DNA of 64,000 nt, from assembly GCA_951406725.2 (NCBI GenBank), contig OX597815.1, positions 141,856,001 through 141,920,000 of the forward strand, in the 5' to 3' direction. The translations under genes were made by a program, and so were the position numbers. Positions within the stretch are counted from its first letter, which is position 1, and each line of letters starts with the position of its first letter. Shown here piece by piece: positions 1-64,000 of this stretch. A model generated the notes under the pieces. The model had not been told where the DNA came from and ran no database searches. It saw only the letters and a program-made list of their open reading frames with translations. The stretch comes from Octopus vulgaris (taxonomy: Eukaryota).

Positions 1-2325
1 TACTAAAAGTATACTGCCTGAATTAGGACGTGGAATAACCGTTTCAAAATACGCAGATACCGCCATAATGTCGAACACCAGACGCATAGGCATTTATGCA
101 GTTTCTGATGTCAGCATTTCAGGTGATTATTATCTTTAGTATGTCTTCAATTATGGTGTAAAAAAAGCAATAAAATAAAACGTTTCTTTCTCTAAAGGCA
201 ATCCCATTGTTAGTAAATATAAATAAGTTAATATTTATAACCCTTAATTTCAATGTTTAATTTCCTTGCTTACTTAATATTTTTTTCTTTATTCTGTTAC
301 TGTTTCTGCAACCTGTATGGTTAGCAATCCCGTCTGTCTGCACATTTACATTGTCATTTGTATAATAAAAGAGTTCATTTGTAACGATCACTCGACTGTT
401 ACATTCCTCTCTTTCAATTAACTGACGAAATGTCCCTGAATAACTTTTTAACATCTCAATACAGTTTGTTGTAACAGCTTTGTGAGTCTGCTCGTACTAT
501 ACCTATAAAAGACAGTTTACAATTATAAGAAAAGACTCCAATAAAAACAAATATTCCCCGGATAATTTAATGAGTATTTATGGTGCTTTCCTTATCATAA
601 TACTGACTGTTATAAAAATAGAATTAAACGAGATCTTTATAACAATAGAAAATCTATCAACCTCATAGCAAAACACATTAGAGTGTTTATCAAACCACTT
701 AGCTGCTATATACCTACCATCAGCAATACAATAGAAGTTGTACAATCCGCTATAATATTGTTTAAAAATGACAACAACAACAGAAATTTGCATAATTTGG
801 CAACATTAAATAATAGGAAAGCTAAAATGCATTATATTGAATGGAAGAAGATACCAGAAAATCAAAAGGCAGTATTGATTTCTTTGTCTAACTACAAGAC
901 CGGTGATTTAATTAGACGGAGGACCGAAAATATATTCATGATTGTCCGAACACTTTCAATGTAATTATTTTAACTTATCATAAAATATACACTGCTTTAA
1001 ATTTTCTACAATAAGTGTAACATCTTTAATTTTTGTATTTATTTCGTTGCTGAAAACTATTTCGTGTTTCAAAAATATTCTTATTTTGTGTTTCGCATAG
1101 CTGCCTCTGAGTTTAACCTTTTTTGAAATAAGGGTTATTCAGTCAACCATCATATTGATTGTTGAATTCCTATTGTTGTTATGTTCGATCTCCAACTCAT
1201 TCTTTTCGAACTAACCTATAAATAAAACTGTACAATTTTTGGCCACTCACTTCTTTAAACGCAGAAGTATATCTAAGCGCGCATTGTCTAGCATTTCCTT
1301 CCCTTTTACAAATGCAGTTATTTTTCTTTTATATCGAGGTGAATGGATTGCGATTTTTAACGTGTTATATAACTTATTCATTCGTGTGTATGCAATCGAG
1401 AAACTAATCCTTCACACTGGTGCCTTTTCATATTTTACATAATTACTATAATATTCATGATCTTTAAACATAGAATTTCAAGCAACTTCTAAAATTTACT
1501 CGCTTGATATTGGCTTCAAATTGATTTTATGCTTTACTCTCTATCACCTAGCTTACTCCTTTCTTTTTTCTTTACACTCATATACAAACAAAATGTCTGC
1601 TGAAGGGTTTTGGACTTAGAGAAAACTTAATCCAATTTATTATATTTCTTCTGTAACACATAAGTAGTGAGCCATATGTTAATCAAACAGTTATTTTTAC
1701 TTTAGTTATTATGTTCTCAACAATTACCATTCTCTGATCTATCATTTTCGAATACATCTGCAACGAGATCAAAATAGTTACCAGGTACTTTGGGAATCCC
1801 CGTTTTCCCTTCTTAAACTATTTATATACAGAATATTATTTTTCGAGCAAACGGGTCCTTCGATTTCAAATTCTGTGTAATTTAGTAAAGATGACTAGTT
1901 ATTGTCTCCATCCACCTCACATATATCTTCTGATGAATTATATATACCGAAATACTTCCTATTTTTGATAATCTACAAAAGCCAGAAACATTCACTTTCA
2001 GGTACCCACAGCACAATCAAAAGATGGCAGTGCAAAGTGATAGTTAAACACGATAAAAATAACAAGCAAAAATGGATTTTTGGTTGTTATTTGTATCGTG
2101 TACTCTCTTTAATAATGACAAATCATTGATTATTGTACTACTAGATACACTGTTTCGAATACTGACGAAATGTTTTGGATGGGATGTCTTTGATAATATC
2201 ACCGTTCATTTTTATTTCGTCTGTTTCAAACAATAATATTCAGCGATTTATCAAAATATCTGCCGACTTTGTTCGTCTTCTTCTTTTGCTTCCTCTCTCA
2301 CCCTCTCTCTTTCTCTCTCTTTCGC

Positions 2326-2365
<40 letters not shown>

Positions 2366-3309
2366 GCGGCAGTTTTGTTTGAAATTAATCAATCCTCACA
2401 TATCTAAACCTTTTCAATAGCGATATATGCACTCACATCAAAGCGAGCAGATAAATTCGTTGGCACGACAAAGTGCTTAGTGGCATTCTTTGTGTTCGGC
2501 TTTATATTTGGGGTCGAGGAAATTGAGTAAATGCGCATCGAAAGAAAATTTTACGTTTTGTTTTTGAAGTAAAAGCAATGCATATACGCACTTTATTGAT
2601 GGCCCTCAAACTGTCAGCGAAGGTGTGTACTGCGATTATAAGGTTTTCAGTTATTGTTGATATTTATATACAATTTATCTACCTCCCTTCCACTTAACGT
2701 AATTAAGCAGTCAACCTAAAACGCTTATGAGTTCGAATCTAACTCATTTGGGTATAGATTTCTGATAGATCACAGCAACTACATATCAAACTTTCAAAAC
2801 GAGTAACAGAATACATTTTACGTGTGTTAATAACCTGATCTAACCGTATTATTCTAAACATTTGTGACTACGAAGCATTCTTTACCATTTATAAGCCTGG
2901 TCCCAGACCAAATCATTAATGCCAATTTGCAGTTACTATCTCTGTAATAACTGTCTTGGTTTCACAGATACAGAATGAGATATTCAATAACACTAATGAT
3001 ATCAGTAATTAGAGAGTATTCAGTTACATAGTACCTAGATGCGAGTAGAATCATCAATGCCAAGAAATATACAAAGGTGGTCGTACAGAAATAGACTGTT
3101 ACACATGTACACATTTATGTTCACGCATTCATACAAAAACGTGTCTATGACTGTGTACCTATGAATCGTACGACACGTGTGTTAGTAAGAATATCATTTA
3201 TGTTATAAGAAGAACCTGAAGTATAATGATGCTAAATAACTGCAACTATAGAATATAGACTCAAATATTTTGGAAAAATAATGTAACTAATAAATAAATA
3301 TCCCTTAGT

Positions 3310-3452
3310 AATTAAACAGCCAGCTTCCTAAAGATTTCATCTGAATGAAACAGTTCTAGTCCTGTAGAAGCTCCTTCTATAAAATAAATTACTTTACTCT
3401 GCTATGTATTGAGTACCTTATTTACTGTGGTTAACCCCGACTCAACCCGGGA

Positions 3453-3456
<4 letters not shown>
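3310..3456 (+). mobile_element. Short hammerhead-bearing repeat (family X, Penelope pLTR/retrozyme-like), monomer copy
   Basis: Reverse complement matches 38991-39120 and 56528-56660 (gtaggtcccgggtt..ggggttaaccacagtaa.taaggtactcaatacatagcagagt). Ends against a (TA)n tract. Left boundary approximate. Confidence 0.8.
3322..3372 (+). ncRNA. Type I hammerhead ribozyme motif, core mutated (CUAAAGA)
   Basis: agcttc CTAAAGA t-ttc-atct-gaa-t GAAA cag-ttctagtc-ctG TA gaagct. Stems I, II and III all pair, but the G5 position is A. Confidence 0.65.
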
Positions 3457-3509
<53 letters not shown>

Positions 3510-3511
3510 TA

Positions 3512-3550
<39 letters not shown>
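3454..3550. repeat. (TA)n microsatellite
   Basis: Direct reading of the sequence. Confidence 0.95.
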
Positions 3551-3922
<372 letters not shown>

Positions 3923-4724
3923 AATTTCTGCATGTATATGTGTAAATAAATATGCATATAAGTGTGAGTTTTTATGTTTGAATCTGTGCGTTTTCATTAT
4001 AAATTAAACGCACTTGAAATATCCTAGCTGCTATTTCGATGCTAATTTCAAGTATCTGTGAGAAGAAAATTTTCTTTTTTCTTATAAATGCATTTCGCAT
4101 ATTTCAATTCTCAAGCACTTCCGTATATATATATATTGATATTAACGCTAACTGCATTGTCCCAGCTTTAGCATCAATTTTAAAACATAAAGGAAAATAT
4201 AACGGAATATTGTATATTACCTGTGCGTACCTTTTGAAGTATCTACTTCCATTTCAAAATAGCGCTGGGAAATTGAAGTTATCACAAGATGTGCTCGAAT
4301 TTATGTGTTTTCAAAATATATTTTGGAAGAAATATGTGTCTACTTTTTGTAGCTAGCGAGATCAATTCAATTCTTTTGTCAAATAAATTATCAGCGTCGT
4401 CATAATCTATTACACATATTTACTTGCTGTTGTAGCATACTGTAAACGACCTTTTTAGAATTCCGTGAAGACGTTGAATATCATATCCTTAAGACATTTA
4501 TCAAAATTGATGATATCTCTATATCAATATAATGTGAAATTTCAATATATATTAATACAAGACAAAATGTGAAACACACTCCACACTCTGTATGTTTGTC
4601 ATTCATTTATGTAATATCAATGAATTTGCATGATCAGACGAAAAACAAATTCTGTAGTTGCAATTATTGGATCGACAACTCAGTCGTTTCTGTTATAAAT
4701 GCATTTTATAACTAAGCAGAGTAA

Positions 4725-5010
4725 AAGCGTGTAGCTTAGTGTTTAGGGTATTCTGCTCAGGGCTTGATGGTCATGTATGTGACTTGTGGCGGTAAGGGCT
4801 TTCATGCCACTCATCTGGCAAAAATGAGTTGTACCTGTAGTTTAAATGACGAGTCTTGCATCATTCTGTGCCACACTGAATCTCCCTGAGAACCACGTTA
4901 ATGGTACATTTGTCAGTGGAGTGCTCAGTCACTTGCACTTCAATTTCACAAGCATGCTCTTTCGTTGATAGGGTCAACTGGAACCCTCGTCGTCACAACC
5001 GATGGAATGC
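4725..5010 (+). mobile_element. Degraded tRNA-derived SINE with a family C-like head and a different 3' part
   Basis: gcgtgtagcttagtgtttagggt head and ccactcatctggcaaaaatgagt core resemble family C. Confidence 0.5.
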
Positions 5011-5574
5011 TAGATTGATCTTTAGAACTATGCAGAAAAGATTCAGTAGATGCAATGAAATGGAGTTCCACTCCATAATACTGACGTGTCTTATAAATTC
5101 GATATCTGGTGAAATAACTGTAATGTATTGATATCAAGTAAATATATTCTCTGCATTTAAAAAAATAATTGTAGTTTATTAGCAACGGAGGTTAATATTT
5201 CAAAGGGACAATAATTTGTTAGAATTGGTAGATCTCCAGATCAACTGTCATACTAGTTAATGCATTTTACGTTCGGTGTTTAAATACTACTATTGTAAAG
5301 AATGATTTTTCTCATCTTCTATAAAATAAAACTACAGAGAAATACATTAATGGGATGCGTCGAAACGAAAAGTATTCCTGAGTATGCTGTATCCAACTCT
5401 TAGGGGAATAACAGATAGAACTTTTCAGATATTTCTGTTGGAGATTATATCATAAATGAGAGTAGGGTATAGCTGTTGTCATCTACCCAAAATTGGTTTC
5501 ATGTAGATGTAGAAGAGCCAAGCCTGTAGAAAACATCTATAGAAACGAATGGCAACAAAATATATGGTCAATGC

Positions 5575-5785
5575 AAAGAGCCGGTAGAATCGTTAGCACG
5601 CTGGGCGAAATGCTTAACGGCATAGCATTCGCTTCATGTTCTGAACTACAATTCCACGGAGATCGACTTTAGCATTCATCCTTTTGCAGTCGATAAAATA
5701 AGTATTAGTTAAAAAGTAGTGTTGACGTCATCGACTGAGGCCCTCCACCAAAATTACTGGCCTTGTGTCAAAATTTAAAATCAAT
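5575..5785 (+). mobile_element. tRNA-derived SINE, family A (diverged)
   Basis: gttagcacgctgggcgaaatgcttaacgg..gatcgactttagcattcatcctttt..gtcgataaaataagta matches other family A copies (22200-22432, 29490-29705, 54830-55060). Confidence 0.85.
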
Positions 5786-6159
5786 AAAATATATGGTAAA
5801 TGTTTTAGGGAATGCGGAAGAGGAGATTCCTGACACTTGGAGAAACTGTTAATGTAGCATTGAAATGTATATAATATTGTTGAGTATTTAGCCAAATAGC
5901 AACACAATAGCTTTACCCAGTGTTATTTACGAATGAACCTGAGTCAAAATTATTTATTTGAACTCATATATAGCGAAGGAGTCAGATTCCTTTATGGAAA
6001 GAGGGCATTTCGATTGTAATATTTTATATCATGTACGTTAAATAGAGTACTCAGAAAGTGTCCAGAAAACCGCATTAACTATGTGAAAGTAAATATCAAT
6101 AATATTCTCGCTTTCCGTTTATTGAGAATATATGACAACACAACGATCTCACTTATAAT

Positions 6160-6372
6160 GATTTCATATTTTGACACAATGCCAGTAATTTAGGGAGAGT
6201 GGGGTAGTCGATTACATCGACCGCAGTACTCAACTGGTAATTGTTTTATCGACTGCGAAAGGATAAAAAATGAAGTCGATCTCAGCGGAATTTGAACGCA
6301 AGAAGTAAAGATGGATGAAATGCCGCTAAACATTTGCCCGGCCTGCTAACGATTCTAACAGCTCGCCACCTT
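6160..6372 (-). mobile_element. tRNA-derived SINE, family A (diverged)
   Basis: Reverse complement of the family A body; ends with cccggcctgctaacgattctaacagctcgccacctt. Confidence 0.85.
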
Positions 6373-8869
6373 CATCTCACTAATGATGAAATGGAATATA
6401 TTTTCCCTAAATTTTTTAAGATAAAACCTACCAAAGCAGTATCTGATAAACTATGTATTACAAAATAAGGTCTATATTTATATTGAATTCTAAATCATAT
6501 TTTTTACAAAGATCACTAACACCTATATTCCCGGATGGTAATCATGTAACATACTATGGATTGAGTATTTTACTTCCAGTAAACTATGTACTTACTCAAC
6601 ACTCTGGCGCAGAGTAAACGCACATCAGCAGGAATGAAGCAGACCGTTTCAGACACTAGCAAGGACATCATTAATCATACAAATAGTCACTGAAAGAAAA
6701 TATAGTGAAAATTTTCAAATCTTGCTTGAATCATAATATACACGTTGCTCTTAATGCTGAGCGTGCAGTTTATGCCGCTTATATATTCAAGGTCTTTAGT
6801 TTAAAGTAAACCAAAATAAACAAAAAATACGTGATGATTGGTAAGACAAATGAAAGAACATTTGCAATATATATATACGCTGTTTGTTTAACTGTGTTAG
6901 AAGATTTTCAAATCAAACAGAAAGCAAAACCCACTTACTAAACAGAACATAATTAATTTAAAAGTCTCTAAATAAATCTTTTCAAAATGAGAGACAATGG
7001 GGTTTTGTAAACACACACAGCTTCACATTCACAACACCGGTTCGACAATTTATAAAATAATGTTTTATCATAAGTAACATTACCATAAACTAATATATAG
7101 AAAGCATTATCTAGAGGACTAATGCTATCTAAAATTAGAACGGATTAATAATTAAACACCCGGAGTAGAAACGTGCCTGATAAATATTACTTTCAAACAT
7201 AGGATTGGTCGTGTTAGTTTGATCGAAGCCTTCTATGATCAGAGTTATTTCCCTATGAAGTGAAACCAGGCCTAAAATACATTATGTCTCTTTTAAGAAG
7301 ATAGCTTGCTATCAACAATGGTGATTATACGAAATCTCCTACATTTTGAATGGTTAGTGAAGTGGGAAACGACAGAAAGTAATTTAACCTTTACTGCAGT
7401 AATCAAAATAAAATGAAATATAAAGTTTTACCGGTTTAAGGCATAAAATATAGTGTCAGTGTTAAGCCCAGAACAACGAGATCTTGACTTTGATATTCGA
7501 ACAAATGCTGATAAAACATACATAAGTATTGTAGCCGACCCATTTGACTAAACAAACCTTCCAGACGGTGAATGGCCGCAGTCTAATGACTGAAATAAGT
7601 AAAAAGGTGAAAGATAGAAGATAACGTGTCTAACATTTCTACTTGTATACATGTTTGGCTATATCGCATGAGTTATTCATATACTGGCGAGTCAGGTGAC
7701 AACGTGTTTTAAGACTATTAACGCTGATTTTTTGTTACAATTGACAACTTACTTTGAATGCCATTTCTTACAGGTATTCTATATATATTCTATACTAAGT
7801 CTGAATCAGCTGGCAATTCAACATTATCTGTCATGATAAACACACCAGTGCGATATTTGAATGAAGAAAATTTCTTATGCCAGAAGTGAAATTTAAGTGG
7901 AATGTGACTCATAAACTGTCAGCTAATTAACAAAAATCTACATAAAATATCCTGTAATTCAATTTCTATTTGATAAAGTTCTGTAAGGCCCAATACGCAG
8001 TTTGATCTGATTTATACCCAAAATTACTTCCACGCGCTTCTGGTGTGTTTTACATACTTCTATGTCTAAAGGTTGAACGCCTAGTTATAAAATCATTCAA
8101 ACTATTGTTATATTCGCCTCAGAGAAACATGGCATGTAAATTCAAATTCAGATTGAATGAAAAAAATATACCCACATTGCTATGATGGGTGAAGTGAAAC
8201 TCAAATATAATTAAGTGAATCAAAGTGCCTGATAAATTAATTTTGCGGTCGCTATCGCAATGAACAGAGATATGGTTCAGGCTTATGGAACAAATTCAAT
8301 AAAATCTTCATCTGATTGTCGATAGCATTGCATGACATTAAAAAAAAAGGATTTGATATAATGTTATGGCAGAAGCTTATAAAAGAATATGATGTTTATC
8401 GATTTTCTCAACTAGAGTCGAGTGTGTGCCGATGCTGAAATGATAGAGTTTTTACAAGTTTTGAGTACAAGAAAAGAAAAACTATTTTTACCGATCGACT
8501 CAACATTTTAATACATTTCAATGCTTCATTAAAATGCATTATGTCTATTGCCTCTGATATTCGTATCCACTTTATTGCTTGAACATGGCTGATTTGCCCT
8601 CCCATCCGGCCACGCACGATGTAATGTCAGCACTGTTTCTTGAAACAACCCTTAATTTCATCTCTTTTATCTTTATTTTTTTTCATAAACAGTTCTTCTT
8701 TATACTTATCTTTGATACGCAGATTCTTCATTCGTTTCCACTCTTAAATACCTTACTCTCATTAATCATTTCCACCCGTCTCGTTCGTTTCGACTCTAAA
8801 CTACCACCACTCATTCAATATTTCTATCCGCTTCTTCCAATGCCTGTCCCCATCTATTCTCTTTAAAAC

Positions 8870-9957
<1,088 letters not shown>

Positions 9958-9977
9958 AGAAGAGGAAGATGATGAAA

Positions 9978-10434
9978 TACAGTACCAGGCAGTGTCTCTC
10001 ATGGCTTCTGATTTTAAGTGATTGGAAGTATTATCATGTACATTGTTTTGTCTTGTTATAAAAGATGGGATACAGCAAATATTCTGCTTAAACCCCAGAT
10101 TTGCTTGTCAGTTGCTTGACCTTATCCAGTTGAACATGTCCCTTAGTGGCCGACGATATGTGCATTTCTGATCAGAGGCAGAATTAGTGGGGAGCATCAT
10201 AGCCATATTTTGAGAGATATTCTTTCGGGTTTGAATAATTGACGTTTGGCAATATGGGTTTTTCGTTCAACATCTTTAAACAACCCTTATTCAGGGATCT
10301 TTTGAGCGGGATTGGTTACTCGACGCAACAAAAATTCTAACTGGACCCCCACCTGCAAGGTCGTGCGCAGTACATTTTGATATGAGATTACAATGTTGCG
10401 CACATATGATTGTGATTCATTTACCTAGTGTACA
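9978..10434 (+). mobile_element. Non-coding (TAA)n-associated interspersed repeat, older copy
   Basis: Inverted homologue of 10700-11128. Further fragments lie at 12305-12392 and 45943-46070. Confidence 0.8.
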
Positions 10435-10607
10435 AAACCAAATATATGCCATCCTACGCATAACATCAACATGAACTTCCAGCTTGTTGTCTCTTGAGGT
10501 ATCTGGGTGAGACTTAGATCCAACTAGTAAAAATGTAAAGCAAACGTCAAGCATAAAAAAAAATAATAATAATAATATTATAATCATTATTATTATTATT
10601 ATTATTA

Positions 10608-11128
10608 TTGAGTGAGAGAGCAGTTCATGCCATCAACGTGACACTGGGGTAAAATATACGAAGCCCATCATGACTACCCGTCTGATAAAGGTACACCAGG
10701 CACATGCATCACAACCATATGTGCGCGACATGGTGATCTCATATCAAGAAAAACAGCACATGACCTTGCAGGTGGGGCCCAGTTAGAATCTTCTTCAGGT
10801 TGAGTAGCCCATCCCGCTCAAACGGTCCCTGAATAAGGGTTGTTTAAGGATGTTGAAAAAACCACCCATGTTTCCAGAGGTGAATTATTCAAACCCCAAA
10901 GAATCCCTCTCAACACATGGCTATGATGCTCCCCACTACTTCTGCTCGTGATCAGAGATGCACATATCGTCAGCCACTAAGGGACATGCTCAACTGGTTA
11001 AGGTCAAGCAACTGACAAGCAAATCTGTGGTATTGAGCAGAATATTTGCTGTAGCCCATCTTTTATACCAAGACAAAACAATGTACATGATAACACTTCC
11101 AATCAGTTAAGATCAGAAGCCATGAGAG
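10608..11128 (-). mobile_element. Non-coding (TAA)n-associated interspersed repeat with (AAT)n tail
   Basis: Flanked on both sides by (ATT)n. Its 3' end (ccccagtgtcac.ttgatggcatg.actgctctctcactcaataat) matches 45943-46070. Confidence 0.8.
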
Positions 11129-11138
11129 CATTATTATT

Positions 11139-11199
<61 letters not shown>

Positions 11200-11389
11200 G
11201 TAAAACTGTCACAACCTTTCAGTTCATGTGGCAGGACTTCATTTTTCCAGATGTCCATATATTGACTCTGTGAGTCAATTAATTCACATAAGTGGTCACA
11301 TAAGTGGCAAAGAGGATATCGGTCTATAATGCTATTTTTAGAAGTAAGAAGTCCAGGCATGTGTAGGATGGAAGATTGCAAACATAAAG

Positions 11390-12285
11390 CAATATACAAG
11401 CAATTGAAAACGAATGGAACTGAAAACGAATGGAACTGAAAAAATTAAGGTAAAGAAAAGAATGCATGGTCAATTTCATAGAGATGATGAGGATAAGACA
11501 GACAGAGAAAAATATGGATGTGGATGATTAAGAGCGATTGAAAACCGGAAATGGAAGCTCTAATCTGTGCTGCCGCCTACGTCCAAGCACTAAGAACAAA
11601 TTACATAAAATAGAGAATAGAGAACACATCAGGCAGTGAGAAGTGCTGAATTTGTTGACAAAATGATGAAACCGTATGGCATATTACCAGCCAATGTACG
11701 ACACTAGCCCATAAGAAATATAAGAGAGGCCACGGCAATATAGCCAGGCTGCAACAAGTATGGGCATGACAGATTAAAACATTGGTACGAGTATAAACCC
11801 GAAGGCATCATAGGAAATTGATAATGAAAAGATCCTGTGGAATTTTATCATTCAGTGCGACCATGAGATAGAGAATAGGAAACCAGACATAGTCTTAATT
11901 TAGAAAGAAAACAAACTATGCTGGATGATATATGTAGCATGCCCAGCTGACAACAAGTTATGCGATAAGGAAGAAAGAAATGTCGTTAGATATGACAGGT
12001 TAGCTTGTGAGGTTAAGCAGTTGTGATCGATGAAAAAGGTGGTAGCAGCAGCAATAATTGTCGGAGCCCTGGGAACAGTGAGTAAAAATTTCGATAATTA
12101 CATGGAACAAATAGGTGCTGTAATAAGCGTAGAGCACTTTCAGAAAACAAGACTGCTTGGAACTGCTCGAATACTCCGGAAGGTACTCGAAAAATAAGTG
12201 ATGTTACCTTAGTTCACTGGTAGTGAACACCTGAAACCGTATTACATCTCCAGCCTTAGGAGCTATGCAAAGGCAATAATAATAA
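11390..12285 (+). pseudogene. R4/Dong-type LINE 3' part: CCHC knuckle, restriction-like endonuclease and 3' UTR (degraded)
   Basis: Reads KRMHGQF..LKPEMEALICAA..QALRTNYIK..C*IC*QNDETVWHITSQC..WYEYKPEG..KILWNFIIQCDHEIENRKPDIVLI..IIVGALGTVSK..QKTRLLGTARILRKVLEK*, with many stops and frameshifts; (AAT)n tail. Confidence 0.85.
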
Positions 12286-12397
12286 GAATAATAGTCTTAT
12301 TATGATAGCAAATATTCTGCTCAAAACCACAAATTTGCTTGTCAGTGGTTTGACCATAAGCAGTTAAGCATGTCTCATTGTGGATGACGATATTTTC

Positions 12398-12490
12398 TTT
12401 ACAAGTACAAAGAATGTGAGTCACATTTTTGGCCCTTTTCCCACGCATTCTGCAGATATCCGTTGCATTTGTGTGGTATATATTCTTCAC
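12398..12490 (-). pseudogene. Small CCHC zinc-knuckle fragment of an RLE-type LINE
   Basis: TDICRMRGKRAKNVTHILCTC resembles the CRxCxxxxETxxHIxxxC motif. Confidence 0.5.
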
Positions 12491-15272
12491 TGAGTTATTA
12501 TTATTCCTGTCAAACTAAGAAAAAACTCACGAATCTGTATTACTTCAAAGTCTTTCAATTTGTGAGCATTTACTTAAGGACTAATTCTAGTTATAAGTCT
12601 TATAAATGTTCACTTTGTTTTGATGCGCGTATCATGTTATTCTAGAAAATCAATTCCCAGTATGTGTGAAAGTGCAATATATATGAATGATTATACACTT
12701 TAGATAGCAAACGTGTTAAACTTGCGAGATACTCTCAATTTCAGGTATTCCAGTTTACAACATACATGTTATTTTGTTGACGGTATAATTGTCTCCTCTT
12801 GATTGATATTTATCTAACAAAAATTATTTCCCAGAATGAAATGACTTCTTAGTTCATTTTCTTCTTTTTTTAGAAAGGATTCATTGCGGCGTTATGTTGT
12901 TGTGTTTAGGATATCCCTACATGATAGGAATGCCTTTCATTGTTTTCGTAATAAAGCTTAGAAAAGAAGACATAACATCTATTATTATTATAATATAGCT
13001 AATATTCAATTAGACCTATTTTCTGAAAACATTTTCCTACAACTGCGAGAGCGGTATAATGAAAAAGGAACAATTAGGTTACGCGCTAAGCCTGCTCGCC
13101 ATGCAAGACTACGAAATTTGATTTTAAATGGTCGATTCAACGTTCAGGTATACATATTTGTCCCAGGGACTACTGAGTATGACTGAACGTAGAACTTTAT
13201 AGTTGCTATGCAAATAACCCATCCACATACTCTAAACTGAACTGCAGTTTTGAGGCTTCTGAAAGAGGCATTCGTAGATATATTTTAGGAGTTTGAAAAG
13301 AAAAGAAAAAAAAACTTTTAGGATGTGTAGTGATAAAACCCAAGGTGCAAAGCTTATCATAAAAGGGATTGTGCATAATCTTCCTTGCACTATGTATGTT
13401 TACGAGGGAAAATGATTAAGAAGGTAATGTAGGCAGGGAATAAAGTTGGTTTATGCAAATATTGATGTGCACCTGTTTAAATAGAATGCATGATGTATCA
13501 TTCATCCGATGACTAAAATGCACACAATATTTCTTTCTTATTTTATTTTAATCTCCCACACACCATATAAAGTATGAGTTGACATTGGTTGTTAGGTGTC
13601 AATCAGTACATGTTCAGAAAATCCATGACGAAAGAACCCTCAGGCATGATAAATGTGTATTTTGTGTTGTATTTTTAACTTTTCAGACTGTTGCTTTATT
13701 TTATCAGGTGAACTAGAAGATTAGAGGGTTTTTATTTATATTAACGAATGAATGCAGTAAATTAATCTGCTGCCATATAGGAATGGAGCATAAGGGTAGT
13801 GATTCAAGCGAGCAACTTCGCCAAACTTTGTTGCTGAAATCAATGGAAACAATATTGCTTTCCCTGAATTATCAAAAGTAAGGCAACATTAGTAGACTCA
13901 TATTGCTTCAGCTTGTAAACTATGTTTATTAAGATTATTAAACACTAAACATGATAAGAAACGGCATATGAACTGACAATAGCTCTGTTTTCTTGAAGCT
14001 GATATGATCAGTCAGTGCTCAGAAATATAGCTTGCGTTCATGTATGACAGTTCTGATGTTCTTGACTTGTTAATAATTACAATAATACACTGCAGCAAAG
14101 GAGAAAAAGAAGTGATTATGAAATACAAAAGAGACAAGAGGAGGGGGCAATTTTAAGTAATTTTAAATTGGCTGATTTGTTGGGAATCTCTTATTGTCAA
14201 TAATTGAGTACTTAAATTTTATATACCCATGCGTTTTTATGCCAGGCACGACATATTAAGTATAGAGTAGAGTGATAATGATTACCGGAACTATTTGAGT
14301 GTTGAATTGCCTATGTCTGTGTACGTGTTTGCAGGTATGTAGCTATTGGATGGTGCAACATGACATGCCCATTTAAATACTGAGTACAAGATTGTTGTTT
14401 TTGCATGTACATGTAAGCATATATCTGTATGTTTGTGCGTGCATACATAATAATCCTTGTATTTGCTTGTACATATATGCATAACACATGTGCAAATTGG
14501 AAATATTATGTGAGCAACAAAAGTGGTTTATTTTCACAATAAATAACATATGGGTATTGGGAGTTGAGATAATTTGCAGGCGGTGCCATGCATGACGGTA
14601 CTTTAGCGACGGAGTAGCGTGAATCAGTGGCTGATACGTGAGAGGTAGAGCGGATATTATGAAAGACAGGAGAGAAAGTCACAATGTAATCGAGTTTCGA
14701 CTAAAATATTTCATAAGCAATGTTTCAAGAGAAGAATCGATTCTACGTGATCGCAAACATCTACTTTTGCAAAGAAAATTGAGTGCAAAATTATCCTGGG
14801 AAAAGAGTTTAACGTAATTGTTTTCGAATGAACGAAGGCATTTGTAGTTTTCTAGATTGCAGAAAGTGATGGGTTAGGTCAGGGCAGAAACAAATTTCAC
14901 GGATCACTAAGAATAAAATGCAACGTTTCTTGTATATAACGTTAGTTGCTTTTATGGGTAACATTAGACACAAAGCATATCGAGATAGAAAGAAGCAAGT
15001 GCACATACTCATGGAAAGAGACACACAAACAAACACACACACACCCTACACATAGATCATTTTGCATTATATGAGAGAAAAGTGACATCTGAATAATGGA
15101 AGTTTTGAGATATCTTGAATATTAAAAAAATGCATTCACTTATCTGTTATCGTTCCTACATATTTTGCTTGTTCGAGTCATTAGATTGTGGCCAGGCTGG
15201 GGCTACGCCTAATATTATGTGTGTATATATGTAATATTTATACGCAAATATATGTGTATATATATATGTATA

Positions 15273-15326
<54 letters not shown>

Positions 15327-15329
<3 letters not shown>

Positions 15330-15768
15330 CACCATGCCACACAACAGATCATATCACAACACACGACTACGCACACTTCAGCACTGACCACTTCCCAGGC
15401 CCACATGTTCACACCTACACATACACACACACACGTGAAGATCACCAGCCCTCTTCTACAAACACATACAAGTTCTCTTATACACACGCACGCGAACCTT
15501 CGTTTTGGGATCACCACCACTTTGTCATCTCTTCTACTCCCTAGCTCTCCAGTGTGACCCTTCTGTCGAGCCCTCGCCATGATAGATCGCTAGCCACTAC
15601 ACATTCTTTGTTTCCTCTCCTTGTTACTTTCTGTGTTCCTTTCTGTGGAAGAGCGTAGGCTCGAAATGTTAAAGACTATTCCACTTCCCGAGCGTTATAC
15701 TAATACATCTGTATGTTTTCTACACCACCTGTCTTCGTCGTTTGTAATTTTTTTTGTGAATTCTCCCT
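15327..15768 (+). mobile_element. Pyrimidine-rich repeat inserted in (TA)n, probably a Penelope-like 3' end/pLTR
   Basis: Flanked by TA repeats; carries a degenerate hammerhead-like string ctgtggaagagcgtaggctcGAAAtgTT at about 15643-15670. Confidence 0.4.
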
Positions 15769-15775
15769 ATATATA

Positions 15776-16289
15776 TCTATATATATAAAACAGTAGTTGT
15801 ATGAGTGTCTGTCTCCTACGATTTAGATTCCTAACTCCTCCCACATTTTGCGGTGCAGTTTAACCAAATTCGGGTATCTTATAGTCGTGATTAATATCGA
15901 GCCCGTCTGGCTATTAGCGCGCGTCTACGATGAGTCTACGATTTTAAAAATAATTTAACATAATGTTTTATTCCATTTTAATGCATAATTTTTCGTGTGT
16001 CGATGGCGGCGGAGTTGGCGTCCACGCTCAAACACCTGCACCTGTTTGCTTCTCCCCCTTCTTCCCTCCCTCGTGAAGCTGTGGGGAAGGGAGTTTAAGG
16101 AAATCAACGTCGTAATGCGTTGTCAAGGAGACCAGCGTTCTTTTAGAGCAACGACTTCATGGCTTGAAGACACCAAAACAGAAATGGCTAAGAAAGCCCG
16201 AATTGGCATCTATAAAGGAAGTAACTCTCTAAAAATGCTTATATAGTTATTTCCCTTACAAACCCGAGCAACGCCGTGCGATACTGCTA

Positions 16290-16290
<1 letters not shown>
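15776..16290 (+). mobile_element. Non-autonomous Helitron
   Basis: 5' A|TCTATATATATAAAA, subterminal GC-rich hairpin-like cccgagcaacgccgtgcg, 3' CTAG|T. Inserted between A and T with no TSD. Confidence 0.85.
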
Positions 16291-16332
<42 letters not shown>

Positions 16333-16429
16333 AACACACACAGATACCCAGATATGCATATATCCTTTTACTCTAATATTCATTCATTAGTTTGAGCTCC
16401 AGAGTTGCGGCTTTTGCTTTGCTGCACAT

Positions 16430-16850
16430 TCATGAAACCTCCTCTGATATGTGACATTCGGTGAATGACCGAGTATTATGTTGCTAACCTCGTTTGTGTT
16501 TCTTGCCGCGAGGCAAGTTGATCCGGTACTCTTAACAAGAAGAGGTCCAGTTTTGTTTTGAAAACACCAACAACCACTCGATGTACGTCTCTCAGGAATT
16601 TTGAGAGGTTACTGAAGAGCTGTGGGCCCTTGAAAACCAAGTTGTTTCACGTCTGGTTCTGTATCCTGATGGCAATTTTGAGAAATTTGACACTCTACAG
16701 TGGTTGCCCGTCTTGCAGTTTGTCTATCTTTCAATACCAAAGTTTGGGACAAGCCCTTCCAGATGTATATAACTACATCTTTCCCGCCAATATTCCAGGG
16801 CTAAGATTTTAAACTTTTTCAACTTCAGCTGTTGAAATGTCGCGTTGAAA
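16430..16850 (-). pseudogene. CR1-group LINE ORF2 C-terminal fossil
   Basis: Minus strand reads NNLVFKGPQLFSNLSKFLRDVHRVVVGVFKTKLDLFLLRVPDQLASRQE, matching the xLFNxLP...FKxxLDxFL terminus of CR1-group ORF2. Confidence 0.7.
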
Positions 16851-16985
16851 CGATATTTTTCTTTAGCTTAGCGGGATTGCTAACGCACTCACACATACAC
16901 ACACACACGTATGTAATACATATGTACTTGCGTGTGCGTTTGTATATAAAAATGTATGTGTAAGAGAGTGTCCTTGCATGTATTT

Positions 16986-17023
<38 letters not shown>

Positions 17024-17399
17024 GTGTGTGTGTATAAACATACATATACACATGTATACATGTATTTCCAGTGTTATATATTAACCAATATTTCTCTACT
17101 ATATCACTTCATATATCATGCAAGTATATATATGGTTATATTATCTAGAACTTGTATACCCATCAACAGCACATATTCTGTACAATCCGTATTCGTTTTT
17201 CGATGTATCTGAATGCGTGTGTTAAGTTACTTGTGAAGACTACGTATACATGTTTACACTACGTATGATATATGCTTCCAGATATCTCTAAGTTATGATG
17301 CAATCTATCTTGAATCCAACTTTACACTTTTAGCCATATATCCATATATATACGTAGTCGATATTTATGTGTATATGTGTCCATGTTTGTGTGTTTGAG

Positions 17400-17423
17400 T
17401 GTTCATGTATGTATGCATGCATG

Positions 17424-17454
<31 letters not shown>

Positions 17455-17595
17455 GTATGTATGCATGCATGTGTGTATGAATCTACATATATATGTATGT
17501 AAATATATATATATGCATATCTATCTATATATATATGTATATATATATATATATTTATACATATATATATATACATATATACATATATATATACA

Positions 17596-17661
<66 letters not shown>

Positions 17662-17665
17662 TATG
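17400..17665. repeat. (TATG)n/(TA)n low-complexity tract
   Basis: Direct reading of the sequence. Confidence 0.9.
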
Positions 17666-18186
17666 GGTGGGTGTGAGTATGCATAGCTATATGCATGTTT
17701 TAAAAATGTATGCGAGTGTATATTATAAAAGCTAGCAAAGAGATGAAATGAGGAAGCCCACATCTATTCAATCATCTTACAAAGAAAACTTCATCCAACT
17801 GAATATATATTATTTGTGATGATGAAGGTGTTAGTCCACTGATAAAAAAAAATAAATATAAAAATCTTTGTACTTTATACATAGCTTTTTGACATCCTCT
17901 ATTCTGAAGTAAAGGCATTATATTTGATTTGGACGAGAAGCTCTCAATTTGAATCGGATTATGGTTTTCTTCTTTGTTCTTTTTCTCACACACATACAGA
18001 TTCATACCCCATATTTCTGTACCATTGTGGTGTTACATAAAGAAAAGATCAGTCGGTAAGCTATTTACGTTTGTATAATATCAAAGTAGCATTATCAGAA
18101 TATAGCATGTAATCTGAAGGAGATTCCTGTTCATGTATTTATATATATACATATATACGTAAGTGTATGCGTATATTTATCCACAG

Positions 18187-18246
<60 letters not shown>

Positions 18247-18739
18247 GTCTACATATATATTGGCGTGTAATTGTAAACTTATTTATAAGCATACAGCTAC
18301 ATACATATGTATGGACGAATGCATGTATGGATGGGTATATACGTACAAACATGTATATGTTCGTATTACATCGATTTATATGCATATGGTTGTATAAAAT
18401 GCATTGATATAGGGATGCTACACACACACTCATACACACACATACGCATATATATATATAGATACGCATATATACAGATATGAAATATATGAATATGTGT
18501 ATACGCGTTCATAAATTTGGTTTCATGTGAGCGTGCATCCTATTTTTCTGGTTAAGATACGCTCTCTTTCTGTGCTCGCACACGAGTTTTAGTTTTGTAT
18601 TTACTGTGTATTATTCAGTGTATGTATGCCTCCTACATTTACACACATAACAACACATAAACACACACTCACTCACGCAAATGTACACTCAAAAACACGC
18701 ACATACATACTCACACGCACGCAAACACGCGTTCACATA

Positions 18740-18835
<96 letters not shown>

Positions 18836-19059
18836 GTCTAGGTTTCTACAAGTGACAATCAATAAATAAGCAAGCACTGATATAGTAGCTCTGAAGTTTG
18901 CGGATGTGTATTTGTTTCTATGAACTTCTCTGCTTATTTGATGTAGATATATAGATCAAAGATCAATAACGATTTCTATATTTTCTTGGAACTACTTAAA
19001 CACAATCGATATACATTTTATACAAAACATTTATCTGTACGAGCGTATGGAGTTATATA

Positions 19060-19078
19060 CATACATATAGAAACATAC

Positions 19079-19111
<33 letters not shown>

Positions 19112-19150
19112 CATGTACGTGTACATATATATGTATGTGTGTATATATAT

Positions 19151-19197
<47 letters not shown>

Positions 19198-19238
19198 TAT
19201 ACATATAGATATACATATATATATACATATATATATAC

Positions 19239-19285
<47 letters not shown>
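19060..19285. repeat. (TA)n/(TACA)n low-complexity tract
   Basis: Direct reading of the sequence. Confidence 0.9.
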
Positions 19286-19288
<3 letters not shown>

Positions 19289-21666
19289 TTCTCTTTCATG
19301 TTTTTATATATATATAATCGTGTTGTGTATATGGTTTTGTATGTACGAATGTGTAGTGTGCTTGTTTGTTTCGGTATGCTTTACTTATGAGTTTCTCTCT
19401 GTGTTTCTACCTAGCGTTTTATAATGCATGATTCTTTTTGAGTCACCCTGCCTGACATTTAGCTCTCGTGGTTTCAATATCTAATTAATATTTTGTGTCT
19501 TTTAATTAAGTTCTACTTGCATATTTATGCAACCAATCCTCCATTTCAAATTTTCCTGCTGTTGTAATCCTTTTAAAACAACCTTCACATCGTACTAGAC
19601 ATTAAATATATTTAAGCGTATCAAATATTTAACTTATCCCGTTGATGTTAATGTATTATTTTATCCGTTGAATTGTTTGCAAACTGGTTAGTAAATTCTC
19701 CTTGGTTCTTGAAACTATATTAGGCATGTGATAAAAATATTATACTCCTAAGGCATTGTTTTGTTCTTCGTTAAGAGAATTATTCTGTTTCATTTCAATA
19801 AATATAGCATTCGACCTACTTTGCAGGTTACACAAGGGTGTTGCAAGTTGACTATCATCTGTCTTTTCCTTTTATGTGTGTTGCTATCCGTCTATATTTT
19901 ATATTGAGTATCACGCATACGAAAATCACAACTGAACAAGGTAGAAAGCAGTCATGTCTATATTAAAGAACAGAAGAGTGGGCGAGTCTGGAATCTCTGG
20001 TTTTGATAGAAAAAATATTTAAGTTGGGACAACATAACATTCTTCAAGTAAGGTTCATGTGAGCGTATAACTTAAGTATGCATTAACTTATGTATCCATG
20101 AAATTGTTTTGCTTTATCAGAGCCACTTATCCATTTAGTGCCCGGTTGAACTGAATTGTGTGTGAGTCGTGGTTACTTTGGAAAGGGAAATGCTGGAACA
20201 GGAATAGTGGTATAATTGTGGAGAAATATTCTATCGGTTGACTATTAGGCTAACTTCCAGAAAAAGTTTCTAATTTAACTGCATTTTCTACAAAGTTGGT
20301 TTGAAATTCAGAAGGTATGTGCTTAAATTTTCACTGTAAAAGAGGGAAGATTCTATTACAGTATCCTCTTAAATTATTGTAATTGTAACTTTTCCTTTGT
20401 AAGTATTTTTGCTAATGGCTTGAATTATTTTTAATGTTAATTTATCAAAGAATTTATGCTAACGACAACTAGGCTAATATGAATCGAATCGAAACATATC
20501 ACGTACATTGTATAGAATTATATCACATTGCCTATAGAATGTAACGTTGCTTATTTCCTTTCAAAGAAATCTTTCATGGAAACATGTGAAGCGTGTGGTG
20601 AATTAACTTTTGTAATCTTTACACGTTTTGAATTAAGTATCCATAGATTTTTACTGGATACACGATACATCATTTCGTTGTCGATCAATAGAACTGTGTG
20701 TGGGTCCATTTATTTAGTTTTGTCTTTTCTTAAGTTTCATCCACGTTCATATCTTCCATTCTTCTATTCATTACTGCTTCTTCGTCTAACACACTCAAAT
20801 ACATATATCTATATCTGTGCGCGTATCTATGTCCATGTACATATACATATATGCATATATGTATGTATATTCGTGAATGCTTGGGTTTCATTCAGTCGCT
20901 GATAAAAATGAGTACAGTTATATGAAGTGCAACCCGCTGAATATACAATTGTACTCCTACATCTATAAATATATACACAAAATTTCAGTAACCAATGTTA
21001 TTTAAACAATATAGAATATACTTTCTGCCTGACATTCTATCTTCTGAATAATAGCACACTGAACCTAAAACAGAGTATTGAAAAGAGAGAAATTGGGTGT
21101 TTACCCCAGGTACAACAAGTAGAATGTCCGTTCACAATTTACAAATCATGTACCGGCAACGGAAACATATCAATAATATGAGAGGTACAGACACAGGATT
21201 ACAGAAATGAAAGAATATCTTTTTAATGTGTATATGGGTATGCTGTAAGACATTCTTCAGTCGAGACGACAAACAACCGTACCACAAACAATGACATTAT
21301 GCATGACAAGGGACAGATGACAAAACTGGTTCGATCCAGTTATAGTGACACCAACCAGAGAAATGTTTGGAGGCAACATCACTAGCAACTAGAGGGTTTA
21401 ATATTTTCTACCATTCCCCCATACGCACATTAGTAGATACGTCTCCAAGTATATTGGTGGCACCAATGACCTGAGAAGATTGTTTTCACCCCTTACTTTC
21501 CATGGGAAATCTAAAGCAGAGGTCAAAACTAGCAATTTTAGGCACGATAAACGAAGCAGGAAATTTCGGTGAGATTACAGTAGGTAGCAGAAGTAGCTGT
21601 AAATTTGTTCTTCAAGTTACAGTCTTCTAACGATTCATTGGATAATATAACTGCAGTGTATATCGG

Positions 21667-22432
21667 CGGTTTCAAATTTTGGCACAAAGCCAGCAATTTA
21701 GGAGGTGTGGTTAGGTCGATTGCATCGACCCCACTGTTCATCTGGTACTTATTTTACCAAGCCCGAAATGATTGAAAGGCAAATTCGACATCAGGAGAAT
21801 CTGAATTCAGAACGTGAAAACAGATGAAATACCGCTAAGAATTTTGCTCGGCACGCTAACGATTCTGAAAGGTCACCATCTTAACTGTACTGTATAATAT
21901 TGATTTCAACTTCTGGCAATGACAGCAATTTAGGTGTAGAGGTTAAGTCGATTGCATCGACCCCAGTGTTCAATGGGTACTTATTTTACTGACCCCGAAA
22001 TGAATGAAAGGCAAAGTCGACGTCTGGAGAATCTGAACATGAAATACCTATTTCTTTACTACCCACAAGGAGGACAGACAAACGGATTATATCGACCCCA
22101 GTGCGTAACTGATACTTAATTTATCGACCCTGAAAGGATGAAAGGCAAAGTTGACCTCGGCGGAATTTGAATTCAAAACGTAACGGCAGACTAAATACAT
22201 ATTTCTTTACTACCCACAGGAGGCTAAACACAGAGAGGACAAAAAAGGACAGACAAACGGATTAAGTCGATTATATCGACCCCAGTTCGTAACTGGTACT
22301 TATTTAATCAACCCCGAAAGGATGAAAGGCGAAGTCGACCTCGGCGGAATTTAAACTTAGAACGTAGCGGCAGACAAAATACTGCTAAGCATTTCTTCCC
22401 GGCGTGCTACCGATTCTGCAAGCTCGCCGCCC
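21667..22432 (-). mobile_element. Cluster of four same-orientation family A SINE units
   Basis: Units at about 21667-21882, 21900-22048, 22049-22199 and 22200-22432, each with atcgacccc..actt..gaaaggc.aagt(c/t)gac. Confidence 0.9.
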
Positions 22433-24238
22433 TAACTGCGTTGTATAATATTACAAACATGCAATAAATAAAAATATAAACGGTAAAATGAACAAGGCTA
22501 TAATGGGGTTAAAAATAAATCAAGCCTTTAATATTTTGTAAATTGTAATGATAATAACTTTGCTGTGTATGTACTTTGCTTTCAGATGTTCTTTGCAATT
22601 GTGTATTTTATAGCAACAGTGATGTCTACACGTTTGGACATAATGCGCACCTGTGTAATTCAGAACTGAAACCATATACTTCAAGGCGGTTTTTCGAAAT
22701 ATAGTGACATCAAATAACGCTTGCTAGAAATTATGTCTATTCAATTAATGAATATACGGATTGTTATGTTTACGTGTAACCCTTATATGTTACGCGAGTC
22801 AAATACTAACCTCTTTACGGGTTCAGAATTAAGTAAATTTTCAGAATAAATGTAGTGATAGTTATTCGAACCTATAAAATGTGCCACAAAATATTCCTTA
22901 ATAAATAGATGAGCACTACAGCAAAGGTTACATTCGGAGTAATCTATCATTCATATGCAAATTGATTACACTACACGTATTTCGCTTATTCATGTGCCTA
23001 AATATCTTCATATCGATTTTTTTCACGTGACTCTGGGGTCAGCATGAGTATTAACCGAACACTGACAAAATATTATGGGTGTATGTCTATGTGTCTGAGT
23101 GTGTGCGTGTGTGTATGTATGTGTGTGTGTGTGTGCGTGTGTCTGTATGTGCGAATGTATGTATATATATATATATATATATGTACGTATGCATAAGCAC
23201 ACACACACGCGTTCGCGCGCATATATATGTGTATGTATGGGGATATGTTCTTGTAAGGTCACGAACAGTTATGAGTAAGCATGAACACATATCTGTGGAG
23301 TTGGTCAACGTGAGAAATAGATTCTCGTAAGGAAAGTGATGACTGCTAAAAAAAAAACACTTGAATTCATTTAATAACAAATGCTAAAGCATGAAGCCAT
23401 ATGGGTTCCCATTCAATGAGGCATGTTTAGTACAATACGATCTTCGATATATACACTTACAACCATTTTACACTATATGTGCAGTCACAAAGGCATGCAA
23501 CGACATAAACACGTACACACAAAAAACTGAAGGACATGTGTGTCTGCGCGCGCGTGTGTGTGTACGAGCGCGCGTAGGTGTGTACACATGTCTCAGAAGG
23601 TTAGGGAGGCGCGTCTATTTTGCAATAAATTCACCTGTTCCGGGAAGTTTAATATCTAATTCAACCTGATTGATAACCTATAATGTTAGCAAACGAGGGA
23701 CACCTTCTGATATACGCCGTACCATAACAATGTTCTGAAGTGGAAAACTTAGTAGACGATAATATTTTGGATATGTTATTTTCCTTAGTTTTTGTGGACA
23801 TAAACTGGATGATAATATCTACGAGTCAATTGATAATTGTGAGCATTTGTGCATAATATAATATATATATATTTGATACGGATTATCGTTTACCTGATTC
23901 CGCTTGTACATGTCTATAAACCAAGATCTCTCGGGAAGTTACTTTCGTGTTGATCGGTTTGATGTTGAGCTACAACTATATTCTATCCCGTCTAGAAAGA
24001 ATTATACCTAAATATATTTGTCTGGTATCCATTTACTGTTGTTCAACGATACTTTCTGGCTTTTATACACATGCTGGCGAAGGTACAGTAGTCAAACAGA
24101 ATTGCACCAAGAGACTTATTCTGAGAAAATTGCTCGTCAAACATATATTAACATATACATAAATGGAGGAATTTGAATAGCAACACAACCGATAGATAGA
24201 TAGCTTTCCATGTGCATGAATGCATGTATGCTTGCATG

Positions 24239-24308
<70 letters not shown>

Positions 24309-24422
24309 AGAAAGTAAAGTTTTAAGGTATACAAAGTTTTACATTTTACTTTTGACAATCTTTTTCTAAAAAAGTTAAACCGGTCAAGTCACTAACTATC
24401 TTTAAAATTGCATTTAAAAATA

Positions 24423-24461
<39 letters not shown>

Positions 24462-24558
24462 AAATGGAACAAAAACGCAATAGAGGGCATTAAAGCGTTT
24501 GGACGCATACATATATGTACGTATGTATGTATAGATACGTACATATATATATTTATAC

Positions 24559-24621
<63 letters not shown>

Positions 24622-25014
24622 TGCATGTATGTATATGTCTATTTATATATACATAAATACACCACACACACAATCACACACAACACATATATACATTCAT
24701 ATATATTTTGCGTTTGTATATGTGTGTGCGTCTCTGTATAGGTGTGTGTACACGAATACATATTTTTATATTTTTTATACTTTCGGATGAACAGTCTTGC
24801 ACATAGTTCCATCATGCTCAACGCATTCCTCTTGGTTTGTCTTTTGTGTTAGACTCCCACCCATGCCCTTGTGCTAATTTTCATGATTTCAAACATAGGA
24901 TATAAGTCCTCAAAATGAGGGCGTGGGCATAGGTACGTGGGTAAGTTAAAAGAGAAACGGAGTGAAATGGTGATCGCGACTCAATTGTAGGCAAGGATGT
25001 CAAGTTTCACAAAT

Positions 25015-25767
25015 GTACACGTTTTTCCGGCTACAACTGACAGTTTGCTTAAAAAGAAAAGAAAACACAATATCTCATGAAACTATCGAAACAATATCAA
25101 CCAGATTATGCTTGGGATATAACAGTTTACTCGAAGTAGCTGTCATCACCTTCCACCATGATCAAGTCGGCTCCGGATTTTGGCACAGGCAGAGCGGTTG
25201 GCGTCTTTCCCAAACATACCCTAGACATGGCAATGCATAGAATTAAAAATCGTGGAATGAGATGCCCAGAAATTACCGGAGGTAAAGTCCCAGAAATGCT
25301 CGCCAACAGGTTTTGACTGAGGTGAATTTCGCAACAATAGACATGTCCCTACAGGAGCAAACTTTACCAGAGAGCGATGGACCAGTGTCCGGCAATATCA
25401 TATAGCCATGTGAATTGAAACTCTGGTCTTGTTCAAAGATATAAGGAAGAATGGTTGTGTGTGGATGTCTGCTGCTCACGTCTTCGTGGAAAGCATTGTA
25501 CCTATCCATGTCAAGTCATGGTCTCTTCACTATTTATGTAACATTGAGTTGAAATCATCATGTCAGCATGCCCCTGCGCGAATCATCAAAATAGAAGTAA
25601 ATCTTCTCCAATATTCAGATGGCTTCCACACCTTCATATCAACTATGTCTTACTCAATTACGACTTCAGTCCTTTTGCTCTCCATCGCTGTTAGCTATTC
25701 AACAACAGATAAATCTGTTTGCGATACAATGACGCAAAGACACCATATCAGTCCGAACTCGCTGTAA
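25015..25767 (-). pseudogene. Tc1/mariner-superfamily transposon fossil (probably DD37D/maT-like)
   Basis: Minus-strand remnants ILPYIFEQDQSFNSHGY and FWDFTSGNFWASHSTIFNSMHCHV*G resemble PPxIF..lNsxxY and FWPPxSPDxNPMDYxVWG. Heavily degraded. Confidence 0.5.
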
Positions 25768-26718
25768 TGGTAGGAAAACTTCATCTTATTGAATTATTCT
25801 TTGAGATATTTAAAAAATTGACCACTATTACTGCATGGGGATTTTTTAAATAGGCTAAGGAAATTACTGGTGAATTTTTAGGTTATTTTACATTGTATTA
25901 AGGCGTGGATCTTTTACATATTATTAACTGCCGAAAGCAATGGTATTTCTGTTTTGTTGAACCATATTATTGAAGCATATATTTTTGATGACTTCATTAG
26001 TTGCAAGAAATTACATGATTTAAATTGTTTTGTTCCCAAAATCCTTCAGTTTTCTTTTCGGACTATAGTCATATATTGTCTAAGTTTTTTCTGTCTTCTG
26101 ATAAAAAAAAAAAATAGACTGCGATTGTTTTCGATGCACTATATTATGGGAACCTAACGTCTGTATAACTGAAATTTATATCGCTTTCTGAGGTTTTTCC
26201 CCATCTTTATAGCAAGCAAATATCGATAGAAATACCGACACTCACTTATGAATCAACGCTGTAGACAAATTCCTTCCGCTTAATTTAATCATATTTTATC
26301 GACTTTTCCATGTTGTTCTTGGACACTATCACTATAGATCTAGAGTAGCATTATTGTAAAAAAAAAAAACATTGTCTATGACAAACCATTGATCATTCAA
26401 TTTATGTGATATATATGTGATAGATCAATCAATATATGTGATATATGATGGCGGAATTTGAATAGCAACATCACTTATAAACATAGAGTAATAAATTTAG
26501 ACCTATCATAATTCATGTATATATATGTGTGTGTATGTGTGTATGTGTGTCTGCGCGCGTGTGCGTATGTGTGTGTTTGTGTGTGTGTGAATGTCGTTTT
26601 TCTCGAGTATGCGTCTTCGTGCTGCTATGCAAAATATATATGTGTAATGTATATGATATGTGTGTATGTGTGCTTGTGTGTGTGAGTGAGAGAGATAGAA
26701 AGAGAGAGAGAGCGAGAA

Positions 26719-26749
<31 letters not shown>

Positions 26750-28492
26750 GAGAGAGAGAGAGAGACAGTGTGAGCGTGTGTACTATTGCAAAATGTCATA
26801 CACTATTTCGTTATATAGTTTTAGAAAACGAGAGTAACATTTAAATTGAGAGCAACATTTAAATTTGTTTATACTTTCATAACAAGAATTGAATTATAAT
26901 TATATTCTAAAATACTGTATAGGATATCATTTTTCTACATTTTTTAAATATCGTTTTAGCATTATAGTAATTCTGTAAGAGCAAAATGAGGATCGAATTT
27001 TCATACTATTTTTGCCATTGCATGTAATGTACCACGGCGTTGTTATTTTTTTAATCCCATCTGTCATTTCTTAAAGTATAATTGATTGCTACAGATATAT
27101 TTCGTATAAACAAGTTACAAATATATCTGATTGATATATTCTTCCTTTATTCATTTATATTTGTGAACAATGCAATGGCTTTATTCGTTTTAAGAGATAT
27201 TTTACAATTGCATTTCTATGAAATACCAAATATCACTTTTGAGATTATTTACAAACGGTGCTTGCGCATGTTAGTATATAGAAAAATATGTTTGTAGCTT
27301 GCTTTACAAGAATGTGTCATCCATGGAATAAAGTCATTTCCCGCTAAAACTGCCAACTATTTACTGCTGTATTGTCTCCTTTTCTTCGCTTAAAGGAGAA
27401 TTTTATACCGTCATGGAGCACTGAATAATGCTTCTTTCGAAAATATAGAGACGACAACTGAAGATATTATTCATACTATTCACTGGAAGAATGAAATTTT
27501 AAATGATGTAGATTGAGGGGAGGTGAGGCAACACAAATCTCATATAATACTTCTCAATTTCTATATGAATACGTCTTTGCATTTGCCTCTTACTGATCTA
27601 ATTAAAAAAAATATCGTAAAGGAAACACTAATGCACAGATTTTGTGTAATTAATATTGATATTTGTTGATTGTCAGATACAGAACTAAATCCGTAAATGG
27701 AATGCAATATATTTACTTTGGCAATCATATTTGCACTTTTAAGTATCTTTGCATTCTTATGTGACCCCATTTTCCAACGATATTGATTTATGACGCCATG
27801 GCATAAAATAACTTCAATAGAGATGTCATAAGCTTTTAAACAGACCTATATTTATTTTACTTACATTATTGAACCATAAAAAGAAGGCAAAATTAACCAT
27901 AGTAGGATTTGAACAGATACTTACTGAAAGCGCTTTATTTGTTTTTAGGCAAATTTGCTTCGGCTTGCAGTAATATTGAATTATATTTTATCAATTAGAA
28001 TAATGTCATCGTTCACAATAGCAAATAAATATATCATTCAATTACTACCAGATTCAATTACTATATATAAAATTCCTTTCCATTACTTACTAGATGCTGC
28101 CCTCCACACAAAATGTGTGATTCTTCTTAATACCGAAATGCACACGGGGTAATTTTGGAAGTCTGTGTAAAAGACAATACCTGCTCCCTGAAATGAGAAA
28201 ATTTTAAAGCAAAACATAAATATTTGGGCGAGAAAAAGTTACTTTTTGCAACAGTAAAACACATGCGCAATGCAAAAAGGATAATTCAGTGACTAGTAGC
28301 GGAATAAAATGAGATCTCGAGATGTTATGCTTTAAAAAAAACGAACATATTGTAATCACTTTACCTATGAATTATTTTTAACTGGTATAGCCTTCGACGA
28401 TTAAGTCTTTATATTACAAATTGGGTATGCCTCCACATACAAATACGTGCAAGCACGCACAGACACACATGTATTCTACAGTGTAATTATCC

Positions 28493-29202
28493 TAAATTTA
28501 AAATGAGGGTGAGAAATTAGATATTGATTTAATTAACATAAATTTAACACCAGTGCTCTATCACATAAAATCTGAAGGTTCAGTAAATTGTATAATATCC
28601 ATATAAGAGGGACGACCACTATGTGGACAACCCTTTAACTAGAAGTAGATCCGATATGGTCTTACCATTAATAAATGTTCTCAAGAAAAATTTTGCAAAC
28701 ACCAGAACGTAAGCGAGCAAGACAAATGAAATGTAACAAGATGTAGATTATTCACATACATGTTTCACTATTAACAGATTAGGTAATTTTACTTGCGCAA
28801 TTTGTCCGTAGAAATTCAGTGTGACCATCTATACAAATATAATATGCAGAACTATATACGGAGACGTCTGCACGAGGTGGGACCTGTATCTAGTTCTAGC
28901 TATTACCCTAGCGGCTATTTTTGAAAAGTCCTCGTTTTGGCGCGCTAAGTTACAGGAAAATAATATTGCAGAAAACAATTTACTGTAGTGGCCTTTGCCG
29001 GCTAGAGAGCGTATTAAGTTAAATTTAAATTTAAAATGAGGGTGAGAAATTAGATATTAATTTAATTAATATCAGTTTAACACCAGTGGTGTAGCATATA
29101 AAATCTGAAGCTTCAGTAAATTGTATTATATACATATAAGAGGGGTGACTACTATGTCGACAACTCTAATGCTAAAAGTAGATCCGCTATGGTCTTACCA
29201 CT
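28493..29202. repeat. Pair of ~178-bp imperfect direct repeats (28493-28670 and 29026-29202) around a ~355-bp spacer
   Basis: Both begin taaatttaaaatgagggtgagaaattagatatt and end agtagatccg.tatggtcttacca.ta. Confidence 0.85.
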
Positions 29203-29216
29203 AAGTGCAATTATCA

Positions 29217-29242
29217 TAGATAGACAGATCGATAGATAGATC

Positions 29243-29301
<59 letters not shown>

Positions 29302-29302
29302 G
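29217..29302. repeat. (GATA)n microsatellite
   Basis: Direct reading of the sequence. Confidence 0.95.
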
Positions 29303-29489
29303 GATAGGATAGGATAGGGTAGACATATCTGTCCGTGTATGGGTATATATATATATATATATTAAGTATATATGCAATTAATGTTTATGATGAACGAATG
29401 CGAATGAGTATCAATTGTTAATGTACGGAAAGTGGTTGAAAAAATATTATTTAATATTAGTTAACACAGTCTTGAAAGAGTTGCCGATA

Positions 29490-29705
29490 TTCATTTCTAC
29501 TCTAGGTACAAGGCCCAAATTTTGATGGAGGGGTCCATTCGATTAGATTGACACCAGTACGCAACTGATACTTAATTTTATCGACCTCGAAAGGATGAAA
29601 GGCAAAGTTGACCTCGGCGGATTTTAAACTCAGGACATAAAGACAGATGAAATACCGATAAGCATTGCGCCCGGCGTGCTAACGTTTCTGCCAGCTCGCC
29701 GCCTT
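29490..29705 (-). mobile_element. tRNA-derived SINE, family A
   Basis: tcgacctcgaaaggatgaaaggcaaagttgacctcggcgga..cccggcgtgctaacgtttctgccagctcgccgcc. Confidence 0.9.
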
Positions 29706-31178
29706 CAAGACATTTGATCCAGGTTCTGTAATGACGACCATTCCATCGCCCTGAAAGAGTTATCGATATTGCAATTCCCGTGAGAAACATTCTCCGGAAC
29801 AGAATCACAAAGGCCCCAGCGAAAACTAGTGCTACTTCTCTAATCATGCAGAAACATATTTCGGAACAGAAGCATGGACTTCCTAGTGAAAAGTAGGGTC
29901 ACTGCTGTAATCATGCTCCGAAATGCAGGGCATTAGCAGCATTATTGGAGAACGAAGTTTTGAAGTGCCTTTTAATGAGCTGTTCTTCACATTCTTATGT
30001 GACTGAATGGCACAGTTGTCAGAACTTCGGAAGTGAAACGCTTGCGGTGACAGTTAAACTGAACAACATCAGCACTTGCTTTTGTCTTGGTCATAATGGG
30101 GAATGTTAAGATATACGTACAATATATTTGTTGCATATCAAATCTGTAGTAGAGAGAATCTTTGGAGGTTCAAGTACATGTTTAACACAGATTGACAGAA
30201 GCTTTAGATTTATATATCTAGTTATAAACACTGTCACCTAGGTAACGGCATGTGACGCCAATGTTGATTAAATAACTAACAGTAATGTATATGTTTTGAA
30301 GATGTTAATTGTTCCTAAAAGAAATTATTACACTTCAGAGAAAATATATTTTACTCAACTTTTTATAACATATATATTGAACAAATTAACACAGTTTATT
30401 ATATTCAGGAATACAGTATCACTGCAAACTTAGGCTTTCTAGAGAGGCCCGCTTCGTAAATCACCGTGGGTAGAGACTTGATAATGCATTTAGTCTCAAG
30501 CCCATTTGCATAAAATATTTCCACGTTATTATCTTCACATGTTAGAAATCTATGATTTGAGAAACCTATTTTTAAGACGCCAATCATTCGCAAAATATCG
30601 ACTTCGCTGTTTGAAATTCCTAAAAAATTATTAAATAGTAATACTTTTGTTCAGTATTTACTATGGTGCATTTACTTGATATATTTTGGGAAAGAGGAAT
30701 CAAAATGTTTCAATACTGTTGATTAATTCTAACACTTGCGAATTAAATCTATCGATATCATTCGAAATATTCTTCTGCTAATGTACGTAAAGTGTCGTTA
30801 TGAGACCTACCAAATATTGATTAGAAGCTATCTCAATTTATTTGCAGTGTCTGCCTCTGTCGGTTATGATGTTCAATTTATGTCGTTGTTGAATGCTGAA
30901 AATATCGCTCGCAAAGTTAACATATATCTACTGGAAAAGATTAAATTTATGCGCGTTTTACAAATAAGATTAATTTCACTGATGGTCCCATGCTGAACAT
31001 TAGCAAAATTTGTTGAAAGCATTATTACACAATAACTCCTATTTTATGCAATTTCTTTCTCGTTTGGATACAAATTTGAGAAGCATAGACCGACAATTAC
31101 ATGGATAGATATATAAACATGCATAACTATATGTGCGCCAAGAATGTATTCAAACATACGTATAGATATGTGTGCGAG

Positions 31179-31215
<37 letters not shown>

Positions 31216-33312
31216 GTGTGTGTGTGTGTGTGTATGTATATTTACGATTGTATTTATGTGTGTGTGTTATACTTACACTCACTCTTCAATAGGTTGTAAA
31301 CATTGGAAAATATAATACTGCTCATGGATTCAACCGTCAATGCAATATATAGTAAATACATTCCGTATCTTTAGGTTAAGGGCGAGATTTCTTTAAGGAA
31401 AATAATGCACACATTTTTATGAATGCTTTTAACTTATGTTACACTTGATGTATTACCCAGTCACGGCGAATATTCTGAGATCAAATCCTATCTATGTGAG
31501 TTCACTTTTCATAATTCAAAGATCGATAAGATATATTTCCAATCAAGTATTTGTTTCAATATATTTTACAAATAATCGCGAATTATTTATTGTTCCCTTA
31601 CCAACTACAATTTCTGTTATCCTTCATAAATAACCTAATTTTGTTGAAGGATATTCCGAATAAAATTAGCCGAACAAAGCAAACATTTTTCTTCATAACA
31701 CAACGATTAAGATCTTACGTTGAAATGTTTCGTCAATATGCAAACATACAAAATAATAATTGGAAGCATTATGGTTCTAACTTTATTTTTGCATATAAAG
31801 TTCAGGTGGATTTAAATCATTAGTTATATTGGTTTCCATGAATAAGATACCAAATAAGCATGCCCTATTAATTGTCCGGCTATCGATGAACATTACTCCT
31901 TATATAAATTTTCTTGATGAACTGCCTATTATAACCTCTTCTGGTATTGCTCTTTCATTCCTTAGTCCTTTCGTTCAATACACGCCTTTCTTCAAAATAA
32001 TGAAAAGTCATACGGTTGTTAACCCTGGAGTTTCCGCCGTTAATTTCGTCTAGTGGCACGTGCTACCAGATATAACTTTAAATGAGAAGTCGGTTGTTTT
32101 AAAGATTATATTTCTGAAACTTCCTCAAATATCCGTTTAGATTATATAATTATTCACAAGAAAGAATCTAAAGAGGTATAAACCTGAGCAAGGTCAGTCG
32201 AATATGAAGGATGATAGAAATGTTCTCAGTCAATCCCCAATAAATTCAAACGTATCTGAAGTGTGTGATCTGATATTGTTGTCATTAAAGGCAACGGCCT
32301 TATGATTTGCAAGCACTGTAGGTTTCTGGTTGATCACTGCATTTAATTTCTCGAACTGGTACCTGTACACAACAGAACAGATGGTCCTGTCCGTTAGCAG
32401 AAGCTCGTAAAGACAAAACCCTTAAAACTACACCAAATTAAAATCTTTTGAATGAAGTTCTGCTTTGGATGTTGCTTGTGATTATTCACCGCACTGAGCC
32501 TATGATAGTTTGCGATTCACATTGTCTTAGAGTATCCAGTTCTGTCTCCTATTAGCACATGCTTTTCTTAAGTTGAGTTTATTTTAACGTTTCTCCAACG
32601 AAGCGCCGATGGAAAACACTTGGATTCCTCATTCAATTGATGTGGAAGCAGGACACACAGACTGCTGATGTAACCAATTTTGATATATATGATTTGCTTC
32701 TATAAATAATATCTGCGATCATCTTAGTCGTATAAAGGGGTGGTCGGTATCGTTTAACTCTTTTCTTGCTCTTAATCTAAGCTGACAGACAAGGTCGAGG
32801 ACCGAAAAGTTTCCCGATTAAAATTATGAAAGCCCTCTGCTGGTACACACATCACGCGATAGCAGCTTCTCTGTACATCTTTATGCAGGTTTCCACCACG
32901 TATTTATCCTTTTCAGAATGAAAAAACGTGAGGTGTCGATAATGTTGTTCTGGCACTCCATTTTCAGAGTAAACCCATGCACACAAATATAGTTTCACGT
33001 GTTTTCGTTGAATTACATTGAAGTTTCAAGAATCGAGTAATGTGTATATATTTAACTACTTATTAGAGTGCTTGAATTTTAGAATGGATTGTTGGCCTAC
33101 CCAATATATCTGCGTGCATTTGTGTTTGTGTGTGTATATTCTTATGTAGACTCTTGTTTAGTAGATATATGAGCCACATTGTTACAACCCAGAATATTCT
33201 AATTTCAGTACATACGTGAACATTTTATGAAATGTCTCCTTGGCTATTTACTATCTATAGAGAGTGATTTAGCAGTTGTTTCTTCGATATCAAGCACACA
33301 GGTCGAATTAGG

Positions 33313-33392
33313 CTACTACTACTACAACAACAACTACTATTACCACTACTACTACAACTACTACGACTACAACAACAACTACTACTACTACA

Positions 33393-33433
<41 letters not shown>
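33313..33433. repeat. (ACT/AAC)n plus (AAT)n compound microsatellite
   Basis: Direct reading of the sequence. Confidence 0.9.
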
Positions 33434-33435
<2 letters not shown>

Positions 33436-34569
33436 CTTGTACTTCTATGCGTGTTCTACAACTTATAATAAACATAAGGATAATGACGATAATAAAAGTA
33501 ATAATAATAATAATATCCCTACTAATAAGTAGAGCAAGAAGAAAAGGAAGAAAGGGTAGAGGAAACGAATCATGGCAATTTAACATTTGATAGGTTCTTC
33601 TGTGTTCTAATTTAACATAATATCTATTAGTTAACAGGTATTTCAAATGTATTGATTTTACGTATCCTCATTTACAAAGTAAAGCAATTATGACTATATA
33701 AACTACTTACAGGAAGATATATGTGACACACTGAACTAAATGGATATAATAAAAAAACGAAGAATAGTGAACAACGAGATATCTCTAAACAGAATTTTGA
33801 ATATGATATGTTTGAATGTATATGTTTGTGTGTGTGTGTGTGTGTGTGTGCGTGTATCAGTAAATATATATATTAATATCATATATGTATCATATATGTA
33901 TATAAATTTCGGATATTTTCTGCAGATGTATTAAATATTTCTTCGAATGGTACAACCTAAAAATATATGCAAATATGCTATTTCGCTTGAATGCAAAGTA
34001 GTATAAAATGAGTTAAATAAGAAACATTTATATCATTAGGATTAGAAAATAATTAGATTATAGATAATATGGAATCACTAATTATTATTTTTTTATATAA
34101 TCTCGCAGTTAAATGTGTTAGAATGATTGATCAATGCATTTAACGTTATAAATATTGTATATATATTGGTAAATATACCGTCATGTGTTGCTTAGTTATT
34201 CTTAAACAAAATTATACGTTTACAAATATGATGATATATGCCGTCACAACAATAGTTTCATCCGCTTTTATTTAATCATCCAAAACTAAGAACATGAACT
34301 TTAAAATATGGCCTACTGCAGTAATGAAAATGTCCTATAAATCAGTTATTTACTTGAAATAATTCGTCTCGAATAGATACATTTACATCAGTTATACAAA
34401 TATGTTTACTTTTTTCTGTTTTTTTTTCAGGGATTTAACAAGAGCATTATGTTGATATAATAATTCCCTTAAACAAACATTGCTATATCACATCATTTCC
34501 CTCAAATAACATTGTATATATTGTTTTCGATAAAACAATATGTTAAAAGCATATTCTGTTATGCTTATA

Positions 34570-34707
34570 CACACATACACACGCATACATGCATACATGC
34601 ATACATGCATACGTACATACATACCGACATACATACCTACATACATACGTACATACATACATACATACATATATATATATATATACATACATACATACAT
34701 ACATACA

Positions 34708-34795
<88 letters not shown>
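34570..34795. repeat. (TACA)n(TA)n tract
   Basis: Direct reading of the sequence. Confidence 0.9.
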
Positions 34796-34798
<3 letters not shown>

Positions 34799-35879
34799 TT
34801 CACTGAACTCATTCTTAGAAAAACCTACTTTGTGTTATTTTTCCGATAACATGAATCTCAATTCATAAGCATTATGAGGTTCGTGATATGTAGAGTATAG
34901 ATTCATTCTGAAAAGAGATGCAAGAAGTTTATTCATAAATATTCTATCACAATGGAATGGATACTTGGATAATTATTAGCATCTTGTTTGCGACTTTATT
35001 TTGCATCCTGCCATGCTACAGAAGTATATTTGTGTGTGTGTGTGTGTCTGCGTGTGTGCGTGTGTGTGTGTATGTGTGTGTATGTGTGTGTGTGTGCGTG
35101 CGTGCGTATGTGTGTGTGTTTCTCTTTCTAAATGTAACTCCAGCAGAAAAATGAAGGAAAATAGAACCGGTAAACTAATTGGAGTACATTAGTGCCCTAC
35201 AATATTTGCATTAACTTTTGTCCAAATAAAAGTGTATGCGATATCAGATTTAGCAAACATATCTTTTTATAATATCAAACATTATTAATAGACATAACAT
35301 TTCGAGTAAAACAGTTTTGTTATGCTCCTTCAATAACGAAATCTTTTAGATATACCGAACATTTATAAATGTAATTTGCTTTACTATAGAACTGTCTCAC
35401 GGTGTTTCTCCTATTATAACTAGTTACCTATAGCCATTATTCAGGTTGCGAGAAAATAAAGACGAACCTCTCACAACCACGTTGATTTACTATCAGGTTC
35501 CTTCTTATACTAAGCAATATCATGTGGTAGAGATGTAGAAAGAAAGCATTCCTGCTGAAACCTAGCTTGATATAGTCCTAACAGTGACAAGCTGAGAGTG
35601 TCCCGTGTGTATTAATGTTAATCTGAGGACGTACAGATTGAAATAATATACGTCAGTGAATCCTACAAGCAGCCTTTTACATACTGAGAAATTATAAAAA
35701 AATATAAAACGTCAAGTACTTCAAAAATATGACCACTCTAAATCGCACCATGCTGAAGTCAATGAGCGATTAAGAGAACTGTAAAACATATAGGTCTACG
35801 TGACACATAGTGATTATAAATTGGTTGTCATGAGCCCGAATTCACTGCAGACAAGATGGATATATGTCATTCTCTTTTC

Positions 35880-36680
35880 AGAAACAAAAACTGGAGTTTT
35901 TATTAAAATTTCTTTGGGGCATGGAAAAACATTTCTGAGCAGTTAATTACTTGCCGAATTCTCACAATGTACAAGCATAGTTATTGCAATCGATTCTTCA
36001 GGCATTTCATTCGCATATCTTACAGTAACTGACAACGATTTCTGTTTAAGGTTCTCTTTTACTGGCGCACATTTTATACATGCATAGCATTTTATCGCTG
36101 GAGAAAGTTATCAAATAATTGTTTCGGATAAGGAGAAAATGATAAAAGGGAAATCTAGGGATAGTCAACCGGATTTGAAAAACTTGCCGACTAAAGTTCA
36201 CACATTGGAGATGTATGCAGGGAACATCTATTAGACGCTTCCTCTGATTTCAAAAGCATAAGGACGCCGATGAAATTCTTGTCTCTCCCAAATCGCCAAG
36301 AATCTCCAAGGTGTCTATGAATATGACCGTCCATCTCATTGAAGACTGGCTGTCTTAATAATTTGCCAAATAATTGGTATATAATACAGACAGAAAATTA
36401 CCTCCAAACACTATTCGTTATATCGATCCAACAAAGAAAATGCTACATTCTGAATCGATGCATCATTATTTAATACATAGGTATTATTTCGAAAGATATT
36501 GCAAAGTACAGCTGGCAGTTGTTACAGTCTGTTCTAGGAAACTGCCATTCCTACAAGTCAATAGATTTCATAATGGATGAGGAAGAATTAACAAACAATT
36601 CGGCAAATTAACAAACAAATGTTTGAAACATTCACTTCCATTGTTACACAGAAGACTTCTGCTTGTAAAAATAATTTTTG
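35880..36680 (+). pseudogene. Helitron RepHel PIF1-like helicase fossil
   Basis: LGHGKTFLSS*LLAEFSQCTSIVIAIDSSGISFAYL (Walker A plus ASSGIAATLL motif), AGNIY*TLPLI (GDFRQxLPVI) and LGNCHSYKSIDFIMDEEE occur in the correct order. Confidence 0.7.
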
Positions 36681-38059
36681 TTTGAATGTGTTTTAACTAC
36701 TGGCTAGTTAATAAATATACTTTTCCAGGATATGTTTGTAATGTATGTATGAATTTTCTTAATTACGTAAATTTTATGTATCAGTTCTAAAATATAATTG
36801 CCTGCGATTTAGACTTAACGTACGCCATGCTAGCAGAACACGCTAAGATGGGCAATTGTTATAAAAAATTGGAACATATCAAAATTATGCTATTCATCTT
36901 GGAGGAGAACATCGCTCATAGGTTTTTCATATAGTCATAACATTCTATGAGGATTGTAAATTAATAGGTTAGAAGGTTTTGACATCTTTGCACATAGATC
37001 ACGCTTTATTATGACAGTGATGGTCAATTAATTTTATGATGTATTAGTATCTACTGATTAGGCTCCGTATGATAGCATTAGACGAACGCATTGAAGTATA
37101 GATATAACTATTAGAGTGGCGTTGTATTTAAGTATATTTATTGCAAGTAGAAGCATGCGAACAAATGTGCCTATATGAACACACACATGACTTCTCAAAT
37201 TGAATGCCAAAATACCGGATTTCATTTTCAATTGCGTACTTATTTCTAAAGCATAATCCCATCAAATTTTCATATGTTGGTCATGCTGAGAAGTAAGTGC
37301 ACTGAAACACTCTTACCTTAGAGTGCGCTTCGAAGTGGTGCAATTGCTCTCTTTTTCTCTATCTCTCTCACGCACACTCACACACAGACACGCACTCACA
37401 CCCACACACACACTCAATCACTCTCGCATCTCAACTTACTACACTGTTTTCGTTTTCCTTTTTTAAAGTAGGAAAAGTTACTTAATGTCTGATTGCATTT
37501 GTCAACGGTATATTTCGTAAATGGAACTAGAAAATAGTTTCATGTATCTTCTCCACTACATAGTAAATTTGCCATACTCTAGACATTTTCTTTTTACCTA
37601 TGAACACCTTTGATTGCTACTCCATTCTGGTGCATTCCCTTAGCCATTTGATATTTTAAAACTAGTTTTATGAAACTTCATTCAAAACACCCACTTTACT
37701 TTTCACACATTAACCTGTGTAGGTTGAACTATGTAAAATATTACATATGAAACCTAGCTGCTTTTTCAATACATAACAATATATACATCTAACAGGAAAT
37801 GTGGATCCCCAATTTACTATAGATTTCTAGCGTGAATTTCCGACAATCTTATATGGAACCTAGTCGAGAACTACTGCGCTAGAGTAAACAATTTAAATAT
37901 ATTAATGTAAACAAAGGGTATTTAGGGATGTGGAAACTTCTATTGTAAATTCCAACAGTAAAATGTGGCATAACAAGGTGTCATTTCTCATCCAGTAATG
38001 AAACAATAATCTATTAATAGATGTAAGCACTTTGACAATCAGTAATATGATGCAATATG

Positions 38060-38600
38060 ATGCAATTCAAAGTAATTACTTCTTTGCAATCCCACCAGAT
38101 AGAGAGAGAGAGAGAAGAATATTTTTCCCTTAAAGTTCCCTTCTCGGTCGTGGCTGAGGTTTTTCTCTTTTACCAAGCCACTGTTTAACATTTCGATAGA
38201 AGATCCATTTTTCGTCACCAGTCACAAGTCTATCCAAAAACGGTAAAATGAGTTCGCGAGAATGGAAAAAATAGCAGATATCAACTCGGGATTTGCGTTG
38301 CTTTCGGACATTTCATGAGGCACACATTTTCCAAGTTTAGGAATCTTTCTAAGTTGTTGAAGATGACGATGAACAGGTGTATGGTTGGAAGTAAGCTTTA
38401 TTGCCAAATTTTCATCTGATAATGCAGGATTTCCTTCAAGTAATGCCGCAAGGAGCTTATCAAACTCAACTGGACGGCCTGTTCGATCTTCATATTCAAG
38501 GGTGAAATCCCCACTTCTGAATTTTGCAAACCATCTTCTGCAAGTTCTTTCATTCGAGCATTCTTTCCCATAAAAGTCATCATGTAGGCATTTTAAATTT
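38060..38600 (-). pseudogene. mariner transposase fossil
   Basis: ERTCRRWFAKFRSGDFTLEYEDRTGRPVEFD..VHRHLQQLRKIPKLGKCVPHEMS..FLDRLVTGDEKWIFYRN..WWDCKEVI, i.e. HTH, WVPHEL and first catalytic D motifs. Frameshifted. Confidence 0.9.
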
Positions 38601-38956
38601 CTTTTAAAACATGTTATCGCGTTTAAATTTCTATCTTACAAACAGAAAAGGGTGCTTGACAAAATTGAATAAATTAGCATAGAATAATGGGGTGTTACGT
38701 TGTCAACGTAATGTGACAGTCCTAGGGCTAAATACCAATAGTATTCTTCCCTTTCATGGGGCTACCACATTAAGTTGACATCACCCCACAACTTTATTGT
38801 GTGTAATCTCCCTGAGATATCAAGAAATGTATTATTTGTATCATAGAATAATGAATAATGGTTTCATATAATTTTTGTAATTAAGATCTAAACTGTTAAT
38901 ATATGAATGCGAAAGAGATAGTTGAATCATTGTAAACCATTTGGGACACGCTATAA

Positions 38957-39291
<335 letters not shown>

Positions 39292-39549
39292 ATATATATA
39301 TATATATATATATATATTCATATATATACATCTGTGTGTGTGTGTACATATACGTGTATTATTCTTAATTCCTCTGTAACTCTCTGGATAGAAGCCGCGT
39401 TATCTGTTTTCTATTTTAGTACTCTGGTGCGATATTTCAATGTTAGGTTTCAGCTGCGGTGCTATATTTTCGTTGATAGTTTCTTACGGATGTATAATTG
39501 GAGATTTTACTCACTATGATAGCTAGATCTTCTCTAAAAGCTTTTTAAA

Positions 39550-40262
39550 GATTGTAAATATTCCATTCCAATTGGTGGCCCTGATGTTGTTATTACTATG
39601 CATGATAGAATAGTTTGCGATACTAATAATGATTTCCGTGTAAAACTTAATAACCATACAACGTGTAATTTGGGTTCGTGTGATAAAGCTGAGATATAAG
39701 AAGCACAGTGTTTTTATACTTTAGTATGAATCCTTACAAATTGCGAGGTATGTTTACGAAGCTGTCGATTACATATTTTACAATCTCTTGCAAATTATTT
39801 ACTCTTGACAATAAGGTTATATTTCAAGATGATTTCGACATGCTCTTCATATTTTGAAGGAAGATGTCAAAGCTAGTGTTATGATACATTCATCACTTTA
39901 ACGCACAGTGACGGAACTAAAAATCTACAATTGCTATTCTACTGCAGAACTGAGAAGAACATGACTGGGATGATCATTTACTTCATGTTAGAGAATTGAG
40001 AGAACGACTAATTTCTTTTAGCAAGATTTGGCAGCCAAAAAGTGTTGCAGATGCGTTGAGCGAACCTGAAATGATATATGAAGTGTTTGGCATTTCATTG
40101 GATTCTGCAAAAATCCCACAGACCAAGTAATACTATACTCTATCAATAAAGTTGTTGATTCTATAAACGTCGAAATTATTATTCTGACATTTACAAAAGT
40201 ATCGATTCCTTATATGATGAAGAAAATCTGTAAAATTGTCCAGCAGCATTCGTGAAAAGAAG
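39550..40262 (+). pseudogene. Second Helitron PIF1-like helicase fossil
   Basis: LNNHTTCNLG..KAEI, YEAVDYIF, DDFRHALHIL (GDFRQxLPV), MIYEVFG, VILYSINKVVDSINVEII (AILxPxNxxVxxIN) and YKSIDSLYDEE occur in helicase order. Many frameshifts. Confidence 0.65.
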
Positions 40263-40594
40263 CAAGGTTAAAGTAGGAGGGAAGTTGTTGGAGAAAGAGA
40301 AGTGTGAAATGGGCAGAGGAAAACTGTTTGAGAAGCGTTGATGGAAGAGGTGAAGAGAAGATGACAGAGAAAGGAAGGAGAAAGGTTGGTACGTGCGGGA
40401 AGTGAGAATATTTGTTAAATGAATGCAGATGGAAGATATTTCATTTACCCAGTTCAGTGACCACAAGAATTTCGTGAATAACACTGAATATTTATTCGCA
40501 CGTCTATGGTCGAAATCGAGCTGCTGGTAAATCCAACACACGCATGGTAAAAATATACTCAGTTATATATACATATATATATGCATATATACAT

Positions 40595-40648
<54 letters not shown>

Positions 40649-41797
40649 TTCGTATCGCACATAAATACCCATAGTGAAAGTTGAGTATTATGCTCACATA
40701 TTCCCATTTTCACACACGCTTCACTGTCTCTATAAATATTTATGTGTATAAGTATGACCTTCTACAGTACTTAGGAAGAGTGGATGTCCAAGTGAAAACT
40801 TGTATGAATGTACGTACAGCATTACAGGGAAGCTCACAGAATGTTAGCCCCAAATTACGTATGAAAACACATTAGAAAATCAAAAACATTCATCTAAATA
40901 TGAACACCAATGAAAGAGTATTTTAAATTAATGTACGACGTTGATATATAAGCATTCTATAAGATCCACACACTGAAATAGATGTGACGCAGCATTGAGA
41001 TAGAAAGAAGAACTTAATAGCGATTTTATGGTCTGAGTAACACAAGACATTTCTTTTTATTGTAAGAGTTGCCTATAGTGGACTGTCCGTATCTGAAAAG
41101 GCATGGTATTGAAATGAGATTAATGAAGTGGTTGAGCGCGTTGAAAGTGATTAACATATGTTGCATTCTGAAACGAGCCTTGCAGAAGCTACAACTTGGA
41201 ATACGCCTTATTCGTGTAGATAGATGTAGGACATGACGTAGGACATGACGTAGAATAATGAGGTAGTGAAGATGCACGTGAATTTTACAGTATTTCGTAC
41301 CGGAAATTTAGAAGCGGCGATTGTTGTAAAGGAAAGAAGCATTGGTGTAATCTAGATGTGGCTAAGTGATTATGTGTGTATGGATTTCAGAATTGCAGAG
41401 AAATTTACTTCCCCGTGGGTGTATGGTCAGGTACAAGGAATGGCTATGCAGACAGAGAGCGTGGGAGACTCTAACCGAGGTTGTTTTTCTCAAACCACAG
41501 TCAACATTACGCTCAATTGAATACTTACCTAAGAGTCTCAAGCGGCATTGCAGTTTAATAAGATGATACATGATCTAAACATTCAGGCATCAGAGCTTGT
41601 GGGATACTAGAATATTTACTATTTTAGTCGTGGTAATTATACGGTAACAGTAAATGCCGATGTAATTTTAGTAGTGGAAATATCAAGAAAGCTAACAGAC
41701 GTGTCAAAACTGGAGGTAAAATATCCAGTACTGCAGAAAACTTAGTAGTGAAATAATTACTGTTATTAAGTTTGGGTTAATGGATAGTTACGCCAGT

Positions 41798-41801
<4 letters not shown>

Positions 41802-41884
<83 letters not shown>
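41802..41884. repeat. (TA)n microsatellite
   Basis: Direct reading of the sequence. Confidence 0.95.
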
Positions 41885-41889
<5 letters not shown>

Positions 41890-41966
41890 TTTTACCCTTT
41901 TATTATTGATAATATAATTCTCTCTCCCTGATATTGAACTACAGTTCTCTCTGTAGGAATTTGTTG

Positions 41967-42045
<79 letters not shown>

Positions 42046-42059
42046 GTGATCAATCAGAC

Positions 42060-42326
42060 TATCCGATGTTGTTAGACCCTTTGCTTCGTTTTAACTTTCG
42101 CATGATGCCACCTGGCTAGTTAGACGAGCAGGTCTGCATTTCTCCTGCTAGAAATCCAAGTCCATCGCAGGGTTGCCCATTTATAACTGACTGGAATGGA
42201 GCAGCTTGAAATGAAGCGATATGAAGTGTTTTACTCAAGAACTCATCTCACCGTTCGGTCCGGATATCAAGCCCCCAATATAGTGATCGTGAAATAAACA
42301 TCGTGAATAATAGTATACGCGCCTTC
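42060..42326 (-). mobile_element. Diverged family C-like SINE
   Basis: gtccatcgcagggtt..ggagcagcttgaaatgaag..gtgttttactcaagaac is the reverse complement of the family C core. Confidence 0.6.
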
Positions 42327-42472
42327 AAATTCCTTTATCCACTTTAGACACTATTTTTTCCTGGGGAGAAATTTATGCTGTTCGCGTCAATATAATTCAT
42401 AAAAAATTTTGTATCTCAAGTTTTTACAAACCCAATATTTATGCACTCTTATTATATCTTATCTGCTTCGGC

Positions 42473-42710
42473 GGAGGCGTGTGACTTAGTTGTTTAGGCG
42501 TTGTACTCATAATCTCAAAATTCCTGTTTCGATTCTGGTGGCGTGTCGTGTTCTTGAGCAAAACATTTGATTTCCCGTTGCTCCAGTCAGCTCAGCTGAT
42601 GAAAATGAGTAATTCTGCGACGGACCGGTTCTCCGGCCGGAGTGGAGGAATATATATGCCATGGAAACCGGAAAACCAGTCCTATGAGTTAGTATGACGC
42701 GAGAAGGACG
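42473..42710 (+). mobile_element. tRNA-derived SINE, family C
   Basis: ggaggcgtgtgacttagttg..gtttcgattct..gttcttgagcaaaaca..gttgctccagtcagctcagctg..gaaaccggaaaaccagtcctatgag is homologous to 3551-3798. Confidence 0.8.
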
Positions 42711-45111
42711 AATTGTTTCTGTTTCATGGTAGAACGCATGTCATGCCTACAATTGTATTCCAGTTTTATTTGCAGTTAGATTCACAATTCCTAAAAAGGA
42801 TTATGTGTAAGATGGACCTCTCCCATCGAAGACGATGTATGAGCGTTCAGCTTTAGCAGAACGACTTGCACAAATGATATTTTTGTAGTGATACGACGCA
42901 TTTTTCTGTGCATTAGCTCACTCCCTCTGTCAAATTGATGCTGCCCGAAAGGATGCACGGCGTTCCACACGTCAGGTTTTGAAGAGATTGCTTATGAACG
43001 TGAAATTAAGTGTTGAAGCAACGATCTCGCGATCGATCGTGAGTGCAACGCCCTAAGTGCTTCGCCGTGCGTGCGTATGCGTGTGTGTGTGTGTGCGTGC
43101 ATGTGGGACTATGTGTATTTGTGTGATATGACTCATTTCAAGTTACTTTGTAGCATAGAAACTGCAGTGTAATCGTGTAGTAAGAGTAAAACATACGACT
43201 GTGGATAGAAACATTTTAATCTCCCAAAACTTTAGTCAAAGACTTTATTACAAACAGTTTTATCTCTTAAGGTAATGCAAACCCGGTGATGGATATTTCA
43301 AATAGATACCTCTGTTCCAACTCACTTCCACATCATTAGTTCATACAACTTATATGTATTGTTATGTATATTGAATGTATTAAATATACGCGTTTGATCT
43401 AAACTAAAATAATGCTTGGAAATTCCATATAGTGAATAAAATATTCATAGATGTTATCGTCCTTTACTGGAGAAAATTTTACGAATGTACTTTTATATGT
43501 GAGTTCACACCAATTTCTCCATTCTCTTCTGGAAATTGCAATTGGAAGGATCAATATATGTTAGAGATATAGATTTGTAGGTGGACGGGATTGATAATCA
43601 TGTTTCAACCAAGAAGACAATAAATGTTCAAAAAAACCATTGCGGCAGAATATCTGAAAGTAGCTACTTATATGTCTTTATTAAATGAAATTAGACTCTA
43701 AATATGATGAACCCACAACGGAATAGGCTTTCAGCGTCACAGAAACGTAAAAAAAATAACGTAAAGTAGGTTTTGCTGAGAATAAATGGGAACACTATAT
43801 GCCAAATATCTGTATATGATAAAATTTATCTTTTAATATATTATACTATCGATCACACAGTGGGATGTGATTACTTGAAAATGATGTGATAGAGTGATAT
43901 ATGCTTAAGTGAATTACAATATCGATATAATAATATTGTATAATCCGAGAGAAACACACGAAAAAATAAATGTGTCTACGAAATAGCTTTAAATGGACGT
44001 GTTAGATTTTTTGTTATTGTGAATGTTACGTTATCTTAGCAGTGTATTTTCAATGTGTATATATGTAAATGTGTGTATGAGTGTGTATGTTTTTACACAC
44101 ACATATACATATCTTCACGTATATATGGAAGAATTTTCGTATATATCTGCGCCCACATGTATGTGTGTGCACATGTTTGCATAGGTGGGCCTCTTTGTAG
44201 CTAGAAGCATATAAAAATCTACACATGATATAAAAATAATCTGTTCATTTTAAACATTAACTGCAGACGTAGCTGAAATATTTCACCGTTGTTTCGTAAG
44301 TGTTTCGCTGCCGATTATTTCAAACAACTGATGCCTTTATTACTACAGACTTTTCTTTATACTTGCCTAATAGATTTTGGTTTTACTGAGTGCTTCACAT
44401 ATAAACTGTCAAACATATGTATAGGTACATGTTTATAGATTTTGGTTTATATAGGTCAGTAAAACTAATCAAGAACCAATCTGTAAACACATGTGTAGTC
44501 CGAGAAAAAATGTACAGGGGTAAGTTATGTTTTACAACGAGAAAGTCACTGAATAAAAGATATGCAAAACGAAAAAATACAAAACGAAAATATAAATAGA
44601 GGGTGAAAGGGAATATGATACACCGTATAAGAATTTTTCTTAATTTATGCGTTTTATACTGAAATTAGAGTACGTTGCAAGCCAAAATCAAGCCGTAATT
44701 TTCAGCAATTTTATAAATTGTTACTGCATTCTATTACTTGACGGTATAATATTCTTGTCAACTCTCCTAAAGAAATAGATTGTTTTCTCCGATTTTTTTT
44801 CTATTTTCCTCACTATTTTCAATAGATATTTATCTGTAAACGCCTTCGTGATCTTTTATGTTTTCTAAACCATTTCTTATAAAAATATGGTTTCAGCAGT
44901 AAACATATATCAGTTAAGATTTAGGATAACACCATTCGCATTTTAACAATGGAATAGATACATAGATACATACATACATGCATACATGTATGCATACATA
45001 CATATGTACATATAACTATATGTATTCAGAAAACACACACACACACTCACACACGCATATACATACATACATAAATACATACATACATACGTACGTAAAA
45101 TATATATGAGA

Positions 45112-45414
45112 GCGAAGAAAAACAATATGAAACAGAAGCTGAATCACCACAGGTATACTGTTAGAAACAGAAATAGATGGAACACTACAAGATTAAGTGA
45201 CTCTATATAGGACCTTAAGGATGAGGAAATAAACTATAAAGTACATTGGAAAATCTTAACAACAGCATTAGCGTATAGTATTAGACATAGAAAATGTATG
45301 TTATGTATTAATGAAATTGTCTTTGTAATTAAAGCCAAACTTCCGCTTATAAACAATCCTAATGAACGTAACAAATCCTGTCTTCATAAAAATAGGCATA
45401 CTTTCTCCAAATAA
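45112..45414 (+). pseudogene. Penelope-like element, GIY-YIG endonuclease C-terminal half (Naiad/Neptune-like)
   Basis: MKQKLNHHRYTVRN..TTRLSDSI*DLKDEEINYKVHWKILTTALAY..RKCMLCINEIVFVI..LINNPNERNKSCLHKNRH* fits the pattern TxLSxxIWxLK..WxIL..CxLCxxE..LN..C.H. Confidence 0.75.
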
Positions 45415-45942
45415 TACTAGTATCTAGTAATGAAACTCCTACTGGCATATTAATTATCCGTGCTCTGTTATATCATATACTATATATGTACAGGTATATA
45501 AATGAATGTATATATATAGTGAGTTTGTTTTGGTTGTGTGCATAAATACATGTATGTGTGAGTATATATATTGCCGTTATCTTTGTACACATATCTGTAC
45601 GTGTAAATGTATGTGCACACACATATATGTGTATGCGAGCATGTATGTGTGTGCCTGTAAGTGTGTGTGTGCGTATATATATATATGTACATATGTATAT
45701 GCATATTCGGTTATACTCATAGTGATCCGAGTATGCAAGTATAATCATAAGTTAGGATATATATATATATATGTGTGTGTGTATGAAAATGTGCTCATAC
45801 TTGTATGCGTATATATGACAAAAGACGGAGGATTCAATAGATTCTTTGTAGATATCTTCACAGATATTTTGAAAATGAATATACACATATATAAATATAT
45901 GAAGTTCAGGATGAGGATTCGGACTGGGTTGACTCTCTATGT

Positions 45943-46070
45943 ATGCGCACATATGGTTGTGATTCATGTACCTAGTGTACCCTTATAAGACGGGTAGTCA
46001 TGATGGGTATACTGGACTTCGTATACTTTACCCCAGTGTCACTTTGATGGCATGCACTGCTCTCTCACTC

Positions 46071-46138
<68 letters not shown>

Positions 46139-46325
46139 ATGGAACAAATAGGGGCTGCAATAAGGGTGACGCACTTTCAGAAAACCGCACTGCTTGGAAC
46201 CGCACGAATACTCCGGATGGTGCTCGAAGAAAAAGGGGTGTTACGTTAGTTCACTCTTAGTAACCAGCTGGCACCATAGTACATCTCCAGCGTTAGAAGT
46301 TGTGCAAAGACAATAAATAATAATA
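45943..46325 (+). mobile_element. Two stacked 3' ends in (AAT)n: non-coding TAA repeat (45943-46070) and Dong 3' end (46139-46325)
   Basis: First part matches 10608-10730 (reverse complement). Second encodes MEQIGAAIRVTHFQKTALLGTARILRMVLE and matches 12100-12280. Confidence 0.85.
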
Positions 46326-47789
46326 ATTTCTTAAGTAACCGTTGTACAAAATCCATCATCTGATTTTTCTGGGCGTTTTTTTCTGGTTACAATCATGCAT
46401 ATGGACAGGGAGAGAGAGAAAAAAATCTGTTCATAAATTCATGCTTCTCAGATGCCGATTACGGAAGCCATAATCCGAAATATTCGTATCCTCTAATTCT
46501 TTTCAGTACTAATTATCACTTATGAGGCATTGTTTGTTGAAGGTTTTCTACACATAGTAATTCCATTTTTGGAACAACTGCTTTGGTCTCGTTAAACTTC
46601 GATACGTTGTAAATAATTTGGGCACTGATTCTCATGATGAAAGTTCTACTGCTAATTTTCAAAGAGCCAGTGTCATACAATCACGTTTTTTATATGTGCA
46701 CAAAATTTGCAAACATTTTAGAATTACTTTCTACTTCTGAGTCATATAATAACAAATATATAATATAATTATATAACTATTATTTATTTTAGCATTTTGT
46801 ATTATCCTCGTCAACTTTAATAAATATCTAATATTTTGCATCACGTATTCCTTCAAATTCTATACACTATACATACATTAAATAGTTGTTAAATCGGGTA
46901 ACGTATAGAAAGTTTTAATTTAAATTCACTGTCTATTGAGAATGATTCACTTCTCTTGATATTTCACCACTATTCTGGCTAAAAGCAAACCAATCATTTA
47001 GAAGCTCAAAATAGCTTCTAGACATTATCTAAATATAAATATAACCTCGCGTGATTGTGTGTTCCAATAAGATAACGAAATATCCATTAAGTATCTATTT
47101 TATATTTATTTATATTATGGACGTTAAGTATTATTTTTATTTTATTCTATGCTCTTTAATTATGCATAAGGTAACTTATTCGATTCTGATCAGCTAAGTC
47201 TCAAAACAAAAATATTTTTGTAGCTATATCACGAATATATCTCACATACAGTGAACAATCTATATTTTATCAGCAGATCTAATTTTGTGATGAATTATGT
47301 GCTTAGTTTAATTTGAAATTCTAAATGCGTCCTCTAAATATTTAGATTGAATTAATGGACATAAATCATTTATAAAACATACGAACAAATTGTTGAAAGC
47401 GATCTCTTTTTCAATTTTCTTTATTGTTTTGCGTTAATCTAAACATATCACCCTCGCAACGTAACTTTTCAACAGAAGCAATGAAATTCAGCAGGTATAA
47501 TAACGAATAATTACTTTCATTATCTAATCTATCAAAATATTTCCATTATTTAATCTATCAATTCGATAGCTACTGTTACTCTAAGCGCTAACCTATTTCT
47601 CGTATTTCTCAAAAACAAGAACAAGGTTGATGTAAGCGACAACCCACTTTCAGCAAAGCAGCTAGGTGGCTCATATCTATATTCATTGTATTGATTCTTT
47701 TTGCAAATTGTAACTTCAAGGTTTAACTGGAATCACCATCGAAACTAAGCTGTGTCTATATCAGAGGGGATGTCGAAACCCATCTTCAT

Positions 47790-47892
47790 CCCTCTCAGTC
47801 TAATCAGTCTCAGTCTAAATCAGTCTCAGTCTAAATCCTTCTCCGCCTAAATTTTCTGTCTAAATCCCTCTCGGTCTAAATCTCTCTCAGTT
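47790..47892. repeat. Degenerate ~16-bp minisatellite (tctcagtctaaatc)
   Basis: Six to seven imperfect tandem units. Confidence 0.75.
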
Positions 47893-48874
47893 AATATTCG
47901 TGTATATTGTATAAAAATGGACAAAGGAAAAGAAAGTCATCACGACTTCCAAGAATAAAATGAAAGAATTATTTCCAAAACTCAAGTTACACATAGTATT
48001 TAATATTTCAGTTGTACCTTTGATTTTATTAATTCAGTGAAATAGTAGGTCTAGTTTGATGCCTAAATTTGAAGCGTATTTTATGCTGGTTAATTCATGT
48101 AAATATTTTCAATATATTTTTGAAGCAATAGTAACTAGTACCACTAAAACTATTTATGTGCGATCCAATTAATTCTGTTGAGCACAGTTCTCGCACCGCG
48201 ACTCTCTTATTACTGAATCTATTTAATGCAATAGAAGTGTTGACAAATGATTATATATTCTTAGTAGCATAGGAGTTTCCACCAAGACAGTGGTATTTCA
48301 ATCATGATTTGGTTCATGAAGTACAAGCTTCAATAAAAATGCTATGCTGCGTTTCTCAACGCAGAAAGTATCATGAAAACCAAAAAATGAATCGATGTTT
48401 GATTATAGATTCATATCTTCGGAAATTTACTTTTCGTTTCTCAAGACAGGAGTACAGTAATCTATAATGCATCACAGATAACTGTAACAATAAGGCCTAG
48501 AAATATTATTTCGGTCATACCAGATAAAGATATAAAGGATTATGTTTCTACTCTATGATTTCGATTCCATTTCGTTCAATAGGAACGGTTTTCGTTTAGA
48601 AAGCGAGAATTAGTGTATTTAGTAGAGGTTTCATGTGTTAACTTTAAGCAAGTGTACAAGAACGTAAAATACATTCAGTGAATGATACAAAAGAAACATG
48701 GGTGAATATATACAGCTGAGCTGAAAGTAATTATGCTTCAAATACATCTTGTCAATTTCTAGTATTAAATTAATATTTTGCATTCGTTTTTGAAGACAAC
48801 AACAGCACCGTTGCGATTTCTTAAAGACAAGCAGTACGGAAAAAGCATCAAGATTATATAAAGAGAACATCCAC

Positions 48875-48992
48875 TGCGTTTCTGTCTCTCAAATTCGTCT
48901 TCCTGAGGCAATAGTAGAAGAAACTTGCCCAATTAAGAGCAGTGGGACTGAACTCGGAAACACATGATAATTAAGCGGTCTTCTTAACGACA
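48875..48992 (-). mobile_element. Degraded 5' part of SINE family B
   Basis: atagtagaagaaacttgccca..gcagtgggactgaactcggaa is the reverse complement of 53700-53752. Confidence 0.65.
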
Positions 48993-51900
48993 GAGTCAGA
49001 CTGAAAAGGCATTTCCAGACAGATCTATTCGTGTGGCTTCCTGATTGGGTTTAACATCTAGATCTCTAATGCATAACTTCTCGAAGAGAGGGTATCCATA
49101 ATGCAACAAATGTGAAGCCGCTTTCTTCATAACCCGGAGGAATAAAGTTGAAAATATATAATATGTATAGTCTTTTAGCTTTAATATATTGAGAAGCCGC
49201 CGATGTATTTCACAAAGGAAAGCGAAAATAAATATAGATATTTCATGCAGTTTTATACTCGACCAAAATTCTAAATATTTGAAGAATTTGGTGACTGTCT
49301 TATTTTCGAACATGAGGACATTCTTCCATTTCTGCTGCGTTTCTCCTTCGCTATCAGGTTCCAATGCAGCAAGCACAACAAATTCATTTGTATGCAAATT
49401 ATAACTTCCGGAATACTTGTCATCTTGCCACTTGTCGCTGTGTATTGCAAGTGTAACATCTTTTTTGATTTATTCTACCACGTTTCTTCCGTCCTTGAAC
49501 AAAATATGTTTTGGGAGCTGAAACCATGGCAAAATGAAGAGTGGAGAATGTAACAGTATTAGAATTTTCTTTTATATTACATTCTGCAACCCTCTACATT
49601 CGCTATTAATCTGGTTATTCAGAATTGTAAAATGAGTTTTGTAGAGAGAATGGTGCGTCTGGCATGCTGCAATAAAAGTTTTTAAAAAACAATTCCGGGA
49701 ATTCTTTAAGTAGGAAGGTCAACAGTAACTGTTAGCACCGTTTTATTTCTTGGCACACATGGTCATAACACTTTTGAATATGAAAACGTTTCTGGATGTA
49801 GGTCATCAAGTGAATCTGCTACTTCTTGAATATGGATTGCACTAGATTTACAGAAAATACCTATATCGGATTCTTCCCCAACATTCTCTCATAAATATTG
49901 GTATATTAAAACGGCGCTAACATACACCTATGAATCCACAGTTGTAATGTGTTGCTTTCATTGTTATTTTTAGGACTGAGCTATACCATGACACTTTGTA
50001 ACATTGAATTCTTTTGATTCTGATTTCGTCTTGAGAATGTATATTGCGTGGTTGATAATAATACTCAAATAACATTCTACTTAACTCCACATTCTTGAGA
50101 ATCCTTTTGTCATCTGTATGTGGTGCCTCATTTTGTGTAGACATGCGTTCGCAATGTTTCGAGGACATTTTCGTCGTGTTGCTGTATGTAAGTCAGCATG
50201 TTGAGCCAAGTTACATTGTCATTGCTTTTGAAAATATTTTATCATTGCGAATCTGTTTATCCTTCAAAAACCTAAATAAAAGATGCGTACTCACTGCTTT
50301 TACAAATACAGATTCTGTGGTTGAATAAATTGTTTCGTGAGCTGGTGTTCGGGGAGCTTCATACGCTGGTCATATTTATTTCCATTTTCTTTTCTTTTAT
50401 TCTCTAACTTCTTATATTTGCTGTTTTATTTAAAGAAAAGGTACGTTAACCTTTCATATGGAGCCATTCGTGGAATAACGTGCTTGGCCAAACTGCGAAT
50501 CTAGAAAGGGAGTAGCAAGAAAAGAAAAAAATGAATAAAGAATTCTACGCAAACAGAAAATTGTGGCTTAAAATGAGTTTCCAGTAGACACTTAACAAAC
50601 TGACTAGCATACTTTTAATGCTTTATTCTCAAATTTGGAACATTTTTAACAATAACAAATAAATTCATGTATTATTTATACAGATTTTACAAAGAATAAA
50701 CAGATAAGATTTTAAAATAAATTTTACAAATACTTCTTCAGGAATCGTAAATATTAGGAAAGATATAATTTCTTTTACTTTATTATATATTTAATGTAAA
50801 TTATACTTATTAAGTACTATTTCCTGTACAATAAAAAGTATATTGCTTTTGACATCTTCGCTTCCATATTTTCCTAGTAAATAATAAATTAAACCTTGCT
50901 TGTGTCACTATGCTGAATAAATTGTATAAATTAACTGCTTATTTTTTTTACCGATTTATTTGTTTATCATTTGTTTGCTTTCACCAAATAAATTTCCCTG
51001 AAATCTTCCTGTAGTGGGGGTAGCATGTATCAGATTGACAGTCAGTGTCTTTTTGAGTGACGTCTTAATAAATTCTTTAATACTATTGAACAGTAAAAAT
51101 TTAGTTTTCAAATATTTTATTTCATTTTCATGAAACTCAATATGTACTTTGTAAAATAGTTACATACTCTTAAGATTCCTTGTAAAGTTTCATTTTCATC
51201 ATAAGAATGTCTCTTTGTAGCTGATTTGAGGGAGATTTGGTTGTTGTTTCTAGCAGGTCAAGTACGTAGGTAAAAGTTTTTATGTTTCTCAATAAATGTG
51301 TGTGATACTAAGATTTGTGGCTGACGAATACAAAAAAGAACAATTTTTTGTGAAAGCGGTCCCTCAGCATGGCCTCTGTTAAATGACTGAAAGAATAAAT
51401 ATACATGTAATAGAAAGTTCATGAGAAAGTTCTAGATATTCAATCATTCTAAGATTTTTGAATTAGAATATACACTTTCTCGCACAAGCTAAAGTCATGA
51501 TAAAAGAATGTCTAAGTAGATTTCTTATATTGTATCCTAAAGGTTGGAACAAGTAATGTATGTTCCGCTGAGCCAAATCTCGGGTTTGTGAAAGGATATG
51601 TCTGCTGGTGATTACAAAAACACCTAACACAATTAGAAATATATTCCACATGCTACAAGTGTCACTTATCTGTCAGTAACATCTGTTTATATTGAGTACG
51701 ACTTATTTCAGTCTTTATCAATATAAGAAGGGAATATGTGATTATCAAAATTTCTTTCGTAATAAATACAATTGAGTAATTTTGTTTTTTAATAAATGTA
51801 TGACGTATGTAATGTGTAGCAGTTACAGGGAATTTGATTTAGTGTTAGCAGATAATGGAAGTTAACAAGAATTGTGTTATATGAATTAAGAAAGTATGTG

Positions 51901-53366
51901 GAACTAAGTAATATTTATCCTGCGTATTCTGCGTCAAGCACTTCTTAACTTTCAGTTCATAAGGAAAAGAAATACGAAAACTTGTACAATATATTATGAA
52001 GCGCAGGAATGAAACACCTGCGAGAGATATAAAGATGATTCATCATACAAATGTGTGCAGTATTGAAACATCACAATTTACAGAGACATAAACAGTCAAA
52101 CATTTATGATGAATATGATAAAACACTTTCTTATGTAAAAATCATACATTGTTCCATGCATTAAATGTAGTTTTCCGTCGTGAAGAAAGCAAAACTTCAG
52201 CAATCATCTTACATATATATCAAATGCTCTCGAGGGAGAATAATTGACAGATTTATCGCAACGAAAACAAAACTTCGGATTTGTTAGGTGTTGTGAGAAA
52301 ATATTTCATTTTAAATATCTAGTGTCTCTGGAGTATAGTAGGTTTCTTCGGTACGGGATTTTACTGTATAGTGTTTGTCAGCTCCGAATATCAGTATCAT
52401 AGTCTTAATATCCGAGTCTTCATGTAAATAGTTTTATCACAAAGTATGTGCACATGATTCAGAAAATATTAACAGTACCACAATAATGTTGAACCAGCTA
52501 GGGTGTTTTAACACTGTAGGTAGGCGTAAATCTCGGAATCGTGTAAGGCTAGTATACGAACATCAGTCTAAGAGAATATAAAATATAATTATTAAAAGGA
52601 AGGTGAGCGCTGGCTTTTTGATAAATTCATATTTGAAAATGCGAATAACAGGTGAAATTTAAGACGCACAGGGAGCATAGGCCCCAAAATACTCATTTAA
52701 AACCTCTATACAGTTGCCTCATCTGTGAGCAATAGGAGCCATAGACCCCTTGTATCCTATAATAAAATTGTTAACAAGTTAAAGAACAATATGCTGTTTG
52801 CTCTAAACATGTCATGGCCATGACAAGCGGGAACTACTTTGATCATGTATCAACTTAGATAACGCGACGTGGAGCTCTACTGAATTAGAAGCTAAAGATT
52901 ATAGGATATAGATTTATAGAGCTACAAAATTTAACAGATTTCAGCTGACACAATATAATGGTGAGCAACATATCAATTCAAAACCTGTCAAGAGGAATTT
53001 TAATTTACAAAGCTCAATTATTAAAGAGAAAACAATGTGCTGACCAAACTGTGATTGACGAAATACACCGATATGTGGTTTAAAAGTTGACATCCAAAAA
53101 TAAAATATATTTCGTTGAAAATGTCTATCCACATCAAAGAAATTACTTACGAATGCTTAGGGAAGAGACTTACATATATTACCCTCTTCAGTTCATTCAC
53201 TCCCATCAGCCACAAAATTTCGAAATATAATTGAAGATGAAGTCAAAGAAAGACTATTCATTTTATGAGCTACAGTTTCATGAAAATAATTTAAACAAAA
53301 CATTTCTGAGAAAATATGTGTGTGTGTGTGTGTGCATGTGTGCACACGCAAACACACAAGCACCAG

Positions 53367-53399
<33 letters not shown>

Positions 53400-53400
<1 letters not shown>

Positions 53401-53598
53401 TTTATTTGTTTCAGTCATTTGACTGCGGCCTTGCTCGAGCACCGCGTTTAGTCGACCAAATTGACCCCAGGACTTAATCTTTGTAAGCCTAGTACTTATT
53501 CTATCAGTTTGTCTTGCCTAACCACTAGATGACGGGGACGTAAACACACCACCATCGACTGTCAAGCGATGTTGAAAGGAACAAGCACAGACACACAA
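53400..53598 (-). mobile_element. SINE family B, 3' half
   Basis: Reverse-complement homologue of 53855-54055. Confidence 0.85.
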
Positions 53599-53617
53599 GG
53601 ATATATAAATATATGTG

Positions 53618-53659
<42 letters not shown>

Positions 53660-53666
<7 letters not shown>

Positions 53667-54055
53667 CTGTGTGGTAAGTAGCTTGTCTACCAACCACATG
53701 GCTCCGGGTTCAGTCCCACTGCGTGGCACCTTGGGCAACTGTCTTCTACTATACCCTCGGGCCGACCAAAGCTTTGTGAGTGGATTTGGTAGACGGAAAC
53801 TGAAAGAAGCCCGTCGTATATATACATATATATATATATATATGCGTGTGTGTGTTTGTGTGTCTGTGTTTGTCCCCTAGCATTGCTTGACAACCGATGC
53901 TGGTGTGTTTATGTCCACGTTACTTAGCGGTTCGGCAAAAGCGACTGATATAATAAGTACTGGGCTTACAAAAGAATAAGTCCCGGGGTCGAGTTGCTCG
54001 ATTAAAGGCGGTGCTCCAGCATGGCCGCAGTCAAATAACTGAAACAAGTAAAAGA
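53660..54055 (+). mobile_element. tRNA-derived SINE family B (CORE-like centre), near full length
   Basis: A box TGGCTGTGTGGT, B box GGTTCAGTCCC, gcaccttgggcaa CORE-like segment, internal microsatellite, and 3' ccagcatggccgcagtcaaataactgaaacaag. Confidence 0.85.
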
Positions 54056-54829
54056 GATATATATACAAATATATATATTGCTTGTGTTTCATGTCTCATT
54101 TCTCTGATTTTTTGTTCGGAAAAAGTTCGTTTTCTAAGTTTTTGTTTTTATGTTTTCCTTTCTCTTTGTGTTGAACGCTTTTTTTATGTCCTGTAACCAT
54201 ATATGAATATATATATATACTTCTATATGTAGGTATCTAAATATATGTATGTATATAGGACTATATTTATATATTATTTATATCATATGATCGAACGTCA
54301 CGCATCCTTTTCCAAGTAAGTTTCATCTTAATATTTACGATTCGCACTCTTCTGTCTCTACCACCTCTTCTCTGTCTATCTCACTCCCCACTCTTGTCCT
54401 TTATCCTTTCTGGTTTTCTCTCCCCCTCTTCCCTATTCTTCTCCTCTCCTCTTTCCCGTTCCCTCTGTCTTAGTTTTCCTCCTTGACTCTCTCGTCGCTG
54501 GCACGTGACGAAAGGGATCCCATATTTCTGTCCATTTCCTTCCTAAAGACAAGACGTGCTTATACCTGTCTCCTCTCATAGATTGTCTTCCTGGCGTTCA
54601 TAATAATTTTTCTATCGTCTTGGCTCAGCAACCCTTACAGTTTGTTTTCACTCACTTTTTCTCACTGATATGTTCTTTTTACCACTTTCACTCTCCGCAA
54701 AATGTCGGAAATCTTATTTCATTTGCTTTGCGGGAAGGACTGTTTCAATGAAGTTGCATATTGTCCTAAACTTCGCCACGCGGATAGATGAAACAGGGAC
54801 AACTGAGGAAGAGGAATATTCTTGTTGCA

Positions 54830-55062
54830 TAAAGGCTGCGACCTGGCAGAAACTTTAGCGCGCCGGGCGAAATGCTTAGCGATATTTCGTCTGTCTTTTA
54901 CGTTCTGAGTTCAAATTCCGCCGAGGTCGACTTTGCCTTTCATCCTATCGGGGTCGATAAATTAAGTACCTGTTACGCACTGAGGTCAATGTAATCGACT
55001 TGATCCCTTTGTCTATCCTTGTTTGTCCCCTCTATGTTTGGCCCCTTGTGGGCAATAAAAAA
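54830..55062 (+). mobile_element. tRNA-derived SINE, family A (young)
   Basis: ctggcagaaactttagcgcgccgggcgaaatgcttagcg..gagttcaaattccgccgaggtcgactttgcctttcatcc..ggggtcgataaa. Confidence 0.9.
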
Positions 55063-55202
55063 ATAATTGTTTATGTTGAATGTCTCGTTTCTTTGTTTTG
55101 TTTATTCGTTGTTCGGAAAGATGTTCGTTTTCTATGTTTTTGTTTTAAGTTCTATGTTTTCTCATTCTGTTCAACGTTTTGTTGATGTCCTGTACTCATA
55201 TA

Positions 55203-55258
<56 letters not shown>

Positions 55259-55317
55259 TATGAAGTTGTGTACGTATATGTATGTATATATGCATATATT
55301 TATATATTATTTATATT

Positions 55318-55353
<36 letters not shown>

Positions 55354-55357
<4 letters not shown>

Positions 55358-55367
55358 AAGCCCGTCG

Positions 55368-55421
<54 letters not shown>

Positions 55422-55754
55422 TGTGTGTGTTTGTCCCCTAGCATTGCTTGACAACCGATGCTGGTGTGTTTATGTCCACGTTACTTAGCGATTCGGCAAA
55501 AGCGACCGATAGAATAAGTACTGGTCTTACAAAAGAATAAGTCCCGGGGTCGAGTTGCTCGATTAAAGGCGGTGCTCCAGCATGGCCGCAGTCAAATAAC
55601 TGAAGCAAGTAAAAGAGATATATATACAAATATATATATTGAAGGGGAATATTGCTTGTGTTTCATGTCTCGTTTCTCTGATTTTTTGTTCGGAAAAAGT
55701 TCGTTTTCTAAGTTTTTGTTTTAATGTTTTCCTTTCTCTTTGTGTTCAACGCTT
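55354..55754 (+). repeat. Local duplicate of 53803-54180 (SINE B 3' part plus its flank)
   Basis: Shares the SINE/flank junction aaaagagatatatatacaaatatatatatt and the downstream flank. Confidence 0.9.
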
Positions 55755-55863
55755 ATAAACACATACGAGCAAAGTGCTCTCTCTCGCTCTTTCTCTCTTT
55801 TACGATTTACAGGATCACGCTCAAAGTGGTTTCGTCACTCGCACATTCACCCACCTTTTTTGT

Positions 55864-55924
<61 letters not shown>

Positions 55925-56216
55925 ATATATATAATATATACATAGCTGTGACGAAATCATGGTATGCTTTGCTTTCTGGCTTTGTAATCATCTCATCATA
56001 ATGACTTTTATGACTTTTATTACTACCTATGTCTATCTAAATGTGTATAATTGTCGTTACCTTTCATAAAAAGGCTTTTCTTTTTTTATTTACAACGTGC
56101 ATTTTCGTTGATTTTTCTTACTTCCCCCTTACATTTCCACGTGTATTTTATATTTTCTTTTTGTAACATATTTCTACTGTGTATATATACACATATATAT
56201 ATATACATATATATAT

Positions 56217-56475
56217 ATATAATATAATTCGAGACAAAACCACTATTTTAAAACCAAACAAGGAAAGACTTAATCAATACATAAAATTTTAATATAAATT
56301 AAATAATTATTTAATTTATATTAATGTTATGTATTGATTAAGTCTTTCCTTGTTTGGTTTTAAAATAGTGGTTTTGTCTCGAATTATATTATATAATATT
56401 TTACTATAAAATTGGATTTAACCCTAAATCTGATTTTTTCCCTGTAATTTTGGATTCATTCCCTAATATTTATTA

Positions 56476-56480
<5 letters not shown>
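56217..56480. mobile_element. Fold-back element: ~89-bp near-perfect palindrome plus a one-sided tail
   Basis: Centre aaataa|ttattt at 56306/56307. Arms 56217-56306 and 56307-56394 differ by one small indel or mismatch. (TA)n on both sides. Confidence 0.85.
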
Positions 56481-56527
<47 letters not shown>

Positions 56528-56530
<3 letters not shown>

Positions 56531-56712
56531 GGTCCCGGGTTAAGTCGGGGTTAACCACAGTAAATAAGGTACTCAATACATAGCAGAGTAAATTAATTTA
56601 TTTTATAGAAGAAGCTTCTACAGGACTAGAACTGTTTCATTCAAAAGAAATCATCAGGAGCTTCCTGATGATTTCTTTTGAATGAAACAGTTCTAGTCCT
56701 GTAAACTCTTTC

Positions 56713-56716
<4 letters not shown>
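56528..56716. mobile_element. Family X hammerhead repeat with a 41-bp perfect fold-back
   Basis: Arms 56619-56659 and 56663-56703, loop gct. CTGATGA..GAAA..GTA occurs on both strands. (TA)n flanks. Confidence 0.9.
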
Positions 56717-56780
<64 letters not shown>

Positions 56781-57026
56781 CAATAAATGGTGGGGTTATG
56801 TTTGTATATGTTAATTATTACATTTTTGAAAAAAACATTGTAAATTTTTTTTTTCCCTTCCTCAATTTAGAAAAATTATTTCCACCTTTCAGTTCTTGAA
56901 AATTTGCTTTGCGATGAAACCGGTTAGATTTAATATGTTTTATTATGTTTTTTAATTTTCCATACACCCATTTTTACTAAAATTTACCTTCAATAATTTT
57001 TCCTCGCCTATATATATATATATATT

Positions 57027-57187
57027 TACGACGGGCTTCTTCCAGTTTCCGTCTACTAAATCAACACACAAAGCTTTGGTCAGCCCGAAGCTGAAGTACA
57101 CGACAGTTGCCCAAGTTGCCACGCATTGGGACTGAATCCGGACCATGTGTTTGGTAAGCAAGCTACATAGCACACAACCACTCCTGC
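57027..57187 (-). mobile_element. SINE family B, 5' half
   Basis: acgacgggcttcttccagtttccgtctac..cacacaaccactcctgc is the reverse complement of 53660-53818. Confidence 0.85.
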
Positions 57188-57551
57188 ATAAATCAAAAAT
57201 ATTAATACATTGGTATATATTTTACTCACCGCTAAGGCACATAAAGTGGATAACCTGATTTCCATGGTGTATAAATTGATAAAATAAACATTTACCAGCC
57301 AAACGGGACAGTGGTCATGCTGGATTCAAAGTAATCTAGTTGGAAGGCAAAAAACATGTTAGTATTTTATCTAGAGGACAGATGAGAGGCAAAATTGACC
57401 TAAATGGGAGTTGAATTCAAAATGTAAATGCCACTGAGCATTTTCTTCGACGTGTATGTGTGTGTCTGTGTGGTCGAGCGTGTGTATCTGTTTATACTTT
57501 TGCCTTTCGGTTGTAAACTAGCGAATTAGGCACTCATATTATGTGTGTATT

Positions 57552-57582
<31 letters not shown>

Positions 57583-57584
<2 letters not shown>

Positions 57585-57800
57585 TATAAATTAGGGTATC
57601 TACGAGATACCACCATGCTGAAAATAGCAGCCATGTTCTCACTCTAAAGAGTCAGATCATGGCTGCTATTTTCAGTATGGCGTTATCTCATAGATACCCT
57701 AATTTATAATTTTAATATTCATTACCTTTGAGGGTTATTTTTCCATGCTGGCCAATTGATAAAATCGTGATTTTATATTAAATTAACGATCTTATCCTTA
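57583..57800. mobile_element. Fold-back element: ~63-bp imperfect palindrome plus a one-sided tail
   Basis: attataaattagggtatcta.gagata...ccat.ctgaaaatagcagccatg.tct.actct and its reverse complement, loop near 57646. Microsatellite flanks. Confidence 0.8.
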
Positions 57801-59309
57801 TACATACATACATACATACATACATACATACATACATACATACATACATACATACTTACATATACATATATGTTTTAGAAATAGGCATAGCACTAATAAT
57901 ACTACTCTCAGCAAATATTTATGGATGTTAAAGGATAATGGTAAGGATTATGATTAAATGAGAAGTTGTAAGCGATACCATGGCTTATATTTCAGATAGA
58001 AAAGGTTGCTTATGCACCGAGAAGTTTTTAAAATAATAAAATCTAAGCACAAATTATTGAACCCTCAGCGATAAAATATTTCAGCTTGGTGTCTTTACTC
58101 AGAATATGTCTTTAGAAAATTTAATTAATTGGGGGATTATTATGAAACTGAAATTTGTCAGTATAGACATGTCAATATTACTCGGAATATGCCTTTGGAA
58201 ATGAAAATTATAAGTATGAATAGGATATAAAATAAGTAGTAATAATTTAAGCTCATAATATCTAAACGTAAATTGAACGGCTAGGGCAAGATACATATTT
58301 CAATACTATAATTAATCTAATTTTAGAAAATCAAATAAATTTAGTAAATGGACTATAAGTATAACCAAGCATTAAATGATTCTAATTTGTTACAATTACT
58401 CTAGATATAATGTAGAATATTAGGTAAATTTATTAAACAAAGTATAAATTGAAACATTAAATACACTGAGACTCTATAGTAACTATGGATTAATTTTAAA
58501 AATCAAACATAAATTAAAATACTTGGAAATAAAAAAATATAAATATGATATACTACTTTATATAATATAATGCTAGAATTCCATTTTAATAATAATAGCG
58601 AACGTGAAAAGTTACTCTATATCAGATAACATAACTACTTTTAATCCAAGCATTGTTATTAAACTTACAAGGATATTAGTATGAATAAAAATATAAATAA
58701 CATATACCACATTACATTCAGTAAAGATATACTTAATAATAGTAATAAAACTTTTGAGTATTGACATCCACTAAATAACTAAATAATATAATACATTTTA
58801 ATTTTATGCAAATTTTAGGAAAATATAAATTATGATTTAAGTATAATTAGTATAATTCGATATAACTGCGATTACAAAGCTAACATAATATAGTCATAAA
58901 TAGCATATGTTCGCTTATGCAATACTTAAAAATCAGTTTAATTGTGATGGTAGTAATAAAATTGAAATTCGATCTCTATTAATTAACCGCATAATACTTA
59001 TACATTTTAATGTAGATAATAATATTACATAGCTTTCAATGAAATTGATTTTGATGACGCAATACAACAAATAAATCTATATAATAATCATAAAAGTATA
59101 GAGTAAGCTCAAACATGAACATTAAGGGCACCATCTCAATATATATCTAAATGTATAAATATATATTCCAGTGATATAATTACTTGAAATAAATATGATC
59201 ATTAACAAAATTACGTTGACGTTATTTTAGTAACATACAAATATGCTTAAAATCTAATGAAATGACTTTAGAAAAAAAGAATCTCTATACACAGGTACAC
59301 ACACACATA

Positions 59310-59393
<84 letters not shown>

Positions 59394-59404
59394 TAGATAG
59401 ATAA

Positions 59405-60612
59405 CTTTCTTTATTGGCCACACAGTGCTGAACACAGAGGGGACAAATACAAATTGTAGACATTTTCTTTTCGAATATGGAAAAAGAAAAGAAAAAAAAG
59501 AAAAGGAAAAAAAACGAAACAAATGTAATATTCCGATCAAAAGGGATCGGGGTAAAATGGCTATCAAAAGAGATCGTATATCACAGAAAGGATATTTTTT
59601 TAAAAGTAAGAAACAAGATTAGATTCATGCGTGGAAAGACCACGGTAACCTCTCAGTCAGGGAGGAAATAAACACATACGAGCAAAGTGCTCTCTCTCGC
59701 TCTTTCTCTCTTTTACGATTTACAGGATCACGCTCAAAGTGGTTTCGACACTCGCACATTCACCCACCTTTTTTTGAAACTTTCATGAGACAAAACCTAC
59801 CTCTCCCTTCTCACCTTCCTTTTCAAGTGGTACTTGAAAAAGTTGATGAGCGATTGGCCAGAGAGGTAAGTGTTTGTCTCTAATCCTTTCGCTCGAGTCC
59901 ACCACACACATTCTTTCACCATGGCCACTAGTACAATGAAAACTGCGTTACCTTTCCAGTTGAGGGAAGGGGGAAGAGCGATTCGCACGATGGACTCGGC
60001 CGACAGGCGGACTCATCTGACATGCGACAGCAGCCGTTCAGCATAAGCCCACAGTTCCCAAATGGTTGGACACTGCACGAGTGCGAGCAGAACGGTTTCG
60101 TCGCTCCGACCGCATTTCGGGCAAATCGGTCCAGTGTGTCTCGAACCGTGCTTGTGGAGCTTATCCCGAACGGATAATGCTTCTCGATAGCACTGCCAGG
60201 CCAGGGATCTTCGGTGATTGTCCATAGTTCTCGGCTCGAAAGTCGGCCTGAACAGGCGGGTCAGGTGTTCATCGTCGACACCCAGATTCTGCCCGAGAAC
60301 GTCGTCGCACCTCCCCTCCACTAATTCTCAATAGAACGCCTTTGTTGTAATGAAGTCGCACAAGTTTGGTGCCGGACGGTAGAGTTGCTTGAGAGCAACG
60401 CGACACTTGCGGTGCCATTCGCCTAGCCTCGGTCTCTCTCTTTGTTCCACGACTGTAGTTCGGCCAAGGAGACGAGCTGCGGGAAAGTGTGTCGCACCAA
60501 AGGCGACCACACATGTTCATCGTCGACTATGAAGCGTCGGAGACGTCGCAGTCTCAGCGCATGTCTGCGCATCATCAACCACGGCATGCCTAGCCCTCCA
60601 TTTAGCACGCAT
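59405..60612 (-). pseudogene. L1/Tx1-clade LINE, 5'-truncated: ORF2 C-terminus with zf-RVT knuckle and 3' UTR
   Basis: NGGLGMPWL..WSPLVR..LAWQCYREALSVRDKL..CPKCGRSDETVLLALVQCP..WAYAERLL..KECVWWTR..FFKYHLKRKVRRER, with few stops and one frameshift. AATAAA near 59411-59416, then (TCTA)/(TC)n. Confidence 0.85.
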
Positions 60613-60867
60613 ACATGTGTATAACCATAAAAACATGAGCAAATATACAGTTCTATTTTTAAGAGATGAGGAATTTTATACATTATTTACATTATTTACA
60701 TTCAACGGATATTTATCCTCATCTTGTTTGTTGTTAATATAGCGTTTCGTCTGATATACCCTCCAGCATTCTTCGGGTGTCTTGGGGAAATTTCGAACCT
60801 GGGTTCTCACTTCTAAGGTATTTTTCGATGTTATTATTGTTATTATTATTATTATTATTTATTATTG

Positions 60868-60949
<82 letters not shown>

Positions 60950-60977
60950 CAGTAGTAGTATTGTTATTGTTATTTTT

Positions 60978-61049
60978 CAGGCCACTGCTTGGAATCGAAC
61001 TCGGAATCTCGGGGTTAGTAGCCCGCACTCTTAACCACTATACCACTAT
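60978..61049 (-). promoter_or_regulatory. tRNA-derived Pol III internal promoter (SINE head, not a functional tRNA)
   Basis: TGGTATAGTGG (A box) ..gcggg-ctactaa-ccccg (anticodon-like arm).. GAGTTCGATTCC (B box). No proper acceptor stem. Confidence 0.75.
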
Positions 61050-61161
61050 GCGTGGGCTACTAACCCCAAGAATCCGAGTTCGAAACTAAGCAGTAACATG
61101 AAAAATAACAATACTACTACTACTTCTACTACTACTACTAATACTACTACTACTCCTACTG

Positions 61162-61196
<35 letters not shown>

Positions 61197-61199
61197 AAT

Positions 61200-61252
<53 letters not shown>

Positions 61253-61254
<2 letters not shown>

Positions 61255-61793
61255 CCAACATTATGGAATAACAACAGAAAAAAGATGGTATAGGCACACA
61301 CCAGAAAAGGTCACAGAAAACGAGAAAGCAACCATACTCTGGGATATGCCGATACACACAGATAGAGAAATTAAGGCCAATAGACCAGATATAGTTGTCA
61401 GAGATCATGAAGAAAAAAAATGCTTTCTAATTGATGTATCAATACCGGCTGATGACAACGTGTCTCTAAAAGAAATGGAGAAACTCTCAAAATACAAAGA
61501 CCTGGAAATAGAGGTAACTAGAATGTGGAATCTGAAAACAGAAACAATTCATATCATAGTAGGTGCATTAGGCATGATAAAAAAATATTCAGAAAAATAC
61601 ATAACAAAAACACCAGGACTTACAAACACATATAACATACAGAAAATTGCACTACTAGGCACTGCACACATCCTACGCAGAACACTTTCCATACAATAAC
61701 CATCAGAGCATCACAACAAATCACAGCACATACCCAAGGCACACAGAGCTGTGCTCGGTAGTGAAGTGAAAGCACGCTATAAAAATAAAACTA

Positions 61794-61800
<7 letters not shown>
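61253..61800 (+). mobile_element. 5'-truncated R4/Dong-type LINE: uninterrupted RLE (PD-D/ExK-like) endonuclease frame 61253-61699, 3' UTR and (AAT)n tail
   Basis: WYRHTPEKVTENEKATILWDMPIHTDREIKANRPDIVVRD..CFLIDVSIP..EKLSKYKDLEIE..IIVGALG..IQKIALLGTAHILRRTL*. (AAT)n on both sides. Confidence 0.9.
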
Positions 61801-61848
<48 letters not shown>

Positions 61849-61912
61849 TTAATAATAATAATAATATCAAAAGTACCTTAGGGATGAGAACCCTGGTTCG
61901 AAATTTCCCTAA

Positions 61913-61951
61913 GACACCTGATGAAGGCTGATGAAGCCGAAACGTTGTGTT
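61913..61951 (+). ncRNA. Minimal type I hammerhead ribozyme motif (Penelope-type, palindromic stem III)
   Basis: gacac CTGATGA a-ggct-gatga-agcc GAAA cg TT gtgtt: stem I gacac/gtgtt, stem II ggct/agcc, and palindrome AACGTT in place of stem III. Confidence 0.7.
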
Positions 61952-62396
61952 AACAACCAAAAATATGAGGACAAATATCCGTCGAATCTAAATAATGTGC
62001 ATAATGAGCAAACATGTTCGCAAAAGTATTCAACACACTTTTGTATCTTAATCTAAATGATATATAATTTATAAACCTCTGACCATACTGAATACGCACT
62101 TGAAATCCAATTCAATGACTTAGGAAAATTGGCAAACATGCGTGTGTATACTTATATACAGTAACACACACAATAATATTTAAACAAAGTCATCAATGCT
62201 TGTTTGATATATATATATATATACATTAAGACACATGTATGTATGAGCACACACGTATACACATACATGGATTTGTTTCAGTTTATTTCATTTTACGTCA
62301 TATCTACTTGCTTTATTTGTGCTCGTTTATGTACCTAAAGAGGTAAGTTGGAAAGGAACATATATACCAGTACAAATACATATTGATGTGCACATT

Positions 62397-62494
62397 CACA
62401 TACATACATACATACATACATAAATACATACATACATACATACATACATACATACATACATACATACATACATACATACATACATACATACATA
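62397..62494. repeat. (TACA)n microsatellite
   Basis: Direct reading of the sequence. Confidence 0.95.
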
Positions 62495-62496
62495 CA

Positions 62497-62984
62497 AGCG
62501 AGCTATGGTTCTTAGAAAAAGACAGCCTTTAAACGTGAAAGAATTATTAACAAAGGCAAATTTTGACCTTAGCAACAAAGACCAATCATTCACTGTATAT
62601 AAGTGCAGTGACAGCGAATGTGATACATGCCAATTCATACATACCAGACAATATATGAACACAAAAACTGAAAAAAATAATCACAAACAGAACATGAACT
62701 GCAAAAGCAGAAATTTAATTTACTGCATCAAATGCCCGAATTGTAAAGAACTATAAGTGGGTCAGACTGGAAATACACGCTTGGAACATTTTCGTTTGCA
62801 CCGACAGCAAATTAGAGAATCAGACGTCCGTCAGATAACATTGAGTAACAATCTAGCAACATGTGGTCGGAAAATATTTATAATATTTTCATTCTACAAA
62901 CTACACATTCTAAGTGAAAATAAGAGAAAAATCAGAGAAAAGAACTTTATTAATAAATTCATACCGACGCTAAATAAACAATAA
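62497..62984 (+). pseudogene. Penelope-like element C-terminus: Cys-rich linker plus GIY-YIG endonuclease, one in-frame stop
   Basis: KRQPLNVKELLTKA..CSDSECDTC..MNCKSRNLIYCIKCPNCKEL*VGQTG..FRLHRQQI..RKIREKNFINKFIPTLN. The TAA at 62754-62756 replaces the Tyr of YVG. Confidence 0.85.
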
Positions 62985-63857
62985 TATTAATATTTAGAGG
63001 TACTATTTCTACTGCTACAATCACTACCACTAATAACAGCAGCAATAATAAAGGTGCTTTTGATGACGATAGCAGGGAAATACTAGCTAAGACAAGGGAA
63101 AAGTCAGTAAAAATAATATCATTTGGAGGGTTTAAAGTTGTTTTACCGCAGCCACTACTACTACCACCACCACCAATAACAAACAACAACAACGACGACA
63201 ATAATAAAGGTGATGATAATGGTGAAAATGATAATTGAAATGTAAAAATCCCTGGGAAATGTTGCCTCCAACATTCTTAAAAACAGCCCAACAAATACTG
63301 CTTTGGCCAGGGTCAAAATACTGGTCTCTTGACATGTTCATCAAAACGTGACGCGTAATTCCAAGCACCAATCAGCTAAGTAATTTAGTAAAACTACACA
63401 CTGATTGATCAAAATACAGTTTGTACAAATTAACATTCTGGTGCCTATACAAATATATTTGAGGCAGAGTTTAGCCATCTCACTACAGTTGTAAATTGCA
63501 AAACCCAAATGTTGCGACTACTAAGATATTAAGTAAAACCGGAAAACCAGACAAAGTTGGAATTTCTTTGAGTTATACTTTCTTCTATACACAATCATAC
63601 ACGTATATTTTTGTATTTCGGGATGGTCATTCTATTTATTTATCTATTTCCTTTTTTTCTTTTTTTTTTTTTGCCAAATATACACACGCACGATATACTT
63701 TTGATTTCTTCACTCGTTTGTTATTAGTCTAATTTATATGTCTATTGTCCGGAAATCGTTCGTCACATATCTGTGAACACTTCAGCGACACTTATCGCTT
63801 CGTGTGTGTTCTTGCTCCACTTACTCCATTCTCGACAAATAGACAAAGAGATTGACA

Positions 63858-64000
63858 GACAGACAGACTGATAGATAGATAAATAGATACATAGATAGAT
63901 GAAGAGATGAAGATGTAGTCAGTCAGACAGTCAAACAAACAAATAGAAAGACAGATAGATTGATAGATAGCTAAATAGATAGATACATAGATAAATAGAT
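63858..64000. repeat. Degenerate (GATA/GACA)n tract
   Basis: Direct reading of the sequence. Confidence 0.85.

What the first reader, a model, noticed from the sequence alone, without database searches (positions are those of the whole stretch)
56528..56716. Ambisense hammerhead: intact CUGAUGA core on both strands of a 41-bp palindrome
Seen: the inversion centres on the AGCT of stem I. Both strands therefore read CTGATGA-tttcttttgaat-GAAA-cagttctagtcct-GTA (plus core 56665-56671, minus core 56651-56657). The minus copy keeps a bulged stem I; the plus copy's 3' stem I strand is degraded. Inference: a read-through transcript would form a long hairpin that sequesters the ribozyme, a built-in off switch and a potential Dicer/ADAR substrate. 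This is a second independent fold-back at nearly the same position as the 39-kb copy.
Basis: partly seen in the sequence, partly recalled or inferred. Interest (0 to 1): 0.7.

Follow-up and report, generated by a model that had tools for sequence, protein, structure and literature searches.

The report
Cap-marked fold-back stub of Penelope retroelement
This mirror-image ribozyme motif is one of about 800 similar scraps of a Penelope-type jumping gene in this animal genome, likely made when the first 135 letters of its RNA were copied twice and joined head to head; it is unlikely to be an evolved off switch, but the scraps likely mark where the element's RNA begins.

Summary
The structure is real: 41-bp perfect arms around a 3-nt loop, with a hammerhead core on each strand. 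It is neither rare nor a switch. It is a stub of a Hydra-clade Penelope-like element (PLE) inserted in (TA)n. The genome holds 808 such head-to-head cores and at least 2,057 copies of the tail. A full-length parent shows that the stub equals the leader upstream of the RT-endonuclease ORF. Junctions vary, occur in both polarities, and the arms match at subfamily sites (40 of 40), so the fold-back is made at insertion. Inverted PLE insertions are published, and this scan noted them before on other DNA of this genome. New here: arm ends pile up at the first base of hammerhead stem I, often with an extra G that neither target nor element supplies (21 of 33 single-arm copies). This resembles the cap-derived G of full-length L1. 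Likely mechanism: two cDNAs primed inside the capped leader run off its 5' end and are joined. The minus copy's 'bulged stem I' is a junction accident. Cleavage, expression and the cap are untested.

The parts
56528..56595 (-). PLE 'tail' (+63 to +130, counting the C of CTGATGA as +1); in the parent it is leader sequence running on towards the ORF start; its outer end abuts (TA)n
56596..56659 (-). Tail-bearing arm: 3' part of the pLTR with hammerhead core (56657-56651), weak stem II, GAAA, 4-bp stem III, cleavage triplet GTA (cut predicted between 56619 and 56618) and 3' strand of stem I; its native 5' stem I strand is lost at the junction
56658..56664 (+). Junction. The plus arm starts at -5 (AGCTTC, native 5' strand of stem I, 56659-56664). 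G56658 can be read as the family's extra 5' G or as the last base of the other arm, so it is ambiguous in this copy
56659..56717 (+). Tail-less arm: second copy of -5 to about +60 with core 56665-56671 and GTA 56701-56703; the 3' stem I strand has lost two G, a lesion seen in other copies
56481..56527 (.). (TA)n target flank, tail side
56718..56777 (.). (TA)n target flank, tail-less side
38991..39181 (-). Independent fold-back stub of another subfamily (core CTGAAGA, loop II TCTT), 60-bp arms, junction inside the stem I/core region
3322..3456 (+). Uninverted stub of the same family with a mutated core

Best explanation
The palindrome is an insertion stub of a Hydra-clade Penelope-like retroelement, likely made when two cDNAs were primed from the two ends of a cut (TA)n target at two fixed sites in the element's 5' leader, ran off the likely capped 5' end of the RNA at the first base of hammerhead stem I, and were joined head to head. 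Shown by sequence: family, parent element, two fixed outer ends (+62 and +130), inner ends at -5/-4, an extra G in many copies, varied junctions in both polarities, matching arms. Inferred: that -5/-4 is the transcription start, that the G copies the cap, that the template was uncut sense RNA, and that end-joining with short snap-back synthesis made the junction. The two-strand hammerhead is a by-product with no role of its own.
For: Parent L192 reads pLTR-hammerhead-tail-ORF(RT, GIY-YIG type)-3'UTR-pLTR-tail, with Hydra motifs. There are 2,057 exact tail matches and 808 head-to-head cores within 20 nt. Of the first 100 tail copies by position, 78 show an inverted arm by BLAST (75 by a tag test). 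Outer ends lie at +60 to +70 in 75 of 78; inner ends peak at -5 (24 of 100 tail arms, 23 of 78 inverted arms); 9 have arms that do not overlap, which snap-back cannot make. This exact junction occurs 143 times, 17 versus 13 of 30 in the two polarities. Arms agree at loop II in 40 of 40 copies (18 non-majority) and at +55 in 43 of 43. Extra base: of the arm ends stopping at -5/-4, 52 of 72 (among 100 listed ends, hand count), 24 of 35 (among all 64 ends, second subfamily) and 19 of 26 (script) continue with a C on the cDNA that the element does not have. In copies joined straight to (TA)n, G precedes AGCTTCC in 21 of 33 (72 loci listed, hand count); 20 of 20 such loci checked had no inverted-arm tag within 400 bp. 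Precedents: cap-derived G at full-length L1 5' junctions (PMC11702581, passage); two internal RT start sites and uncut template in a PLE (PMC11167929).
Against: No RNA evidence for a start or cap at -5: only contigs were available. In this copy the G is shared with the other arm and proves nothing. In two-armed copies many extra C could come from snap-back synthesis. The patterns select ends near -5 (though not the base at -6). Perfect palindromes (20 of 93 arms) fit ends at -3, -4 or -5 equally. In D. virilis Penelope the start lies upstream of an intron that ends at helix I, and an AG with a pyrimidine tract is present here too. RTs can add untemplated bases without a cap (recalled).
Confidence: 0.7

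Rival explanations
1. Same by-product, but the RNA 5' end at stem I is made by processing: exonuclease trimming up to the folded or protein-bound hammerhead, or use of the AG at -5/-4 as a splice acceptor. The extra G is then untemplated addition or the end of an upstream exon.
For: Every subfamily keeps AG after a pyrimidine-rich stretch. In D. virilis an intron ends at helix I (PMC4209133). Two copies have unrelated sequence before the G (L056, L117). An earlier scan note (e1-8670049) reports exon trapping by a PLE hammerhead module in this genome.
Against: Arms keep the AG and then stop; no shared upstream exon appears. The extra G also follows ends at -4 (7 of 28 such loci). AG is explained by stem I pairing.
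Confidence: 0.15
2. One cDNA snaps back on itself, or self-priming occurs on an antisense template (proposed in PMC3846280), or fold-back masters are copied whole and their centres revised later.
For: Short snap-back inserts are common at junctions. Arms match within a copy. The perfect palindrome is the commonest single junction.
Against: 9 of 100 copies have non-overlapping arms. Both polarities occur equally. Single arms of both types, with and without tail, start at the same edge with the same G. Some junctions carry the extra base on both arms.
Confidence: 0.1
3. One reading: the fold-back is a functional off switch or a selected source of double-stranded RNA for Dicer or ADAR.
For: The hairpin is very stable. 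PLE copies yield small RNAs in other animals (PMC3846280, passages). An earlier scan note reports an ADAR-edited PLE in this genome (e1-8666285, not checked).
Against: Hundreds of copies with arbitrary junctions. Both ribozymes are damaged here: the hammerhead fold has probability 0.0002 for the isolated minus arm versus 0.01 for the native form. No host exon was recognised among the window's long ORFs.
Confidence: 0.05

Closest known systems
Hydra clade of C-terminal EN+ Penelope-like elements, incl. Hydra-1_Obim (Craig et al. 2021, PMC8557442; passages, section 11 and supplement rows seen)
   Same: Single RT-EN ORF, RW(K/R), DKT, CxCX5C, CxxC and CxH motifs, hammerhead in the pLTR, (TA)n target, inverted 5'-truncated copy with the tail on one side only.
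   Different: Hammerhead sequence differs from Hydra-1_Obim. The unit is about 4.3 kb because of a long microsatellite-rich 3' UTR. The tail is about 68 nt, not 30-40. The stereotyped stub ending at stem I with an extra G is not in the passages read.
Poseidon PAc in vitro mechanism (Frangieh et al. 2024, PMC11167929; main text parts 1-2 of 4 and passages read)
   Same: Two internal RT start sites that define the tail, in the pLTR-ORF junction; both target strands cut and extended; uncut RNA used.
   Different: Other clade; its hammerhead overlaps the ORF start; the parts read do not treat inverted products or the RNA 5' end.
PLE hammerheads and opposite-strand pairs (Cervera and de la Pena 2014, PMC4209133; parts 1-2 of 4 read)
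   Same: Type I hammerhead in the pLTR; dual motifs on opposite strands were reported; low activity expected.
   Different: Reported pairs lie about 100-700 bp apart, here 0-20 nt. Stem III is 4 bp and stem II is short, without G10.1-C11.1.
L1 twin priming and the cap-derived 5' G (PMC11702581, passages read)
   Same: Two primers from one target break; extra G at a complete 5' end.
   Different: In L1 the inverted parts barely overlap; here both cDNAs cover the same leader and both reach the RNA end.

Membership tests
Hydra-clade PLE | Single ORF with RT and C-terminal GIY-YIG endonuclease | tested here: met
   L192, a broken copy read in three frames; 573 homologues at E<=1e-20. Pfam itself gave only sub-threshold RVT_1 and GIY-YIG hits, on 2 of 5 homologues, and none on this family's pieces.
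Hydra-clade PLE | RWK and DKT motifs | tested here: met
   IRWRSFFF (K to R) and SDKTKN in L192; definition
Hydra-clade PLE | CxCX5C linker; CxxC and CxH in the EN; no CCHH | tested here: met
   CNCPDKTTC, CDLC, CMH, read by eye
Hydra-clade PLE | Hammerhead in the pLTR and insertion into (TA)n | tested here: met
   the tail end is followed by an AT repeat in 82 of 100 by a strict test
Hydra-clade PLE | Length generally under 3 kb | tested here: not met
   About 4.3 kb between the pLTRs of L192; a general trait in the paper, not a strict one
Hydra-clade PLE | Placement in the RT phylogeny | not tested
   No tree was built; likeness to Hydra-1_Obim was judged by eye
Type I hammerhead ribozyme | Core CUGANGA / GAAA and NUH triplet | tested here: met
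   Both arms. In the family 50 of 63 parsed cores are intact, with N7 = T (42) or A (8).
Type I hammerhead ribozyme | Stems I, II, III | tested here: inconclusive
   Parent: 6, 3 and 4 bp; the hammerhead fold is not the lowest-energy one. In this copy stem I is non-native (minus) or broken (plus). No Rfam hit.
Type I hammerhead ribozyme | Self-cleavage | not testable with these tools
   Only about 4 of 100 copies have an arm ending near the cut site, so the templates were mostly uncut or re-joined
Non-LTR retrozyme | Tandem non-coding units, each with a hammerhead | tested here: not met
   Head-to-head stub of a coding element; no tandem units; definition

The most novel reading that the evidence does not exclude
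This Hydra PLE is transcribed from a capped start at the first base of its hammerhead. Its RT primes inside the 5' leader as well as at the 3' end, giving a run-off product like retroviral strong-stop DNA. Thousands of genomic stubs are thus a natural 5'-end map of the RNA, and they show that head-to-head PLE palindromes come from two sense-templated cDNAs, not from antisense self-priming.
Probability: 0.55. Interest if true: 0.6.

Novelty: new variant of a known kind. Interest (0 to 1): 0.42.

Why it matters
How PLEs form their head-to-head inverted ends is stated as unresolved in PMC8557442, and was tentatively ascribed to antisense self-priming in PMC3846280. This family gives hundreds of young, very short products with both ends readable, and a possible cap mark that fixes the RNA start at the ribozyme edge. 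That makes the two-cDNA model directly testable with CAGE data and the existing in vitro PLE assay. The single locus itself is ordinary debris.

Tried and rejected
Rfam scan of the window: no hit. Pfam and PDB sequence searches with this family's ORF pieces: nothing informative. No protein-atlas result was obtained. RNA: no holder is on record as RNA, and the four-run lays were contigs only, so they say nothing on start site, strand, level or editing. They do show contigs with an extra A at 56658 (the perfect-palindrome junction) in 3 of 4 runs, so the family structure is not peculiar to this assembly; no contig was shown to be specific to this locus. An apparent two-template copy (L104) was an alignment artefact and was dropped. 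My first clade guess (Neptune) was rejected on the linker motif. Inheritance from one folded master was rejected on junction diversity and polarity. Stops at the hammerhead cut site are rare. Paper searches found no report of a cap G or a start at helix I in PLEs; the library lacks most subscription papers, and I did not see the supplements of PMC11167929, PMC4209133 or PMC3846280.

Full report
Numbering: +1 is the C of CTGATGA in the element's sense orientation.

Observation. The window has perfect 41-bp arms at 56619-56659 and 56663-56703 around GCT, with a hammerhead core on each strand, inside (TA)n flanks. The hairpin beats all 200 shuffles on either strand. The heptamer by itself is at chance level and Rfam finds nothing. 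Two more copies lie in the window: 38991-39181 (60-bp arms) and 3322-3456 (no inverted arm).

Family. The genome is 2.8 Gb; an octopus is my guess from its size and from earlier scan notes, not from a call. It holds 2,057 exact matches to 28 bases of the tail, 143 copies of this exact junction and 808 loci with two cores head to head within 20 nt. I took the first 100 tail matches by position on contig C1. BLAST found an inverted arm in 78; two of these (L071, L128) were partial hits to long arms, and a tag test gave 75. In 35 of 100 both arms reach the 5' edge of the core.

Parent. Extending long copies gave RT and endonuclease sequence. Of 20 further endonuclease-bearing loci, L192 has the whole layout: pLTR, hammerhead, tail, ORF start about 50 nt after the tail, RT, endonuclease, a long microsatellite-rich 3' UTR, a second pLTR and tail. 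It is broken by frameshifts. Its motifs match the Hydra clade as defined in PMC8557442 section 11. That paper's supplement lists a Hydra family from Octopus bimaculoides with a different hammerhead. No tree was built. The window stub equals -5 to +130 of this parent, all upstream of the ORF.

Native hammerhead. Upstream of the core the parent reads AGCTTC, which pairs with GAAGCT in a 6-bp stem I. In the window this strand is on the plus arm, whose 3' strand has lost two G. Loss or change of the G of AGCT was seen in 10 of 68 tail-less arms and 3 of 79 tail arms. The minus arm has lost the native 5' strand; its bulged stem I uses the antisense of the other arm and one substitution at 56612. 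So neither strand has a native ribozyme here.

Made at insertion. Tail-less arms end at +60 to +70 (75 of 78) and tail arms at +130. These are two fixed outer ends, like the two RT start sites of PAc (PMC11167929). Junctions are diverse and carry short templated inserts. The window's junction occurs in both polarities, 17 and 13 of 30. Arms within a copy share subfamily bases in 40 of 40 and 43 of 43 parsed cases. In 9 of 100 copies the arms do not overlap, which needs a second priming on RNA. About 4 of 100 stop near the cut site at +39.

Why the apex sits at stem I. Inner ends peak at -5 in the position-ordered sample (24 of 100 and 23 of 78), although perfect palindromes blur -3 to -5. Junctions with inserts resolve this. 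Of 100 listed arm ends (of 144, counted by hand), 48 stop at -5, 24 at -4, 6 at -3, 9 further in, and 13 run on into the pLTR; 37 of the 48 and 15 of the 24 continue with C, which the element lacks there. A second subfamily (all 64 ends; the first 30 checked by script) gives 11 of 15 and 13 of 20, with 3 ends ambiguous and 14 running on. The script on the 100 copies gives 13 of 18 and 6 of 8, after setting aside 20 palindromic and 22 run-on arms of 93. The cleanest set is single arms joined directly to (TA)n: the first 100 rows of 221 are 72 loci (by hand). In 33 the AGCTTCC is whole, preceded by G in 21, C in 6, A in 5 and T in 1; 28 start at about -4 (7 with G); 10 at -3; 1 is a variant. Twenty of these loci were inspected: none had an inverted-arm tag within 400 bp, 9 had the tail and 11 did not; one (L265) abuts an inverted tail. 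An extra 5' G is attributed to the mRNA cap in full-length L1 insertions (PMC11702581, passage). I infer a capped start at -5/-4. Where both arms carry the extra base, 20 of 24 pairs share the same start (hand count; p about 0.002 under a crude null), which fits one RNA or one source locus.

Mechanism (inferred). The endonuclease cuts both strands of (TA)n. One end primes at +130 and the other at +62, each with AT-rich microhomology. On the 5' copy of the leader both cDNAs run off the cap after 135 and about 67 nt. Their 3' ends are trimmed, sometimes extended by snap-back, and joined. Priming at the 3' copy of the tail gives the longer truncated insertions. This differs from the antisense self-priming suggested in PMC3846280 (passages).

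Limits. No raw RNA reads were available. The G is ambiguous in this copy. A processed 5' end or a splice acceptor at the same AG remains possible. Cleavage is untested.

Comparison and verdict. Inverted, tailed PLE insertions and opposite-strand hammerhead pairs are published. Earlier notes of this scan reached the Hydra and two-armed reading on other DNA; their summaries do not mention the extra G, and nine paper searches found no report of it in PLEs. Papers seen: PMC11167929 and PMC4209133, parts 1-2 of 4; PMC8557442, passages, section 11 and supplement rows; 10.64898/2026.07.22.740005, part 1 of 5; PMC2377424, PMC11702581, PMC11371274 and PMC3846280, passages. The locus is ordinary debris; the family-wide 5' signature is the part worth following.

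Noticed in passing
window 56216-56395: A second, unrelated AT-rich fold-back (69-bp perfect arms, inner 18-bp palindrome) 130 bp from the finding, next to another high-copy repeat at about 56380-56463.
   Followed up: no
window 61918-61951 and 62424-62756 (+): Another hammerhead-like core pair, followed by an ORF piece with a cysteine-rich, GIY-YIG-like motif (recalled likeness): probably a different Penelope-like family.
   Followed up: no
window 38222-38635 (-) and 61253-61699 (+): ORF pieces that look like a mariner transposase and a restriction-like endonuclease of a non-LTR element (recalled, not searched).
   Followed up: no
rows, e.g. L270; Recurring 5' ends G-T-GCTTCC (5 of 72 single-arm loci): the first A is replaced by T after the extra G, as if RT misreads a modified cap-adjacent base.
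   Followed up: partly
tail-less arms, +40 to +43: The G of AGCT just after the predicted cut site is lost or changed in 10 of 68 tail-less and 3 of 79 tail arms: an error hot spot, perhaps from RT crossing stem I or a nick.
   Followed up: partly
L117 upstream of the stub; L056: Unrelated sequence joined directly before G-AGCTTCC; possibly a splice or template jump from another RNA.
   Followed up: partly
L102 about 7760-9901 (+): A second, different RT-endonuclease element of similar type lies 3 kb from the family copy.
   Followed up: no
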